A stretch of 58,269 bases of DNA from the NCBI GenBank assembly GCA_001778095.1, contig MFGA01000002.1, positions 48,827 through 107,095 on the forward strand. Reading direction: 5' to 3'. Positions 1 through 58,269 of this stretch are shown here, one piece after another (within the stretch, counting starts at the first letter, position 1; every line of letters begins with the position of its first letter). Source of the DNA: Candidatus Falkowbacteria bacterium RIFOXYA2_FULL_38_12. GTDB lineage: Bacteria > Patescibacteriota > Patescibacteriia > XYB2-FULL-38-15. The translations under genes and the position numbers were made by a program. The notes beneath the pieces were generated by a model that was not told the origin of the DNA, made no database searches, and saw only the letters and a program-made list of their open reading frames with translations.

Positions 1-1
1 A

Positions 2-223
2 TTTATCAGAACATTGGCTTCGGGGGTAGATTTTCTGGGTTGGGTTATTTTTCCACATCATTTGGTACCACGAACCAGTACAAAAAAGAGGATGTTTAAA
101 AGACTGCAACAACATTGCTCAAAAAAATCATTGACCTCTTACACCGGAATTCTTGGTCACGGAAATACTTACAAAATCGTTCGCGAAATTAAAACGAATT
201 ATCCGGATTTCCTTTTTGATTAA
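2..223 (+). CDS. 3' fragment of a reverse transcriptase gene (DGR-type C-terminus); the 5' part lies upstream of the window
   Basis: The frame is open from the window edge (FIRTLASGVDFLGWVIFPHH...). The listed start at 14 is a TTG inside this frame. An FLGW block followed by ...SLTSYTGILGHGNTYKIV... matches my recollection of DGR RT tails (FLGY/W ... SW-GH-xH-x-TY). Not searched. Confidence 0.55.
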   Translation, partial: FIRTLASGVDFLGWVIFPHHLVPRTSTKKRMFKRLQQHCSKKSLTSYTGILGHGNTYKIVREIKTNYPDFLFD

Positions 224-279
224 ATTTCCCCAAACCCCAAAGCCCCAAAGAGACAAAAAAGTGTTAAAACCTCAAAGAA

Positions 280-2220
280 TTACTTGCGAAGACGAAAGAC
301 GAACTGAGCGACAGAACTCCACCTGCGCGCAGGCTCCGCCCAATCGACGTCCAGCCACAGCCCCGCGTCACCACGACGCAGCCCGAAGACGTCCGGATAG
401 CCACCGGAACCGGCTATCTGCTTCATCCCAATATATAAATACTCATCCGTTGGCTGGTCAGCATACTGCAACCTGTACTGTGGCCCAACTTCAGCCGGAC
501 ACAATTCCAAACCAAGCTCCTTAATTTTCTGGTAAATTTGATCCGTTGTCGGGTTACCTTCCAAACCAAGATCTCCCACTTTTAATCTAACCAAATCAGT
601 TGGCTCCGATTTTTTAGCAGTGATAAAATCTTTACTGTCCAGTATTGACTGCGCATATCCACTAATTTGAATATTTTTCCCTTTCATTTCCGCCACCAGT
701 TCATTTTTCGTCTTTCCGCCAATCTCAATTGTACTTCTCACAATTTTTCCCTCAGGAAACGCCGTATAAACATACTCCAAATCTTTCAACTGTTGGAAAA
801 TATTTGGAAATAACTGGCCGACATACGCCTTCGTGTTTTCATTAACTTCACTTTGTGTGTGGGCAATTTGATCAGGTTCGCAATCAAAGCAAACGGGCGC
901 GTCTGCTTTGGGGTCGCGCTGTTGGCGCAACTCTTGGATGCGTGGGTCTGGCTTGTAGCCAAAGCCTTGAATAGGAGAATTGAGTGCATAGAAAAAAACC
1001 AAATCCGCTCGGCTTAACTCTTGCTCTTTTTTCATCTTGTTTTCAATGACGGTCAAGTGCTTCATGTCCGCATTTTTCTTTTCATACAGTTTTCCGTCAG
1101 GGAACTCTTTTAATTTGTCTTGCACCACCGTGCCAATATGTGGGTCAAGATTTTGGTCTTGACCGAAAACGCCCCGCACTTCAGCGATACTATTTTCTTG
1201 CATGCGAATAGCTGCCCGAGGAACGGTGGGTTTACCTTTGGGGTCCAAAGAATAAAATACATAGAAGTCACCGCCGTCCAATTGGGTGCGGGCAGTGGAT
1301 TCACCAGCCGTGCACCAACCCGTGCCGTGGCCTTGGAGAGATTGGACAAGTGGCGTATGATCCGAACCCTTGGGATATTTAATCCATTCGCCTCTGGTGT
1401 CGGCCAATTGTTCTTGTGAAGCGGGTGTTACTTTTTCAATAGCCCAAGCATAGAGCTTGGCGAAGCTTTCGCCTTGTAGGAGTTTTTTAAAAGCCTGCTG
1501 TTCTTGTTTTTTAGTGTGTTGTTCATCTTCAATGGTGGTAGCCTCTTCTAGTGTTATCTCTTCCAAGTCTGCTTCGGTCAATTCTATCTCTTCCTCTTTT
1601 TCTTTCGCCAACTGCGTTTCCACCTGTGGTCGGTATTTCTTTTCCACCGCGTCCAAAACATACGCCAAAGCCTCGCGGTCAAGGTCTGGAAACGATTTTA
1701 CCGTGTCTTTTCTTCTTTTACCAAATTGTTTTTTCTCTTTATCGTATTCACCCATGCCAAGGATGCTTCGCATCGCCCAGTATTTGAGCCAATCCGGATA
1801 AACGGCGTCCGGCGAAGCCATGTAATCCACCCAGTTGTCTAAACTGCTTTTTTGATCGGTTATTATTACTTCAATTAATTGTTTTCGTTGTTCTTTCCCA
1901 ATCTCCATGTCGCCGTGCCCTTGTTCACGAGCGAGACGGCGTTGGGTGTTAAAATATGCTTCCGGAACTTCGGCGGGTTTGATGATATGACCGTCATACA
2001 GCGATTGTTTGAAGCGTGCCAGTTTTTCTTCACGGCGAGGGTTGTTTGGGTCTATACTATTGGAAATGTAGTCTAAATAATTTTGGATGCGGGCTTCAGG
2101 TTTTTCCGACACCTTGGCACCTGTTTTGGTTTCAGTGTTTACGGCAATTTTAGTCACTTCTTCGCTGGAACTTAAATCACGATATTTGGTTTGAAGAAAG
2201 GCGGGGTTGCGTTCGGACAT
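280..2220 (-). CDS. Hypothetical 646-aa protein; candidate DGR target whose C-terminal end looks like a variable region
   Basis: Long intact ORF convergent with the RT fragment. The body is AT-rich. The last ~44 codons switch abruptly to GC-rich, A-poor sequence and end ...WSSVAQFVFRLRK, reminiscent of the GFRL end of C-type-lectin/FGE-fold DGR variable regions. Confidence 0.8.
   Translation of the reverse strand: MSERNPAFLQTKYRDLSSSEEVTKIAVNTETKTGAKVSEKPEARIQNYLDYISNSIDPNNPRREEKLARFKQSLYDGHIIKPAEVPEAYFNTQRRLAREQGHGDMEIGKEQRKQLIEVIITDQKSSLDNWVDYMASPDAVYPDWLKYWAMRSILGMGEYDKEKKQFGKRRKDTVKSFPDLDREALAYVLDAVEKKYRPQVETQLAKEKEEEIELTEADLEEITLEEATTIEDEQHTKKQEQQAFKKLLQGESFAKLYAWAIEKVTPASQEQLADTRGEWIKYPKGSDHTPLVQSLQGHGTGWCTAGESTARTQLDGGDFYVFYSLDPKGKPTVPRAAIRMQENSIAEVRGVFGQDQNLDPHIGTVVQDKLKEFPDGKLYEKKNADMKHLTVIENKMKKEQELSRADLVFFYALNSPIQGFGYKPDPRIQELRQQRDPKADAPVCFDCEPDQIAHTQSEVNENTKAYVGQLFPNIFQQLKDLEYVYTAFPEGKIVRSTIEIGGKTKNELVAEMKGKNIQISGYAQSILDSKDFITAKKSEPTDLVRLKVGDLGLEGNPTTDQIYQKIKELGLELCPAEVGPQYRLQYADQPTDEYLYIGMKQIAGSGGYPDVFGLRRGDAGLWLDVDWAEPARRWSSVAQFVFRLRK
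283..414 (-). repeat. Candidate DGR variable repeat (VR); no template repeat is visible in the window
   Basis: By hand count, the last 44 sense codons (132 nt) are ~66% G+C. They have 11 A versus 34 T on the coding strand, in an otherwise A-rich genome. Confidence 0.45.
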
Positions 2221-2357
2221 ATTTAGTAGGTTAAATTTATTTATGGTGTAATCTTAACCACGGGCGAGGGTGAGCATGCAAAGTAAGGGGCATTAGTTGG
2301 GAGTATATAAAGAATTATTGCTCCGTGGTAAAAGTTGATTAACCTAAGCCTTGTACG

Positions 2358-2431
2358 TGGTGGACCATGGGAGAATCGAACTCCCGTATTCCGGATGCAA
2401 ACCGGACGCACTACCACTATGCTAATGGCCC
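2358..2431 (-). tRNA. tRNA-Ala (anticodon UGC), CCA encoded
   Basis: Cloverleaf read by eye: acceptor GGGCCAT/ATGGTCC with a G3:U70 pair, anticodon loop TTTGCAT, T-loop GGGAGTTCGATTCTCCC. Confidence 0.9.
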
Positions 2432-2484
2432 TCAATATTCCTAAAATATACTATTTTTCGTTTTATGTCAAAGAGCCAAACCAA

Positions 2485-2513
2485 TTTACAAACCGCTGTT
2501 CTTCTGCTATAAT
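2485..2513 (+). promoter_or_regulatory. Sigma70-like promoter upstream of ileS
   Basis: TTTACA (2485-2490), 17-nt spacer, TATAAT (2508-2513), about 40 nt before the ileS ATG. Confidence 0.4.
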
Positions 2514-2553
2514 AAACGAAATTCTTTGATTAATCATAATAAATTATTTTACT

Positions 2554-5403
2554 ATGTCCGCTCCCAATTTTCCCAAGATGGAGGAAGAAATTTTGGACTT
2601 CTGGAAAAAAGAAAAAATTTTTGAAAAAACTTTGGCTAAAAAAAGCCCTAAAGGCAGTTTTGTTTTTTTTGAAGGACCTCCTACTGCCAACGGAAAACCG
2701 GGCTTACACCATGTTGAAGCGCGTGTTTTTAAAGATATTGTTTGCCGTTATAAAACCATGCAAGGTTATTTTGTCGGCCGAAAAGCCGGCTGGGATACTC
2801 ATGGTCTGCCGGTTGAACTTCAAGTTGAAAAAGAACTGAAATTTTCCGGAAAACCCGATATTGAAAAATACGGAATCAAATCATTTAATGAAAAATGCAA
2901 AGAGAGTGTTTGGCGTAATAAAGAAGAATTCGAAAAAATGACTGAACGCATCGCCTACTGGCTTGATTTGGAAAATCCATATATCACCTACGATAATAAC
3001 TATATTGAATCGCTTTGGTGGATTTTAAAACAAATTTGGGACAAGGGTTTGCTCTATGAAAGATATAAAATCCTTCCCCAATGTCCTCGTTGCGGAACAG
3101 CCCTTTCCTCTCACGAAGTCGCTCTTGGCTACAAAAATGTTGAAGAAATATCCGTCTACATAAAATTCAAAGTAACAAAGCACAGCTTGGAACTAAGCGA
3201 AGATTTACCTCTTTATATTCTCTCTTGGACAACAACCCCCTGGACTCTTCCGGGCAATGTCGCCTTGGCGGTCGGGGAAGACATTGATTATGTTTTAATC
3301 AAAAAGGATAACGAATATTTTATTATTGCCAAAACTTTAGTTGAAAAAGTGGTGGAAGAAAAATACATAATAAAAAAAGAAATGAAGGGCAAGGACTTAG
3401 TCGGAATTGAATATGAGCCACTATTCCCAGGCGCCCTTGACCCGGGAGATAAAAAAGCGTGGTACGTAACTTCGGCTGATTTTGTTTCTACGGAAGACGG
3501 CACGGGAGTGGTCCATACGGCCGTGATGTACGGTGAAGACGACTTTAATTTGGGTAAAAAAATCGGCTTGCCGGAAGTGCATACGGTTGATGAAAGCGGA
3601 TTATTTTTGCCAAGCGTAAAAAGATGGGCGGGAAAATTTGTAAAAAATGTTGAAAAAGAAATATCGGAAGATTTAAGAAGTCGCGGCTTGCTTTATAAGA
3701 CCATGCCCTACACTCACGATTACCCCTTCTGCTGGCGTTGTAGTACCCCGCTTCTTTATTACGCCAAAAAATCATGGTTTATAAAGATGTCTGAACCGGA
3801 AATAAAAGAAAAGTTAATCCAAGGCAATCAAACTATCAATTGGGTTCCCGAATATATAAGAGACGGGCGCTTCGGAGACTGGCTCCGCGAAGTCAAAGAT
3901 TGGGCGATTACCCGCGAACGTTATTGGGGCACGCCTCTTCCGATCTGGAAATGCGGATGCGGGGAAATTGTGGCGGTTGAATCTGTCGCGGAACTGGAAA
4001 AACTTAGCGGAAAAAATTTAAAAGAAATGGACTTGCATCGACCTTTTATTGATGAGATTAATCTTCCTTGTAAAAACTGCGGGGGCGAAATGAGGCGATC
4101 TCCGGAAGTTCTGGATTGCTGGTTTGATTCTGGAGCTATGCCTTTTGCCCAATGGCATTATCCATTTGAAAATAAGGAAAAAATTGATGAAGGAAGAGAA
4201 TTTCCGGCTGAATTTATTTCTGAAGCAATAGATCAAACTCGCGGATGGTTTTACACTTTGCTCGCCGTCTCCACTCTTCTTGGAAAAGAAGTTCCATATA
4301 AAAACGTGATTTGTCTCGGCCACTTGCGCGACTCTAAGGGCGAAAAAATGAGTAAATCAAAAGGGAACGTTGTTGATCTTTGGGAAGTGATTGGAAAATA
4401 TAGCGCTGATGCCGTACGTTGGTTCTTCTTTACCGTAAACCAACCCGGCGATCCAAAAAACTTCAGCCCGCTGGAGTTGGAAATAATTCTAAAAAAATTC
4501 TTTTTGGTTCTCTTTAATATTCTAAGTTTTTATAAGTTGTATGAGGGAGAGACTAATTTTAATCCGAAAAATCCATCTCACGTTTTGGATAAATGGATTA
4601 TGGCGAAATTAAATCTTCTTATTAAAGAAACTACTCTAAAATTGGATGCGTATGATGTTGTCGGCGCTGCGCGGGGTTTGGAAGAATTTAACAATGATCT
4701 TTCCACTTGGTATGTGCGTAGATCAAGAGACAGATTTAAAGAGCTTGGCGAAGATAAAGACGCGGCCGTGGCTACATTGCGCTTTGTCCTCAAAACTTTC
4801 GGTCGATTGTCCGCCCCATTTATTCCTTTTGTCGCCGAAAAAATAAACGAAGAGCTTGGTAAGGAAAACATTTCCATTCATCTTGATGATTGGCCGGAGC
4901 TTGAACCGGATTTAATTGATGAGAAAGTTTTAGAACAAATGGAAACAACTAAAAAAATCGTGGAAGCGGGACTCGCCGCAAGAGCCTTGGCCGGAATAAA
5001 AATCAGACAACCTCTTGCTTCTTACACCACTCCGCTCGCCGAAAATATTGGCGAGGAATATGTTGAGCTTATTAGAGATGAACTAAATATTTCCGAACTG
5101 AAATCCGGCGAGGAAAATCTGGATGAAAAAATAACTGAAGAGCTAAAGGAGCAAGGACTTGTCCGCGAAATCGTTCGCCTAGTAAATTCTCTTCGAAAAG
5201 AAGCGGGCCTCACCATTTCCGACCGCATTGCCATTTCCTATGAAACTAAAAATGATGCCGTTTCGCAAGCTTTTCAAAACAATGAAGAAAAAATTATGAA
5301 AGATACTCTAAGCAATGAAATAAAATTCGGCCGAAGCGAAGTCTCGTTTCAAAAAGAAAATAATGTTGAGGGCGGACTTTGGCTGGGCATTAAAAAAATA
5401 TAA
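2554..5403 (+). CDS. ileS: Isoleucyl-tRNA synthetase
   Basis: 949 aa. HIGH-type motif (PPTANGKPGLHHV), KMSKS (KMSKSKGN), the editing-domain insertion and typical class Ia blocks (WTTTPWTLPGN, DWAITRERYWGTPLP). Confidence 0.95.
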   Translation: MSAPNFPKMEEEILDFWKKEKIFEKTLAKKSPKGSFVFFEGPPTANGKPGLHHVEARVFKDIVCRYKTMQGYFVGRKAGWDTHGLPVELQVEKELKFSGKPDIEKYGIKSFNEKCKESVWRNKEEFEKMTERIAYWLDLENPYITYDNNYIESLWWILKQIWDKGLLYERYKILPQCPRCGTALSSHEVALGYKNVEEISVYIKFKVTKHSLELSEDLPLYILSWTTTPWTLPGNVALAVGEDIDYVLIKKDNEYFIIAKTLVEKVVEEKYIIKKEMKGKDLVGIEYEPLFPGALDPGDKKAWYVTSADFVSTEDGTGVVHTAVMYGEDDFNLGKKIGLPEVHTVDESGLFLPSVKRWAGKFVKNVEKEISEDLRSRGLLYKTMPYTHDYPFCWRCSTPLLYYAKKSWFIKMSEPEIKEKLIQGNQTINWVPEYIRDGRFGDWLREVKDWAITRERYWGTPLPIWKCGCGEIVAVESVAELEKLSGKNLKEMDLHRPFIDEINLPCKNCGGEMRRSPEVLDCWFDSGAMPFAQWHYPFENKEKIDEGREFPAEFISEAIDQTRGWFYTLLAVSTLLGKEVPYKNVICLGHLRDSKGEKMSKSKGNVVDLWEVIGKYSADAVRWFFFTVNQPGDPKNFSPLELEIILKKFFLVLFNILSFYKLYEGETNFNPKNPSHVLDKWIMAKLNLLIKETTLKLDAYDVVGAARGLEEFNNDLSTWYVRRSRDRFKELGEDKDAAVATLRFVLKTFGRLSAPFIPFVAEKINEELGKENISIHLDDWPELEPDLIDEKVLEQMETTKKIVEAGLAARALAGIKIRQPLASYTTPLAENIGEEYVELIRDELNISELKSGEENLDEKITEELKEQGLVREIVRLVNSLRKEAGLTISDRIAISYETKNDAVSQAFQNNEEKIMKDTLSNEIKFGRSEVSFQKENNVEGGLWLGIKKI

Positions 5404-5404
5404 T

Positions 5405-6352
5405 ATGAACGTAAAACAAATTTTTGATCTAGCGATTGAAATGGGTATAAACGCCGATTTGAGAGGAAAAGAAGCGGTGGAAAAAATGCTAAAAAGAAAA
5501 AAGGAACAATACAAAAAATTAAACGAAGAACAAAAAAACGAATTCGATGAGGAGGCCATATCTAACCCATACCTTGATTCCAGGATACATTTTGATTCCG
5601 GAAAACCGGTAAAAAAAATATTAACAGGTATTGATATGGAAGGAGATGAAGTTCTTTTGGCTGATAAGTTAAAAGACATTGATTTGATTTTGGCCCATCA
5701 TCCTCGCGGAAAAGCTTTGGCTAATTTGGCTGACGTGATGCATCTTCAGGCCGAAGTTTATGCACAATACGGAGTGCCAATCAACATCGCTGAAGCTGTT
5801 CAAAAAGAAAGGATTGAAGAAGTGGCCAGAGGAGTAAACCCAATTAATCATTATCGACCAATCAATGTCGCTGAGATTTTGGGCATAAGTTATGTTAATG
5901 TCCACACCCCAGCGGACAATTTGGTAGCTAATTTTTTAAGAAAAAAAATAGAGGAAGCTAAGCCGGAATATGTTAGTGAAATTTTAAAACTATTAAAAGA
6001 AGTCCCTGAATACAAAGAAGCTATAAAGCAAGGAGCAGGACCAACCTTGTTTGCCGGAAACCCAGATAATCGTTGCGGTAAAGTTGCTATAACGGAAATT
6101 ACCGGTGGGACAGAGCCATCTAAGAAAATATATGAAAAAATTGCTCAAGCGGGCGTCGGAACAATTGTTTGCATGCATCTTTCCGAAGAGCATAAAAAAG
6201 AAGCCGAGGCCGCGCACATCAACGCAATTATTGCCGGTCATATTTCCTCCGACTCATTGGGAATGAATTTCTTTTTGGATGAATTGGAAAAAAATGGAAT
6301 TGAGATAGTCCCCTGCTCGGGATTGATTAGAGTGAAGAGGTTTAAAAAGTAG
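5405..6352 (+). CDS. NIF3-like (GTP cyclohydrolase I type 2 / NGG1p-interacting factor 3 family) protein
   Basis: The start is moved to the ATG at 5405 (MNVKQIF...), just after the ileS stop. The LILAHHP, NVHTPADN and AGHISSDSLG blocks resemble NIF3 metal-binding motifs. This assignment is from memory. Confidence 0.5.
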   Translation: MNVKQIFDLAIEMGINADLRGKEAVEKMLKRKKEQYKKLNEEQKNEFDEEAISNPYLDSRIHFDSGKPVKKILTGIDMEGDEVLLADKLKDIDLILAHHPRGKALANLADVMHLQAEVYAQYGVPINIAEAVQKERIEEVARGVNPINHYRPINVAEILGISYVNVHTPADNLVANFLRKKIEEAKPEYVSEILKLLKEVPEYKEAIKQGAGPTLFAGNPDNRCGKVAITEITGGTEPSKKIYEKIAQAGVGTIVCMHLSEEHKKEAEAAHINAIIAGHISSDSLGMNFFLDELEKNGIEIVPCSGLIRVKRFKK

Positions 6353-6364
6353 AAATATCTAGTT

Positions 6365-6586
6365 CCCCTCCCTTGAGGGGAGGGGTTAGGGGAGGGTGAG
6401 GTGGTTGATAAAATTACAAATCCAAAATAACAAGCTCCAAATAAATTACAATATTCAAATGACCAAAATTCTAAACAATTGTTTTGAGTATTTGAATTTT
6501 GTGTTTTGATATTATTTAGGATTTGTAATTTTGGATTTGGTGCTTTATTAATCATCCCCTCCTAGCCTCCCCCATCAAGAGGGAGG
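6365..6586. repeat. Composite palindromic intergenic element (~220 nt)
   Basis: GC hairpins sit at both ends (cccctccc-ttga-ggggagggg at 6365-6385; cctccc...gggagg at 6566-6586). G-rich and C-rich arms pair with each other (ggggagggtgaggtgg / cctcctagcctcccc). The AT-rich core is nearly self-complementary around caattg (aaaattacaaatcc / ggatttgtaatttt). Confidence 0.5.
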
Positions 6587-6599
6587 AATAACTACGCAT

Positions 6600-7166
6600 A
6601 TGATCTCCTACATCAAAGGAACAATTATTTACAAAGACAATAATTTTGTCATTTTAAAAAATAACGATATTGGCTATAAAATCTTTGCCTCGGAGGGATT
6701 TATTATAAGTTCAAAAATAGACGAGGTAAAAGAACTTTTTATTCACGAACATACCAAGGACGATGGTCGGGAACTCTACGGATTCCAAAGCACCGAAGAA
6801 TTAAAATTTTTTTGGAAGCTTATCAATGTATCCGGAGTCGGACCGAAAATGGCTCACCGAATAATCTCGTCAAATAAACTCGAAAAAATTCAAAAAGCCG
6901 TGAACGACGGCGACTTGTTTTTAATATCAAGTATATCCGGCGTCGGCAAAAAAACCGCGCAAAAAATCATTCTTGAGCTTAAGGGAAGACTAACCGAAGA
7001 AGAACCAATCGCGGCAAGCGATAGCGAGCTAGTAGAAGCCCTTATTCAATTGGGGTACTCAAAAAATGAAGCGGAAGAGACTGCCAAAAAAATTGACGGG
7101 GAGAAAAAAACCATTGAAGAAAAAATAAAAGAAGCTTTAAAATTTTTAGGAAAGAAGACTCATTGA
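6600..7166 (+). CDS. ruvA: Holliday junction DNA helicase subunit RuvA
   Basis: 188 aa. N-terminal OB region, two HhH motifs (VSGVGPKMA, ISGVGKKTAQKI) and a C-terminal domain III. Confidence 0.9.
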   Translation: MISYIKGTIIYKDNNFVILKNNDIGYKIFASEGFIISSKIDEVKELFIHEHTKDDGRELYGFQSTEELKFFWKLINVSGVGPKMAHRIISSNKLEKIQKAVNDGDLFLISSISGVGKKTAQKIILELKGRLTEEEPIAASDSELVEALIQLGYSKNEAEETAKKIDGEKKTIEEKIKEALKFLGKKTH

Positions 7167-7324
7167 TTAATAATCTTTCGTCGCGAAATGAAGAAATTTA
7201 ATACTATAAAATTAGAAAAGCGACGATGTTTATATGATTAAATATAAGCAGAGGAGCTTTTATAATTTTAGAGCTTAAATTTCAAATTGCAGCAGAAATA
7301 TTATTAAGCAATAAGTCTTAAAAA

Positions 7325-8308
7325 ATGATCAAGGAAATAAACGATAAAAATCTTTGGAATAACTTTGTTGCCCAGCACGGCCCAAAAAGCGGGGCTTTTT
7401 TGCAATCTTTTGAATGGGGAGAATTTCAAAAATCTTTTGGTCGAAAAATTTGGCGACTGGGCAATTTTCAGGGTGACAAACTAGAATCAACTGCCTTAAT
7501 TATAAAACACGATTTATCTATAGGAAAAAGTTATCTATACTGCCCAAGGGGACCAATATTGAGCCAAGAAAATTTTAATACTGAAGAAACTTTTGGGGAA
7601 ATTATAAAAATCGCCAAAGAAAAAAAATCTATCTTCTTGAGGATTGAACCTCCTCGAGAATACAAAATATCAGATACAAAATATCAGATACAAAATACCA
7701 AATCCATCCAACCACGCCAGACTATTCTTCTTGATCTCACAAAAGAAGAAAGCGAACTTCTTCAAAAGATGCATCCAAAAACCCGCTACAATATCCGCTT
7801 GGCCGAACGCCACGGCGTTAGTGTGGAAAAAATAGATTTATCGGAAAAAAATTTTGAAATGTTTTGGAAACTACTTGTAGATACTTCAAAACGAGATAAA
7901 TTTAGCACTTATCCGAAAAAATATTATAAAAAAATGATAGAAACTCTCGGTGGCTCCGAAAATGACGCTCACATCTCTCTCTTTGTCGCGAAATACAAAA
8001 ACAAAAACCTAGCCGCAGAACTTGTTATGTTTTTTGGAAAAACTGCCACATATCTTCACGGTGCCTCTTCGGAAGAAGAGCGCGGAGTAATGGCTCCTTA
8101 TGCTATTCATTGGGAGATTATTAAAGAAGTAAAAAAAATGGGTTATAAATACTACGACTTTTGGGGAATTGATGAAAAAAAATGGCCGGGCGTAACCAGG
8201 TTCAAAAGAGGTTTTGGCGGAGAAGAAATTTCCTATCCCGGCACTTTTGATTTGCCAGTTCAGAAGATTTGGTACAAGATATATTCTCTGGTACGGAAAA
8301 TAATTTAA
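7325..8308 (+). CDS. FemAB-family peptidoglycan interpeptide-bridge aminoacyltransferase
   Basis: The HPKTRYNIRLAERHGV and YLHGASSEE...APYAIHWEIIK...YYDFWGI blocks are typical of FemAB/MurM-type transferases. Confidence 0.8.
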   Translation: MIKEINDKNLWNNFVAQHGPKSGAFLQSFEWGEFQKSFGRKIWRLGNFQGDKLESTALIIKHDLSIGKSYLYCPRGPILSQENFNTEETFGEIIKIAKEKKSIFLRIEPPREYKISDTKYQIQNTKSIQPRQTILLDLTKEESELLQKMHPKTRYNIRLAERHGVSVEKIDLSEKNFEMFWKLLVDTSKRDKFSTYPKKYYKKMIETLGGSENDAHISLFVAKYKNKNLAAELVMFFGKTATYLHGASSEEERGVMAPYAIHWEIIKEVKKMGYKYYDFWGIDEKKWPGVTRFKRGFGGEEISYPGTFDLPVQKIWYKIYSLVRKII

Positions 8309-8314
8309 TGTTTT

Positions 8315-8381
8315 GTCATTCTCGCGAAGGCGGGAGTCTACTTTTTAAAGAAGAGCGGATCCCCGCACGCGCGGGGATGAC
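8315..8381. repeat. Small palindromic element of the gtcat...atgac type
   Basis: The left arm gtcattctcgcgaaggcgggagtc and the right arm gatccccgcacgcgcggggatgac are imperfect reverse complements. Each arm also folds on itself. Confidence 0.55.
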
Positions 8382-8419
8382 ATTTCTATCTATTTTTCAT
8401 GACCACACATCTTTCTTCC

Positions 8420-8491
8420 GCTCCCATAGTTCAATGGATATAACGCCGGCCTCCGAAGCTGGAAATGGCCGTTCGAATCGGCCTGGGAGCA
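8420..8491 (+). tRNA. tRNA-Arg (anticodon CCG), no encoded CCA
   Basis: Acceptor GCTCCCA/TGGGAGC, anticodon loop CTCCGAA, T-arm GGCCGTTCGAATCGGCC. Confidence 0.9.
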
Positions 8492-8525
8492 TTTGAATAA
8501 AACGTTTAATAACAAAAATTAGTAT

Positions 8526-8558
8526 AAAAAACACTCGACTTTTCGCCGAGTGTTTTTG
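8526..8558. terminator. Bidirectional intrinsic terminator
   Basis: Stem aacactcg/cgagtgtt flanked by an A-run and a T-run, between tRNA-Arg (+) and the 650-aa gene (-). Confidence 0.6.
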
Positions 8559-8569
8559 AAATCTATTTT

Positions 8570-10522
8570 TTACTTAACTATCCCCTTTCCTTCCGCCATC
8601 GGGTCTCCATCCAAATTTGACGTAAGAGGCAAGACCATTCTTGTTATCGCGCCAGTTGTTGATTTATCTTGGGCCTGCAAGATTGTATTTTCAGTCAAGG
8701 TAATTTGTTTTCCCTTGTCGGCTTCAACCGGCGTGACAGTCACTTCAAAATTTACCCCGATGCTTCGCACACTCGTCGGCATTTTATTGAGCGTCCACTC
8801 AATCTTGCGTGTCGCCTCATTATATTTTATCTCGCCGGAACCTATGTCTGTTTTGTTCGACCATTTTACATTTGCCGGCAAGGTTGCGACGACTTTCATG
8901 TTTTCTATTTCATGCAGAGAATTGGATACTGTCCAAAAAATCCTATATGCTGTCGTTTCTCCGACTTTTGGCGGAAGAGAACCGCTCCCAACGGCAATGT
9001 TGTCATCATTGAAATATCTGGCCTCCGCCCCCAAGGCAACGTCGCTATTGATTTTTAGATTGATTATATTCCCGTCTATTTTTTCTTCCTTAACTTCTCC
9101 GCCGATTTTACCAACCTTTACCGCAGCTAAACTTTTTATTTCAAAATCGCTTACCCCCCAATTCCCAAAATCAACGGACGGCCTCACCCTTATTTGAAAA
9201 TTAATAGCGCTTTCCTCGCCCGGCGCGAGTTTTGCCAATTTGGGAATCTGCTTCTTTGTCCAAGTAATTTTCCCTTGTCTTACCGTTGGAGAAATTTGCG
9301 TCCCGACGATAGTTCCCTTGCTTGAATCTTGCAAAGATGACCAATCTAAAACCATTTTGTTGTCTCTTGAGGTTGACTCAAAAACCATTTCCACTTCAAC
9401 ATCGCCAAGTTCCGCCTGTTCTTTGTTTTTAAAATTAATTGAATAATTCAAGGCGTCGCCAAAATTAACACTGCGATCATTCGCATCCCCATTCATGACT
9501 AAAGTCAAAAGCATTGCCCCCTGCGCCACATCAAGAGAGTAGGTATCTTCGCCTTGAGGAGCAAAATCCTCACCGTTAATAAGCCCAACCTGCGCTTTCA
9601 ATTCCTTTTTTCCTTCCGCCGCCGGCCCAAAAGTTCCGGAAAATTCCATTTCCGCTTCTTTCCCGGCTTCTATTTTAGAAAAATCCCAGCTATTTTTTTC
9701 CTTCTCTCCTTCTTTAACTTTAAAAGAAAAATCGCTTGGCGCGGTAACTAGAATTCTTACATCAGTTAAATCAGCTGAAGAAATATTTTTATATTTAATC
9801 TTAAATGTGGCCTCTCCTCCCGCCAAAACTCTCGTCGGACCGGTTACATCCATTTCCAAAGATGATTTTTCTATTTTTGTGACAGCGGTCGCCACTTTGT
9901 CAAAATCAGAATTGAAATTACCCGGTTTGTAGGAAAGAATCGCCTGCAGAGTTTGCAATGAATCTATCTCCCCGCGCAAATTTCCTTTTATCTTTATCTC
10001 TCCGCTATCTCCCTTAGCCAGGCTCCCCAACTGCCAAAACTTTTCTTCCGCGGGAACGGGCGTCGCTTCCGTAAAAACAAAATTATCAGGATAACGCACC
10101 TCTATTTCTCCTTGCCCCAGGGGTACTTCTTCATTGTTTCCATATTTTATAATATATTCAATCTCATCCCCGCCCGCGACCTTGTCAGGGGAAGTAATTT
10201 CCAAAACAACCTTGTCGCCGCTAAAATTCTGCCCTTTCCCAAAAAACAAAAAACCCGCCCAAGAAAGAACCGCCAAGGTAGCGAAAAACACCGCAAAACC
10301 AATCAAAGCTCCCTTAGCTCTATTCTTTTTCTTATGATAAATTTTTGACATATCGGGAAGATCTCCGTTATTATCCGCATAAATCCTTTTTAAATCATCT
10401 CCTATTGCTTTTTTACTCCTCCCCCTCTTTCTTGTTTTTTTTGGCGAAGAACGGCTTACCCCCAAAAATTCATCAAAGTCCGCGTCCTCATCTCCCTCTC
10501 TTTTTGATCTTATTCTCGGCAT
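8570..10522 (-). CDS. Membrane-anchored surface protein with repeated beta-rich (DUF11/CARDB-like) domains
   Basis: 650 aa. It has a basic N-terminal tail and one TM segment (ALIGFAVFFATLAVLSWAGFLFF). Reiterated segments of ~100 aa with an alternating hydrophobic pattern follow. Confidence 0.7.
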   Translation of the reverse strand: MPRIRSKREGDEDADFDEFLGVSRSSPKKTRKRGRSKKAIGDDLKRIYADNNGDLPDMSKIYHKKKNRAKGALIGFAVFFATLAVLSWAGFLFFGKGQNFSGDKVVLEITSPDKVAGGDEIEYIIKYGNNEEVPLGQGEIEVRYPDNFVFTEATPVPAEEKFWQLGSLAKGDSGEIKIKGNLRGEIDSLQTLQAILSYKPGNFNSDFDKVATAVTKIEKSSLEMDVTGPTRVLAGGEATFKIKYKNISSADLTDVRILVTAPSDFSFKVKEGEKEKNSWDFSKIEAGKEAEMEFSGTFGPAAEGKKELKAQVGLINGEDFAPQGEDTYSLDVAQGAMLLTLVMNGDANDRSVNFGDALNYSINFKNKEQAELGDVEVEMVFESTSRDNKMVLDWSSLQDSSKGTIVGTQISPTVRQGKITWTKKQIPKLAKLAPGEESAINFQIRVRPSVDFGNWGVSDFEIKSLAAVKVGKIGGEVKEEKIDGNIINLKINSDVALGAEARYFNDDNIAVGSGSLPPKVGETTAYRIFWTVSNSLHEIENMKVVATLPANVKWSNKTDIGSGEIKYNEATRKIEWTLNKMPTSVRSIGVNFEVTVTPVEADKGKQITLTENTILQAQDKSTTGAITRMVLPLTSNLDGDPMAEGKGIVK

Positions 10523-10555
10523 AATTTTATATGTTGAAAAATTTAAAAATCACTT

Positions 10556-13132
10556 TTATTTTCTTGTAAAACCTAACAAATAAAATCTGTCGGAGTTCAA
10601 TTCGCTCCCAGCTGTTGCAAAAGACGAGCCAAATTTCATATCTTTACCATAATACCACTTTGCTTCAAGATTATTTCCAAAATTAATTTTATCAGTAAAA
10701 TTTATTTTTGTTCCGGGTTGCTTTTGGATAAGAATTTGATAAAAACTTTTTTCTTTATCTTTGGAAAATGCCGCACGAATACCACCTAGCCAATCTTTTT
10801 CTTCTTCCGAGTAAGAAAATTTAAAAGGTAAAATATATTCTAGAACAATCGTCGCCGTATCTCCCGGATCAACCTGAACCCAATTTCCAAAAACGGTTTT
10901 ACCAAATTCTCTGCTTATTCTTGTGCCGGTCGTCTCGTCCACAAAGACTTGACTCTCTGAATTTTTTAAATCGGGATCAACAATATAATTATCACCTGGT
11001 TTTTCAAATAATTCAGTGGGTGGCGCTTCAAAACCTTCGGCGTTTAGCAAGGTACTTCCTTGCGGAACATAAACTCGCAAATAATCAACATTTCTCATTC
11101 CGGTAAATGTTTGCCATTTTTCTCCGGAATGCGCCCTTTTAATAGTTAATCTATTTTTAATATATCCATCCTCGGCAATCGTTGTCTCAAGGGAAACATC
11201 TTCTTTAATAACTTGATCTGTCTTTCCTCCGCCCAAATTGGAATGGACAATCATTAAATAATCGGTTTTCTCGTTGACTGATTTTACTTTTCCGCCCCAA
11301 TCAAGATTTAAGATTTCATGCTCTATTTCCGGAAAAACTGAATACAAAATAATATTTCTCTCGCCCAAACCTTTTGCGAAAATTGACAATATTTTTCCAA
11401 ACTCGCGCGGACTACTTTTGAAAATTTTATCAAGCAAAAGCGGAGCCATATCCCCAATAATTTGTTTTGGCTTATTTTCTTTTTTATTATATTCAATCTC
11501 CACTGATTTTTGAATTTCCTCTACAAAGTTGTTCGCGTCAATTATTTTATTGTACTTAGAAAGTGTAATCGGCCCGGCTACTTCCAAAAGATCAACAATC
11601 AAATCTGAATTAATGGCAACAACGCCATCAATCGTCGGCCCACCACCCTTTTCATAAAACCATTTTATTTTTTCGGCGGATGTTGGAAAATCCGGAAACC
11701 AATTCGCGTCTTGAAGTTCCCAACGCGGATTTATAAGAGTAAGCGGTTCCGGAGCAACAACTTTTTCTTTTAAAGATCCCTTAAAATCATACGGCCCGCC
11801 ACCCGGAACTTCTATTTTTGTAATTTGCCCTTCATTAAAATCAACCAAGGCCAGACTCCCCATAAAACCGCCGGTCGGCCTTAGTTCTCCTGTATTTTGA
11901 AAAACAAATAAATATCTTTTTGACGCCTCATCTCCCAAAAATTTTATCATCAAATCGGAAATTGAAATTAATTTTTTAAAACTCCCGACAAGATTCGGCA
12001 ATTTCTCTTGAAGTTTTATAAAAGTCTCTTGCTTGTCTTCGGGAATCGCTTCACTATCCACCAAAGCCAGTCTGTCTCTGGCCGCCGCAATATCGGGAAG
12101 CATTTCGGATAACTGATCTCTTAATATTTTTACCTTTGGCGTTAGTCTTCCGTCACTCTCATTTTTAGTAAAAGCCGCCAAACTGTCCAATAAATTTCTT
12201 CCCACCAAGGAAAGTTTCTCTCCGGCAAAGAATAAAGCATCGCCCGCTTCCAACTTATCTCCTTGTGGCAAGGCTTTGGCTATTCCGGCAACAATAAAAT
12301 TTATTTTGTTAAGTTCGCGCTGGGCCGCTCCGAACGCTCCGGCCGCTTCCTCTAAATTATTTGCCGCTCCGGAAAAATCAGAATTGGCGATCTGTCCGCC
12401 ACCCTCAACCAAGCTGGCATAAGCGTCGTTTGCTCCATCTAAAACTTTATTTTCCGCCTTTTTTAGCGTTCCGTAATAAGAAAAAGCTTGAAGAGGCAAA
12501 ATTAAAACAAAAGCAACGAGACCAAAACTGACAACTTTTTTGCAATCGGCAAAAGATAGTTTTAAAAACTTAAAATTATTTTCAAATTTGCTGATGTTTT
12601 CTTTAAAAGCCGGCGGGATTATGTTGATTTTGGAAAAAAATTCTTTTGGGGATTTAAAAATAAAAGTTGAAATTGATTTCAATTTAGTCCAAATCTTCTT
12701 GGATTCGCCAGTTGTAAAATAAAAAACTCCTTGCGGCGCCTTAACGCAAAATTCCTTTGTCTTTTTTAAAAAATTAAAATCAATCGTCTTCTTTTCTTGC
12801 TTCTTTATTTCTTTTTTCGCAATCAACGTTTTTTCTTTTACTTCCTGTGGTTCGCCGGAGCTTAGAGCGTAGGCGACTTTTTCCTTCTTTATCGGCTCAA
12901 TCTTTTTTACCTCTTTCCTTTTTTCCGCGACAATTTTTCGCAAATCTAAAATATGCAAGGACGGTTCTGTCCTAAAAATTCTTTCGCTCCTCGCCTCCCT
13001 CTCCTCTTCTTTCTTTTCCTTCTCCATCTCTTGTAACACCACCAAAGATGGATCAACTATTTCCTCCTTCACTTTCTTTTTTGCTTTTGACGCGGGGTTC
13101 TCCTCAATTTTCTCTTCTTTTTTTCTCCTCAT
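10556..13132 (-). CDS. DUF4012 domain-containing envelope protein
   Basis: 858 aa, with a Lys/Glu-rich N-terminus and a TM segment. The block LFVFQNTGELRPTGGFMGSLALVDF is the hallmark I recall for DUF4012, a family that usually sits next to glycosyltransferases. Confidence 0.75.
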   Translation of the reverse strand: MRRKKEEKIEENPASKAKKKVKEEIVDPSLVVLQEMEKEKKEEEREARSERIFRTEPSLHILDLRKIVAEKRKEVKKIEPIKKEKVAYALSSGEPQEVKEKTLIAKKEIKKQEKKTIDFNFLKKTKEFCVKAPQGVFYFTTGESKKIWTKLKSISTFIFKSPKEFFSKINIIPPAFKENISKFENNFKFLKLSFADCKKVVSFGLVAFVLILPLQAFSYYGTLKKAENKVLDGANDAYASLVEGGGQIANSDFSGAANNLEEAAGAFGAAQRELNKINFIVAGIAKALPQGDKLEAGDALFFAGEKLSLVGRNLLDSLAAFTKNESDGRLTPKVKILRDQLSEMLPDIAAARDRLALVDSEAIPEDKQETFIKLQEKLPNLVGSFKKLISISDLMIKFLGDEASKRYLFVFQNTGELRPTGGFMGSLALVDFNEGQITKIEVPGGGPYDFKGSLKEKVVAPEPLTLINPRWELQDANWFPDFPTSAEKIKWFYEKGGGPTIDGVVAINSDLIVDLLEVAGPITLSKYNKIIDANNFVEEIQKSVEIEYNKKENKPKQIIGDMAPLLLDKIFKSSPREFGKILSIFAKGLGERNIILYSVFPEIEHEILNLDWGGKVKSVNEKTDYLMIVHSNLGGGKTDQVIKEDVSLETTIAEDGYIKNRLTIKRAHSGEKWQTFTGMRNVDYLRVYVPQGSTLLNAEGFEAPPTELFEKPGDNYIVDPDLKNSESQVFVDETTGTRISREFGKTVFGNWVQVDPGDTATIVLEYILPFKFSYSEEEKDWLGGIRAAFSKDKEKSFYQILIQKQPGTKINFTDKINFGNNLEAKWYYGKDMKFGSSFATAGSELNSDRFYLLGFTRK

Positions 13133-14237
13133 TTTTGTATATTTCTAAAGTTTTTTTCGCGAGCGATTCCCAGCTGTATTTTTTAATCTGTAGAAATCCT
13201 TTTTCGGATAATCTCTTCCTTAGTTCTTCGTCAAAATAAATAAGCTTTATCTTCTTTATTATATCATCTTTATCGCGAGGATTAAAGTATATTGCCGCAT
13301 CTTCGTAAATTTCCTCTAAACAAGAGGAATTTGAGGCGAGAACGGGCAAGCCGTAATTCATTGCTTCGAGCCCCGGAAGGCCAAATCCTTCAATAAACGA
13401 GGGAAAAACATAAAGACGCGCCCCGCGATAGAGATCGGCTAAAACTGCTTCATTTACAAAATTAGTGAAAATAATCTTCTCTTTCTCATTCTCGTGGACC
13501 ATTTCTTTCAGTCTTTTGTAAAAATAATCTTCCTTACCCACAAAAACCAATTGGCAGCCAATAGCTAAATCCCGATAAACCTCAATTAATGTCTCCAAGT
13601 TCTTATGCGGATAAGCATTACCAACATAGAGAATAAAAGGTTTGGTGATGCCGAGCTTTGCCAAACTTTCTTTTTCCGGAATTTTTAATTGCCCATACTC
13701 CACCCCGTCGCAAGCCTCGTAGGCGACCTCAATTTTATCTTCTTTGATTTTAAAATATTTTATTATTTCTTTTTTTGTGTATTCCGAAACCGTTAAAACT
13801 TTTTTGGCGCGCCACACGGCAAACCAAATGACAAATTTATAGACCAAATATTTTATCTTATAAAAAATGGGGCTTAATGTCGTCGCCCGCGGAGTCGGAA
13901 ATTGCAGAAGAATCAAGTCGTGAATTGTGGCAACAAATTTTATTGGACAAAAAATGGGAATATTAAAATGCGGGAAGTGCATCAAGTCAACTTTTTCCTT
14001 CCAGATCGCCAGAGGCATCATAATCTGCTCTTTAAAACTGTACCACTTGCAATCTGCTAAAACTTTTTTGAAATTAGAAAATTTGGGAGTATAATAATCC
14101 CAATTTTCTCTACGCAAAAAAATGATGTACTCATTTTCTCGATCTATCTTTTCTAGGTTCTCTACGAGCCGCTCAACATACCTCCCCAAACCCTTGCTTA
14201 CCGGCCCGAGAAACCTTGCATCTATGCCGATTTTCAT
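13104..14237 (-). CDS. Glycosyltransferase family 4
   Basis: MKIGIDARFL N-terminus and a C-terminal EGFGLPGLEAMNYGLPVLAS motif (GT-B, GT4). Confidence 0.85.
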   Translation of the reverse strand: MKIGIDARFLGPVSKGLGRYVERLVENLEKIDRENEYIIFLRRENWDYYTPKFSNFKKVLADCKWYSFKEQIMMPLAIWKEKVDLMHFPHFNIPIFCPIKFVATIHDLILLQFPTPRATTLSPIFYKIKYLVYKFVIWFAVWRAKKVLTVSEYTKKEIIKYFKIKEDKIEVAYEACDGVEYGQLKIPEKESLAKLGITKPFILYVGNAYPHKNLETLIEVYRDLAIGCQLVFVGKEDYFYKRLKEMVHENEKEKIIFTNFVNEAVLADLYRGARLYVFPSFIEGFGLPGLEAMNYGLPVLASNSSCLEEIYEDAAIYFNPRDKDDIIKKIKLIYFDEELRKRLSEKGFLQIKKYSWESLAKKTLEIYKNEEKKRREN

Positions 14238-14257
14238 AGGTTTATTTTAACAAAAAA

Positions 14258-14287
14258 TTGACAAAGTGCATAATAATGATGTATTAT
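14258..14287 (+). promoter_or_regulatory. Sigma70-like promoter for the small-RNA candidate
   Basis: TTGACA (14258-14263), 18-nt spacer, TATTAT (14282-14287) directly preceded by TG. No protein gene lies downstream on this strand. Confidence 0.4.
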
Positions 14288-14293
14288 AATAAT

Positions 14294-14390
14294 GTGCTTG
14301 TGGGCGTAAGCCCCGTTCGGCTAATCCTTACGGACCATAAGCCGAAAAACAGGCACAATAAAAATACTCTCCGACTCGAGAGTATTTTTA
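14294..14390 (+). ncRNA. Candidate stand-alone structured small RNA (unknown family), including its terminator hairpin
   Basis: Closing stem gtgcttgt (14294-14301) / acaggcac (14349-14356). GNRA hairpin gggc-gtaa-gccc (14302-14313). Stem ttcggct (14316-14322) / agccgaa (14340-14346). An alternative pseudoknot pairing is cgtaag (14305-14310) / cttacg (14327-14332). The terminator is atactctc-cgactc-gagagtat plus a T-run (14361-14389). Confidence 0.4.
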
Positions 14391-14391
14391 T

Positions 14392-14880
14392 TTATTCATC
14401 TTCAATTTTTTTTGATCCAATCACTCGCTTATTGCTACTTAACGTCCAAAATGGCATCACGCTCCAAAAATGAAATTTGCCACTCCCCTCACCTATTCGC
14501 CTCACCACAACATTGATACGGATACATTTTACGAAGCTGATAATCGCGAAGAAACCAAACCATTCAATTATTTTTGTTTTGTGAAATCCATTTTTATCAC
14601 AATCGCCTACGGCGCAAATAGAGCGCCTATATTCTTGGATAGTTGTTGTTTTCTTTAAAATTTCTACCGCTTTATCAAAATAGATAAACTTATTTTTCTG
14701 TACTTGTTTACTTCTTTCACTGCGATGACAATCATATCTCAGATGATGAAAACCGTCGGAATTGAAAACGATATCATCTTTTAACGCTGGGCAATAAATA
14801 CTGCCAATTCTTTCGTAAGTTGTTTTGGCAATCTCTTTTAATTTATAAAATTGCTCTAATTCTGCTTTATTTATTTCCAT
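14392..14880 (-). CDS. Hypothetical protein (162 aa), last gene of the SIR2-like/NUDIX operon
   Basis: Intact ORF starting 11 nt after the NUDIX stop and followed by the bidirectional terminator. I recognise no family. Conserved-looking His/Arg/Glu positions (DGFHHLRY...HRSERSK) exist, but no assignment is made. Confidence 0.7.
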   Translation of the reverse strand: MEINKAELEQFYKLKEIAKTTYERIGSIYCPALKDDIVFNSDGFHHLRYDCHRSERSKQVQKNKFIYFDKAVEILKKTTTIQEYRRSICAVGDCDKNGFHKTKIIEWFGFFAIISFVKCIRINVVVRRIGEGSGKFHFWSVMPFWTLSSNKRVIGSKKIEDE

Positions 14881-14891
14881 ACACTTTCTCG

Positions 14892-15302
14892 TTAAGCGAT
14901 ATAGCCCATCTCTTTAAATAACTTGATGGACGGCCTATTGAGTTCAATTTCAGAAAGTTTTTCCTTGGGTATCCACACAAGTTTTTCAATATCATCACTG
15001 GCTTTAACTTCTCCAAAAATATATTTGGTGAGAAAAACCAAAAAAATATAGTGGGTAATTTCGCCATGTTTATTGGGTTCGTAGTCTTCGCTAAACCCCA
15101 GCGACTTTTTTATCTCCACTTCAATGCCGGCCTCTTCTTTAATCTCACGTCGAATAGCATCGCTTAATGATTCGTTATCATTAACACCGCCGCCGATCAA
15201 GTGCCAAGTGTTTGGATAGGGGCCAACGTTCGCTTTCTTTTTTCCAAAAAGCAAATCTCCGTCTTTTTCAATTACCGCACTGACGATAACTCGTGTTTTC
15301 AT
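14892..15302 (-). CDS. NUDIX hydrolase
   Basis: Nudix box GGGVNDNESLSDAIRREIKEEAGIE (GX5EX7REUXEEXGU). Confidence 0.85.
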   Translation of the reverse strand: MKTRVIVSAVIEKDGDLLFGKKKANVGPYPNTWHLIGGGVNDNESLSDAIRREIKEEAGIEVEIKKSLGFSEDYEPNKHGEITHYIFLVFLTKYIFGEVKASDDIEKLVWIPKEKLSEIELNRPSIKLFKEMGYIA

Positions 15303-15319
15303 AAAAAAATGTTATTTTT

Positions 15320-16363
15320 TTAATAGCTTAAACTACGCCAAAAATCTTTGAAAAAGGTACTACATGATGAGTCAGAAATTCTAATGATGGGAGAAGATGA
15401 ACCATATAAATCTCTAATCTGTTCTCTAATAATATCTTTATCGCTTGGAGAAGTTTTAAATGCAGTAGCAAAACACTCCGTTACCTTGTTTCTTCCGTCT
15501 AAACTTGGTTTTATTAATTTCATATTTAATTTATGAAAAGCAAATCCCATAAAAATTAATTTATCCGCCGCTCTCACTTGTTCGCGAATCTTCAAAATCT
15601 TACTTAAAGTTGGGTCAGTACCTTCGGTGAAAGTTTTAATTTTATTTGCAAGATTTAGCAATTGCAATGGATTTGGATCTAACCCAAAATCTATTTCCAT
15701 TTCTCCGCCTATGCCCCAGGGCAATGTACCAACATCGCCATACGGATGATATATATTAAAAGCCTTCATTAATTCGGCAGCTTCATTTTGCTGGAGTCTG
15801 TAATAATTCTGTATTGCATAATAAAGAAAATACTCTACACATCGATCGTAGTTAAAAATTATTAAAGTTACCGATTTAAATCTTTCTTTTAGGCTATCCT
15901 TGATACAATTTTCTGTAAGCAACTGAAAAAAAGGGATATACCAAGTCTCTGAAAGGTCAGAAAAACTCATCATCTGACCGTCCTTTCTAAAATACAATAA
16001 GCTCTGTCCCTCAGCTTCTAAAATTGCTCTGATTATTGCTAGTTTCCCGCATAAATTAATTTTTTCATTATTCCTTTGATTATCAAGAAAATTATCTATA
16101 GAAATTGCCTGTGGTAAAGCATCTCTTATATGCCAAGACTCACGAAGATACGGATTGATATCTTTACTAGCCGTTTCTGACTGTTGAACGTAAAGGCGAA
16201 AAGCTTCCATTATTTTACGATCACCACTGACAAGTTCATCTTCAAAATCTTTAAAGCGTATATCAAGTAAACTTGATATTTTTTTCTTTAATTCCTGACC
16301 AGTTGGCAAATTAGCCTCTTTGCTTGCTCCAGCTCCAATAATAAATACTATACTACTATTCAT
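15320..16363 (-). CDS. SIR2-like (SIR2_2-type) domain protein
   Basis: The start is moved to the ATG at 16363 (MNSSIVFIIGAGASKEANLPTGQEL), because the longer ORF overlaps the upstream GT4 gene. It has a GAGxS Rossmann motif, IIFNYDRCVEYF (TxNYD-like), IYHPYGDVG (candidate catalytic His) and FMGFAFH. These resemble SIR2_2 family patterns from memory. Confidence 0.6.
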   Translation of the reverse strand: MNSSIVFIIGAGASKEANLPTGQELKKKISSLLDIRFKDFEDELVSGDRKIMEAFRLYVQQSETASKDINPYLRESWHIRDALPQAISIDNFLDNQRNNEKINLCGKLAIIRAILEAEGQSLLYFRKDGQMMSFSDLSETWYIPFFQLLTENCIKDSLKERFKSVTLIIFNYDRCVEYFLYYAIQNYYRLQQNEAAELMKAFNIYHPYGDVGTLPWGIGGEMEIDFGLDPNPLQLLNLANKIKTFTEGTDPTLSKILKIREQVRAADKLIFMGFAFHKLNMKLIKPSLDGRNKVTECFATAFKTSPSDKDIIREQIRDLYGSSSPIIRISDSSCSTFFKDFWRSLSY

Positions 16364-16380
16364 ATCAAATCTATTATTTA

Positions 16381-17556
16381 TTATGAAAAATACCCAAACA
16401 ATCCCACAACCTCCCTCGCGCACTTCTCCCAAGTAAACTCTGCCACTTGTTTTTTCCCCTTTTCCCTCATTCTCTCGCGCAAATTATTGTCCGTCAAACA
16501 TTGATAAATGGCCTCGGCTGCTTCTTTAGGGTTGTTGGGGTCAACCATTACGGCGGCATTGCCTATAACCTCCGGGATTGCCGAGACTGAGGAAATAATG
16601 ACCGGCGTCCCCGAAGCCGCGGCCTCAAGAGGAGGAAAACCAAAGCCTTCGTAAAAAGAGATATAAACAAAAACTTTGGCTAATTGATAAAAATAAAATT
16701 TATCTTTTTCGCTAACGTAATTTATAAAACGAATCTCGCGCCCGTATGGGCTTTTTTCCGCCCTCTCTAATATTTTTTTATAAAGCCATCCATATGGTCC
16801 GACTACTACAAGATGATAATTTTTGACCATCTCCCCTTTTTCGCTTTTCAATATCTCAAAAGCCCTAACCAGCCCCTCAATATTTTTTCTCGGCTCAATC
16901 GTCCCCACAAATAATATAAATTTATCCGGCAGGTTATATTTTTTTCTCAATTCTTCTTTTTCAAAATGATTCTTCGCAATTTCCGCTTCCTGAATCGCGC
17001 CGGAATAAATTACTTTTATCTTTTTTTCCTCTGCATTATACAAATCCATTAAATCTTTTTTTGTATTTTCCGAAATAGCAATAATTTTATCGCAATTTTT
17101 TATCAGTTTTTTGGGATTGATGAAAAAATGCCATAGGCGCCTCTTTAAAGAAAAAAAATAGGGAAATCTTTCAAAAGATAAGTCGTGAACGGTGATAACT
17201 TTTTTTATCCCGGGCGAGAGGGCAATAAAATTTATATTGGGGAGAAAAAATAAATCCAGATTTTCGTTTTTCCCTGCTTTTTCCATCAATAACTTATCTA
17301 CTTTCGGCCAATTGAAAAATCTTAAGCTGAAATTAAAAAGCTTATTCGGATAGTGAAAACCTGCCAAATGGATATTGGCTATTTTTTTCCATTCCTCGGG
17401 GATAAATTTATCAGCATCTTTAAAGGAATTATAAAAAAGAAAATAATTGTTTTCTTTATCTATACTAAAAATGGCGTCTAAGAGTCTAAAAGCATACTCT
17501 CCGACGCCACTTCTTTTTTCTTCTAAAAGTGATCTTATGTCAATACCGATATTCAT
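16381..17556 (-). CDS. Glycosyltransferase family 4
   Basis: The start is moved to MNIGIDIRSLL (17556), because the longer ORF runs through the repeat element. The C-terminal EGFGFPPLEAAASGTPVI motif is present. Confidence 0.85.
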   Translation of the reverse strand: MNIGIDIRSLLEEKRSGVGEYAFRLLDAIFSIDKENNYFLFYNSFKDADKFIPEEWKKIANIHLAGFHYPNKLFNFSLRFFNWPKVDKLLMEKAGKNENLDLFFLPNINFIALSPGIKKVITVHDLSFERFPYFFSLKRRLWHFFINPKKLIKNCDKIIAISENTKKDLMDLYNAEEKKIKVIYSGAIQEAEIAKNHFEKEELRKKYNLPDKFILFVGTIEPRKNIEGLVRAFEILKSEKGEMVKNYHLVVVGPYGWLYKKILERAEKSPYGREIRFINYVSEKDKFYFYQLAKVFVYISFYEGFGFPPLEAAASGTPVIISSVSAIPEVIGNAAVMVDPNNPKEAAEAIYQCLTDNNLRERMREKGKKQVAEFTWEKCAREVVGLFGYFS

Positions 17557-17573
17557 AGTTTTACTCAACCGAA

Positions 17574-17636
17574 CGGAATAGCAGACTTTAGTCTGCGTCA
17601 CAAAAAGATTGACGCGAACTAAAGTTCGCTACTCCG
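17574..17636. repeat. 61-63-nt cloverleaf-forming repeat, copy 1
   Basis: ggaata-[gcagac ttta gtctgc]-[gtca...tgac]-[gcgaac taaa gttcgc]-tactcc. It is nearly identical to 57951-58011. Confidence 0.6.
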
Positions 17637-17642
17637 TCTTCC

Positions 17643-18746
17643 CTAGATACTGCCACCAAATTCTTTCCAGCTATCTTCCACCAAACTTTTGATTTTATTT
17701 TTAAATTCCGCAACATCGAATTTCTTGGCATGTTCTCGTATCTCTTCGGGATTATATTTTTCCGGCTTGAATTTTATTATCTCATGCGCCAACGGTTCCC
17801 ATCCCTGATGGTCAAAAAATTCTCCCGTCTTTCCGGGAATAACCGTCTCAAGCGCTCCGCCCTTGTTGTAGGCGAGCACCGGCCGGCCGGAAGCCATCGC
17901 TTCTACAACCATCATGCCAAAATCTTCTTCTTGTGGATGAATAAAGGCTTGGCATTTTCCGTAAAGTTCGGCTCTTTTCTCCTCGGAAACTTTCCCTAAA
18001 AATTCTATATTGGGCTTGGCCATTTTCTTTAATTTTTCGAGCTCCGGCCCATCGCCAAAAATCTTTAAAGGAATATTTAATTTATTAAAAGCCTGCACTA
18101 TCAAATCAAATCTTTTGTAAGCGACCAATCTCCCTCCGGCTAAAAAATAATTTTCTTGAGCGGGAAAAATTCTGAATTTTGAAACATCAATCGGCGGATA
18201 GATCACTTGGCTTTCCTTGCCATAATATTTGGCAATTCTTTTTTGAACTGTTTTTGAATTGGCAATAAATTTATCAACCCTCTCCGCAGCCATTCTATCC
18301 CAAACCCTAAGGCGGGGCAAAAAGAGGGACACTATAGATTTCACAAAACCGCTATGCGGAAGCTCTTTTATGTAAAGATGGGAGTCCGTCCAAAGATAGC
18401 GGGTGGGAGTGTGGCAATAGCAAAGATGAAGCGTCTCGGGACGCGTGATTACCCCCTTGGCAAAAGCGCTGGAGTTGGAAATAACGACATCATAATCATT
18501 TAAATTATATTTTTCGGTGGCAAGAGGCATCAAGAGTAAAAACCATTTGAAAAATCTGACTCCGCCGGGAAATTTTTGGATGAAAGATGTTTTAATGTTG
18601 CTCTCAATAAAATCTTTATCCATTTTTTCCTTATCATAAACCAAAGTAAAAATCGGCGCTTCGGGAAAAATGCTTTGGAAGATTTGCAAAACTGCTTCCG
18701 CTCCTCCTTTTTGAACTAAGTGATCATGAACTATGGCAACTCTCAT
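17643..18746 (-). CDS. Glycosyltransferase family 4
   Basis: MRVAIVHDHL N-terminus and EDFGMMVVEAMASGRPVLA motif. Confidence 0.85.
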   Translation of the reverse strand: MRVAIVHDHLVQKGGAEAVLQIFQSIFPEAPIFTLVYDKEKMDKDFIESNIKTSFIQKFPGGVRFFKWFLLLMPLATEKYNLNDYDVVISNSSAFAKGVITRPETLHLCYCHTPTRYLWTDSHLYIKELPHSGFVKSIVSLFLPRLRVWDRMAAERVDKFIANSKTVQKRIAKYYGKESQVIYPPIDVSKFRIFPAQENYFLAGGRLVAYKRFDLIVQAFNKLNIPLKIFGDGPELEKLKKMAKPNIEFLGKVSEEKRAELYGKCQAFIHPQEEDFGMMVVEAMASGRPVLAYNKGGALETVIPGKTGEFFDHQGWEPLAHEIIKFKPEKYNPEEIREHAKKFDVAEFKNKIKSLVEDSWKEFGGSI

Positions 18747-18751
18747 AATGA

Positions 18752-20170
18752 TTAAACGTTTTCCGCTTCTTTTCTGAAGAGAACCGCGAAGGGAGTTTTA
18801 AATAAAATATATAGATCTAATTTTAGCGACCAATTTTCAATATAATAGATATCCAGTTTAACTTCTTCCTCAAAATCCAAATCAGAACGTCCGGAAATTT
18901 GTGCTAACCCCGTAACACCCGGCTTGATGATTAAAACTTTTCTGTGATGTTTTTTATATTTAGCGACTTCTTCCGGCAAGTGCGGACGTGGCCCAACCAA
19001 ACTCATTTTTCCCGCCAAGACCAAGAAAAATTCCGGCAATTCATCAATGCTAAAACGGCGAATAAATTTTCCCACTCTTGTCACTCTGGGATCATTTTTT
19101 ATTTTAACCAATGGTCCTTTTCTGATATCTTGTTCGGCTAATTCTTTGTAGCGAAGATTGTGCGTGCCCGGCTTCATGGAACGAAACTTAAAATAGCTGA
19201 ACGGTTCCCCTTGTTGACCGACTCTTTTTAAATTTGAACCATCGTCAAATTTGCTCCAAAAAACAGGCCCTCTTGAGTCTATTTTTATGGCAATCGCTGT
19301 TAATATCAAAATGGGCGAAGTTAAGGTAATTAAAAATAGAGAACCAATAATATCAAAGATTCTCTTATACACTTTTCCCCACCCCTCAAGGCGGGTTCTT
19401 TTTATTTCGGCTATCGGAATTCCGGCATAATCTCTTATTTCCAGTCTTGACGATTGGACAGCAAAAAGATCGGTTGAATATTTAAAAACAATATTATGCT
19501 GGTTGCAGAAATCAAAAAGATTTAAATTTTCCTCGTGGCTCCCCGTTCCATTGGTCTGGATAACTTCATCAACGCCGATTGTTTTTTGCAGATCGCTCAA
19601 ATCCGCGGCGGCATCTTCGTCAAATTTTTTATATCTTTTAATAACTTTTAAGCCAAGACCCGGCCTCTTGCAAAATCCATTAACCAAAATGTCAGCGGCC
19701 TTGTCTTCTCCGAAAACTACGACTCGATGAATGCCTACGCCATATCTAAATAAAGCTCTTTGAAAAAATCTGATTGCGATTCGACCGATACTGACAAAAA
19801 AAATCGCCAAAACCCAGGCGACTAAAATGATAAATCTTGAAGAAAACAATTCTCTTTCAAAAAAAATAAGAAGAACGATAAAAACAAATCCCGTAGAACA
19901 CGCTAAAAATATTTTTGCCAATTCATCTAAAATTCTTTTTGTTCCGCCGATCGTGTAGAGACCGGAAATGGCAAAAATAATAAGCCAGACTACGGCCATA
20001 ACTCCGGCTACTTTTAAAAAATCAAAGAGCGGCATTTCGTAGACAATGGGCCTAAAATCAACCATGGTCTGAAATCTCAAAAAATAAGCCGCCAAGGTCG
20101 CCGAAACTATCATCAAAAAATCAATTGGTAAAAGAGCGACGGAAAAAATAAGCTCTGATTTCTTAAGCAT
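18752..20170 (-). CDS. Polyprenyl-phosphate sugar phosphotransferase (WbaP/bacterial sugar transferase family)
   Basis: N-terminal TM segments plus a C-terminal block: KRIFDIIGSL...FKFRSM...DPRVTRVGKFIRRFSIDELPEF...MSLVGPRP. Confidence 0.85.
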   Translation of the reverse strand: MLKKSELIFSVALLPIDFLMIVSATLAAYFLRFQTMVDFRPIVYEMPLFDFLKVAGVMAVVWLIIFAISGLYTIGGTKRILDELAKIFLACSTGFVFIVLLIFFERELFSSRFIILVAWVLAIFFVSIGRIAIRFFQRALFRYGVGIHRVVVFGEDKAADILVNGFCKRPGLGLKVIKRYKKFDEDAAADLSDLQKTIGVDEVIQTNGTGSHEENLNLFDFCNQHNIVFKYSTDLFAVQSSRLEIRDYAGIPIAEIKRTRLEGWGKVYKRIFDIIGSLFLITLTSPILILTAIAIKIDSRGPVFWSKFDDGSNLKRVGQQGEPFSYFKFRSMKPGTHNLRYKELAEQDIRKGPLVKIKNDPRVTRVGKFIRRFSIDELPEFFLVLAGKMSLVGPRPHLPEEVAKYKKHHRKVLIIKPGVTGLAQISGRSDLDFEEEVKLDIYYIENWSLKLDLYILFKTPFAVLFRKEAENV

Positions 20171-20230
20171 ATTTTAAATAAAAGGTTACCCTCTTTTACG
20201 AGGGGAATTTTTATTAGGTTTTTATTCAAC

Positions 20231-20672
20231 TAGCTATAAGCCGGATTCTGTATGGCATATAAATATGCCACGGCAGCCATCTATCTAGGATCCAAATTGC
20301 TCTGGACCTCAAGCGGTCGAAACTGACCTTGCACCGGATAGGTGTTTTCCACGACGCCTGTCACCAGGCTGTCCCGCGTGAGCTCTTACCTCACGATTTC
20401 AACCTTACCCCACTTCGCTAAAGCTTCACGGGGCAAGCCCCCGCGAATAAGGCGAAATATTCATCCCTTAAAGATTGAGGTGGTGTATTTTCTGTTGCAC
20501 TCTCCGTGGGCTTCAATACTTTTCTTTTTGCTACTTCTCCGCTTTTAACGAAAAAATAACATAAATAGAATACCTTATTCCCCGTCGCTGTTAGCGACTA
20601 TCTCTGAAGCGAAAAATACGCTTCGGTGTCCGGACTTTCCTCCCCACCCCCTTCAGGGGAGCAGGGTAGCTA
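20231..20672 (-). ncRNA. rnpB: RNase P RNA (bacterial type A)
   Basis: The minus-sense sequence contains GGGGAGGAAAGTCCGGACACC, GTGAGGTAAGAGCTCAC and ACAGAATCCGGCTTAT, which match universally conserved RNase P RNA blocks. The ends are approximate (P1 tagcta/tagcta). It carries an AT-rich internal extension. Confidence 0.85.
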
Positions 20673-20691
20673 CCCGCTAATCAAATAAACC

Positions 20692-20714
20692 CCATGCCAC
20701 AATAAAGGGCATGG
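20692..20714 (-). terminator. Hairpin with a downstream T-rich tract (minus sense), between the long hairpin and rnpB
   Basis: Stem ccatgcc/ggcatgg. The minus-sense continuation is ggtttatttg. Confidence 0.4.
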
Positions 20715-20716
20715 AT

Positions 20717-20896
20717 ATAGCCATCCCACTTCAGAATCGGACATAGAACGCAGGAAAAATTGCCGGCTGGCGCAGCTTTGGAGCGTGGAAAATTTTGAGC
20801 CGTAGCAGTAGCTACGATGAGAAATTTTCTAGTGAAAAGCAAGCCAGAGGCAATTTTAACAAGTTATTGGGTACGATTTTGAAGTGGGATGGCTAT
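20717..20896. ncRNA. ~180-nt rod-like imperfect hairpin; candidate structured RNA (6S-like architecture), strand unresolved
   Basis: 23-bp closing stem (20717-20739 / 20874-20896, one G:U in plus sense). A large internal loop of 14 and 16 nt follows, then stacked helices aaaattgcc/ggcaatttt, ggctggc/gcaagcc and gaaaattt/aaattttc. The apical hairpin is cgtagc-agta-gctacg. Confidence 0.4.
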
Positions 20897-20946
20897 GATA
20901 AAAGGTACTATAAAATCGTCTTTTTGTCAAAGGGTTGTATCCCGTC

Positions 20947-21729
20947 CTATTCACTAATATAAGTAAAATGTGAATAGCAGGCAGGCGCCCCACTACCGCC
21001 AGTAAATAGCAATCTTTGTAATTTTATTGTGACTGGATTTTGTACACTGGACTCTAATATCTTTTCTGATAATTCCGACGAAACCTCATATTCTTTCATG
21101 CCAATTTTATCAGAATCATTGAAATAAGTTATTGTTTGGTTTTCTGCACACCCTAACTTCACTTTTGCATCCAGTAAATCAAGTATGGTGGCATTACTTG
21201 CCGTGTTCAAAATTTTAAACAGCACTGACTTATATTTTTTACAGTTCTTTTCGCAAAATGGCTCTTCTATGTCTTCCGTTACTGCATATCCGGTAACGGT
21301 TAACGTGCCGTAAATATTTCCTTGTTCATCGGGTAGAAACAAAGAACGCTTTTCTAGCTCCACGAGTTCCGGCAATGTAATATTATCTTGTGCTGTCATT
21401 GGTACATTTTCGCAAAATTTTACACTATGGCAACTTGCAAAACTGGAAGCCATCGTATCGCCACATGTTGTGCATAAATATTTATTTATTGAACCCTGAG
21501 AGCATGTTTCTCCGAACGAAATGCAATATGCCTCGATATCTTCTCCTGATAATTTTTCGTTTTGAATTGTTAAATCTTCGATCTGACTTTTTAAATCCCT
21601 GGCTTCTTCCCTGCCTTTTTCTTTAGCTTGCCATAAAATAAACAGAGCGCCGGCCGTAATTATCGCGCCAGCCAAGATGCCGATTAAAATTGGCCAAACC
21701 TTTTTTTGACAATTTTCACTGTTTTGCAT
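20947..21729 (-). CDS. Hypothetical membrane-anchored, Cys-containing protein
   Basis: 260 aa. One N-terminal TM segment (VWPILIGILAGAIITAGALFILW), a short coiled-coil-like stretch and a Cys-rich extracytoplasmic part. Confidence 0.65.
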   Translation of the reverse strand: MQNSENCQKKVWPILIGILAGAIITAGALFILWQAKEKGREEARDLKSQIEDLTIQNEKLSGEDIEAYCISFGETCSQGSINKYLCTTCGDTMASSFASCHSVKFCENVPMTAQDNITLPELVELEKRSLFLPDEQGNIYGTLTVTGYAVTEDIEEPFCEKNCKKYKSVLFKILNTASNATILDLLDAKVKLGCAENQTITYFNDSDKIGMKEYEVSSELSEKILESSVQNPVTIKLQRLLFTGGSGAPACYSHFTYISE

Positions 21730-21749
21730 ATTTTTTAGTTAAAATTACT

Positions 21750-22003
21750 TTATTTTATTTCTCCCAAGTCTCCATCCAAAACTTTTGTATACATCGCCAA
21801 AATTTCATCTTTATATTTTACTTCCGGAACAGGATTAAGCAAAAATATTTTTTTATCGTTTAAAACCAATCTCCTTTTTCCCCGCGGACAAAAGCTTCAT
21901 AATCAGGGTGAACAATTACCTCGTGTCCCAACTTTTCCAACAGCTTTTTATATTCAAGTATTTTTTCTTTGAAAGAGCTACTTCCGCAAATGGTAATTTT
22001 CAT
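21750..22003 (-). pseudogene. Degenerate remnant of a small nucleoside 2-deoxyribosyltransferase-like gene
   Basis: The ATG at 22003 overlaps the upstream TGA (ATGA). It reads MKITICGSSSFKEKILEYKKLLEKLGHEV... for 47 codons to a TAA. A different frame then reads KKIFLLNPVPEVKYKDEILAMYTKVLDGDLGEIK to a stop at 21750. The two pieces look like the N- and C-termini of one family, with the middle missing. Confidence 0.35.
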
Positions 22004-23124
22004 AAATTTAGTTCTTTATAGGTTATCGCTTGAAAATCCGGATCTTCCCAACCTTCTTTTACTACCTCGAGGGATATTCTTGCAAATGAAGGAGAAATGG
22101 CTTGCCCCTTATAACCGCTGTTAGTACTTTTTTGACCTCCATTTGAAAAAATTGTTACTAATTTATTTTTAAAAAATTTTGAGACAATATTATTCCCTTT
22201 TTTCATAACTATGTCATGACTTCTCGCCATAACAGTCGCTCCAATTCTTTCCATAAAGCGTAAAAAATGATCTTTACCAAAAACTTTTCCCCCCATACCT
22301 CGTCTTGGATTATCACCAATTCCCAAAAATTTAGTTGACGGATCTACCCATCTCGTTTCTTTTAACGCTACTTTGTCACTGTTCATTTTTCTCAAAGATA
22401 TTCCACTATCGCATGGAGCACCCCCATGAACTGCAATAAGACCGTTCCCTGCAACAAGAACTGACGGAAAAATTTTAAAGAGATTGTGGTACTCTAAAAA
22501 TACTTCGCCACCGTTGGTCTTTCCCCCCAAAAAATCCATTTCTTTTTTTTCATCTTCATCAAATGTATCCATCATTTCTTTAGCAAAAGTGTCCCCGCTT
22601 TTTTCTCCAAAAACCATCATTCCTCTTTCTTCGTGATTACCCCGTAATAGAAAAATATTATTAGGGTATCTCTTCTTTAAATCTAAAACCAATTCTATCG
22701 CTTGCTTGCTTTTCTTTCCTCTATCTATATAATCGCCTAAAAAAATTATTTTCAGATTACTACCTTTCTCCATTTCTTCTATAAACCTATTTTGTTCTAA
22801 AATAGAAATTATGCTCTCCGGATCGCCATGTACATCTCCGACAATAATAGCCTCTCCTTTTTTAGGAAGATAAATAATATTATCATCAAAAAAAATTTCT
22901 TCTCCGTTTTGTCCATCCAAAATGTCGGGAATACTATCTTTTATTTTTCCCCCACCTCTTCTTTTTTCTTCTTCTAAAGTTACTCTTACTTCACTCGCTA
23001 GCCTAATCATCTCTTCTTTACTTCTTTTTCCCGCTTTTTCGTATATTTCCTTTTTCACACGCCTAATCCTGTCTTCTTGACTTTCTCTAATTTCCGCACT
23101 TGTAAATCCTCTATCAAAAATCAT
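22000..23124 (-). CDS. PPP-family serine/threonine protein phosphatase (metallophosphoesterase)
   Basis: GDVHGD, GDYIDRG and GNHE motifs in canonical order. There is a ~90-aa N-terminal extension. The start overlaps the trpS stop (ATGA). Confidence 0.8.
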   Translation of the reverse strand: MIFDRGFTSAEIRESQEDRIRRVKKEIYEKAGKRSKEEMIRLASEVRVTLEEEKRRGGGKIKDSIPDILDGQNGEEIFFDDNIIYLPKKGEAIIVGDVHGDPESIISILEQNRFIEEMEKGSNLKIIFLGDYIDRGKKSKQAIELVLDLKKRYPNNIFLLRGNHEERGMMVFGEKSGDTFAKEMMDTFDEDEKKEMDFLGGKTNGGEVFLEYHNLFKIFPSVLVAGNGLIAVHGGAPCDSGISLRKMNSDKVALKETRWVDPSTKFLGIGDNPRRGMGGKVFGKDHFLRFMERIGATVMARSHDIVMKKGNNIVSKFFKNKLVTIFSNGGQKSTNSGYKGQAISPSFARISLEVVKEGWEDPDFQAITYKELNL

Positions 23125-24104
23125 ATATCTAATCCTGTTTTTTTTCTAACTTCTCGTAAAGTTTTTTGCGCTAATTCCCTCGCCTTTTCAGCGCCATTTT
23201 TTAAAATCTCTTTTACTTTTTCAGGATTACTTTCAAAAACTTTTCTTTTTCTTCTAAAATCTTCAAATTCCATGCCTAAATTTTTCGCTAATATCTTTTT
23301 GCAATCAAGGCAACCAAACTTCGCCCCGCGACAATTGCCATTAATTTCCTTAATTTCATCCGCGGAAGAAACTAATTTATGCAGACTGTAAATATTGCAA
23401 ACGTCAGGATTTCCCGAATCGGAAATTCTTTTTCTGGCCGGATCGGTCACTGCCGGCTGTAATTTTTTCCAAATTTCTTCAGGAGAATCGGAAAGCAAAA
23501 TTCCTTCTCCACCAGTTTTGCTCATTTTTTTGGACGGATCGTAAAGAGACATCACTCTTGCGCCACTCGAAAGAACTGCCTTGGGTAAAGGAAATGTTTT
23601 GCCAAAAATTCTATTGAACCTCTTGGCAATTTCTCGCGCCAGCTCAATATGAGGCAATTGATCTTCCCCCACCGGCACTATATTTGATTTATAAATTAAA
23701 ATATCCGCCGCCATTAAAACCGGATAAGAAAGCAATCCCAAATTAACATATTCGGGATGCTGGGCGACTTTTTCTTTAAAAGTTGGCACGCGCTCAAGAA
23801 TGGAAACAGGAGTGATTGTTCCCAAAATCCAACCAAGCTCCGTATGCTCCGGAAGGTCGGATTGGATAACCAAAGCGCTTTTTTTGGGATCAACACCAAC
23901 CGCAAGATAATCCAAGATAACCTCGTATTTTTCTTTAAACATTTCCTTTGGGTCAAACGGAGTCGTAAGACCATGGTAATCAACAACTGCAAAAATACAG
24001 TCAGCTTCATCTTGAAGTTTAAGCCAACTTTTTATCGCGCCAAAATAATTTCCAATATGCAAACGGCCTGACGGGCGAATACCCGAAAAAACTCGCGGCT
24101 TCAT
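23121..24104 (-). CDS. trpS: Tryptophanyl-tRNA synthetase
   Basis: 327 aa. SGIRPSGRLHIGNYFGA (HIGH region) and KMSKT motif. Confidence 0.95.
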   Translation of the reverse strand: MKPRVFSGIRPSGRLHIGNYFGAIKSWLKLQDEADCIFAVVDYHGLTTPFDPKEMFKEKYEVILDYLAVGVDPKKSALVIQSDLPEHTELGWILGTITPVSILERVPTFKEKVAQHPEYVNLGLLSYPVLMAADILIYKSNIVPVGEDQLPHIELAREIAKRFNRIFGKTFPLPKAVLSSGARVMSLYDPSKKMSKTGGEGILLSDSPEEIWKKLQPAVTDPARKRISDSGNPDVCNIYSLHKLVSSADEIKEINGNCRGAKFGCLDCKKILAKNLGMEFEDFRRKRKVFESNPEKVKEILKNGAEKARELAQKTLREVRKKTGLDI

Positions 24105-24159
24105 AAATTGATGAATTATGAATTATGAACTCTAACAACTATCAACTAAAATCTAATGA

Positions 24160-25875
24160 CTAAACCTCAATAATCACCGGCAAAACCATCGGTCTTCTTT
24201 CTGTTTTTGTAAACAAGAATTGACCGATATTGTCTCTTATCTTATTTTTGATGAAAATATTATCAGCGGCGGATTTCGGATCTCGGTCAGTGATCAGTTT
24301 CTTCACCTTGCTTCTTACTTGTTCAATCAATTGCTTACTTTCTCTCATATATACAAAACCTCTGGAAATTATATCTGGACTACCTATCAAATATCCTGTT
24401 TTGCCGTCAACGGTCACGATAATAACAATCATTCCGTCTTCGGCCATCATTTGACGATCGCGTAAAACCACTTGGCTAACATCTCCGACTCCCAAACCGT
24501 CAACCATAACATAATCAGCCGGAACATGTTGAGGAGTAAGTCTTCCTACCGCGCCATAAGTTTCTCTTGGCGAAGATTGAAATTCCATCACTTGACCATT
24601 GTCCGCCACAAAAATATTTTTTGAATCAAGACCAATGCTTTCGGCAATTTTAGCATTCATTCTTAAAAAAGAATGCGGTCCGTGTATCGGAATATAATAC
24701 TTCGGCCGAACAAGACAAATCATCAATTTAATATCTTCCGCTTTGGCGTGTCCTCCAGCGTGAATGTCCATCATTTTGTAATGAATAACATCGGCGCCTT
24801 TTCGATAAAGAGTGTCTTTCAAGCGTTGAATCGTCCGTTCGTTTCCGGGGATAACCGATGAAGAAAAAATCACGGTATCTTTAGGCTCAATTCTGACAAA
24901 ACGATGTTCCTCATTGGCTATCCTCATTAAAACAGCCCTGCCTTCGCCTTGCGCTCCGGTACAAATAACAATCATTTTTTCTTGAGGATAGTTGTGAATA
25001 TCTTTGATATCAATCAGTGTTCCCGGCTTTACTTTTAAATATCCAAGCGTTTTTACTATTTCCACATTAGTCTTCATACTGAACCCGTCAACCGCGACTT
25101 TTTTTCCCATCTCTTCAGCCAGAGTGATTATTTGTTCAACTCTTGATAAAAGAGAAGAAAAAGTTCCAATAATAATTCTGCCCGGAGCTTTTTCAATAAT
25201 TGATTTTAAATTTTTTCCAATCTCTTGCTCGGAAATTTGGTGTCCTTCTTCCGGCGCGTCAGTACTGTCACACAGCAAGGCTAAAACCCCCGCTTTGCCG
25301 ATTTGAGCGATCTTTGAAAAATCAGCCGGTCTCTCTCCAACCGGAGTATAGTCAAATTTCCAATCTCCGGTATGAACTATTGTGCCAACCGGCGTTTTTA
25401 TAACCACACCCACGGAATCGGGAATACTGTGATTGACATGAAAAAAACTAACCTCAATCTTTCCCAAAGTCAAAGTTTCGTCTTCTTTTACCACTGCCAA
25501 ATTCAACGGCTCGCTTTTATAATCTTCCTGCCTTCTCTTGATCATCGCGCAAGTCAACTTCGTTCCATAAATTGTTGGATTCCCAAGACGAGGAGCCAAG
25601 TGAGGTATTCCACCAATATGATCCATGTGCCCATGAGTGATAACAATACCCCGAATATTTTTCTCCTTACCCTTTAAGTAAGAAATGTTGGGAATAATAT
25701 AATCAATTCCCGGCATATCTTCTTCCGGAAATTGCAAACCCATATCAATGATAATGATATCGCTCCCATATTCAAAGAGAGTCATATTTCGTCCGACCTC
25801 TTCCAAGCCGCCGATAGCTATAATCCTTAACTTTAACGGGCTTTTATCGTAGCCACCCTTAGTAGCAGGAGACAT
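24160..25875 (-). CDS. rnj: Ribonuclease J
   Basis: The start is moved to MSPATKGG (25875), which has AAGGAG 8 nt upstream. It has the metallo-beta-lactamase HGHMDHIGG motif plus beta-CASP and C-terminal domains. Confidence 0.9.
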   Translation of the reverse strand: MSPATKGGYDKSPLKLRIIAIGGLEEVGRNMTLFEYGSDIIIIDMGLQFPEEDMPGIDYIIPNISYLKGKEKNIRGIVITHGHMDHIGGIPHLAPRLGNPTIYGTKLTCAMIKRRQEDYKSEPLNLAVVKEDETLTLGKIEVSFFHVNHSIPDSVGVVIKTPVGTIVHTGDWKFDYTPVGERPADFSKIAQIGKAGVLALLCDSTDAPEEGHQISEQEIGKNLKSIIEKAPGRIIIGTFSSLLSRVEQIITLAEEMGKKVAVDGFSMKTNVEIVKTLGYLKVKPGTLIDIKDIHNYPQEKMIVICTGAQGEGRAVLMRIANEEHRFVRIEPKDTVIFSSSVIPGNERTIQRLKDTLYRKGADVIHYKMMDIHAGGHAKAEDIKLMICLVRPKYYIPIHGPHSFLRMNAKIAESIGLDSKNIFVADNGQVMEFQSSPRETYGAVGRLTPQHVPADYVMVDGLGVGDVSQVVLRDRQMMAEDGMIVIIVTVDGKTGYLIGSPDIISRGFVYMRESKQLIEQVRSKVKKLITDRDPKSAADNIFIKNKIRDNIGQFLFTKTERRPMVLPVIIEV

Positions 25876-25980
25876 AACGTTTTCTCCTTGCCCCTGGTTT
25901 AATCTTTTCGGTTTTCCCGATTTTCTAAAAAAAATCATAAATAATTTTTATTTTATATAATTTATAAACAAACTTAATAA

Positions 25981-26064
25981 TGGGGATGGAGAGACTTGAA
26001 CTCTCACGATCTTGCGATCATAGCGCTCTGAACGCTACGTGTCTGCCAGTTTCACCACATCCCC
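25981..26064 (-). tRNA. tRNA-Leu (anticodon CAG), long variable arm, no encoded CCA
   Basis: Acceptor GGGGATG/CATCCCC, anticodon stem-loop tagcg-TTCAGAG-cgcta, variable arm hairpin gatcg-caa-gatcg region. Confidence 0.9.
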
Positions 26065-26083
26065 AAGAACTGGCTTCACCTAT

Positions 26084-26350
26084 CTATTGTTTGGGTAATT
26101 CTAACCTTTTTCTTAGATAATCCTCAATTTCTCCCGAACTTCTTCCTTCCTCTAGTCCTTTTTTTATTCCTTCTTCTAGAATTCTTCTTGTTTCCATTTC
26201 TCGAAGACCTTTGAATGTTCCGCCAAATTGTCCCGTAAAATTTCTTTTTTCTAAATCCTCTCTCACTAACGTTTCAATTAAATTTTCAGCATCGCATTTC
26301 TCTATGGTTTCATCCACTAAATCCGATTGTGGTATTTCTATCCTATTCAT
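26084..26350 (-). CDS. Hypothetical small protein (88 aa)
   Basis: The start is moved to MNRIEIPQ (26350), because the longer ORF overlaps the upstream gene. It is charged and helical-looking, with no recognisable family. Confidence 0.45.
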   Translation of the reverse strand: MNRIEIPQSDLVDETIEKCDAENLIETLVREDLEKRNFTGQFGGTFKGLREMETRRILEEGIKKGLEEGRSSGEIEDYLRKRLELPKQ

Positions 26351-26381
26351 AAAATTAATTTTTAAAAATTTATTAAAATTG

Positions 26382-28193
26382 TTATTTCCAACTCCTCTTT
26401 GTCTCCTTGTGCCAATTTTCAATCCCTATAAATCTGTTGCTCGGAATACCTATCCTCTTAATACTTATCCCTAAAACATCCTCGCTTACGGCGTAAGTAT
26501 AATTAGCGCTATAGAGAAAAATAGCGGGATTATCTTCAAGCAAAATATTTTGAAACTCAATATATTTTTTAGCTTTTTCTTCCGGATTTTCTGTCTGTCT
26601 TGCATCTTCTAGAAGTTTATCCACCTTGCGGTTAGCATAAAGCGCCAAATTTAAACCCGGGTCTGCCACTTGCGAAGAATGCCAAAAGGGAAACGGATCG
26701 GGCTCAACCCCGGCCATGGTCCCAAAAAGAAGAATTTCGTAATCTCGTGGCTCAATGACTTTTCTTTGAATCTCGGACGCAGGAACAATTTTAACTTCCA
26801 CTTGCATTCCCAGCGCCTCCCAATTCTTTTTGGCAAAATCGGCAACAGCAAGATAATCTTCATTATCAACCGTGGTAATACTTATTTTTAACACTTCTTC
26901 TTTCTTTTTTCTTAAACCGTCTTCAGCCAGCTTAAAGTCTTCTTTGTCTAATAACTCCGTCGCCTTTGCCAAGTTAAAATCATTATTTTTCAGATCTTCT
27001 GTGTAACCGATTTGTCCGGAGAGAATTGGCCCGTAAATTGTTTTACCTCCTTGTCCCAAAACACTTTCTGTTAATTTCAATTTATCTAATCCAAAAGAAA
27101 GGGCGAGACGTATGTTTTCGCTTTTTAACAACGAACTGTTTCTCTGATTGAAAAAGAAAGCCGTATATTGCGGCAAATCTAAATAATATTTTTTGATTCT
27201 GTCACCTTTGAAAGAATCTTTAAATTCTCTGGGAAGAAAGCTGATTCCTTCAATATTTTGATTATGAAGGGCGTCTACGGCCGAAGTAAATTCGGGATAA
27301 AATTTGAAAATCAATTTGCTTAGATATGGTTTTTGTCCGTAAAATTTTTCGTTGCGCTCCAAAGTGTATTTTTTAATGCTTCCGTTTTTATCTTTAGTGA
27401 GAGATTTAAATTGAAAAGGACCTGACCCGATCGGTTTTATATTGTATTCCGCCAGATTGGCGCTTTGCGAAGGGATGTTTTTCCAGAGGTGTTCCGGTAA
27501 AATACCAAAAGTCAATGTTCCCAAAAATGGAACGTAGGGATTCTTTAATGTAAAAACAATTGTTTTGTCGTCCAGTTTCTCAATTCCGATGTCGCGGAAA
27601 CTGGAGTAAAGAGGACTTTTAAAAGAAAAGTCTTGAATGCTTAAAAAGGTAAAAACAATATCATTCGCGGAAAGAGCTTTTCCGTCATGCCAAAAAATAT
27701 CTTCTTTCAGGATTATAGTATATGTTTTTTTGTCTTCGCTTATTTCGCTTTTTAAAGCTAAATCCGGAACTAACTCTTGCTGTTCGTTGTATTTAAAAAG
27801 TCCGGAAAAAATAAGTTTGGACAAATCCATGTCAACATCATTTGTTTGCGCCAAGATTGGATTAATATATTGAGGTTCTCCCACCAAACCCTCAACATAT
27901 TCTCCGCCGAAATCCGAAGCTATCTTTGTATTGTTTAAATAAAATTTTATTGTCAAAAAACCCAGACTTAAAAGTAATAGGAATATCAGACCAACAAATA
28001 CTCCCCTTTCCTTTCGTCCCAAATATCTAAAAATATACTTTGACTGTTCGAGAGTCGGCACCCTTGATTTTGACAAAGAAAAAACCAATTTCTTGTCCAA
28101 ATCGATCTGCATCTTTATTTGTTTTTCCCCCTTGCTTTTTTTATCCCTCCCGAAAAAACTAAAATTTTTTTTAATCATTGAAAAGAATAGCAA
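26382..28193 (-). CDS. ABC transporter substrate-binding protein, family 5 (peptide/nickel type)
   Basis: 603 aa with an N-terminal TM anchor. Blocks such as IKPIGSGPFQFKS and LLFGTMAGVEPDPFPFWHSSQ are typical of SBP_bac_5. Confidence 0.8.
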   Translation of the reverse strand: MLFFSMIKKNFSFFGRDKKSKGEKQIKMQIDLDKKLVFSLSKSRVPTLEQSKYIFRYLGRKERGVFVGLIFLLLLSLGFLTIKFYLNNTKIASDFGGEYVEGLVGEPQYINPILAQTNDVDMDLSKLIFSGLFKYNEQQELVPDLALKSEISEDKKTYTIILKEDIFWHDGKALSANDIVFTFLSIQDFSFKSPLYSSFRDIGIEKLDDKTIVFTLKNPYVPFLGTLTFGILPEHLWKNIPSQSANLAEYNIKPIGSGPFQFKSLTKDKNGSIKKYTLERNEKFYGQKPYLSKLIFKFYPEFTSAVDALHNQNIEGISFLPREFKDSFKGDRIKKYYLDLPQYTAFFFNQRNSSLLKSENIRLALSFGLDKLKLTESVLGQGGKTIYGPILSGQIGYTEDLKNNDFNLAKATELLDKEDFKLAEDGLRKKKEEVLKISITTVDNEDYLAVADFAKKNWEALGMQVEVKIVPASEIQRKVIEPRDYEILLFGTMAGVEPDPFPFWHSSQVADPGLNLALYANRKVDKLLEDARQTENPEEKAKKYIEFQNILLEDNPAIFLYSANYTYAVSEDVLGISIKRIGIPSNRFIGIENWHKETKRSWK

Positions 28194-28224
28194 GCGATTT
28201 ATCTATTTTTATAACCGCAAAAAT

Positions 28225-28385
28225 TAGACCTGCCACACAATAACTTTCGTTGCTAAATTTTCAGATTTAGTGGAAATTCTGTCGTAAATTTTTGAGGCAA
28301 TATGGTTATATTGGCAAGAAAATTTAGGGCAAAATTTACCGAAATGTGGAAATTGCAACAGAAAGATTATTGCGCGGTGGGTCTA
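28225..28385. ncRNA. ~160-nt rod-like imperfect hairpin between secG and the SBP gene; candidate structured RNA or processing site
   Basis: Outer stem tagacctgccacacaataactttcgttgc / gcaacagaaagattattgcgcggtgggtcta (~27 pairs including G:U pairs, mismatches and two bulges). Inner helices are aattttca/tggaaatt, gtaaatttt/aaaatttac and caatat-ggtt-atattg. Confidence 0.4.
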
Positions 28386-28437
28386 TTGGGTAGATAACCC
28401 GTTTTCACCGCTTGTTTTTATAAGGGAACTACTTTTT

Positions 28438-28650
28438 TTATAAGATAAAACTTACTAGCGCAGTCCCTAAAAATATTATTGAGAAAACAATAGTCGCAAT
28501 AAACAGCTTCTTTTCCAGACCTCTTTTTGTCTGAAAAACAGCGCCCTCACCGCCAAAAATTCCGCCAACCGAAGCTCCCCTGTTCTGCAATAAGATGGCG
28601 ATGATGAGTAAAATTGCCGAAACGAGCTGTATTATATTCAAAATATCCAT
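28438..28650 (-). CDS. secG: Preprotein translocase subunit SecG
   Basis: 70 aa with two TM helices. LLQNRGASVGGIFGG is the typical SecG loop. Confidence 0.85.
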   Translation of the reverse strand: MDILNIIQLVSAILLIIAILLQNRGASVGGIFGGEGAVFQTKRGLEKKLFIATIVFSIIFLGTALVSFIL

Positions 28651-28781
28651 AATTTTAGTCGTGAAATAAAGGATTTGTTAAGAATCTTATTCTTTTATAC
28701 TACCAACTTGCAACATTTCTGTCAATGAAGATTTTTTTATGGTATAATTTATACAAATTTAATATTATTAAATTAAAGTGT

Positions 28782-29543
28782 ATGGACAACGAAGTTCAAA
28801 TTGAAAATATACCCAAGAAAAAATGGTATAAAAGAGGTTGGGGAATATCTGTTATAATTTTAGGCTCACTATTGCTTGTCCTTTTAGTTTATTTTTTCGC
28901 CCACTTTTTTTATTATTATAACGGAATAAAAAACGGAAAAATTCCATTGCCGGGCGCGAACAACATTAAAACTGGAATTGAAAATTCCACTACGGTAAAA
29001 ATTGATGACACCGCAAAACTCTTTCATGAAGGCGAACCGGGGACGGAAGATAAAGCCCCTTTTTCCATTGTCGGTTTTTTTGACTTCAGGTGCCCGCTCT
29101 GCATTGGGGTAAGCTCGACCGTAAGAGAACTTCAACAAACATATAAAGGCAAAATTCAATTTGTTTTTCGGAACTTTCCCGTAGTTTCCCTCCATCCCGA
29201 CGCCATGCTCTTGGCCCAAGCCGGAGAATGTGCTAATCTCCAAAACAAATTTTGGCCAATGTACGATAAAATTTTTTTAAATAAAAGTAAAGACAAAATA
29301 TCCTCGGAAGATTTAAGCTCATATGCCGAACAAATCGGGATAGATGCTAATAAATTTTCCGAATGCCTATCCTCCGACAAGACTAAAAGTTTGATTTTGG
29401 AAGATACTTCCGATGCCGAAGATTTGGGCGTCAGGGGCACGCCGACTTGGTTTATAGGAAATCAAAAAGTGGAAGGGCCGTTGTCAGGGAATGATTTTAA
29501 GAAAATTATCGATAAATTATTGTCAGAAGCGGAAAAAAAATAA
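28782..29543 (+). CDS. DsbA-family thiol:disulfide oxidoreductase, membrane anchored
   Basis: The start is moved to the ATG at 28782, downstream of an extended -10 (TGgTATAAT, 28740-28748). It has a TM segment and a CPLC active site in a thioredoxin-like context. Confidence 0.75.
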   Translation: MDNEVQIENIPKKKWYKRGWGISVIILGSLLLVLLVYFFAHFFYYYNGIKNGKIPLPGANNIKTGIENSTTVKIDDTAKLFHEGEPGTEDKAPFSIVGFFDFRCPLCIGVSSTVRELQQTYKGKIQFVFRNFPVVSLHPDAMLLAQAGECANLQNKFWPMYDKIFLNKSKDKISSEDLSSYAEQIGIDANKFSECLSSDKTKSLILEDTSDAEDLGVRGTPTWFIGNQKVEGPLSGNDFKKIIDKLLSEAEKK

Positions 29544-29547
29544 AACT

Positions 29548-30081
29548 ATGATTGAAATCCGCATCCATGGAAGAGGAGGTCAGGGAACCGTGACTGCCGC
29601 CGAATTAATCGCTGAGGCTGCTTTTTTTGATAAAAAATTCTCCCAAGCTTTCCCCTTTTTTGGCGTGGAAAGACGCGGAGCGCCGATTGAAGCCTATACG
29701 CGTATTTCCGACCAACCAATTTTATTACATTCGGAGATTTACGAACCTGATTTTTTAATAATCCAGGATCCGACATTACTTAAAATAAAAAATACTTTTC
29801 GGGGTATTAAAAAAAATACTTCAATTTTAATAAATACCGAAAAAGACATATCCAGTTTACCCTTACTGCCAAAGAATATTCAAATCAAAACTGTCCCTGC
29901 AACGCAAATTGCTTTAAAAATTTTAGGAAAACCGATTATTAACACTGTTATGTTGGGCGCTTTTGCCGGAGCTTTTAAATTAATCAGTCTAGAATCTCTA
30001 AAAAAATCCATACTAGAAAGATTTTCTCAAGAAATCGCTCTTAAAAACATTAAAGCGATGGAAGAGGCATATAATTCATAG
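29548..30081 (+). CDS. porG: 2-oxoacid (pyruvate):ferredoxin oxidoreductase gamma subunit
   Basis: MIEIRIHGRGGQGTVTAAELIAEAA N-terminus typical of the gamma subunit. It is the first gene of a G-D-A-(insert)-B arrangement. Confidence 0.85.
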   Translation: MIEIRIHGRGGQGTVTAAELIAEAAFFDKKFSQAFPFFGVERRGAPIEAYTRISDQPILLHSEIYEPDFLIIQDPTLLKIKNTFRGIKKNTSILINTEKDISSLPLLPKNIQIKTVPATQIALKILGKPIINTVMLGAFAGAFKLISLESLKKSILERFSQEIALKNIKAMEEAYNS

Positions 30082-30084
30082 AGT

Positions 30085-30351
30085 ATGAAAACTATTATTA
30101 AGCCAGGTACAACCACTAAAAATAAAACCGGGACATGGAGAACATTTTATCCGATTGTTAATCATGAAAAATGTATTAGTTGCGGACGATGCGCCAATGT
30201 TTGCCCCGAAGGCGTCTGTTTTTCTTCCGGAGAAAAAAATTCCAAAGGAATGGTTTTTTACGAGAGAGATCTGGACTACTGCAAGGGGTGCGGAATTTGT
30301 GCCCGCGAATGTCCGGTCAAAGCCATCTCAATGGAACTTGAAGAAAAATAA
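30085..30351 (+). CDS. porD: 2-oxoacid:ferredoxin oxidoreductase delta subunit (2x[4Fe-4S] ferredoxin)
   Basis: Two CxxCxxCxxxCP motifs (CISCGRCANVCP, CKGCGICARECP). Confidence 0.85.
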   Translation: MKTIIKPGTTTKNKTGTWRTFYPIVNHEKCISCGRCANVCPEGVCFSSGEKNSKGMVFYERDLDYCKGCGICARECPVKAISMELEEK

Positions 30352-30371
30352 AGAAGAAACAAACTAAAAAT

Positions 30372-31532
30372 ATGATTAAGTTTCAAGAAGGGTCAGAAAC
30401 TATAGCGGAAACTATTAGACTATGTCGGCCAAAAGTAATCGCTGCCTACCCAATAACTCCACAGACACACATTGTGGAAAGTCTCGCCCGATCCAATACA
30501 AAAGATTTTGAATACATATTGGCCGAAAGCGAAATGTCAGCCGCTTCTATTGTTTTGGGTGCAAGCGCTACAGGCGTAAGAACCTATACGGCAACCTCTT
30601 CTCAGGGTCTCTTGCTTATGACTGAAGTTCTTTTTGATATTGCCGGTTTACGCTTGCCGGTTGTAATGACTTGCGCCAATAGGGCGGTTTCGGCTCCAAT
30701 CAATATTTGGAATGACGAACAAGATATTATGACAATCCGGGATGCTGGCTGGATTATTTTATTTGCCGAGAGCAATCAGCAAGCAGCAGATCTTCATATT
30801 CAAGCTTATAAAATAGCGGAAAAAATCAGTCTGCCGGTCGCGGTTTGTGTTGACGGTTTCGCCCTAACACATACTTTTGAAGCAGTTGAGCTTCGTGATC
30901 AAAAAATGATTGATAAATTTTTGCCAAAATATCAGCCGAAAAAAGAATCTTTTCTTGATCCTGAAAATCCGGTTACTCTTGGCGGTCTTTGCACCCCAGC
31001 CACTTATATGCCCATTCGGAAAAATATGCATCAAGATTTATTGACCAGCAAGAAAATAATTAAAGAAACATTTTTAAAATTCAATAATCTATTCTCAGTT
31101 AAAAAAATATTCGGCGATTGCAAAATAAGCGATGGATTGATTGAATATAGCGGACCAAATAACCCCGAGCTTGTTTTTATCGCCAGTGGGTCTGTTTTGG
31201 GAACAATAAAATCAACTTATGATTATAACCTCCGCCAAAAAAATAAAATCGGTGTTTTAAATATAAAATCTTTGCGACCGTTTCCGGATAAGGAAATAAT
31301 AAATTTTATTTCAAAAATTAAACCGAAAAATATCGCCGTGATCGATCGATCGATTTCTCTCGGGCAGACCGGCATTCTTTTTTCTGAAATAAAGACTGCT
31401 TGCTACGGAAAAGCTGGAGTAAAAATAAAAAATTTTATTATGGGATTGGGCGGGAAAAATATAACTCCAAAAGATATACAAAATATTGTTATAAATTTTA
31501 AATCAAAATCAGAGTTTCAATTTGTTTTATAG
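30372..31532 (+). CDS. porA: 2-oxoacid:ferredoxin oxidoreductase alpha subunit
   Basis: 386 aa. The YPITPQT motif and overall alpha-subunit layout are present. Confidence 0.9.
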   Translation: MIKFQEGSETIAETIRLCRPKVIAAYPITPQTHIVESLARSNTKDFEYILAESEMSAASIVLGASATGVRTYTATSSQGLLLMTEVLFDIAGLRLPVVMTCANRAVSAPINIWNDEQDIMTIRDAGWIILFAESNQQAADLHIQAYKIAEKISLPVAVCVDGFALTHTFEAVELRDQKMIDKFLPKYQPKKESFLDPENPVTLGGLCTPATYMPIRKNMHQDLLTSKKIIKETFLKFNNLFSVKKIFGDCKISDGLIEYSGPNNPELVFIASGSVLGTIKSTYDYNLRQKNKIGVLNIKSLRPFPDKEIINFISKIKPKNIAVIDRSISLGQTGILFSEIKTACYGKAGVKIKNFIMGLGGKNITPKDIQNIVINFKSKSEFQFVL

Positions 31533-31542
31533 CCTAGAGATC

Positions 31543-31622
31543 GTCATCCTGAACGCAGTGAAGGATCTCGGGCGAATGCCCGCCCGCATACGCGGGAGAT
31601 TCTTCGCTCCACTCAGAATGAC
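31543..31622. repeat. Small palindromic element of the gtcat...atgac type
   Basis: Arms gtcatcctgaacgcagtgaaggatctc / gagattcttcgctccactcagaatgac enclose two GC hairpins (gggc-gaat-gccc and cccgc-atac-gcggg). Confidence 0.55.
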
Positions 31623-31630
31623 AAAAATTT

Positions 31631-32989
31631 ATGCGTCAATTTACAAAAAAAATAATCTTAGCAATTCCATTAGCTGTTTTTGCTTTTTATTTTGCATTGC
31701 CTTTTGTTGCCAATGCCGCCCTTTCCCCGCTTACGGACACTCAATGCTGGACTAGAGAAATGTGTCTTGGAAAAACAGATGACTGTAGCTATTGTTTTAA
31801 AGAAGGCGAGGGGCAATGCAGCGCTCCTTTTGGAAAGTGCTATCATCCTCACGAGCCGATTGATTTGCAAATTAAATTGGGTTCCACTGGACAAGTAACT
31901 GATATGGCTGAATACATTTCTTTGGCATATAGCTACGTTTTAAGCATTGGCAATATTCTAGCTGTCGTCATTATTATCGCAAGTGGATTTATTTATCTAA
32001 CAGCCGGTGGCAATCCATCTCGCATCGGACAAGCAAAAGAATATATCGGCGGAGCTGTTGTCGGGGTTATTTTACTTTTCACTTCGTATTTAATTTTAAA
32101 CACCTTAAACCCAGATCTTGTTAGGCTAAAAATGCCAAGCATTTATATGATTCGTCCGGCGGATATGCCCGCAACTTTTTGTGCTGATATTGATTGGGGT
32201 GAAGGTAGTGAAAATCCAATATTTTATAGAGCTGATGATGTCGCTCGGGACGGAGACTCACCAGCTAACCCGAGAAGATTAAAAGATTATGCTACGGCGA
32301 CTGCTTCGGGGGGAAGAGAGCATGACCCCGAAAATTTAACTTGTAATTTTGCCTTTTATAGCCCAACTATTGCTGGACAATCTCCTTGTTATGGGAGTGG
32401 AGGATGTGAACCGGATGATGATGGTAACCCTTCTGTTTGTGCAAAAGATTCAGGCACGGAAAGAAATGATTGGTTTACCTGCCAAGCCGGTAATATAGCT
32501 GGCGAAATCACTTACGGAAACTATCCCTTTGATGACGACCTTCAAGTTTCAGTAATGGGAGTCGACTATTTTTGTAATGATAATTCTCATTGGTCCGCTG
32601 GCCCCACAAGGATGGGGGAAGAACAAATACCCAGTTATGTCTTACCTGGCCCTGGCAATATTTTATCTGATGGCAATACGGTCAGATGTAGAGACAGAAA
32701 TACTACCCTTGGAAAATTTTATATAACCATAATTATTCAAGAAAATGATACTTTTGATGACTCGTGGGTTTTTTACTTAGGAAAAAGTGCTTGTATAAAT
32801 CTTTCAGGGAGAGAATATTCTGTCACTAGTCCGAGCAGTCCTGGACGCACTACGGGAGCCGGCGTCCGTAATTTAGGAGATCCTCAAATGGATCAATCTG
32901 AATTATGGACACTAGATGAATTAAGAAATACTGTTCGTTGCAATCTAAGGATTGAAAACAGACCTGACTCTTTCCCAATAACAGAATAA
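31631..32989 (+). CDS. Secreted/membrane protein: T4SS-pilin-like (TrbC/VirB2-like) two-TM module plus a large Cys-rich C-terminal domain
   Basis: Signal peptide (...LPFVANA) and a Cys-rich stretch. Next comes ...ILAVVIIIASGFIYLTAGGNPSRIGQAKEYIGGAVVGVILLFTSYLILNTLNP, which matches the two-helix pilin pattern I recall from CPR T4SS-pilin proteins. About 290 further residues with many Cys follow. Confidence 0.6.
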   Translation: MRQFTKKIILAIPLAVFAFYFALPFVANAALSPLTDTQCWTREMCLGKTDDCSYCFKEGEGQCSAPFGKCYHPHEPIDLQIKLGSTGQVTDMAEYISLAYSYVLSIGNILAVVIIIASGFIYLTAGGNPSRIGQAKEYIGGAVVGVILLFTSYLILNTLNPDLVRLKMPSIYMIRPADMPATFCADIDWGEGSENPIFYRADDVARDGDSPANPRRLKDYATATASGGREHDPENLTCNFAFYSPTIAGQSPCYGSGGCEPDDDGNPSVCAKDSGTERNDWFTCQAGNIAGEITYGNYPFDDDLQVSVMGVDYFCNDNSHWSAGPTRMGEEQIPSYVLPGPGNILSDGNTVRCRDRNTTLGKFYITIIIQENDTFDDSWVFYLGKSACINLSGREYSVTSPSSPGRTTGAGVRNLGDPQMDQSELWTLDELRNTVRCNLRIENRPDSFPITE

Positions 32990-32993
32990 ATCT

Positions 32994-33932
32994 ATGCAAT
33001 ACAAAAACACTCATCTACTCTCCCCCGGCCATCGCGGATGCGCGGGATGCGGACAACTCTTGGCGGCTCGACATGTCGTTGACGCCTTGGGAAAAAATAC
33101 CATTGTCGCCTGCGCCACGGGATGCCTCGAAGTAACGACCACTCCCTATCCGGAATCAGCTTGGCGCGTTCCCTGGATTCATTCTCTTTTTGAAAACGCT
33201 CCGGCTGTCGCTACCGGTATTTTGTCAGCCTTAAAAGCAAAAGGAGTAGCGAACTTCAGCTCGCGCCAACTTGAGCGCAGACTAAAATCTGCTACTCCAC
33301 CAGTAAACACCAATGTCGCTGTCTTTGCCGGGGATGGATCAACTTTTGATATCGGTTTTGGCGCGCTCTCCGGTCTATGGACAAGACGGGACAATATTCT
33401 TTATGTTTGTTTTGATAACGAAGCCTACATGAATACCGGCAATCAATATTCCGGGGCGACTCCTTATGGTTCGGCGACAGAAACTTCCTCTGCTAACGAT
33501 TCTCTGGGCAATGATTTTTTCAAAAAAAATATGCCAAAAATAGCCGCGGCGCATAACGTCTCCTACATTGCTACTTCCACAATTGGGTACCCTGAAGATA
33601 TCGTTGCCAAAGTAAAAAAATCTTTAACTTTTTGCGGACCAAGATATATCCAAATTCTCGTCGGCTGCGTCCCCGGCTGGGGATATAACCCGGAGCTAAC
33701 GATAGAACTCGGCCGGCTCGCCCATCAATCCGGCCATTATCCTGTTTTGGAAATAGAAAATGGAAAATTGTCTAAAGTTATGAAAGTTCCCGCAAAGAGG
33801 CCGCAGGTTGAGGAATATCTAAAACCGCAAAAAAGATTTTCTCATTTGTTCAAAACCGATTGTGGTAAAGAAAAAATAAAGCAAATGCAATGTTTAGCCG
33901 ATCAGAATGTGGAAAGGTATGGGCTAGTATAG
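32994..33932 (+). CDS. porB: 2-oxoacid:ferredoxin oxidoreductase beta subunit (TPP binding)
   Basis: GHRGCAGCG N-terminal Cys motif and the GDGSTFDIGFGALSG TPP-binding motif. It starts 4 nt after the preceding stop. Confidence 0.9.
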   Translation: MQYKNTHLLSPGHRGCAGCGQLLAARHVVDALGKNTIVACATGCLEVTTTPYPESAWRVPWIHSLFENAPAVATGILSALKAKGVANFSSRQLERRLKSATPPVNTNVAVFAGDGSTFDIGFGALSGLWTRRDNILYVCFDNEAYMNTGNQYSGATPYGSATETSSANDSLGNDFFKKNMPKIAAAHNVSYIATSTIGYPEDIVAKVKKSLTFCGPRYIQILVGCVPGWGYNPELTIELGRLAHQSGHYPVLEIENGKLSKVMKVPAKRPQVEEYLKPQKRFSHLFKTDCGKEKIKQMQCLADQNVERYGLV

Positions 33933-34005
33933 AAACTTGCGCGTTTTATATCCTTCATGTAGGATATAAAATCTATCTTTAATTATTGAAAATAAATTAA
34001 AAAGC

Positions 34006-34509
34006 ATGAAACCAAAAACATCTAAAATCATTCTCGCCGTCCTTATCCTCGCTATTGTGGGCATAGGAGTTATCTATTACTGGCAAAACTTTCGACAGCA
34101 AGATTATGTCCAACCCGCGACGACAACTTACACTAATGAAAAATGGAATTTTTCGTTAGAAATTCCTGAAGGTTATTTTGTGTCCGACCACGAATCCTTC
34201 CTTTATGTAGTGAAAAAAGAAGCGCCCGGCAAGGAATCTCTTCCTGAGATAAGTCTAAACATCAAACAATATGACATAACCACAACTAATACAGCTCCCA
34301 CCGCAGATCTTGGGATGGAAGAATCTATAATAATAAATGGAATCTCTGGAAAAAAATCTTTTGGCTCTTATTCAGTTTATCCCGCAGCTAACGCATGTCC
34401 AATCTACCGCCTGCACCAAGACGGAACTATTTACGAGTTTAGCCTCTACGAGTGCCTAGATTCAGATATCTTTGAAAAAGTCGTCAACAGTTTTAAAATT
34501 ACTAAATAA
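34006..34509 (+). CDS. Hypothetical membrane-anchored protein (167 aa)
   Basis: N-terminal TM/signal anchor (IILAVLILAIVGIGVIYYW). No recognisable family. Confidence 0.55.
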   Translation: MKPKTSKIILAVLILAIVGIGVIYYWQNFRQQDYVQPATTTYTNEKWNFSLEIPEGYFVSDHESFLYVVKKEAPGKESLPEISLNIKQYDITTTNTAPTADLGMEESIIINGISGKKSFGSYSVYPAANACPIYRLHQDGTIYEFSLYECLDSDIFEKVVNSFKITK

Positions 34510-34538
34510 AGACCAACGCGCCTCAAACCCTTCCCCCT

Positions 34539-34567
34539 TTGCCAAATTCCTCATTCTGTTGTATAAT
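34539..34567 (+). promoter_or_regulatory. Sigma70-like promoter of uvrA
   Basis: TTGCCA (34539-34544), 17-nt spacer, TATAAT (34562-34567). Confidence 0.45.
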
Positions 34568-34594
34568 AACCATTAATTAATTTTAATGGTTATT
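34565..34594. promoter_or_regulatory. Perfect 12-bp inverted repeat overlapping the uvrA -10; candidate operator or 5'-UTR hairpin
   Basis: aataaccattaa (34565-34576) / ttaatggttatt (34583-34594) with a 6-nt spacer. It ends 4 nt before the uvrA ATG. Confidence 0.45.
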
Positions 34595-34598
34595 TTAT

Positions 34599-37385
34599 AT
34601 GCCCAACTCAATAATTCTAAAAGGTGTTAAAGTTCATAATTTGAAAAATATCAGTGTTGAGATTCCAAAAAACAAAATGACAGTTATCACCGGTCCATCC
34701 GGCTCGGGAAAATCATCGCTTGCTTTTGATACGATTTACGCCGAAGGACAAAGGCGCTACGCGGAAAGTCTTTCCTCTTACGCCCGCCAATTTTTAGGAG
34801 TAATGGATAAACCGGCTATTGACCAGGTGGAAGGTCTCTCCCCCACGATAGCGATTGATCAACGAACGTCTTCCCACAATCCTCGCTCAACCGTTGGCAC
34901 AACCACGGAAATTTATGATTATCTGCGACTTCTTTTTACTTACATCGGCAGACCGCACTGCCCAAAATGCGGTTTGGAAATTACAAAACAAACTCCGGAT
35001 CAAATCACAAAGCAGATAATAGAAAAATTTAACGGGAAAGAAATTCTTGTTATCGCTCCTGTGAAAAATATTCAGAAAAAATTAAGCGCGACCTTGAAAC
35101 GAGCGGAAAAAAACGGATACAAGGAGGCGCGAATAAACGGAATAATTATTGATTTGGCAAAAATAAACAACCCGGACGAACAATTAAAAAAAGATGAGCT
35201 GGAAATTATTATTGACCGATCGGTGGTAGATAATAATTTCAAGAGAATAAACGACTTGATAAAAATAGCTCTTGAGCTGGGCGACGGAACGGTTATTGTT
35301 TTTTCTTTGAAAGACAGTCGAGATACAATTTTCAGCCAAATTTTTGTTTGCCCAAAATGCGGTTATGAATTGAAAAATTTAGAATTGAAAAATTTCTCTT
35401 TCAACAGTCCTTACGGAGCATGCCCGACTTGCTCCGGTCTGGGAAAAATATCAAGAATTGATCCGGCGCTTGTTATTCCCAATCCTCGACTTACTCTGGC
35501 CGAAGGAGCAATAAAACCATGGATAAAGATTTCCGGCGGGGCGGCAGGTCAATTAAAAATTATTGAAAAAATCGCCCCTCAATACAAATTTTCCGTTAAC
35601 ACGCCGGTAAAAGATTTTTCAAAAGAACAGCTGAATTTTGTTCTTTGGGGCGACCCCGATAAAAAAGAATTTGAGGGCGTCATTCCCGCTTTGGAAAAAA
35701 AATATAAAGAAACCACTTCGGAATATATCAGGAAAGAAATAGAAAATTACATGAGAAGCCAAGTTTGTTCATCTTGCAACGGCGCGCGTCTCAAAAAAGA
35801 AATCTTATCCATTAAAATAAATAAAAAATCAATTTCGGAAATTGCCGGACTTTCCATTTTGGAAATGGAAAATTTTATCAAACAATTAAATCAAAAAAAT
35901 AGTTATCTTTCTCTCCGCGAAAACCAAATAGCCGAACCGATTATAAAAGAAATCACCGCGCGCGTCACCAATATCAGTAACGTCGGTTTAAATTATTTAT
36001 CTTTAGACAGGGCCATGTCCACTCTCTCCGGAGGCGAGGTGCAAAGACTAAGACTTGCCAGCCAAATCGGCTCTTCTCTTTCCGGAATTATTTATATTCT
36101 GGACGAACCGTCTATCGGACTCCACCCCAAAGACAATTCAAGGCTGATAGAGACATTAAAAAAACTAAAAGACCTTGATAACACAATCATTGTCGTGGAG
36201 CACGACGAAGCGACGATTCTCGCCGCCGATCATGTTATTGATATCGGTCCGGGAGCCGGAGAATATGGCGGAGAAGTTGTTGCCATTGGATCACCAAAAG
36301 ATATCAAGAAAAATAAAAAATCATTGACCGGACTTTATTTATCAAAAAATTTATCCATTGAGCCACCGAAAAATTTCCGAAAAGGCAATGAAAAATTTTT
36401 AAAGATTATCGGGGCGAGCGCTAATAACCTGAAAAATATTGATGTTAAAATTCCCCTCGGCGCTCTTATTTCAGTAACCGGAGTTTCGGGATCAGGGAAA
36501 TCAACTTTGATTGAGGAAATTTTAAGCAAAGAATTGGCGCATAGATTTTATCGAGCAAAAGATCTGCCGGGAAAACACAAAGAAATAAAAGGAATAGAAT
36601 TTTTGGATAAAGTTATCACTATCAATCAAGCGCCCATTGGCAGAACTCCCCGCTCTAATCCGGCCACTTATACCGGAGTTTTTACTTATATCCGCGATTT
36701 GTTCACTGAAAATCAAGAAGCGAAAATCAAAGGCTACGACGCGGGAAAATTCAGTTTTAATGTGAAGGGTGGCGGGCGATGCGAGACTTGTGGAGGCGAA
36801 GGATCAGTAAAAATAGAAATGCAATTTCTGCCCGACGTTTATATTGAATGCGAAGAATGTCACGGCAAAAGATACAATGCCGAGGCACTCCAAATTCATT
36901 ATCGCGGAAAAAATATTGCTGATGTTTTAGATATGGCTGTAGAAGAAGCTTCATTATTTTTTGAAGATATTCCCCCGATTTTTGAAAAACTGCAAATTTT
37001 AGAAAGTGTCGGCTTGGGATATTTACGACTCGGCCAACCGGCAACAACCCTTTCCGGAGGAGAAGCGCAAAGAATCAAACTGGCCGCGGAATTATCTCGC
37101 CGAGCGACAGGAAAAACTCTTTACATTCTTGATGAACCGACCACCGGACTGCATTTTGACGATATCAAAAAACTATTATCCGTACTGAACCAATTAGTTG
37201 ATAAAGGAAACACCGTTTTAATTATTGAACATAATCTTGATGTGATAAAATGCGCCGACTGGGTTATTGATTTGGGCCCCGAAGGCGGAAAAAACGGCGG
37301 GTATTTGGTCGCAGAGGGAACACCAATAGAAATAATGAAAAATAAAAAATCTTACACCGGTCAATATCTTAGACAAGCAGAATAG
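34599..37385 (+). CDS. uvrA: Excinuclease ABC subunit A
   Basis: 928 aa. Two ABC ATPase modules ([18 protein letters not shown], two LSGGE signatures) and zinc-finger Cys clusters. Confidence 0.95.
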
Positions 37386-37393
37386 ACAATAAC

Positions 37394-37422
37394 AAAAATC
37401 CCGCCATTTAGGCGGGATTTTT
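37394..37422. terminator. Bidirectional intrinsic terminator between uvrA and rplS
   Basis: aaaaatcccgcc-attta-ggcgggattttt. Confidence 0.75.
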
Positions 37423-37440
37423 AAAGTAGCTTACTGAAAA

Positions 37441-37827
37441 TTATAGCGCCACTTCTTTCAATTTCTTGGTATAAGTCTTTAAATAATGAAGTTTTGCTCT
37501 TCTAACTTCGGCTCTTTTAACTACTTCAATTTTAACAATTGTCGGCAATTCAAGAGGAAATATTTTTTCTACTCCAATTCCGTTGGAAATTTTTCTAACG
37601 GTAATCGTCGCTCCCTTTTCTTTTCCGCCTTTTTTGGAGATAATGATTCCCTCAAAAATTTGGACTCTTTTTCTTTCTTTTATCTTTTTCTTACCTTTTT
37701 CTTCCGTTGTCTCTATTTCTTGGATCTGTTGATGAATTCGGATGGTCTGCCCGGGTCGTAGCTCGGGTAATTCATTCTTGGTAACCACGGTCGCCTCTTC
37801 TTTTGTTTCTTTTATTTCGTCTGGCAT
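37441..37827 (-). CDS. rplS: 50S ribosomal protein L19
   Basis: The start is set at the ATG at 37827; the longer ORF begins at a TTG. LRPGQTIRIHQ... and ...ITVRKISNGIGVEKIFPL...VRRAKLHYL are typical bL19, with a Lys/Glu-rich insertion. Confidence 0.9.
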   Translation of the reverse strand: MPDEIKETKEEATVVTKNELPELRPGQTIRIHQQIQEIETTEEKGKKKIKERKRVQIFEGIIISKKGGKEKGATITVRKISNGIGVEKIFPLELPTIVKIEVVKRAEVRRAKLHYLKTYTKKLKEVAL

Positions 37828-37899
37828 ATTTTTCTTTATTATAAATAAACGATTTTGCAACTATTTTATTGTACTATTTTGCTCTAAAAAGTCAATACT

Positions 37900-38484
37900 T
37901 CAGCACTTTTGCAGATTTTCTAATAAAATCCGTAAAACTCTATCAATGGTTTCTTCTAGTTTATTTTCTTCATTGATGACGGTATAATCATAACTTTTCC
38001 TTTGTTTTAGCCACTTTTTTGTGAAAGGAAGCCTTTTTTTGATAGTTTCCGGCGTATCTGTTTTTCTCTTAATTAACCTCTCTTCTAATACTTTTAAGGA
38101 AGGTGGCAAAATCAAAACCGACAAAACCCCGGGAATTTTCTTTTTAATCGTCTCCACTCCTTGAAAATCAACTTTCCAAAGCGCCAAAGCATTTTTTTTG
38201 TTTAATCTTTCAATTTCCTTTTTTGTCGCTCCCCGATAGTCTCCATAAACATCAGCCCATTCGATAAAAGCGTCCTTTTTGATCATTGACTCAAACTTTT
38301 TTCTGGAAACAAAATAATACGGAAAGCCCTCTCTTTCCCCTATTCTTTTTCCTCTGGTTACGGTTGTAATTACCCTCTCGTATTTAATTTTATCTTTCAA
38401 GCCTTCAATAACCGAATCCTCTCCGGCTCCCGACGGCCCGGAAATGATAAAGAAAATTGTTTTTTTCAATTTCATTTTTATCAT
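37900..38484 (-). CDS. gmk: Guanylate kinase
   Basis: P-loop ISGPSGAGEDS, TTVTRGKRIGEREGFPYYFVS, and a lid region. Confidence 0.9.
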   Translation of the reverse strand: MIKMKLKKTIFFIISGPSGAGEDSVIEGLKDKIKYERVITTVTRGKRIGEREGFPYYFVSRKKFESMIKKDAFIEWADVYGDYRGATKKEIERLNKKNALALWKVDFQGVETIKKKIPGVLSVLILPPSLKVLEERLIKRKTDTPETIKKRLPFTKKWLKQRKSYDYTVINEENKLEETIDRVLRILLENLQKC

Positions 38485-38526
38485 AGTAAAACGAAAAAAT
38501 TATATGATTTCTGAAGGTAAATGCTA

Positions 38527-39222
38527 TTATCTCCTCAATGTTTCAAGAAAACTTTTTAGTTCTAAAGGTAGCTCGCTTTCATATTCTCTCCAATTATTTT
38601 CCAGATCATAAAAACCAAGTTTGGCTGAATGAAGAAAGATCCTATCGAGAGGAGCTTTTTTAATTTTTTTCTGATTATACAAAATATCGCCAACGATCGG
38701 ACATCCTAACGCAAAAAGATGAACTCTTATTTGGTGTGTTCTTCCCGTTTTAATCTTTACCGAGAGTAAAGTAAAATTAACAAATCTTTCCATTATCTCA
38801 TACTCCGTTATCGCTGTCCTTCCCCCTTCGTGATTCGGTGGAAGAGCGGCAAATCTCCCGGACTTAGCTCGCGCGATAGGAAAATCAATCACTCCTTCGT
38901 CCTTGGAAACTTTTCCATAGACAAGGGCAATATATTCTTTTCTTGTTTTTCTTTCTTCAAATTGTTTAATGAGATTTTCAAAAGACGCTTCGTTTTTGGC
39001 AACCACCAAAAGACCCGAGACCCCTTTGTCCAAACGATGAACTATTCCCGGTCGCGCCGGATCCGGACCAACCTGTTTTATCTCCGGATATTTTAAGAGA
39101 AGCCAATCAACCAAAGTTGGCTCGCCGCTCTTTCCTTCTTCTCTGTAAATTTCAAGACCGACCGGTTTATCTAAAACCAGAATATTGTCATCTTCATAAA
39201 TAATTTTTATCTTTTCTTCCAT
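38527..39222 (-). CDS. RluA-family 23S rRNA/tRNA pseudouridine synthase (no S4 domain)
   Basis: HRLDKGVSGLLVVAK catalytic Asp motif and GRTHQIRVH. Confidence 0.85.
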   Translation of the reverse strand: MEEKIKIIYEDDNILVLDKPVGLEIYREEGKSGEPTLVDWLLLKYPEIKQVGPDPARPGIVHRLDKGVSGLLVVAKNEASFENLIKQFEERKTRKEYIALVYGKVSKDEGVIDFPIARAKSGRFAALPPNHEGGRTAITEYEIMERFVNFTLLSVKIKTGRTHQIRVHLFALGCPIVGDILYNQKKIKKAPLDRIFLHSAKLGFYDLENNWREYESELPLELKSFLETLRR

Positions 39223-40847
39223 ATTATTTTTTTTGTTTTCGCTTTCTTGCTGTGAATCTTTTTGTCAGCCAAATAATTTTTTAAAATCTCCAAACCTTTC
39301 TTCTTTTGACCCTCCAAAGAACTCTCGCTTTTACCCAATTCTCCGGAAAGTTGCGCTTCCCTTAAAAAATTTATCAATTCTCCGATATCTTTGCCGGGTT
39401 TAAGGTTAAAGTTCTTCATTATTTCATCTCCGTTTAAAACTGGCGCTGGTAAACGATTTTTTTCTTTGACTAATTTTTTAAGTGAATTAATTCTCCTTAA
39501 TATTGCCTTAAAACTGCTTAAATCAACTTGACCTTTTTGGGGAATCGTCGCCAAAGAATCGGCAAGGTTTAATTGCAAGAACTCTTGTCCGGGAAAACTA
39601 GGATTAAAAAAATATTTTTCGATCGTCGCCGGACGCATTTCCTTAATTTTACCTTGAACTAAAAGCATGTGCTTTTCAACCATCATTCGCAATCGATCAG
39701 CATCAACTCTAAATGGCGACCCCTCTGGCAAACTGTCTAATTTAAGTCGGCGACAAATTTCTTCGGCTATTTTTCCTCCCAGGGTGTCATGCCCGTTAAA
39801 ACGGATTCTGTCCGTTCCATCTTTCTCCGGGGTTTGCAGAGTTAGCGGTTTACCAAGATCATGCAAAAGCAACCCAATAACAACACTGGCCGTCGGCTTT
39901 TCTTTTCCAAAATATTTTTTGAAAACTGGCGAATCCAATTTGGAGAGAGCCAAGCGAGTATGTGTCCAAACATCTCCTTCGGAATGGAAATTTTTAGGTT
40001 GAGGACAGCTTTTTAAAGTAAACATTTCCGGAATTAATTCGGCTAAGGCTCCGCTTTCATCGTAGATATCAAAAGCCTTTGTCGGTGAATAATAAAAAGC
40101 CTTAGTAAGCTCTTTGGCGATAGTCTCGTACGGGACAATTCTTTCTTTTACTCCGCCGATTTTTCTTTCATTGTTAATTTCGGACATTAAACCGCGAAGC
40201 GCCTTAAACGTCTTCTCTTCTATTTTAAAATTCAACTTCACGGAAAAACGAAGCGCCCGCAACATTCTGGAATAATCTTCTTTAAATCTTTCTTCGGGAT
40301 TTCCCACCGCTCTAATTATTCCCAGGGAAAGATCGTTGAGCCCACCATACGGGTCAATAACTTTCAACTTTTCACTTTTCACTTCTAATTTGATTGCCAT
40401 TGCATTCACGGTGAAATCTCTTCTTGCCAAATCATCTTCAATCTTCAATGCCGGATCCGATTGCACTTTAAAATCGCGATATCCCCCGCCATGACCAATA
40501 GAATGTTCTGTCCGAGGCAGGGCAATGTCTATCGGCTCTTCCTCTTCAATGTCTTTTGTAATAAATTTATAAACGCCAAAATTTTTACCAACCAAAACAA
40601 CTTTTCCTCTTTCTTTTAAAAATTTCTCCAATTGCTCGATGTTAATTCCCCTAACAACAAAATCATAATCTTTTATTTCTTTTTCTCCCAAAGCAATGTC
40701 GCGCACCGCCCCGCCGACAAGAAAAATTTCGCCGTGATGAAATATTTTCAAAAAATCTTGAATAAAAAACAAATTCCGATCTTTTTTTAGAGTAAGACCG
40801 AATTTTGATAACCTCTTCTCAAAAATTGCCGATTTTATCCTTGCCAT
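39207..40847 (-). CDS. cca: CCA-adding enzyme / poly(A) polymerase family nucleotidyltransferase with an HD domain
   Basis: GGAVRD, DYDF and RDFTVNAMA head-domain motifs, plus an HD-like LLHDLGK. This fits the fact that only 2 of the 7 tRNA genes here encode CCA. Confidence 0.8.
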   Translation of the reverse strand: MARIKSAIFEKRLSKFGLTLKKDRNLFFIQDFLKIFHHGEIFLVGGAVRDIALGEKEIKDYDFVVRGINIEQLEKFLKERGKVVLVGKNFGVYKFITKDIEEEEPIDIALPRTEHSIGHGGGYRDFKVQSDPALKIEDDLARRDFTVNAMAIKLEVKSEKLKVIDPYGGLNDLSLGIIRAVGNPEERFKEDYSRMLRALRFSVKLNFKIEEKTFKALRGLMSEINNERKIGGVKERIVPYETIAKELTKAFYYSPTKAFDIYDESGALAELIPEMFTLKSCPQPKNFHSEGDVWTHTRLALSKLDSPVFKKYFGKEKPTASVVIGLLLHDLGKPLTLQTPEKDGTDRIRFNGHDTLGGKIAEEICRRLKLDSLPEGSPFRVDADRLRMMVEKHMLLVQGKIKEMRPATIEKYFFNPSFPGQEFLQLNLADSLATIPQKGQVDLSSFKAILRRINSLKKLVKEKNRLPAPVLNGDEIMKNFNLKPGKDIGELINFLREAQLSGELGKSESSLEGQKKKGLEILKNYLADKKIHSKKAKTKKIIWKKR

Positions 40848-41034
40848 ATTGCTTTAGTCCTTATTTGTTTATTCTAGCACATTTTTAGGCTTAAACCCAT
40901 TGTCTATGGACGACGTAGAATAGTTTATTCTAGCGTGTTTCTCTCTTTTGGGCAAGTCGCTACGGTCTTGTTTGACCCCAATGTATAATTAGGATAAAAT
41001 GAACTTATGAACATAACCTATATAATACCTTTCT

Positions 41035-41700
41035 ATGAGTAGGCTAATCGATCGCGAGAAGGCACTTAGTTTAAGAAAAGAGGGAAAAAGCTACTCGCAA
41101 ATAAAATCTATTCTAAAAATACCAAAAAGCACTCTAAGTGGTTGGCTTCACGATCTTCCTTTAACCAATGAACAAATCAACTTACTGCGCGGTAGCAATA
41201 GTGAGATAAAGATAGAAAAATTTAGGGAGACGATGCGACATAAAAGAATTGCCAAATTGGAAAAAATTCTAAAGGAAAGAAAAAAAATACTCCCATTATC
41301 ACAGAGAGAACTTTTTTTGTGTGGTTTATTTCTTTATTTGGGAGAAGGATCGAAATCCGAACGGTCCAAACTGTCGATAACAAATACTGATCCGGATATA
41401 ATAGAATTTACTCTTTTGTGGTTTACTAAAATATTGAAAATTCCTAGAAAAAAAATACGAATAGATTTACAATTATATCAAGACATGAATGCGAGTGAAA
41501 AAACAAATTTTTGGAGTAAAAAATTGAATATGCCAACAAAACAATTTAATAAACCTTATATTAAAAGTACTTCTGGAAAAAGAATAAACCACAAAGGAAG
41601 TTTCGGTCAAGGAACTTGCGCAATTTCTTTCTATAATGTTAATATAAAAGACAAAGTAATGATGAGTCTTAGAGGTATAATGACTCATTATTTAAGTTAA
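41035..41700 (+). CDS. HTH plus LAGLIDADG-like homing-endonuclease-like protein (free-standing)
   Basis: N-terminal resolvase-type HTH (GKSYSQIKSILKIPKSTLSGWL). The central block LFLCGLFLYLGEGSKSE...ITNTDPDIIEF resembles a LAGLIDADG-type motif with an acidic residue. The assignment is from memory. Confidence 0.4.
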   Translation: MSRLIDREKALSLRKEGKSYSQIKSILKIPKSTLSGWLHDLPLTNEQINLLRGSNSEIKIEKFRETMRHKRIAKLEKILKERKKILPLSQRELFLCGLFLYLGEGSKSERSKLSITNTDPDIIEFTLLWFTKILKIPRKKIRIDLQLYQDMNASEKTNFWSKKLNMPTKQFNKPYIKSTSGKRINHKGSFGQGTCAISFYNVNIKDKVMMSLRGIMTHYLS

Positions 41701-41705
41701 AATCT

Positions 41706-41781
41706 GGGCCTGTAGCTCATCGGTCAGAGCAATTGCCTTATAAGCAATGGGTAGATGGTTCGATTCCATCCAGGCCCACCA
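41706..41781 (+). tRNA. tRNA-Ile (anticodon UAU), CCA encoded
   Basis: Acceptor GGGCCTG/CAGGCCC, anticodon stem-loop attgc-CTTATAA-gcaat, T-arm gatggTTCGATTccatc. Confidence 0.85.
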
Positions 41782-41809
41782 AATGCAATTTTAATCTTTA
41801 TATAAAAAT

Positions 41810-41833
41810 CTCCCAATTTTTGGGAGCTTTTTT
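41810..41833 (+). terminator. Intrinsic terminator after tRNA-Ile
   Basis: ctccca-atttt-tgggag followed by cttttttg. Confidence 0.7.
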
Positions 41834-42024
41834 GTAAATATTTATTAACTAAAAATAATCCCGATTAAAGGATTATTTTCAGCTTTTCGCCTTGCATCTA
41901 TACTTAGGCTCATCAGTACCGAACTCATCGATAGAAGTGGGGACAATAAGCAGAAATTGTCCCGGCGGGTTTTTGATGTGATGTTTTTCCCATCTGCTTG
42001 TCCTTTCGGACTGGGAGGGGGGGC

Positions 42025-42315
42025 TCAGTGGGTTCGGGCTGAGACAAAGGTACATGTCCCCTCGGGATCGGAGGGGTCGTACACGCACCACGTTCCCAGC
42101 TGGACACATAGCGTACACCCGTTGATCCCTTCATTTTCAAAAAGGGAGCAGGCGCTCCCCTTGCAGCCACAAAGGTACTGTTCCTCCGGGAGACAAAACT
42201 CGGCGGTCTGATACCCTTCTCGTTGTCTCCGCTCCCATGCGGGAAGAACTACCGCATAGGCGAGGGCCGCAATGACAGCAATAGAAACCAAGAAAAAACA
42301 AAAACTCTTCATCAT
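42025..42315 (-). CDS. Small secreted Cys-rich protein (96 aa) in a G+C-rich islet
   Basis: GGAGG lies 4 nt upstream of the ATGATG start. It has a signal-like N-terminus (MMKSFCFFLVSIAVIAALAYA) and 9 further Cys. All three frames are open in this islet, so the 3' extent is uncertain. Confidence 0.5.
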   Translation of the reverse strand: MMKSFCFFLVSIAVIAALAYAVVLPAWERRQREGYQTAEFCLPEEQYLCGCKGSACSLFENEGINGCTLCVQLGTWCVYDPSDPEGTCTFVSARTH

Positions 42316-42827
42316 TTCCTCCGTTAATCGTAGCGATATTGCTACGATTCGTCATTTAAGCATATATATATATATCTTTGTCAATGACGTTTGACATTTT
42401 CCAAGTATTTCCTTGTTCAGAAAAAATATACGCTATCATTCATTTTTTTAACTTTCCATCCATATATTCTGAAATCATTGCCCAAGATCATGCAATTTTT
42501 TCTATCTCTTCTTAAATATTTATAAACAATGGCTAACAATTTATTAATTATTATTTATGCAGACTTATACTCTGTCTAAATTTTAAAAATATTTTCAATT
42601 CTTTTATGTCGTTATTAAAATTGTTTTGAAAAATGTTTATTTTTTCTAAAAAAATTATAATTTCACAAAAATGAAAAATATTTTAAAAAAATTATTTGTA
42701 AAATGTTAAAAAATAAAAAAGTTATCCACACTTTTTCTTGTTGACAATCAAAATTTGATTTATAATTAAATAAAGTAAAAAAATATTTTTTAAAAATATA
42801 ACTTAATCAAAGGAGGAGGTGATAAAC

Positions 42828-42920
42828 ATGGTAGCAAAAAAGAAAGTTGCAAAAAAGAAAGCAGCTCCAAAAAAGAAAGTCGTAAAAAAAGCGAAGAAGT
42901 CAAAAAAATCAAAAAGATAA
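42828..42920 (+). CDS. 30-aa lysine-rich microprotein (MVAKKKVAKKKAAPKKKVVKKAKKSKKSKR)
   Basis: Not in the ORF track because it is too short. AGGAGGAGG lies 7 nt upstream of the ATG. A promoter-like TTGTTG/TTGACA...TATAAT sits at 42738-42766, and a terminator hairpin lies just downstream. Confidence 0.6.
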   Translation: MVAKKKVAKKKAAPKKKVVKKAKKSKKSKR

Positions 42921-42940
42921 ACTTCTTGTTTTTATAAAAT

Positions 42941-42972
42941 AAAACTTCCCCGTCGCATGATGGAGAAGTTTT
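42941..42972. terminator. Bidirectional terminator-like hairpin between the microprotein gene and the EndoQ gene
   Basis: aaaacttc...gaagtttt stem with flanking A and T runs. Confidence 0.5.
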
Positions 42973-42996
42973 ATTATTAAATAATTTTATAAAATT

Positions 42997-44262
42997 CTAA
43001 AGTAGTTTTGTTTGTTTATTCTCTTTTTTCTCGTCTTCACTGAAAAGACGGACTGTGCCATAAACCCCGTCGTAACCGGGCTCAATTTTGACCTTGCCTT
43101 CCCGATTTCTCCTTATTCCTTCAACAATTTCGGGCAAAGTAATTTTTGATAATTCGTTATAAGACAGGTCTAATAAAATCCTTAATTCACTGCCTCCCTT
43201 ACTTATTAAATTTTCATATTCGCGAACCGCCACTTTTGTTTTCTTACCGGCAACACCCAATGCTTCCGAAATAGTATTATCCAGACCGACTAAACTTTTG
43301 TAAGGAATAAAGTTTTTTGGTTTTGCCCCTAACGGACGATCGGCTAATTCATCAACTCTGTTCATCACTCCGATTGTCATCGGACGTTTGCAGACGGGGC
43401 AAATGTTTTTTTTCTTTTTTGTTTCTTCCGGAGACATTTTTATTTTACAAGCGCGGTGACCGTCAAAGTGATACATTCCTTCTTCCGGATAAAATTCAAT
43501 GGTATACAAAAATTTATTTTTATCTTTTTCTTTTAAGATTCTGCAAATCTCATCATAAAAATTTGAAACACTGTCATCTATTTCAAAAACATTTGCTTCT
43601 CTGCCGATTTTTTCCAAAGAATGCGCGTCGGAATTGGAAACTAAAACAACATTATCTAATTTTGATAATCGCCAATTCATTGCCGGATCAGAAGAAAGTC
43701 CTGTTTCTATTGCGTAAATATGCGGAGTCAGCTCATCAAAGCATTCCTCCAATGAATCAAAGCCTGATTTTGAACCAAAAACGGCAAACCACGGCGTCCA
43801 GGCATGCGCAGGAATGACCATGCACCTTTGATCAATTTCCAAAACTATTTTTAATAGCTCCTTGGCGTCCAATCCTAAAATGGGTCGGCCGTCCGAGGCT
43901 AGTTTTCCCAATGTCGCCAGTTTGTTATTGATTTTTTCGACCACTTCCATTGTCGGCGCAAAAATCACAAGGTGCAGTCTCCTTACTTTTCCTCCTTTGG
44001 AATAAATACAGCTGATTTCCGTTGATAGCAAAAAATAAACCGGCGATCCTTTATCCCCTGCCTTTAATTTATATAAACCATTGCCCGCCTCAACTAATTT
44101 CTCCCTCATTCCCGCGAACCATTTTGGATGCGTAAAATCAGCCGAAGAGATAATATCAATCCCCTTTCTTCGGCAACCTTCGGCAATATTTTCCAATTCC
44201 AATCTTGGCGAACACGCGCGGGAATATTTGGAATGGATGTGTAAGTCGGCGATGTAGCGCAT
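42997..44262 (-). CDS. Endonuclease Q (PHP-domain deaminated-base endonuclease; TIGR00375 family)
   Basis: ADLHIHSKYSRA, PAHAWTPW, SNSDAHSLEKIGREANVFE, the Zn-finger CPVCKRPMTIGVMNRVDEL and C-terminal PGYDGVYG all parallel the archaeal EndoQ sequence as I recall it. Confidence 0.8.
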   Translation of the reverse strand: MRYIADLHIHSKYSRACSPRLELENIAEGCRRKGIDIISSADFTHPKWFAGMREKLVEAGNGLYKLKAGDKGSPVYFLLSTEISCIYSKGGKVRRLHLVIFAPTMEVVEKINNKLATLGKLASDGRPILGLDAKELLKIVLEIDQRCMVIPAHAWTPWFAVFGSKSGFDSLEECFDELTPHIYAIETGLSSDPAMNWRLSKLDNVVLVSNSDAHSLEKIGREANVFEIDDSVSNFYDEICRILKEKDKNKFLYTIEFYPEEGMYHFDGHRACKIKMSPEETKKKKNICPVCKRPMTIGVMNRVDELADRPLGAKPKNFIPYKSLVGLDNTISEALGVAGKKTKVAVREYENLISKGGSELRILLDLSYNELSKITLPEIVEGIRRNREGKVKIEPGYDGVYGTVRLFSEDEKKENKQTKLL

Positions 44263-44273
44263 ATTATAAAATT

Positions 44274-45011
44274 TTACAAAAGCCCCTCAGCCAATCTCAA
44301 TTGCTCTTCAGTATTCACTCCCACTGCCTCTTTGGGATCGCGAATAACAAGAGTCCTTACTTCTTCGTTTTGCGAAATGGCCAGTTGCACCAAATCGGTT
44401 AAATAGTATTCTCCTTGAGCATTATTGCAATCTACTGATTTTAGATTTTTCCAAAGCCAATCGGTTTTAAAACAAAAAAACGACGGATTAACCTCGGTTA
44501 TTTTTAGTTGTTCGTCGGTGGCATCTTTTTTTTCTACTATTTCTTTTATTTTTCCATTCTCGTCACGAACAATCCTGCCCCAATCCTCAAAAGCTTTATG
44601 CCAACCATCAAAACTTGGCAATTGCACCGTCATCATTGATAATGTTGCCCCGCTTTGTTTATGTTCCGTCGCTAATTCGCTAATCGTTTTTGGCGTCAGT
44701 AGTGGATGGTCTCCATACAGAACTAGAATATCATCTACTCCGGGGAGATAGTCTTTTGTGCACGAAACCGCGTGGGCCGTCCCCAATTGCTCGGTTTGCA
44801 AAACATAATTACATCTTGTCCCCAAATATTTTTTAATAATTTCCGTGCCATAGCCAATTACAATAACCGGTTTATTCGTTATACCTGATTCCATAACCGA
44901 ATCAACGAGTCTTTCCAACATCGTTTTCCCATCTAATTCTTTTAAAACCTTTGGCAGTCCGCCCCCCATTCTTTTTCCCTTACCGGCAGCTAAAATAACA
45001 ACCTGCATCAT
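44274..45011 (-). CDS. Sugar-phosphate nucleotidyltransferase (GlmU N-terminal-domain-like; no acetyltransferase domain)
   Basis: LAAGKGKRM, QLGTAHAV and YGDHPLL motifs. The 245-aa length covers only the pyrophosphorylase domain. Confidence 0.75.
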   Translation of the reverse strand: MMQVVILAAGKGKRMGGGLPKVLKELDGKTMLERLVDSVMESGITNKPVIVIGYGTEIIKKYLGTRCNYVLQTEQLGTAHAVSCTKDYLPGVDDILVLYGDHPLLTPKTISELATEHKQSGATLSMMTVQLPSFDGWHKAFEDWGRIVRDENGKIKEIVEKKDATDEQLKITEVNPSFFCFKTDWLWKNLKSVDCNNAQGEYYLTDLVQLAISQNEEVRTLVIRDPKEAVGVNTEEQLRLAEGLL

Positions 45012-45095
45012 AATTTTTAAAATAAAGAATTATTGCCCCCCATTATACTATAATAACAATTTTAACCAGACTTGTCCTCTAACTAAAAAGAGTAA

Positions 45096-45124
45096 AGAAA
45101 AACCCGCTCTTTTAAGAAGCGGGA
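45096..45124 (-). terminator. Intrinsic terminator downstream of 5S rRNA
   Basis: The minus sense reads cccgct-tcttaaaag-agcggg followed by tttttc. Confidence 0.65.
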
Positions 45125-45151
45125 GTTCTTTTAGATCTTCGTGAAACACAA

Positions 45152-45261
45152 GGTGCTGGCGATGACCTACTTTCCCATTAAAGTATCATCGGCGCTGACT
45201 GGTTTTACTTCTGAGTTCGGGATGGGATCAGGTAGTTCCCAGCCGCCAGAATCACCAGCAC
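45152..45261 (-). rRNA. rrf: 5S ribosomal RNA
   Basis: The minus sense contains ...CCTGATCCCATCCCGAACTCAGAAGT...GGGAAAGTAGGTCATCGCCAGC. Helix I is gctggtgat/atcgccagc. It is flanked by a processing stem gtgaaacaca (45141-45150) / tgtgtttcac (45264-45273). Confidence 0.9.
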
Positions 45262-45348
45262 TCTGTGTTTCACTGAGGTTGTCTCCACCACGGACAAGTT
45301 CCGTGGTGGTTTTTTATCAATATAAAAGATTATTTTAACAATTCTTGT

Positions 45349-48604
<3,256 letters not shown>

Positions 48605-48911
48605 ACAAGAATTATTAAAATATAATTCTTGATTCTATGCTTATTATTTATCTTGGTGTACAAGATGCTCTTTTCTAAGTTGTTAATGAACAATTTATTT
48701 TTTGATACTCGCCTCTCTTTTCCCAAAAGAGGCGGGAGCAAAAAATAATTTTATTTTTTCACAAGGAACTTCACGATTTCAATATTATTAAAAAAACCGC
48801 TCTTCTAAAGCGGCTCAAAAATCATTAGCAAAGGTTTAGCCACTCTTGAATTTAAGTCTCAACATTTTTTGTAACATATCCCCCTTAAAAATAAATAATC
48901 TTCACTGCTAT

Positions 48912-48940
48912 ATATTAAAGTATTTCTCTTTTTTATTCAA
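48912..48940 (-). promoter_or_regulatory. Sigma70-like promoter upstream of the 23S-5S operon
   Basis: Minus sense: TTGAAT, 17-nt spacer, TAATAT. It lies about 300 nt upstream of the mature 23S 5' end. Confidence 0.4.
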
Positions 48941-49056
48941 GCCCCCAAGTGGGGACAAAGTGTAGATAAACCTACCTTATTTTTCTTTCATTATTATCCT
49001 ACCCTACTCCTTAAAAGATGTCAAGAAAATTTATTTTAGCTCGTATTTTCCTTATT

Positions 49057-49887
49057 TTAAAGGCAATTCTTCGCCTTTCGCCAGCCGGCTACTATTGCCT
49101 CTTCCTCGGAGCAAAACCATCGCTCACCCTTTGATTCATCAATGACTGTCTTGTTGTAACTTTCGCAACCCGGTAAATGATAAATTTTTTCACTGCTAAT
49201 GTTCCCTTTTATCTCGCAACCTGCCGGGGCGCTCAAGTCGGCCACTACATTTAAATCGGTGGAAACAGACGTAGATAAACCGGCGCAAGTGTCATCCGCC
49301 CAAAGACCAAGTTTATTTTCCCTGGCATATTTTTCCGCTTCATTAAATTCCGCTTGATATTTGTAGGGAAGATTATAGGTATATTCGTGGGCGTAGCCTT
49401 GTTCTATCATCAATTTATTAAAACTTTCGCCGTCGCCAAAAAACACATATCGCAACAAACGATTGTAAGAATCCCTTTCTCCCTGTGTCGGATCTGCTTC
49501 CAATCGGACACTTTTTCCAGTTAATAATTCTTTGGCTTTATTGGACGCTTCTATGCCAAAACATTGCACCGGTTTTCGCGGATCAACCGTTTCCGGCGTA
49601 TCAATGCCGATCAGACGCAAAGTTTCAACCGTTCCGTTAATATTTATCTTGATTGTGTCGCCATCAACAACAGTTGAAACTAAAAAAAGATCTGCCATCG
49701 GAGCAATGGACGATTTGTCTATATCTAAATTTTCAATCTCACCAACTAGTATGTCTCTTTTTGCTTCTTCTGTCGTCGCTTCATTTTCCGCCGGAGGAGG
49801 GTTGGTAATAACAATTTTACGGCTTGCGCAACCGGATAACAAAAAAATTATGGCGGAAAAAACTGCGAGGTAAAATATTTTTTTCAT
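49057..49887 (-). CDS. Secreted thermonuclease (SNase-like) lipoprotein with a C-terminal Cys-containing domain
   Basis: Lipobox LLSGC. The SNase blocks VVDGDTIKI...RLIGIDTPE...GERDSYNRLLRYV...YAHEY are present. The C-terminal IKGNIS..KIYHLPGC..Y...GERWFCSEEEA..AGWR module is as found on other bacterial nucleases. Confidence 0.85.
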   Translation of the reverse strand: MKKIFYLAVFSAIIFLLSGCASRKIVITNPPPAENEATTEEAKRDILVGEIENLDIDKSSIAPMADLFLVSTVVDGDTIKININGTVETLRLIGIDTPETVDPRKPVQCFGIEASNKAKELLTGKSVRLEADPTQGERDSYNRLLRYVFFGDGESFNKLMIEQGYAHEYTYNLPYKYQAEFNEAEKYARENKLGLWADDTCAGLSTSVSTDLNVVADLSAPAGCEIKGNISSEKIYHLPGCESYNKTVIDESKGERWFCSEEEAIVAGWRKAKNCL

Positions 49888-49905
49888 AACTAAAATAAAA
49901 ATCTT

Positions 49906-50478
49906 TTACAGCAAGCTTTTGGCTGTAAATGGAATCAAATCATCCTTGGTTAAAAGCCGAGTAGAACTTGCGCAAGCAGTGAGAGCAATGGATGGCTTAA
50001 AAGAAAAACCAATATATTCTATTGCCCGACCAAGATGTTTTACCTTTTTGATAGCTGGTATTAAATCCGTATCGGAAGAAATTAAAATAGCAGTATCGTA
50101 CAAATTATCATAAGCGCCTACCAATAAATCAACTGTCAACTTTACGTCCACGCCCTTTTCGTGATAAACCCCGCAATTGTTCATCATATAGCCACGCTTG
50201 ATCACAAAATTTTGTGCCGAAGAACTTAAATGCGCAAATAATTTTTGTTGCTCTTTTCTTAACCGCTGTCCTTTCTCATTGTTTTCTTCCGCACGGACAA
50301 CTCCGACATAGTATCTGCACGATATTATTTCACGTCCAACCGCTAACCACTCGGCCAAACCGCGAAAATCAAAATTAGTTAAATTTTCCATTTGTAATTC
50401 AGTGGCCTTCAGTTTGTGATAAAAATTACTCCCATCAATATAAACCGCAACTCGCTTTGAAGATAAATGATTCTTCAT
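49906..50478 (-). CDS. NYN (LabA-like, PIN-fold) domain protein
   Basis: VAVYIDGSNFY, EKGVDVKLTVD and ILISSDTDLIP motifs. Confidence 0.8.
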   Translation of the reverse strand: MKNHLSSKRVAVYIDGSNFYHKLKATELQMENLTNFDFRGLAEWLAVGREIISCRYYVGVVRAEENNEKGQRLRKEQQKLFAHLSSSAQNFVIKRGYMMNNCGVYHEKGVDVKLTVDLLVGAYDNLYDTAILISSDTDLIPAIKKVKHLGRAIEYIGFSFKPSIALTACASSTRLLTKDDLIPFTAKSLL

Positions 50479-50496
50479 AAATTTTATTATATAATG

Positions 50497-50540
50497 AAAA
50501 ACCCGCCGTATGACCTTACGGCCATAGAGCGGGCGTTTTT
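50497..50540 (-). terminator. Long GC hairpin plus U-run (minus sense) between the NDT-like gene and the NYN gene
   Basis: Minus sense: cccgc-tc-tatggcc-gtaa-ggtcata-cg-gcggg followed by ttttt. Confidence 0.55.
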
Positions 50541-50709
50541 AGCTAGATATAATATAGCATACCGACTCTTGATTGTCAAAAAAATGCTTGGCAAAAAATT
50601 ACCCATAAACTTTTATTTTTTTAAGCTTTCATCAATTTCCCGCCGATGAAAAAATTCCACGCGACTTCCAACACGCCACCAAAATATTGAGCGACAGCCT
50701 TCTCTGCAA

Positions 50710-51075
50710 TTAAATTTTTCTATTCAATATTTGATCTAACTCATCAATCAAATCTTTGTCGTCCTTATATTCAATAATATTATTACATACTAATTTCAAT
50801 GATCCTGACATTTTAGCTCCCTTTTGATAAACACAAATAATCGATCGTCCAAAAGAATCCGCCCAACCAAGCTCAATCCCCAAACCGGTAGAAGGAAAGG
50901 AAACTTCTGCAATCATTATGTCGCATGTTTTTATGATGTCTTTTGTGGAGAAGGCATTCTCGCTTTCGTGGGGAAAAATTATTTCGTGCTCGGAATTAAG
51001 CTTGCTTTCCCTGATGGTACAATATAATTCTTCTTTAAAATTTAACTTTTTTGAATGGCCAAAATATATTTTCAT
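50710..51075 (-). CDS. Nucleoside 2-deoxyribosyltransferase-like protein
   Basis: The start is moved to MKIYFGHS (51075), because the longer ORF reads through tRNA-Leu. IAEVSFPSTGLGIELGWA resembles the catalytic-Glu region of the NDT/Rcl family, from memory. Confidence 0.5.
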   Translation of the reverse strand: MKIYFGHSKKLNFKEELYCTIRESKLNSEHEIIFPHESENAFSTKDIIKTCDIMIAEVSFPSTGLGIELGWADSFGRSIICVYQKGAKMSGSLKLVCNNIIEYKDDKDLIDELDQILNRKI

Positions 51076-51090
51076 ATTTTTATTTCTAAA

Positions 51091-51174
51091 TGCCCGAGGG
51101 GAGACTCGAACTCCCAAGACCTTGCGGTCACCAGCTCCTAAGGCTGGCGCGTCTGCCAATTTCGCCACCCGGGC
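51091..51174 (-). tRNA. tRNA-Leu (anticodon UAG), long variable arm, no encoded CCA
   Basis: Acceptor GCCCGGG/CCTCGGGC, anticodon stem-loop ccagc-CTTAGGA-gctgg. Confidence 0.9.
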
Positions 51175-51326
51175 ATGTTTCTCTTTTTTGTTTGATTTGC
51201 TAAAATTAGATAAGCGTCAATGCTTTCATTCTAATTTATTTATAATTAAAAATCAATTAAGCTTATCTTAAAATTTTCTTTAGTAGCTAAATACAAAAAT
51301 TTGAGATGGGCTATTGTAGGAGGACT

Positions 51327-54300
51327 ATGAAATCGAACTTTTTTCGCTCTCTTGTTATTTTTATTCTAGTGGCAGGAGATTTTTTATTTTTGGGACAATT
51401 TGCAAACGCGGAAACAGCTGATCATCTGGTGATTAGCGAGGTGCAAGTAGCCGGCACCACGATTGATGATGAATTTATTGAAATTTATAATCCAACCGAA
51501 ACGACCATGGATATAAGTACTTGGTCTATCCAATATAAAGGAGCTACGGGCTTAACTTTTAAAAAGAAAAATTTTCCAGTAGGAGCAAGTGTTCCCGCAC
51601 ACGGCTGGTACTTAATTGCCCACGACGATTTTTCTGGGGCAACAACTCCAGACATGAAACAAAGTACTATTTCAATGTCAAGTTCAGTTCCTGGTGGCGG
51701 GCACGTCTTCTTGGTTAATAATCAGATTTTCCTCATTTCACCTACTGGCTCATCTATTGTTGATAAATTAGGCTACGGCCTAGCTGATTTTCCAGAAGGT
51801 ACCGCCGCCCTAGTCCCTTCCTCTCCAAATAAAAGCATGGAGCGTGAACCCGGCGGAGATCTTGGCAATGGCGAAGATACTGATAATAATTCAGCTGATT
51901 TTCAGATACAACCGATTCCCAATCCACAAAATTCTTCCAGCCCGCCAAAACCTGATATAATCATACCTCCGCCCGGTCCGACTTGCGGAGATAGTCTTTG
52001 CGAAGATAGGGAAAGCACACTAACTTGTCCCGCCGATTGTCCTACCCTGCCTCCCGCTCCGGTTTGTGGAAATGATACTTGCGAGGATAGCGAAGATGAA
52101 TTAATTTGTCCCGCCGACTGTGCTCTTCCTTCCGCGCTTCCCATTGAACCAACTATTGGTGAAATTATTATTAACGAATTCGTGGCCGACCCAGCCGAAG
52201 GGAATGAGTGGGTTGAACTTTACAATAAAACTACTTCTCTAATAAACCTAGATGGATGTACGTTGGAAGACGGAGTCGGAACTATTGCCACTCTTTCGGG
52301 AACAATCACGGCAAGCGGCGCGGAAAAATTTAAAATTATTGAACTTTCCTCAAGCAAGTTGAATAACGCCGGCGATATTATTACATTAAAAAAATCCGAC
52401 GGAAAAATTATTGATCAAGTTTCCTATGGAAATTGGGACGACGGAAATATTGATAACAATGCGCCAAAAGCCGACGACCCAAATTCTGTCGCGAGAATTG
52501 TTGATGGCGGAGATTCTGATAATAATGCAACTGACTTTGCGACAACTACAACTTTAACAAAAAATTCATCAAATATTATTACCGCGCCGGAGGAAGAAGA
52601 TGCTCCATCCGGCGGAGGAACTAGCCTCCCTGCCACACCATCTTCCCCGCCATCTTGGCCGGTCGGTTCTCTTCTCGTCAACGAATTTGTCGCCGATCCG
52701 GATGACGGAGGAAGCGAGTGGATTGAACTTTACAATCCAACTTTAAACCCAATAAATTTAACTGATTGGACGATTGAAGACGGCGGAGAAACTGTCACAA
52801 AACTTTCCGGATCTGTTTCATCTCTAATTTTTTATGTCATTGAAAAACCTAAAGGACTTTTGAATAATTCAGGAGATATTATTATTCTAAAAGATCCCGC
52901 CGGACTTGTTATTGACGATGTCGCTTATGGCGATTGGAGCGATGGAGATGAATCTGATAACGCCCCGAAGGCCGATGATCCAAATTCCGTTGCCAGAAAA
53001 AAAGACGGACAAGACACCAATAACGACTTTAACGATTTTATCGAAAGTACGCCCACAAAAGGAACCGCCAACATCGGCGGGCAGTTTTCCGGTGGAGGAA
53101 ACTTCGCCGAATTTATTGATAAAATTATTATCAACGAAATTTTTCCCAATCCCAAGGGGGACGACAACGATAACGAATTTATTGAACTAAAAAATATCAG
53201 TAGTAAAGATGTTGATTTAAAAGATTGGAAAATCGGAGACGCGAGCGCTAAAAGATACACCGTAAAATCGTCAGATTTTTCCGATACTAAAATAAAGGCA
53301 AATAGATTTTTTGTTTTAAGAAGAAAAATCACCGGCATTGCTCTAAATAACACTGGTCGAGAAACTGTAAAAATATTTGCTCCCGACAACAGCTCAATTA
53401 ACTCTGTCGAATTTCTCGGTCCGGCGGGAGAAGACGAATCTTGGGCTAAAGAAAAAGAAGAATGGTTTTGGACAACAACCCTTACTCCAGGCAAAGAAAA
53501 TATTATTACAAAAACAAATAAATTGCCGACCGCGGTCATTTCTTCCCCGGAAGAAGCAACCGTCGGCGAAGAAATATTTTTTGATGGATCTGATTCGTAC
53601 GACGAAGATGGCGAGATTGTTTCATATCTCTGGGATTTTGGCGATGGAGGCGTGGCTGACGGATCCAATATGACGCATATATTTAATGCCAAAGGAAATT
53701 TCAAAATTATTCTAACCGTCAAAGATAATAATGGAGAGACAAATTTAGCTGAAATATTTATTAATATTTTTGATGAAAATGTTACGGAAGAAGTTTTGGT
53801 AAATGGCAATGACGGCGGGTCAATAATAATCAACGAGGCTCTGCCCAATCCGGAAGGATCGGATAACGAGGAATGGATTGAACTTTACAATTTGAGCAAT
53901 GAAGATTTTAATCTCTCCGGCTGGCAGTTGGACGACGACGAAGGCGGAAGTAAACCCTACAAAATTCCGTCCGGAACTATTATCAAGGCCAATGACTTTT
54001 TAGTTTTGGAAAAAGAAAAAACAAAGTTAGCTTTAAATAATACTTTTGATGCCGTTCGTCTAATTAACCCCGCGGGAGAAATAATTTTTGAAACAAATTA
54101 TGATGAAGTTCCGGAAAACGCCTCTTGGGCAAGAGATGAAAATAATAATTGGCAATGGACAAACGCTTTAACTCCGGGAGAGAAAAATATCTTTGCTTTT
54201 TCGGAAAAAGCAACAAAAACAACTGTCAAAAAAACTGCTTCAAGGAAAAAAATCGTTCAATTTTCTCCGGCTACTCTTCTGACTATCAGAGAATATGATT

Positions 54301-54977
54301 TGGGAGACAGCGTGATCGTCCAAGGTCAAGTTATCGCTCCGCCCGGGCTTTTGGGTAGCCAAATTTTTTATATCGCAAGCGAAGAAAGTTGCCCGGGCAT
54401 TCAAGTTTATATGTACAAAAAAGATTTTCCCGTTTTAAAACTGGGCGATTTAGTCCAAGTCTCCGGGGTTCTATCTGAAACCGGTGGCGAACGAAGAATA
54501 AAAGTGGCGGAAAAGACAGATATAAAATTATTGGAATCAAGAGAACCACTTCTCCCAAAACCGATTCAAACCGGCGATGTTGAAGAAGATTTGGAGGGAT
54601 GTCTAATTATTGCTTCCGCCAAAATTATTGAAAAAGACAGTAGTAATCTCTTTCTTGACGACGACACCGGTGAACTGAAAGCTTATCTCAAGGCAATCAC
54701 AAAACCAAAATTAGCTATCAATGATTCCGTAGAAGCTGTGGGTATTGTGAGCGAAACAAAAACCGGCTTTAGGCTTTTGCCGAGATATGATAGCGACCTA
54801 AAACTTATTACTCCGGCTATAGGCGAAACTTCAATAAGCGTCCCCGCCAAAGATAAGTCTGGCGACATAAACGCTTTCTTGGGAGTCGCGACCGGCATTC
54901 TTGGATTAACTACTCTTGGCCTCTCCATAAAATCAGGGGTTTTCGCCAATTGGTGGAAGAAAAATAAGGGGGTCTAA
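51327..54977 (+). CDS. Giant surface protein with five lamin-tail domains, two Cys-knot-like linkers, a PKD domain and a C-terminal TM anchor
   Basis: The start is set at the ATG at 51327, with AGGAGG 4 nt upstream. The LTD signature (I[IS/N]E...DEFIELYN...) recurs five times. The PKD block is FDGSDSYDEDGEIVSYLWDFGDGG. The linker CG(D/N)xxCEDxExxLxCPADC occurs twice. The C-terminal hydrophobic segment is ILGLTTLGLSI. Confidence 0.8.
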   Translation: MKSNFFRSLVIFILVAGDFLFLGQFANAETADHLVISEVQVAGTTIDDEFIEIYNPTETTMDISTWSIQYKGATGLTFKKKNFPVGASVPAHGWYLIAHDDFSGATTPDMKQSTISMSSSVPGGGHVFLVNNQIFLISPTGSSIVDKLGYGLADFPEGTAALVPSSPNKSMEREPGGDLGNGEDTDNNSADFQIQPIPNPQNSSSPPKPDIIIPPPGPTCGDSLCEDRESTLTCPADCPTLPPAPVCGNDTCEDSEDELICPADCALPSALPIEPTIGEIIINEFVADPAEGNEWVELYNKTTSLINLDGCTLEDGVGTIATLSGTITASGAEKFKIIELSSSKLNNAGDIITLKKSDGKIIDQVSYGNWDDGNIDNNAPKADDPNSVARIVDGGDSDNNATDFATTTTLTKNSSNIITAPEEEDAPSGGGTSLPATPSSPPSWPVGSLLVNEFVADPDDGGSEWIELYNPTLNPINLTDWTIEDGGETVTKLSGSVSSLIFYVIEKPKGLLNNSGDIIILKDPAGLVIDDVAYGDWSDGDESDNAPKADDPNSVARKKDGQDTNNDFNDFIESTPTKGTANIGGQFSGGGNFAEFIDKIIINEIFPNPKGDDNDNEFIELKNISSKDVDLKDWKIGDASAKRYTVKSSDFSDTKIKANRFFVLRRKITGIALNNTGRETVKIFAPDNSSINSVEFLGPAGEDESWAKEKEEWFWTTTLTPGKENIITKTNKLPTAVISSPEEATVGEEIFFDGSDSYDEDGEIVSYLWDFGDGGVADGSNMTHIFNAKGNFKIILTVKDNNGETNLAEIFINIFDENVTEEVLVNGNDGGSIIINEALPNPEGSDNEEWIELYNLSNEDFNLSGWQLDDDEGGSKPYKIPSGTIIKANDFLVLEKEKTKLALNNTFDAVRLINPAGEIIFETNYDEVPENASWARDENNNWQWTNALTPGEKNIFAFSEKATKTTVKKTASRKKIVQFSPATLLTIREYDLGDSVIVQGQVIAPPGLLGSQIFYIASEESCPGIQVYMYKKDFPVLKLGDLVQVSGVLSETGGERRIKVAEKTDIKLLESREPLLPKPIQTGDVEEDLEGCLIIASAKIIEKDSSNLFLDDDTGELKAYLKAITKPKLAINDSVEAVGIVSETKTGFRLLPRYDSDLKLITPAIGETSISVPAKDKSGDINAFLGVATGILGLTTLGLSIKSGVFANWWKKNKGV

Positions 54978-55039
54978 GCTTTCCCTTCCCATCCTTTTTG
55001 TTGTATAATACCGTAATAAATGAAATTAACTTCAAAAAT

Positions 55040-55858
55040 ATGTGGGAAAGAAAAAAATCTGAAAATAACAACGAAGATCAACAAGCAAAAAATGCTTGGC
55101 TCCTTATTATTGGAGTTTTTATTGTTATTCTGGCCGTTCTATTTTTCGGCAGAGCTTATTGGCAAAAACAGGAGGCTTCGTTTATTGACGAAAAGCAACT
55201 TTTTGAGCAAATCAGCGACATTAAAGGACAAATTGCCCAATTGCAAGAAAATCTCTCTGAAAAAGTAGAAAAACCAAAAGAAATAGAAAGGGCTTTAATA
55301 AAAGCAGAAGCTGCGCTAACGACAATTGATTGTGATGAACAAGCAAATTTTGAACTACCGGATAAAACAGTAACTTTTTTGAACCAGGATTGGGGGATCT
55401 CTCTTGATATCCCATATAATGAAAAATGGGGAAGCACTAGCTATAAGCTTAACTCGTACGACATTGATATGTATAAAAATGGCGCTATTTTTTTTGGACC
55501 GATGATAATTCATAAACCAGGACTTGAACCCAATTCTTGCGGTTGGTTAAGACAATATTTATTTCAAATGACTGAACGACTCACCTTGGATGAAGAATTG
55601 TCAAAAATTAAAAAATTTACCAAACCATTATCACCCCCGGAGAAAAAAACATTCAACGACCTGACAATAATCGAATATACCGTGACCGAACCGATCGTTG
55701 TTGGTCAAGACAAACCTCTCGCAACCATACAGACTTTAATAGTGCTAGGAAAAGATGCCAATTATATTCTCTCCAAGGAGATGATGCCACAAGATAGCTC
55801 CACGCTAAATTTTGAAGTACTAGAGAATATTATAAAAAGTTTCAAATTTTTAGAATAA
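55040..55858 (+). CDS. Hypothetical membrane-anchored protein
   Basis: The start is set at the ATG at 55040, downstream of a TATAAT at 55004-55009. It has one TM segment (AWLLIIGVFIVILAVLFF) and no recognisable family. Confidence 0.55.
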   Translation: MWERKKSENNNEDQQAKNAWLLIIGVFIVILAVLFFGRAYWQKQEASFIDEKQLFEQISDIKGQIAQLQENLSEKVEKPKEIERALIKAEAALTTIDCDEQANFELPDKTVTFLNQDWGISLDIPYNEKWGSTSYKLNSYDIDMYKNGAIFFGPMIIHKPGLEPNSCGWLRQYLFQMTERLTLDEELSKIKKFTKPLSPPEKKTFNDLTIIEYTVTEPIVVGQDKPLATIQTLIVLGKDANYILSKEMMPQDSSTLNFEVLENIIKSFKFLE

Positions 55859-55950
55859 ATATTTTCCTTAAGAAAAAAGGTTAAAACTACTTCCAATTGA
55901 CATTAGCTTGGGGTATTGATATATTCTAATAATGAAATTCCGGGCAGAAA

Positions 55951-56022
55951 GCGGGCGTCGTATAGTGGCTATTATGCGTCCTTGCCAAGGACGAGACGGC
56001 AGTTCGATTCTGCTCACCCGCT
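55951..56022 (+). tRNA. tRNA-Gly (anticodon GCC), no encoded CCA
   Basis: Acceptor GCGGGCG/C(T)CACCCGC, anticodon stem-loop cgtcc-TTGCCAA-ggacg, T-arm ggcagTTCGATTctgct. It is flanked by the inverted repeat attccgggca/tgtccggaat. Confidence 0.9.
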
Positions 56023-56103
56023 TTTTGTCCGGAATTATAGTTTCACAAAGAGACCGCTCGGTCTTTTTTTGTTATAATAAAGTTGCATTAGCGTCAAAGA
56101 AAT

Positions 56104-57843
56104 ATGAATAATGAAAAAATCGCTAAAATTTTCCGCGAGATAGCCGCCTTCTACGAAATGAAAGACGTACCCTTTAAACCGCGCGCTTACGAAAGAGCAG
56201 CAGAGGGCATTGAAGAACTAAACCAAGATATTTTGGATATTTATAAACGTGGCGGACTAGAGGAACTTAAAAAAGAAATCCCCGGAGCGGGAAAAAATTT
56301 AGCCTTGCATCTTGAGGAATTTATTAAAACCGGCAAATTAAAACTCTACGAAAAATTAAAGAAAAAAATCCCCGTTAATCTTGAGGAGCTTCTTGCGATT
56401 GAAGGCATTGGCCCAAAAACAATTTTCAGTTTGTATAAAAAATTAAAAATCAAAGACGCTAAAGATCTTGAGGCCTCCGCCCTGGCCGGAAAAATATCAA
56501 AATTACCAAATTTTGGAAAACAAAGCGAAGACAAAATCTTAAAAAGCATAGAATTTTCCAAAAAAAATACCGGGCGCTTTTTACTCGGGCATGCTTTGCC
56601 AATAGTCCAAAAAATTGAAGACCGGCTCAAAAAAATACCGGGCGTAAGTAAGGTTACAACGGCCGGATCAATAAGACGGATGCAAGAAACTGTCGGCGAT
56701 ATTGATACTTTAGTCACTGCTCGCCATCCCGAAAAAGTTATGGAAGAATTTGTCGCTATGCCGGAAGTAATTGAGGTCATTGCTCGCGGACCGACGAAAA
56801 CTTCTGTCCGTTTAAATCTGGGAATCAACGCCGACATCAGGGTTGTCGCCTCGGAATCATTCGGCGCGGCTTTACAATATTTTACCGGAGACAAAAACCA
56901 TAATATTGAATTGAGAAAAATAGCCATTGAGAAAGGTTTTAAACTTAACGAGTATGGGCTATTCTCCGCCAAAAATGAAAAAAAACTAGTTGGAAAAACC
57001 GAAGGAGAAATCTACAAAAAATTGGGAATGGAGTGGATGCCCCCGGAATTACGCTCTGGCTCCGGAGAAATAGAAGCGGCGCAAAATAAAACTCTTCCAA
57101 AAATAATTGGCTATAAAGACATCAAAGGCGACTTGCATCTGCACTCAAACTACAGCGATGGCATAAATTCAATTGAAGAAATAGCGCTTGCCGGAAAAAA
57201 ATTAGGCTACGACTACTTGGCAATATCCGATCATGTCGGATCGCTAGCCATTGCCAACGCCATGGATGAAGAAAAATTGTTAAAACAAATTATAGAAATT
57301 GATAAATTGAACGCGGAGTTGAAAAGAAAAAAAATCAATATAAAAATTTTAAAGAGTGCCGAGACAAATATAAAAAAAGATGGGAGTATTGATCTATCTG
57401 AAAAACTTTTATCCAAGTTGGATCTTGTTATCGCTTCCGTCCATAGCCACTTTAATCTTAGCGAGGAAGAAATGACGGAAAGGATAATAAAAGCGATTAA
57501 AAATCCCCATGTAAATATTATTGGCCATCCGACCGGAAGAATTATCGCCAAGCGCCCCGCTTATAAAATAAACTTGGAGAAAATTATAAAAACAGCCAAA
57601 GAATATAAGGTCGCCCTTGAAATAAATTCATATTTTACAAGACTTGATCTCTCTGATACCGATATTAAAAAAGTTGTAGAGCTGGACGCGAAAATGGTTA
57701 TCAATACCGATTCCCACAGCTCAAACCAGCTGGAAATGATAAAATTTGGCGTTGCCGAAGCCCGTCGCGGCTGGGCGGAAAAGAAAAATGTTTTAAATAC
57801 TTGGTCGCTCCAGAAGATGCTTGATTGGTTTATAAGGAAGTGA
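56104..57843 (+). CDS. polX: DNA polymerase X family protein with a C-terminal PHP domain (PolX)
   Basis: HhH motifs, the nucleotidyltransferase block GSIRRMQETVGDIDTLV, then the PHP motifs GDLHLHSNYSDG and NTDSH. Confidence 0.9.
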   Translation: MNNEKIAKIFREIAAFYEMKDVPFKPRAYERAAEGIEELNQDILDIYKRGGLEELKKEIPGAGKNLALHLEEFIKTGKLKLYEKLKKKIPVNLEELLAIEGIGPKTIFSLYKKLKIKDAKDLEASALAGKISKLPNFGKQSEDKILKSIEFSKKNTGRFLLGHALPIVQKIEDRLKKIPGVSKVTTAGSIRRMQETVGDIDTLVTARHPEKVMEEFVAMPEVIEVIARGPTKTSVRLNLGINADIRVVASESFGAALQYFTGDKNHNIELRKIAIEKGFKLNEYGLFSAKNEKKLVGKTEGEIYKKLGMEWMPPELRSGSGEIEAAQNKTLPKIIGYKDIKGDLHLHSNYSDGINSIEEIALAGKKLGYDYLAISDHVGSLAIANAMDEEKLLKQIIEIDKLNAELKRKKINIKILKSAETNIKKDGSIDLSEKLLSKLDLVIASVHSHFNLSEEEMTERIIKAIKNPHVNIIGHPTGRIIAKRPAYKINLEKIIKTAKEYKVALEINSYFTRLDLSDTDIKKVVELDAKMVINTDSHSSNQLEMIKFGVAEARRGWAEKKNVLNTWSLQKMLDWFIRK

Positions 57844-57863
57844 TAAGATGACAAAAGAAATTT

Positions 57864-57946
57864 GCCCGGGTGGTGAAATGGTATACACGAGAGACTTAAA
57901 ATCTCTTGACCGTAAGGTCGTGCGGGTTCGAGTCCCGCCCTGGGCA
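57864..57946 (+). tRNA. tRNA-Leu (anticodon UAA), long variable arm, no encoded CCA
   Basis: Acceptor GCCCGGG/CCCTGGGC, anticodon stem-loop agaga-CTTAAAA-tctct. Confidence 0.9.
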
Positions 57947-57950
57947 TTTT

Positions 57951-58011
57951 GGAATAGCAGACTTTAGTCTGCGTCTTTGCAAAAGAGACGCGAACTGAAG
58001 TTCGCTACTCC
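57951..58011. repeat. 61-nt cloverleaf-forming repeat, copy 2
   Basis: ggaata-[gcagac ttta gtctgc]-[gtct...agac]-[gcgaac tgaa gttcgc]-tactcc. It begins 4 nt after tRNA-Leu(UAA). Confidence 0.6.
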
Positions 58012-58014
58012 GCC

Positions 58015-58046
58015 GCCCCCTTCAGCTTGACAAAGGGGGCTTTTTT
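58015..58046 (+). terminator. Intrinsic terminator
   Basis: gccccctt-cagcttgaca-aagggggc followed by tttttt. Confidence 0.8.
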
Positions 58047-58107
58047 GTGTTAAATAAAATATCTCGCGCGCATGGGGCCGCGAGCAAATTAGCAAAGGAG
58101 AACTACA

Positions 58108-58269
58108 ATGAGGTTTTTCTTGATGGCAGCTGCGTGCTGTCTCGTGGTGCTAACAACGAACTGCACCTCTAGCTTCTCCCTTCGGGGGAGTGAGGTGCAG
58201 TATCAAGACAATGGGCTGGGGAAAAACCAGCCCTTCGCAGTGGCAGGAGCGTATGCCACTGCGAAAAAC
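58108..58269 (+). CDS. 5' part of a small secreted/lipoprotein-like gene in G+C-rich sequence (runs off the window)
   Basis: AAAGGAG lies 9 nt upstream of the ATG. It reads MRFFLMAAACCLVVLTTNCTSSF..., which is signal-peptide-like. The frame is open to the window end. Confidence 0.45.
   Translation, partial: MRFFLMAAACCLVVLTTNCTSSFSLRGSEVQYQDNGLGKNQPFAVAGAYATAKN

Follow-up and report, generated by a model that had tools for sequence, protein, structure and literature searches.

The stretch of DNA analysed here (58,269 nucleotides, referred to as the window) opens inside a reverse transcriptase (RT) gene that faces the end of a convergent gene, and the last codons of that second gene are GC-rich and poor in adenines. 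The sequence-only reading of the window had taken this gene end as the product of mutagenic homing by a diversity-generating retroelement (DGR). The locus thus raises the questions of whether the window edge holds one half of a DGR and what such an element would diversify. We find that the left window edge is the target half of a genuine DGR, and we hold with high confidence that the element is a complete chromosomal DGR of Candidatus Falkowbacteria whose target side lies at the left end of the window. The abundance of this DGR type in CPR bacteria is established knowledge, and as a DGR the locus adds little.

Results

The RT, Avd and target genes of the locus

The tail of the RT gene occupies positions 2-223 of the plus strand (last 73 codons and a stop codon at 221-223), as had been read from the window, and encodes 73 residues that include GVDFLGWVIFPHH and SLTSYTGILGHGNTYKIV. 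The convergent target gene (280-2220, minus strand, 646 aa) ends at 280-282. Here the sequence-only reading was right about the gene and its length; the gap between the two stops is 56 nt (224-279) and not 57 nt. This spacer carries three C4 tracts at 228-246 that appear on the target strand as CTTTGGGG-type 8-nt repeats, and repeats of 8-9 nt of the CTTTGAnn type are likewise present after the variable region (VR) in the usual layout of the family. No GC-rich inverted repeat was found after the VR, either in the 56-nt spacer or in the downstream sequence. Wu et al. (2018; PMC5758913) found such a repeat in just 34% of DGRs; it is therefore not obligatory.

A template repeat (TR) and an avd gene are absent from the window, as had been noted, and the missing parts were read from the extended contig MFGQ01000016.1 (Candidatus Falkowbacteria), beyond window position 1. 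This sequence supplies the remaining RT gene, a divergently transcribed avd and a 137-nt TR on the RT strand; avd and TR are placed 767-1,304 nt outside window position 1 on the same contig. Adjacent RT, Avd and target were seen on eight contigs. The avd gene, a 128-aa ORF between RT and TR, is recognised by three libraries: it matches Pfam PF22296 (bAvd), the PHROG 'Avd protein of DGR' (6e-20) and NCBIfam DivGenRetAVD (74 bits, slightly below the cut-off of 80).

The complete RT gene (positions 11998-12882 of locus L002, 294 aa) matches Pfam RVT_1. Its best solved relative is 8ub7_A (E 1.1e-36, 130 bits), which we take to be the Bordetella phage DGR RT, bRT; GLPLGNLTSQLFVNIY and YADD are aligned in this match. 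Group II and retron-type RTs reached E 2e-18 and at most 70 bits, a difference that bears out the DGR affinity proposed from the RT tail. The sequence LGNLTSQ, within GLPLGNLTSQ, fits the DGR-type [ILV]GxxxSQ pattern of motif 4, the YxDD box is intact as YADD, and phrog_1423 of PHROGs matches with 319 bits. The nearest solved relative, the motifs and the profile match support the assignment of this RT to the DGR class.

Adenine-specific differences between TR and VR

The composition described from the window was reproduced exactly: positions 283-414 contain 11 A, 34 T, 52 G and 35 C on the coding strand (65.9% G+C), compared with 39.1% G+C for the entire window and 33.6% A for the remainder of the target gene. 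Among all 132-nt segments on both strands of the 58 kb, this is the most A-poor site; the five equally A-poor segments overlap one another and all lie there. The upstream copy that DGR homing would predict was found about 1.2 kb beyond position 1. This TR (137 nt, RT strand, L002 13388-13524), 506 nt from the RT start, aligns as its reverse complement and in register with a 137-nt VR at 281-417 on the minus strand, which comprises codons 602-646 and the first two stop-codon bases of the target; in all, a 150-nt inverted repeat joins the target gene end to a site beside avd. Substitutions affect 25 of the 39 TR adenines and none of the 98 other positions (Fisher p 9e-18), which supports mutagenic homing as the reading of the A-depleted gene end. 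Of the 25 changes, 18 are A to G; there are also A-to-T changes (five, counted in the 150-nt register) and A-to-C changes (three). The TR frame is open and free of stops and contains eight AAY codons; its adenines fall at codon positions 1, 2 and 3 in numbers of 15, 21 and 3, so that 36/39 occupy position 1 or 2. At the 3' end, where an IMH/IMH* pair would lie, a nearly A-free segment is common to both repeats, and the homology stops at the stop codon (TAA versus TAT). When the TR with its adenines masked was used as a search pattern, it matched only the VR site in the window; neither the window nor the 22-kb locus contains a second VR for this TR. Copies of the TR were found in seven independent contigs.

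A conserved soluble target with a variable C-terminal domain

The target belongs to an unannotated Patescibacteria family: the protein collection contains 2,328 homologs, and relatives occur in 312 species genomes. It has no match beyond chance level in Pfam, NCBIfam, PADLOC or PHROGs and contains neither a transmembrane segment nor a Walker A motif; it is soluble and probably cytoplasmic. In an alignment of 32 homologs that share 57-89% identity with the query, hypervariability recurs at the same C-terminal positions, set in a conserved frame, and the motif HGTGWCTAGES (residues 298-308; 1297-1329, minus strand) in the conserved body is invariant in 32/32. PDB profile searches with the whole family and with the C-terminal domain separately returned nothing. 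Foldseek with the full-length model found no fold or family for the N-terminal body including HGTGWCTAGES; for the C-terminus it gave lectin matches that were weak, and GNAT/HAT matches were scattered, with E above 4, and are not trusted. The N-terminal body, described as unassigned from the window, thus stays so after family, profile and structure searches.

The AlphaFold model of residues 500-646 (pLDDT 95.3) predicts a C-terminal domain at residues 537-646 (283-612, minus strand) with C-type-lectin-like topology, namely a strand and two helices followed by four strands (strands at model residues 44-48, 95-98, 110-118, 121-128 and 140-145; helices at 60-69 and 79-86). The VR corresponds to model residues 103-147 and supplies the last three strands and their loops. 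Lectin carbohydrate-recognition domains (CRDs) were the sole fold class recovered repeatedly, and C-type lectin CRDs made up 17 of the top 20 Foldseek matches in the PDB, at scores that are not significant (best E 0.057, range 0.06-0.9; probability at most 0.66; TM 0.34-0.45). A BFVD structure search gave nothing significant, and the domain has no Pfam or PDB sequence match to solved lectin or formylglycine-generating enzyme (FGE) proteins. The proposal that the gene end encodes a C-type-lectin or FGE-type fold is therefore supported in part, by the fit of the predicted topology and the preponderance of lectin CRDs among the matches, but the structure scores fall below significance.

Arrangement of the cassette across the family

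About half of the target-family loci carry the same DGR, and in 28 loci a TR with adenine-specific differences adjoins avd and RT. The convergent RT/target arrangement had correctly been called uncommon; it occurs in 6 of about 40 DGR-bearing family loci, this one and five others. Relative to the usual family layout, the block of leader, TR, avd and RT is inverted here. Some loci look degenerate: L009 and L047 have an RT without avd or TR, and L029 has a leader without RT.

A structured leader of about 300 nt precedes the TR in this DGR clade, with 49 base pairs showing compensatory changes and no matching Rfam family. A covariance model of the leader gave 38 sites, spread over 36 of the 81 family loci, and all the sites compared with a mapped TR are located immediately 5' of it. 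A terminator-like hairpin with a U-run follows the TR and overlaps the stop codon of avd, which lies on the opposite strand. The 3' end of the TR and its tail have a complementary partner in a conserved A-rich/ACUU block of the leader; the mean pairing energy is -7.8 kcal/mol in cognate combinations, -6.75 in non-cognate ones and -3.1 when the tails are shuffled (permutation p 0.003). A pair between leader ACUUG and internal TR CAAGU suggested by RNAalifold was rejected as the priming duplex; it shows no compensatory change and lies upstream of the mutagenised positions.

Variation between strains and within the population

The flanks of the sister-strain locus L015 are 99.3-99.8% identical to those of L002. 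Between the two, the target body (about 1,045 nt compared) has 7 differences, the 885-nt RT has 2 and the 137-nt VR has 24. All 24 VR differences fall at TR adenines, the L015 VR fits the adenine-masked TR exactly, and the differences between the TR and VR of L015 itself are at adenines in 19 of 19 cases. Near-identical flanks around a VR that differs at 24 TR adenines point to recent homing, after the L015/L002 split. Eight contigs, drawn from several samples, show no difference over the 3.8-kb locus including the VR (100% identity), and the 90% protein cluster of the target has one member; that population thus gives no sign of ongoing diversification. Two scans of the metagenome_contigs collection for VR variants with the adenine-masked TR gave no match, the collection evidently being without this organism; the same pattern does recover the VR on the fetched loci.

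Discussion

Three other readings of the locus can be weighed against an active DGR. The one that deserves most attention, although we consider it unlikely, is that the element is a DGR by descent that is now silent or decaying, its VR being the frozen product of past homing. The invariance of the eight contigs that encode exactly this protein and the lack of VR variants in the 90% cluster would fit such a state, as would a deletion of about 37 nt in the RT of one assembly (contig L004) and the degenerate-looking loci elsewhere in the family. However, the identical contigs may be re-assemblies of one aquifer population, and assemblies report a consensus. The RT ORF with YADD is intact, as are Avd, TR, leader and terminator, and the complete identity of TR and VR at non-adenine positions would decay without continued copying. 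Moreover, the different VR of the near-identical L015 dates homing to after the strain split.

It is very improbable that the TR is instead a partial copy of the gene end that has since decayed, through ordinary mutation or an A-to-G bias acting on DNA, with no reverse transcription. A deaminase-like process could also produce the A-to-G skew, but A-to-T and A-to-C changes occur as well, none of the 98 non-adenine sites has changed, and only coding-strand adenines are changed. The substitutions at the same adenines differ between two strains, and the copy is embedded in a conserved cassette of RT, Avd and leader. Still less credible, to the point of being negligible, is that the RT is of a non-DGR kind (group II intron, retron or defence) and the A-poor, GC-rich end an unrelated compositional island. 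No NCBIfam model names this RT; those listed first, of group II and Drt type, all score far under their cut-offs, and PADLOC shows weak DRT similarities. Against these stand a bRT match at twice the group II bit score, an adjacent Avd and the recurrence of the cassette in dozens of homologous loci; an Rfam scan of the locus yielded a tRNA as the sole match and no intron RNA domains. The strictly adenine-specific TR/VR pattern already refutes this explanation, and the occurrence of the TR in seven independent contigs disfavours an assembly artefact.

The DGR reading is also consistent with known systems. Like the DGR of Bordetella phage BPP-1 (mtd, avd, TR, brt), the element has a same-clade RT and an Avd, its TR is about 135 nt long and contains AAY codons, TR and VR differ at adenines only, and the VR forms the C-terminus of a small, putatively ligand-binding domain. 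It differs from BPP-1 in being chromosomal in a CPR bacterium rather than phage-borne, in having avd on the strand opposite TR and RT, and in targeting a soluble 646-aa protein instead of a tail fibre. The 140-nt spacer RNA that follows the TR in BPP-1 is replaced by only a hairpin with a U-run, the leader of about 300 nt stands before the TR, and the GC-rich inverted repeat after the VR is absent. Host group, aquatic source, a cellular (non-viral) setting and targets that lack transmembrane segments and recognised domains agree with the CPR/Patescibacteria 'B3' architecture (Wu et al., 2018; PMC5758913) and with clade 2 (Roux et al., 2021; PMC8144416), from which this locus and the five related ones depart by the inversion of the leader-TR-avd-RT block. 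The supplements of Roux et al. (2021; PMC8144416) contain no match to this locus. With the C-type-lectin-fold variable proteins (Mtd, TvpA, TaqVP and archaeal AvpA) the target shares a VR confined to the last ~45 residues, a predicted domain of one strand, two helices and four strands, and a conserved hydrophobic end strand (FVFRLRK here); unlike them, it has no sequence similarity to solved lectin or FGE proteins, and the domain is small (~110 aa).

By analogy with BPP-1, we infer the following course for cDNA synthesis, homing and a role in ligand binding. The TR would be transcribed as a separate RNA, from a promoter-like TG-TATAAT box through the ~300-nt leader and the TR to the hairpin with its U-run. 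An RT-Avd complex would copy this RNA into cDNA with misincorporation opposite adenines, and the cDNA would replace the homologous last 45 codons of the target (281-417). Twenty-two codons, which in the TR are mainly AAY, GAY or AAR, could be recoded, for a potential repertoire of about 1e21 peptides; the codons map to the C-terminal three strands and loops of the small, predicted lectin-like domain, and the A-free 3' VR segment and the scaffold residues would stay constant. Inversion of TR, avd and RT would not prevent homing because the TR RNA acts in trans. Most likely, the DGR tunes the choice of the ligand to which the conserved target body is directed.

In this Patescibacteria DGR clade, RT-Avd recruitment and primer placement could depend on the leader 5' of the TR as the non-coding scaffold, not on a 3' spacer as in the Bordetella phage, which would make a permuted DGR RNA, coupled here with a soluble diversified family; we offer this model tentatively, at somewhat less than even chance. 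A conserved structured RNA around the TR could be used for studying DGR priming outside the single phage model, and the cassette functions in both orientations. The genome derives from the aquifer data in which CPR DGRs were first surveyed. Its target is a member of a large, conserved 'hypothetical' Patescibacteria family that has a DGR beside about half of its members, and there are hints that hypervariation of this soluble HGTGWCTAGES family may serve intracellular recognition rather than surface binding.

A diversity-generating retroelement at the left edge of the window

The window opens in the C-terminal 73 codons of a reverse transcriptase (RT) gene (positions 2-223, plus strand, stop at 221-223). 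A convergent open reading frame encoding a 646-aa protein, hereafter the target (280-2220, minus strand), ends at 280-282, leaving a gap of 56 nt between the two stops. The last 44 target codons (283-414) contain 11 A, 34 T, 52 G and 35 C on the coding strand; the base counts given by the sequence-only reading were exact on recount. G+C is 65.9% in this segment versus 39.1% across the window, and the A content of the remaining target gene is 33.6%. Scanning both strands of the 58 kb identified only five equally A-poor 132-nt windows, which overlap and all lie here; the A-poor gene end is thus an outlier, not chance. Between the target and RT stops, three C4 tracts (228-246) read on the target strand as 8-nt repeats of the CTTTGGGG type. 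A tRNA-Ala(TGC) (2358-2431, minus strand) lies 137 nt upstream of where the target gene begins, followed by isoleucyl-tRNA synthetase (2554-5403).

At least 21 public contigs encode an identical 646-aa protein, and flanking sequence was obtained for eight of them, including MFGQ01000016.1 of GCA_001780335.1 (locus L002). Window 1-2220 corresponds to L002 10001-12220 in reverse complement, window position w being 12221 minus the L002 position. The diversity-generating retroelement (DGR) that had been proposed from the RT and the A-depleted gene end is supported, with the template repeat (TR), the accessory variability determinant (Avd) gene and the rest of the RT gene all located past window position 1. 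The RT (294 aa, L002 11998-12882, minus strand in the locus) matches Pfam RVT_1, and the divergent avd gene (128 aa, L002 12987-13373) matches Pfam bAvd. The best solved relative of the RT is 8ub7_A (E 1.1e-36, 130 bits), labelled only 'Reverse transcriptase' in the table and which we take to be the Bordetella phage bRT, versus 70 bits or less for group II and retron-type RTs. Alignment to solved RTs showed that GLPLGNLTSQLFVNIY and YADD are kept, and the PHROGs phage RT family scored 319 bits. The 128-aa protein matched the PHROGs 'Avd protein of DGR' at 6e-20 and NCBIfam DivGenRetAVD with a score of 74, slightly below the cut-off of 80. Both the RT class and the Avd-like small gene beside it were therefore as anticipated. 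Beyond the TR and adjoining the DGR, L002 13824-17854 encodes an AbiEi/AbiEii toxin-antitoxin pair and a 712-aa PrimPol (AEP)-helicase fusion, which suggest a defence or mobile-element neighbourhood.

TR-VR differences are confined to template adenines

A repeat search revealed a 150-nt inverted repeat that joins the target gene end to a site 14 nt past the avd stop. In-register alignment defined a 137-nt variable region (VR; window 281-417, L002 11804-11940) and a 137-nt TR (reverse complement of L002 13388-13524). The pair differs at 25 positions, all at TR adenines (25 of 39), and at none of the 98 non-adenine positions (Fisher p 9e-18), which is the predicted template that matches the gene end except at its adenines. 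Codon positions 1 and 2 hold 36 of the 39 adenines. The TR frame is open and translates to KTDSDGNPNVFKLNRDDAELWLNNNWAKPTNKWNSDAQFVFRLRK, the VR to IAGSGGYPDVFGLRRGDAGLWLDVDWAEPARRWSSVAQFVFRLRK; 22 recodable codons would give about 1e21 peptides. Homology stops at the stop codon (TAA in VR, TAT in TR). The adenine-masked TR, scanned against the window and L002, matched no further VR in either.

The eight contigs, from various samples and assemblies, are 100% identical over 3.8 kb including the VR, except for L004 (JGI 3300025095). This contig is near-identical apart from a ~37-nt RT deletion at about 3600 (~L002 12355-12391), either a broken-RT sub-population or an assembly error. The 90% protein cluster of the target has one member. 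Given this identity and the single-member cluster, assemblies reveal no variation inside that population. Two metagenome scans for VR variants found no match. L015, from another genome bin, shares the inverted layout of the query strain and differs from it at 7 positions in about 1,045 nt of the target body, 0 in the spacer and 2 in 885 nt of the RT. The VRs of the two differ at 24 of 137 positions, and that of L015 fits the adenine-masked TR pattern exactly. This comparison argues for independent mutagenic homing in near-identical strains. On sequence evidence, the element is best described as a genuine DGR of known CPR type, complete and active in the recent past.

The target family and its C-terminal fold

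No match to the target was found in Pfam, NCBIfam, PADLOC, PHROGs or PDB sequences, and the protein contains no transmembrane segment or Walker A motif. We identified 2,328 homologs; the best 120, most of them full length, share 52-94% identity with it. Relatives occur in 312 species genomes, most of the records being named Patescibacteria and many being co-assembly bins under other taxon labels. In the homolog alignment the body shows strong conservation, with SLQGHGTGWCTAGES as an invariant block, and hypervariability in the final 45 residues falls at positions matching TR adenines, inside a constant frame, MKQIxDxxGxPxVFxLxRxxDGLWLxxxWAxPxxxWxPDxxFVFRLRK. A small alpha/beta region of the body carries an invariant HGTGWCTAGES motif (window 1297-1329, minus strand). 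This motif, in which one cysteine is conserved, resembles an active site, though fold and family searches gave no match.

AlphaFold pLDDT was 81 for the whole target and 95 for residues 500-646, which are modelled as strand-helix-helix followed by four strands, the VR occupying the last three strands and loops. C-type lectin CRDs made up 17 of the 20 top PDB matches of this model in Foldseek (E 0.06-0.9, TM 0.34-0.45). The C-type-lectin fold proposed for the gene end is favoured by the topology and the dominance of lectin CRDs, but at these E and TM values a lectin-like fold is likely and unproven. Foldseek returned no structure match for the N-terminal 530 residues.

Layout across the family

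Among 80 genome loci listed, 75 reach the target C-terminus, 49 of them with at least 2.5 kb downstream. DGR parts are present in 26 of these 49, and none lie within 6 kb in the other 23. Typically the loci read target(+), about 350 nt, TR(+), avd(-) and RT(+), an order that we infer to be the 'B3' subtype reported for 90% of CPR DGRs (Wu et al., 2018, PMC5758913). A Patescibacteria-restricted clade 2, with targets lacking recognisable domains, has also been described (Roux et al., 2021, PMC8144416). Like the interval between the target and RT stops in the window, the post-VR region of the usual layout carries short repeats, CTTTGAnn units of 8-9 nt. Convergent RT and target genes occur in the query and five other loci (L009, L011, L015, L047 and L058), bearing out the view that this arrangement is not the commonest; where sequence extends far enough (L002, L011), the entire leader-TR-avd-RT block is inverted.

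A structured leader RNA precedes the TR

In each of 28 loci examined, the TR is followed within 7-15 nt by a GC hairpin and U-run. In L002 the hairpin (CCGCAC-TATAAT-GTGCGG-TTTTTCTTTT, 13361-13378, minus strand) overlaps the avd stop on the opposite strand and was flagged by a terminator scan. Its stems covary between loci; the hairpin may act as a TR-RNA terminator, as a stem-loop bound by Avd, or as both.

Directly 5' of the TR, some 1.3-1.6 kb past window position 1, lies a conserved leader RNA about 300 nt long (L002 13525-13790, minus strand). It is preceded by a -10 box that is TATAAT in L002 and several loci and TATACT-like in most others, usually with TG before it. RNAalifold on 20 loci gave 79 pairs, 49 with compensatory changes; 94.7% of cells were paired, versus about 41% with partners slid, and the covariation score was 0.51 versus about 0.12, with 0 of 500 shuffles reaching 0.51. 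A covariance model of helices P2-P3 found 38 sites in 36 of 81 loci, 17 outside the training set, and every site compared with a mapped TR lay just upstream of it. The model found no site in the window, and no Rfam family matches the leader. In L035, the leader and a 120-nt repeat occur in two identical copies about 3.1 kb apart (8034-8218, 11140-11324), and L029 8020-8179 gives a lower-scoring hit to the leader (56 bits), neither RT nor Avd being present within 6 kb; the two loci resemble duplicated and decayed cassette versions, respectively.

The RNA required in the Bordetella phage BPP-1 comprises the TR, a 20-nt stretch of avd and a spacer of 140 nt on the 3' side of the TR, with an Avd-binding stem-loop immediately after the TR. 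In contrast to that spacer, only the hairpin follows the TR here, and the remaining scaffold may therefore be supplied by the 5' leader, which may serve as the RT/Avd-binding scaffold of this DGR clade. An A-rich/ACUU block in the leader shows complementarity with the 3' end of the TR and its tail, with mean pairing energies of -7.8 kcal/mol for cognate, -6.75 for non-cognate and -3.1 for shuffled tails (permutation p 0.003), which is suggestive, not proof, of a possible priming duplex. The DGR itself is of a CPR type already known, and the most novel lead from this locus is the leader RNA.

Follow-up and report, generated by a model that had tools for sequence, protein, structure and literature searches.

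SIR2 domains of the SIR2_2/SIRim group, which include the anti-phage proteins ThsA, DSR2, SIR2-HerA, the SIR2-APAZ protein of SPARSA and KomC as well as vertebrate FAM118B, have a SIR2 Rossmann fold and lack the zinc module of sirtuins. They carry a GAGxS loop, and an Asn (FNYD) and a His (HPYG) stand where the catalytic pair of the NADases lies. Thoeris consists of ThsA and ThsB, and Kongming of KomA, KomB and KomC, while DSR1/DSR2, SIR2-HerA, SPARSA and Avs5 have a large C-terminal sensor domain or a HerA, pAgo or STAND partner.

We analyzed a window from Candidatus Falkowbacteria bacterium RIFOXYA2_FULL_38_12 (the window being the whole stretch of 58,269 nucleotides) in which genes for a SIR2-like protein, a NUDIX hydrolase and a small protein lie side by side (Table 1). 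The SIR2-like protein shares with the SIR2_2/SIRim group the fold, the lack of the zinc module, the GAGxS loop and the Asn and His positions, and at 347 aa it is about the size of FAM118B (351 aa), which is likewise SIR2-only. It differs from the group in that sequence similarity is below detection, with TM-scores of 0.36–0.52, and in that its four highly conserved, dispersed cysteines (C105, C153, C175 and C334) have no assignable counterpart there. In contrast to Thoeris, the protein is entirely SIR2 domain, without SLOG or Macro, and no TIR gene (ThsB) was found in the window neighbourhood. It also lacks the large C-terminal sensor domain of DSR1/DSR2, SIR2-HerA, SPARSA and Avs5. No HerA, pAgo or STAND partner was present in the window, and none was recurrent in 80 genomes of the SIR2-like family. 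Kongming resembles the locus in layout, with a small SIR2-only protein adjoining a nucleotide pyrophosphatase-type protein. However, KomB is HAM1/ITPase-like and not NUDIX, the adenosine deaminase KomA is absent here, and the adjacency of SIR2 and NUDIX is not conserved elsewhere. We believe that the trio is probably not a dedicated three-component system but consists of accessory genes that are distributed independently and lie side by side as a peculiarity of this lineage.

Table 1. The three genes and the features that flank them (positions in the window)
Feature	Position	Strand	Remarks
Upstream GT4 glycosyltransferase gene	16381..17556	-	Pfam Glyco_transf_4 + Glycos_transf_1 on identical gene
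SIR2-like protein gene (347 aa), SIR2_2-type (SIRim-like), stand-alone	15320..16363	-	Predicted NAD+-consuming enzyme
NUDIX hydrolase gene (136 aa), minimal, NudI/MutT-like (d)NTP pyrophosphohydrolase type	14892..15302	-	
162-aa protein gene, Patescibacteria subfamily of a wider LPD3-like single-domain superfamily	14392..14880	-	
Bidirectional intrinsic-terminator-like hairpin closing the trio	14357..14392	.	Inverted repeat + fold energy
Downstream GT4 glycosyltransferase gene	13104..14237	-	Pfam Glyco_transf_4 + Glycos_transf_1

Gene layout and transcription unit

The three minus-strand genes are as tightly spaced as the preliminary description had reported, with gaps of 17 and 11 nt. As read from the sequence, the ATG of the SIR2-like gene (16363) lies 17 nt past the stop of the upstream GT4 gene (16381), and that of the NUDIX gene (15302) lies 17 nt past the SIR2-like stop (15320). 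The ATG of the 162-aa ORF (14880) follows the NUDIX stop (14892) after 11 nt, and its own stop is at 14392. A longer, TTG-started SIR2-like ORF that extends to 16432 and overlaps the GT4 gene was considered and is unsupported, the homologues all being ~347 aa and starting at MNSS.

The bidirectional terminator reported at the end of the trio was also recovered, as a hairpin with a 15-bp perfect stem and a 6-nt loop, lying between an A-run and a T-run. Its minimum free energy is -21.9 kcal/mol (z = -5.45), and 0 of 200 shuffled sequences folded equally well. A 154-nt intergenic region separates the trio from the downstream GT4 gene, and an Rfam scan of this region gave only terminator-like sub-threshold noise. 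In the gap between the upstream GT4 gene and the SIR2-like gene, terminator prediction gave no terminator-like site. Since the trio starts 17 nt after the GT4 gene with no terminator between, it looks like the tail of a WbaP-GT4-GT4 transcription unit and not like an operon with its own promoter. Judging by the gaps of 17, 17 and 11 nt, the three genes and the upstream GT4 genes probably share one transcript that ends at the strong terminator. The arrangement is kept on 9 of 9 contigs of the same strain, which derive from several samples. Packing at 17 and 11 nt ahead of a common terminator has the look of functional operons and, together with its retention on these nine contigs, counts against independence of the genes.

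The setting in a polysaccharide locus is borne out by Pfam tags on identical contigs, which mark a Bac_transf/CoA_binding_3 (WbaP-like) gene, three GT4 genes and a DUF4012 gene around the trio. The SIR2-like gene has an atypically low GC3 of 0.253. The value is 0.307 in the 162-aa gene and a host-like 0.401 in the NUDIX gene, and the flanking genes range from 0.34 to 0.42. No convincing flanking repeats that could be insertion scars were found around the trio, and no integrase, phage structural gene or flanking repeat adjoins the SIR2-like gene. When all fetched loci were searched for an empty site with the GT4, WbaP, DUF4012 and 650-aa proteins of the window as queries, only DUF4012 matched, in 2 loci cut at the contig end. 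From composition and distribution we infer that the trio was inserted into the locus.

The SIR2-like protein and its family

An AF2 model of the SIR2-like protein (pLDDT 86, pTM 0.86) was compared with the PDB using Foldseek. All 11 matches at E ≤ 1e-3 were SIR2-domain proteins (probability 1.00, TM 0.36–0.52), with KomC at the top and SPARSA SIR2, FAM118B, SIR2-HerA and DSR2 among the others. ThsA came next in the list (3.6e-3), and canonical archaeal Sir2 appeared only from rank 41, at E of about 1e-2. The motifs GAGAS (aa 10–14), FNYD (170–173) and HPYG (206–209) are conserved in the family, and N171, D173, C175, H206 and G209 are 100% invariant among 75 sequences of 39–100% identity. The ORF is intact and full length and retains every invariant residue of the family. 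No CxxC pair of the canonical sirtuin zinc-binding module (CxxC...CxxC) occurs in the sequence, and the four conserved cysteines are isolated. These results confirm the earlier assignment from the three motifs: the protein has the SIR2 fold, a GAGxS loop for NAD binding, and an Asn and a His that are both invariant.

No Pfam match was obtained at E ≤ 1, and searches of Pfam, NCBIfam, PHROGs and the PDB by phmmer and profiles gave nothing useful. A relative at 30% identity (BLASTP 6e-50) matched PF13289 SIR2_2 with 29.1 bits against a cut-off of 24.5, and three other relatives scored 20–24 bits against the same cut-off. The putative SIR2_2 membership of the protein by Pfam is transitive only, via these relatives. 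PADLOC, which the preliminary description had named as a check, gave no Kongming-type match, and its matches to the SIR2-like protein were confined to the glycine loop in the N-terminal 35 residues (Aga_SIR2, 2.6e-6).

The family comprises at least 2297 clusters at 90% identity and extends over many bacterial phyla, plasmids and phage genomes. Plasmids of Rhizobium and Agrobacterium carry relatives in their accessory regions, and 8 IMG/VR contigs have relatives as well; in the 5 of these contigs examined, the gene was near a transposase, head protease, major head protein, terminase, portal, DNA polymerase or tape-measure gene. No neighbour family recurred in more than 5 of 80 loci, and the 138 proteins encoded immediately next to SIR2-like genes represented 119 Pfam families. 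ThsB_TIR accounted for 2 of these 138 neighbours, in other genomes. The SIR2-like gene is self-contained and horizontally mobile, is always without a conserved partner, and is a putative member of the SIR2_2 (SIRim) branch. Some of the immediate neighbours matched PADLOC models, for example those for DinG, HsdS, type IV restriction enzymes, mad3/5, PDC-S05 and PDC-S15; these matches have no background rate, and consequently we make no claim of enrichment. Placement in tRNA-adjacent islands was rejected, tRNA genes being present within 13-kb loci in 10 of 60 cases, approximately the roughly estimated chance level.

The closest relatives of the SIR2-like protein (59–61% identity) occur in other contexts, without the NUDIX and 162-aa genes. 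Two of the three closest have glycosyltransferase or dTDP-sugar genes around them, which suggested a general link between the family and glycan loci. This link was rejected, since 0 of 80 genome loci had GT4, GT2, RmlD or FdtA-like neighbours. In one locus (L154, 59% identity) a MazG-like pyrophosphatase is encoded two genes away; this proximity counts against independence, as does the fact that KomC, the best structural match, works with an NTP-pyrophosphatase partner. We note that this large, partner-less, SIR2-only family of ~347-aa proteins is unannotated, with no coverage in Pfam, NCBIfam or PADLOC. If its members are NADases, the question arises what keeps a SIR2 domain without further domains inactive and what then activates it.

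The NUDIX and 162-aa proteins

The NUDIX gene had been described as encoding a canonical hydrolase, and this holds. Its box, GGVNDNESLSDAIRREIKEEAGI, as read from the sequence, fits GX5EX7REUXEEXGU, and Pfam PF00293 was matched at 2.7e-16 (60.3 bits against a cut-off of 21.1 bits). The closest solved structures are NUDIX proteins, namely NudI (6dt3, 4e-14), the NudG CTP pyrophosphohydrolase and MutT-like proteins, and the best NCBIfam match was NudI with 69.1 bits, below the 95-bit cut-off. Like NudI, NudG and MutT of E. coli, the protein is a minimal single domain of ~135 aa with a canonical Nudix box. It is unlike NudI in missing the equivalog cut-off (69 versus 95 bits) and in belonging to a subfamily specific to Patescibacteria and DPANN archaea. 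With other NCBIfam models the scores were 16.6 versus 248 bits for ADP-ribose diphosphatase, 18.4 versus 158 bits for NAD+ diphosphatase and, as a weak match, 27 bits (2.8e-6) versus a 146-bit cut-off for GDP-mannose mannosyl hydrolase. The preliminary description had connected the enzyme with NAD/ADP-ribose-type substrates; this connection is without similarity support because the protein resembles NudI/NudG/MutT and scores far below the ADP-ribose and NAD diphosphatase cut-offs. On sequence grounds the protein appears closest to NudI/MutT-type (d)NTP pyrophosphatases, not to ADP-ribose or NAD enzymes, and it may be a nucleotide house-cleaning pyrophosphatase. It also matched PDC-S07, a single-gene NUDIX candidate of PADLOC, over its full length (1.9e-16, 58 bits). 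Since this score is about that of the generic Pfam NUDIX domain, the match carries no specific signal. We collected 258 relatives, and the best 120 of the 258, at 55–100% identity, are in Patescibacteria and DPANN archaea. The closest (83–86% identity) are in contexts other than glycan loci, without the SIR2-like and 162-aa genes.

The 162-aa protein, previously left without assignment, matches no curated family directly (Pfam, NCBIfam, PADLOC and PHROGs were searched). Its AF2 model (pLDDT 82.5) had no significant fold match in the PDB; the best match in BFVD, a domain of a 1054-aa Ralstonia phage protein, was marginal (E 4.6e-3). There are 171 close homologues, the named ones all from Patescibacteria/Parcubacteria or an unclassified ‘bacterium’, and a profile search gave 1026 cluster representatives. 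H46 and R56 are invariant. PF18798 (LPD3) was matched by 31 of 119 representatives of the superfamily at E ≤ 0.01, the best at 2.3e-8, and no other family recurred; the 162-aa protein itself did not match. LPD3 stands for large polyvalent protein-associated domain 3. It occurs in the polyvalent proteins that phages and conjugative elements or plasmids encode, and LPD domains also exist as solo forms (Iyer, Burroughs, Anand, de Souza and Aravind 2017, PMC5512222). In likeness to LPD3, which is the sole Pfam family recurrently matched, the viral fold match is a domain inside a large phage protein. The subfamily is unlike LPD3 polyvalent proteins in being always solo, at ~160 aa, and in the taxonomy of its named members. 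The protein may thus be placed, by a transitive link to LPD3, as a solo member of an LPD3-like superfamily, and an orphan of the candidate phyla radiation is now putatively tied to a domain of phage and plasmid polyvalent proteins. Searches of phage and plasmid collections by tblastn with the 162-aa protein and an LPD3-matching relative found nothing, and neither did an IMG/VR scan with the 162-aa protein. No neighbour family recurred in more than 6 of 56 loci of the family. The closest relative (74% identity) lies in another context, without the SIR2-like and NUDIX genes.

Association of the three genes and competing readings

The trio had been proposed to form one NAD/ADP-ribose-centred module. 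The gene identities stand, whereas the single module does not, given the absence of synteny elsewhere and the independence of the NUDIX gene, two findings that the preliminary description had itself named as refuting. Outside the strain itself, 0 of 93 SIR2-like loci had a NUDIX gene and 0 of 93 a 162-aa homologue within about 6 kb. A SIR2-like gene was found in 0 of 66 loci of the 162-aa family, and 2 of the 66 had a weak NUDIX-like ORF (32–33% identity) at different positions. In all, 93, 66 and about 10 loci of the three families were checked for co-occurrence, with none seen; the complete trio was found only on same-strain contigs. The NUDIX gene is not tied to the other two, as it occurs independently at 60–86% identity in different neighbourhoods of Patescibacteria and DPANN archaea. 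The phyletic ranges also differ: many phyla for the SIR2-like family, CPR and DPANN for the NUDIX family, and Patescibacteria/Parcubacteria or unclassified ‘bacterium’ for named members of the 162-aa subfamily. A conserved SIR2, NUDIX and 162-aa defence system would, if true, be a notable addition to NAD-centred immunity, but the evidence is against a conserved system.

It is unlikely that the trio is nevertheless a real, recently assembled three-component defence module. Here the SIR2-like protein would be an NAD+-depleting effector, and the LPD3-like protein would have a sensory or regulatory role. The NUDIX protein would either recognize or break down a nucleotide signal, the part that KomB plays towards KomC in Kongming, or clear ADP-ribose and so keep phages from rebuilding NAD+. 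The tight spacing, the common terminator and the stable arrangement within the strain fit such a module, and KomC, the top Foldseek match, forms a complex with KomB, which is an NTP pyrophosphatase (PMC13454610). The MazG-like pyrophosphatase near the relative at 59% identity and the full-length PDC-S07 match point the same way, but the latter scores no better than a generic NUDIX domain. The three families do not co-occur in the loci checked, and SIR2-like relatives at 40–60% identity keep invariant catalytic residues without any conserved partner. Furthermore, the NUDIX fold differs from the HAM1-like fold of KomB, a KomA-like deaminase is lacking, the NUDIX protein is not ADPRase-like, and its gene is host-like in GC3, unlike the SIR2-like gene. 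We consider it quite improbable that a partner-less, SIR2-only predicted NADase was recently coupled to an NTP-pyrophosphatase-type NUDIX protein and a solo LPD3-like protein to give a new nucleotide-gated NAD+-depletion module, the NUDIX protein binding or degrading an alarm nucleotide in Kongming fashion or destroying ADP-ribose and so blocking phage NAD+ reconstitution. A weaker version would make the 347-aa family by itself a new SIR2 immune module in which one protein is both sensor and effector and which phages carry as well.

Gmm/WcaH is a NUDIX enzyme of colanic-acid clusters. The trio might likewise serve the polysaccharide locus or general metabolism, with the NUDIX protein as a sugar-nucleotide hydrolase like Gmm/WcaH and the SIR2-like protein regulating or modifying envelope synthesis in an NAD-dependent manner. 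The genes are embedded among GT4 genes and apparently co-transcribed with them, two of the three closest SIR2-like relatives have sugar-related neighbours, and the GDP-mannose mannosyl hydrolase model is weakly matched. We regard this role as quite unlikely, however: the association disappears in the 80 genome loci, the closest NUDIX relatives are outside glycan loci, and the SIR2-like family is also found inside phage genomes. Moreover, its fold matches are led by anti-phage and FAM118 SIR2 proteins, and it has no CxxC zinc module. The SIR2-like gene might also be a mobile-element remnant or cargo, such as a phage ‘moron’ or a gene for counter-defence, whose product has no catalytic activity or no relevance in this host. 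The phage-borne relatives, with phage genes around those examined, and the low GC3 would agree with this, as would the adjacent LPD3-like gene, since its domain family is characteristic of polyvalent proteins from phages and plasmids (PMC5512222). Such a silent or irrelevant remnant is very unlikely for a gene that has an intact ORF and every invariant residue, that all same-strain contigs retain across several samples, and that has no integrase, phage structural gene or flanking repeats adjoining it.

With juxtaposition of independent genes as the preferred reading, the trio would occupy the 3′ end of a transcription unit of glycosyltransferase genes within the surface-polysaccharide locus, and its shared expression would reflect where the genes landed, not a common mechanism. 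The predicted SIR2-like enzyme may cleave NAD+ or transfer ADP-ribose as a conflict or abortive-infection effector. Its activity could be controlled within the same polypeptide or through self-assembly, as in ThsA, Avs5 and FAM118B. Current models are unchanged by the findings on the trio, which would be an example of small accessory and conflict genes accumulating in a variable surface-glycan locus of an ultra-small genome.

All three families have a biological-conflict flavour. This counts against independence, and because of it a recently assembled functional partnership is compatible with the synteny data.

Layout of the three genes and their locus

The SIR2-like, NUDIX and 162-aa genes form the tight minus-strand arrangement first described, and the junctions read from the sequence gave gaps of 17 nt and then 11 nt. 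Their setting between glycosyltransferase genes was likewise borne out by the surrounding Pfam tags (Bac_transf/CoA_binding_3 of a WbaP-like protein, three GT4 and DUF4012), in a window whose GC content (∼39%) was determined and whose gene content is typical for Patescibacteria (candidate phyla radiation). The trio had also been assigned its own bidirectional terminator. At the 3′ end this held: the stop codon of the 162-aa gene leads into an inverted repeat (perfect 15-bp stem, 6-nt loop) bordered by A- and T-runs (fold −21.9 kcal/mol, z = −5.45), followed by a 154-nt spacer up to the next GT4 gene. On the upstream side, however, the trio has neither a spacer nor a terminator of its own, and the SIR2-like gene starts 17 nt after the GT4 stop at 16381. 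The trio looks like the tail of a WbaP-GT4-GT4 transcription unit. Directly past the terminator, within the spacer, lies a GC-rich multi-stem element (123-nt fold −30.8 kcal/mol, z −2.6) that occurs once in the window and is without an Rfam match.

Features of the window, with GC at third codon positions (GC3)
Feature	Position	Strand	Size or type	GC3
SIR2-like gene	15320-16363	-	347-aa ORF	0.253
NUDIX gene	14892-15302	-	136-aa ORF	0.401
Third gene	14392-14880	-	162-aa ORF	0.307
Flanking genes				0.34-0.42
Terminator hairpin	14357-14392		inverted repeat	
Multi-stem element	14295-14357	-		
RNase P RNA	20221-20685	-	465 nt, class A	
tRNA-Ile	41706-41781	+	anticodon TAT	
5S rRNA	45154-45259	-		
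23S rRNA	45345-48606	-	3262 nt	

Identity of the three proteins

The 347-aa protein had no match in Pfam or PHROGs and only a chance-level match in NCBIfam, and the PADLOC models reached only its N-terminal GAGxS region (Aga_SIR2, 2.6e-6). An AlphaFold2 model built from 20 family members was confident (pLDDT 86, pTM 0.86). All Foldseek matches to the PDB at E<=1e-3 were SIR2-domain proteins (KomC, SPARSA SIR2, FAM118B, SIR2-HerA and DSR2), with ThsA next at 3.6e-3. Across 75 sequences of 39–100% identity, no substitution was found at N171 or D173 (FNYD), C175, or H206 or G209 (HPYG), and conservation extends to the GAGAS loop. The model and the invariant Asn and His thus confirm the motif call made originally (GAGxS, FNYD, HPYG). 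A Rhizobium plasmid homologue (30% identity, BLASTP 6e-50) annotated as ‘SIR2 family protein’ scores 29.1 bits against Pfam SIR2_2, above the cut-off of 24.5. From the fold matches, the invariant residues and this score, the 347-aa protein is predicted to be a divergent SIR2_2 (SIRim-type) enzyme with an intact putative catalytic pair. Four dispersed cysteines (C105, C153, C175 and C334) are kept in 70–75 of the 75 members; the invariant C175 adjoins the catalytic FNYD, none lies in a CxxC pair, and the four might make up a redox or metal site.

With at least 2297 clusters the family is large, and it is also tight, the best 120 being ∼333–370 aa long at 53–61% identity; it is a putative new member family among SIR2_2 NADase-type proteins. 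Thermodesulfobacteriota, Methylobacter, Planctomycetes and Spongiibacter are represented among the named members, as is one Nitrososphaeraceae archaeon, and 348 species-representative genomes encode a relative.

The 136-aa protein is a canonical NUDIX hydrolase, as had been stated (Pfam 2.7e-16). Similarity did not support the proposed link to NAD or ADP-ribose: the protein scores far under the cut-offs of the ADP-ribose and NAD+ diphosphatase models and is NudI-like, NudI being both its top family match (69 bits, below the 95-bit cut-off) and among the closest solved structures (4e-14), along with NudG CTP pyrophosphohydrolase and MutT-like proteins. The PADLOC PDC-S07 match (58 bits) is not above the generic domain score and therefore carries no specific information. 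We conclude that this is an ordinary NUDIX. Its relatives are likewise 136 aa long (the best 120 at 55–86% identity) and are found in Magasanikbacteria, Falkowbacteria, Gracilibacteria, Dojkabacteria, Levybacteria and DPANN archaea.

Family libraries including Pfam, PADLOC, NCBIfam and PHROGs gave no direct match to the 162-aa protein. Its AF2 model, of reasonable confidence (pLDDT 82.5), combines a helix at the N terminus with a helical hairpin and a long antiparallel sheet. A PDB fold search with this model found no match, and the sole viral fold match was marginal (a domain in a 1054-aa Ralstonia phage protein, E 4.6e-3). The 171 close homologues, where named, are all Patescibacteria/Parcubacteria or unclassified ‘bacterium’; when 1.84 billion cluster representatives were searched with a profile, 1026 relatives emerged, nearly all single-domain and 140–165 aa long. 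In a Pfam scan of 119 relatives, 31 matched LPD3 (PF18798; best 2.3e-8) and other families at most once each. LPD3 is one ‘large polyvalent protein-associated domain’ of phages and conjugative elements, with solo forms reported (PMC5512222). On the basis of these matches and of H46 and R56, invariant over the superfamily, we call the 162-aa protein a putative solo LPD3-like domain protein, the link being transitive. The only clear fusion among 150 superfamily matches listed is a distant 388-aa metagenomic member, P0455, with an N-terminal sugar-nucleotidyltransferase domain (NTP_transferase, 1.8e-14).

Association of the genes and role of the SIR2-like gene

Co-occurrence was tested by tblastn with the three window proteins on fetched loci outside the window's own strain. 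For the SIR2-like gene these were 80 genome, 3 closest-relative, 2 plasmid and 8 viral loci; neither the NUDIX nor the 162-aa gene was present in any of the 93. The 162-aa family was represented by 64 metagenome loci and that of a 74%-identical relative, which adjoins an MmeI-like restriction-modification enzyme. Among 66 loci of this family, none had the SIR2-like gene and two had a weak NUDIX-like ORF (32–33% identity), neither directly upstream of the 162-aa gene, unlike the NUDIX in the window. Neighbour-ORF clustering found no family in >5 of 80 SIR2-like loci or >6 of 56 loci of the 162-aa family, and the 138 immediate SIR2-like neighbours were spread over 119 Pfam families. The trio was kept on same-strain contigs only, and the GC3 differences among its genes agree with separate histories. 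The three-gene system put forward in the preliminary description is consequently not supported.

Five closest NUDIX relatives with usable contigs were looked up, one by gene table alone; like those of the 162-aa protein, the closest relatives sit in contexts unlike that of the window. For the 83–86%-identical ones, the surroundings are a histidine phosphatase on one side and an EamA transporter on the other (type I R-M, Fic and KilA-N nearby), an integrase together with Fic genes, or an SLFN-type helicase. The order histidine phosphatase, NUDIX, EamA transporter is common to two different genomes (L157-L159 and the contig of the relative P0244), and may be the ancestral site from which the window copy moved.

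The SIR2-like gene was solitary at all loci examined, and its spread is patchy over phyla with unusually high identity. On Rhizobium and Agrobacterium plasmids, relatives occupy accessory regions with HipA/HTH, Ku and IS66, or with Fic and a restriction endonuclease. Two relatives from IMG/VR (37–43% identity) lie 272 nt upstream of a head maturation protease at a locus with a Mu-type transposase (L171:5995-7062) and ∼1.2 kb upstream of large terminase and portal genes (L173:5992-7092), which indicates that the family is phage-borne as well as chromosomal. Phage copies other than that of L171 are found 1–4 kb from terminase and portal genes, beside a DNA polymerase or near a tape-measure gene. 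Restriction genes and other genes of defence type occur among the genomic neighbours, two of which encode ThsB-like TIR proteins.

The location of the trio in a sugar-coat locus, together with two close SIR2-like relatives in sugar loci, suggests a role in glycan synthesis, but such neighbours were found at 0 of the 80 SIR2-like genome loci. We leave a small residual probability to a recently assembled Kongming-like or ADP-ribose-clearing module, since the genes are closely packed, KomC matches in fold and one SIR2-like relative has a MazG-like pyrophosphatase nearby. Against it, co-occurrence was completely absent, the NUDIX resembles NudI and differs in fold from KomB, and there is no KomA. 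An inert mobile-element remnant is unlikely, since the SIR2-like ORF is intact with all invariant residues present. The best-supported reading is that the SIR2-like gene is a mobile and self-contained SIR2_2-class conflict gene whose product is predicted to consume NAD+. Filament assembly activates ThsA, Avs5 and FAM118B, all SIR2_2 proteins comparable to it in size or organisation (PMC12700824); by analogy, filament assembly would be the most plausible control for the bare SIR2 domain of the 347-aa protein.

A MazG-like protein and an SLFN-g3-type helicase adjoin a 59%-identical SIR2-like relative (L154:6087-9015), and a helicase of this type is also close to the 86%-identical NUDIX relative (P0244 contig). 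These two genes may constitute a conflict module of their own that recurs in these genomes.

RNA genes elsewhere in the window

The 23S rRNA match exceeds its 2925-nt Rfam model, implying ∼340 nt of insertions, and is followed by the 5S gene. The 16S gene appears to be unlinked from this pair, since none of the matches reported for the window is to SSU rRNA and 49–50.5 kb is filled by protein-size ORFs. The WbaP-like gene heading the glycan operon is preceded, at a distance of ∼50 nt, by an RNase P RNA (174 bits; 367-nt model). A tRNA-Ile with a TAT anticodon is uncommon in bacteria, where AUA is usually decoded by a lysidine-modified CAT tRNA; ARAGORN identified one such gene in the window.
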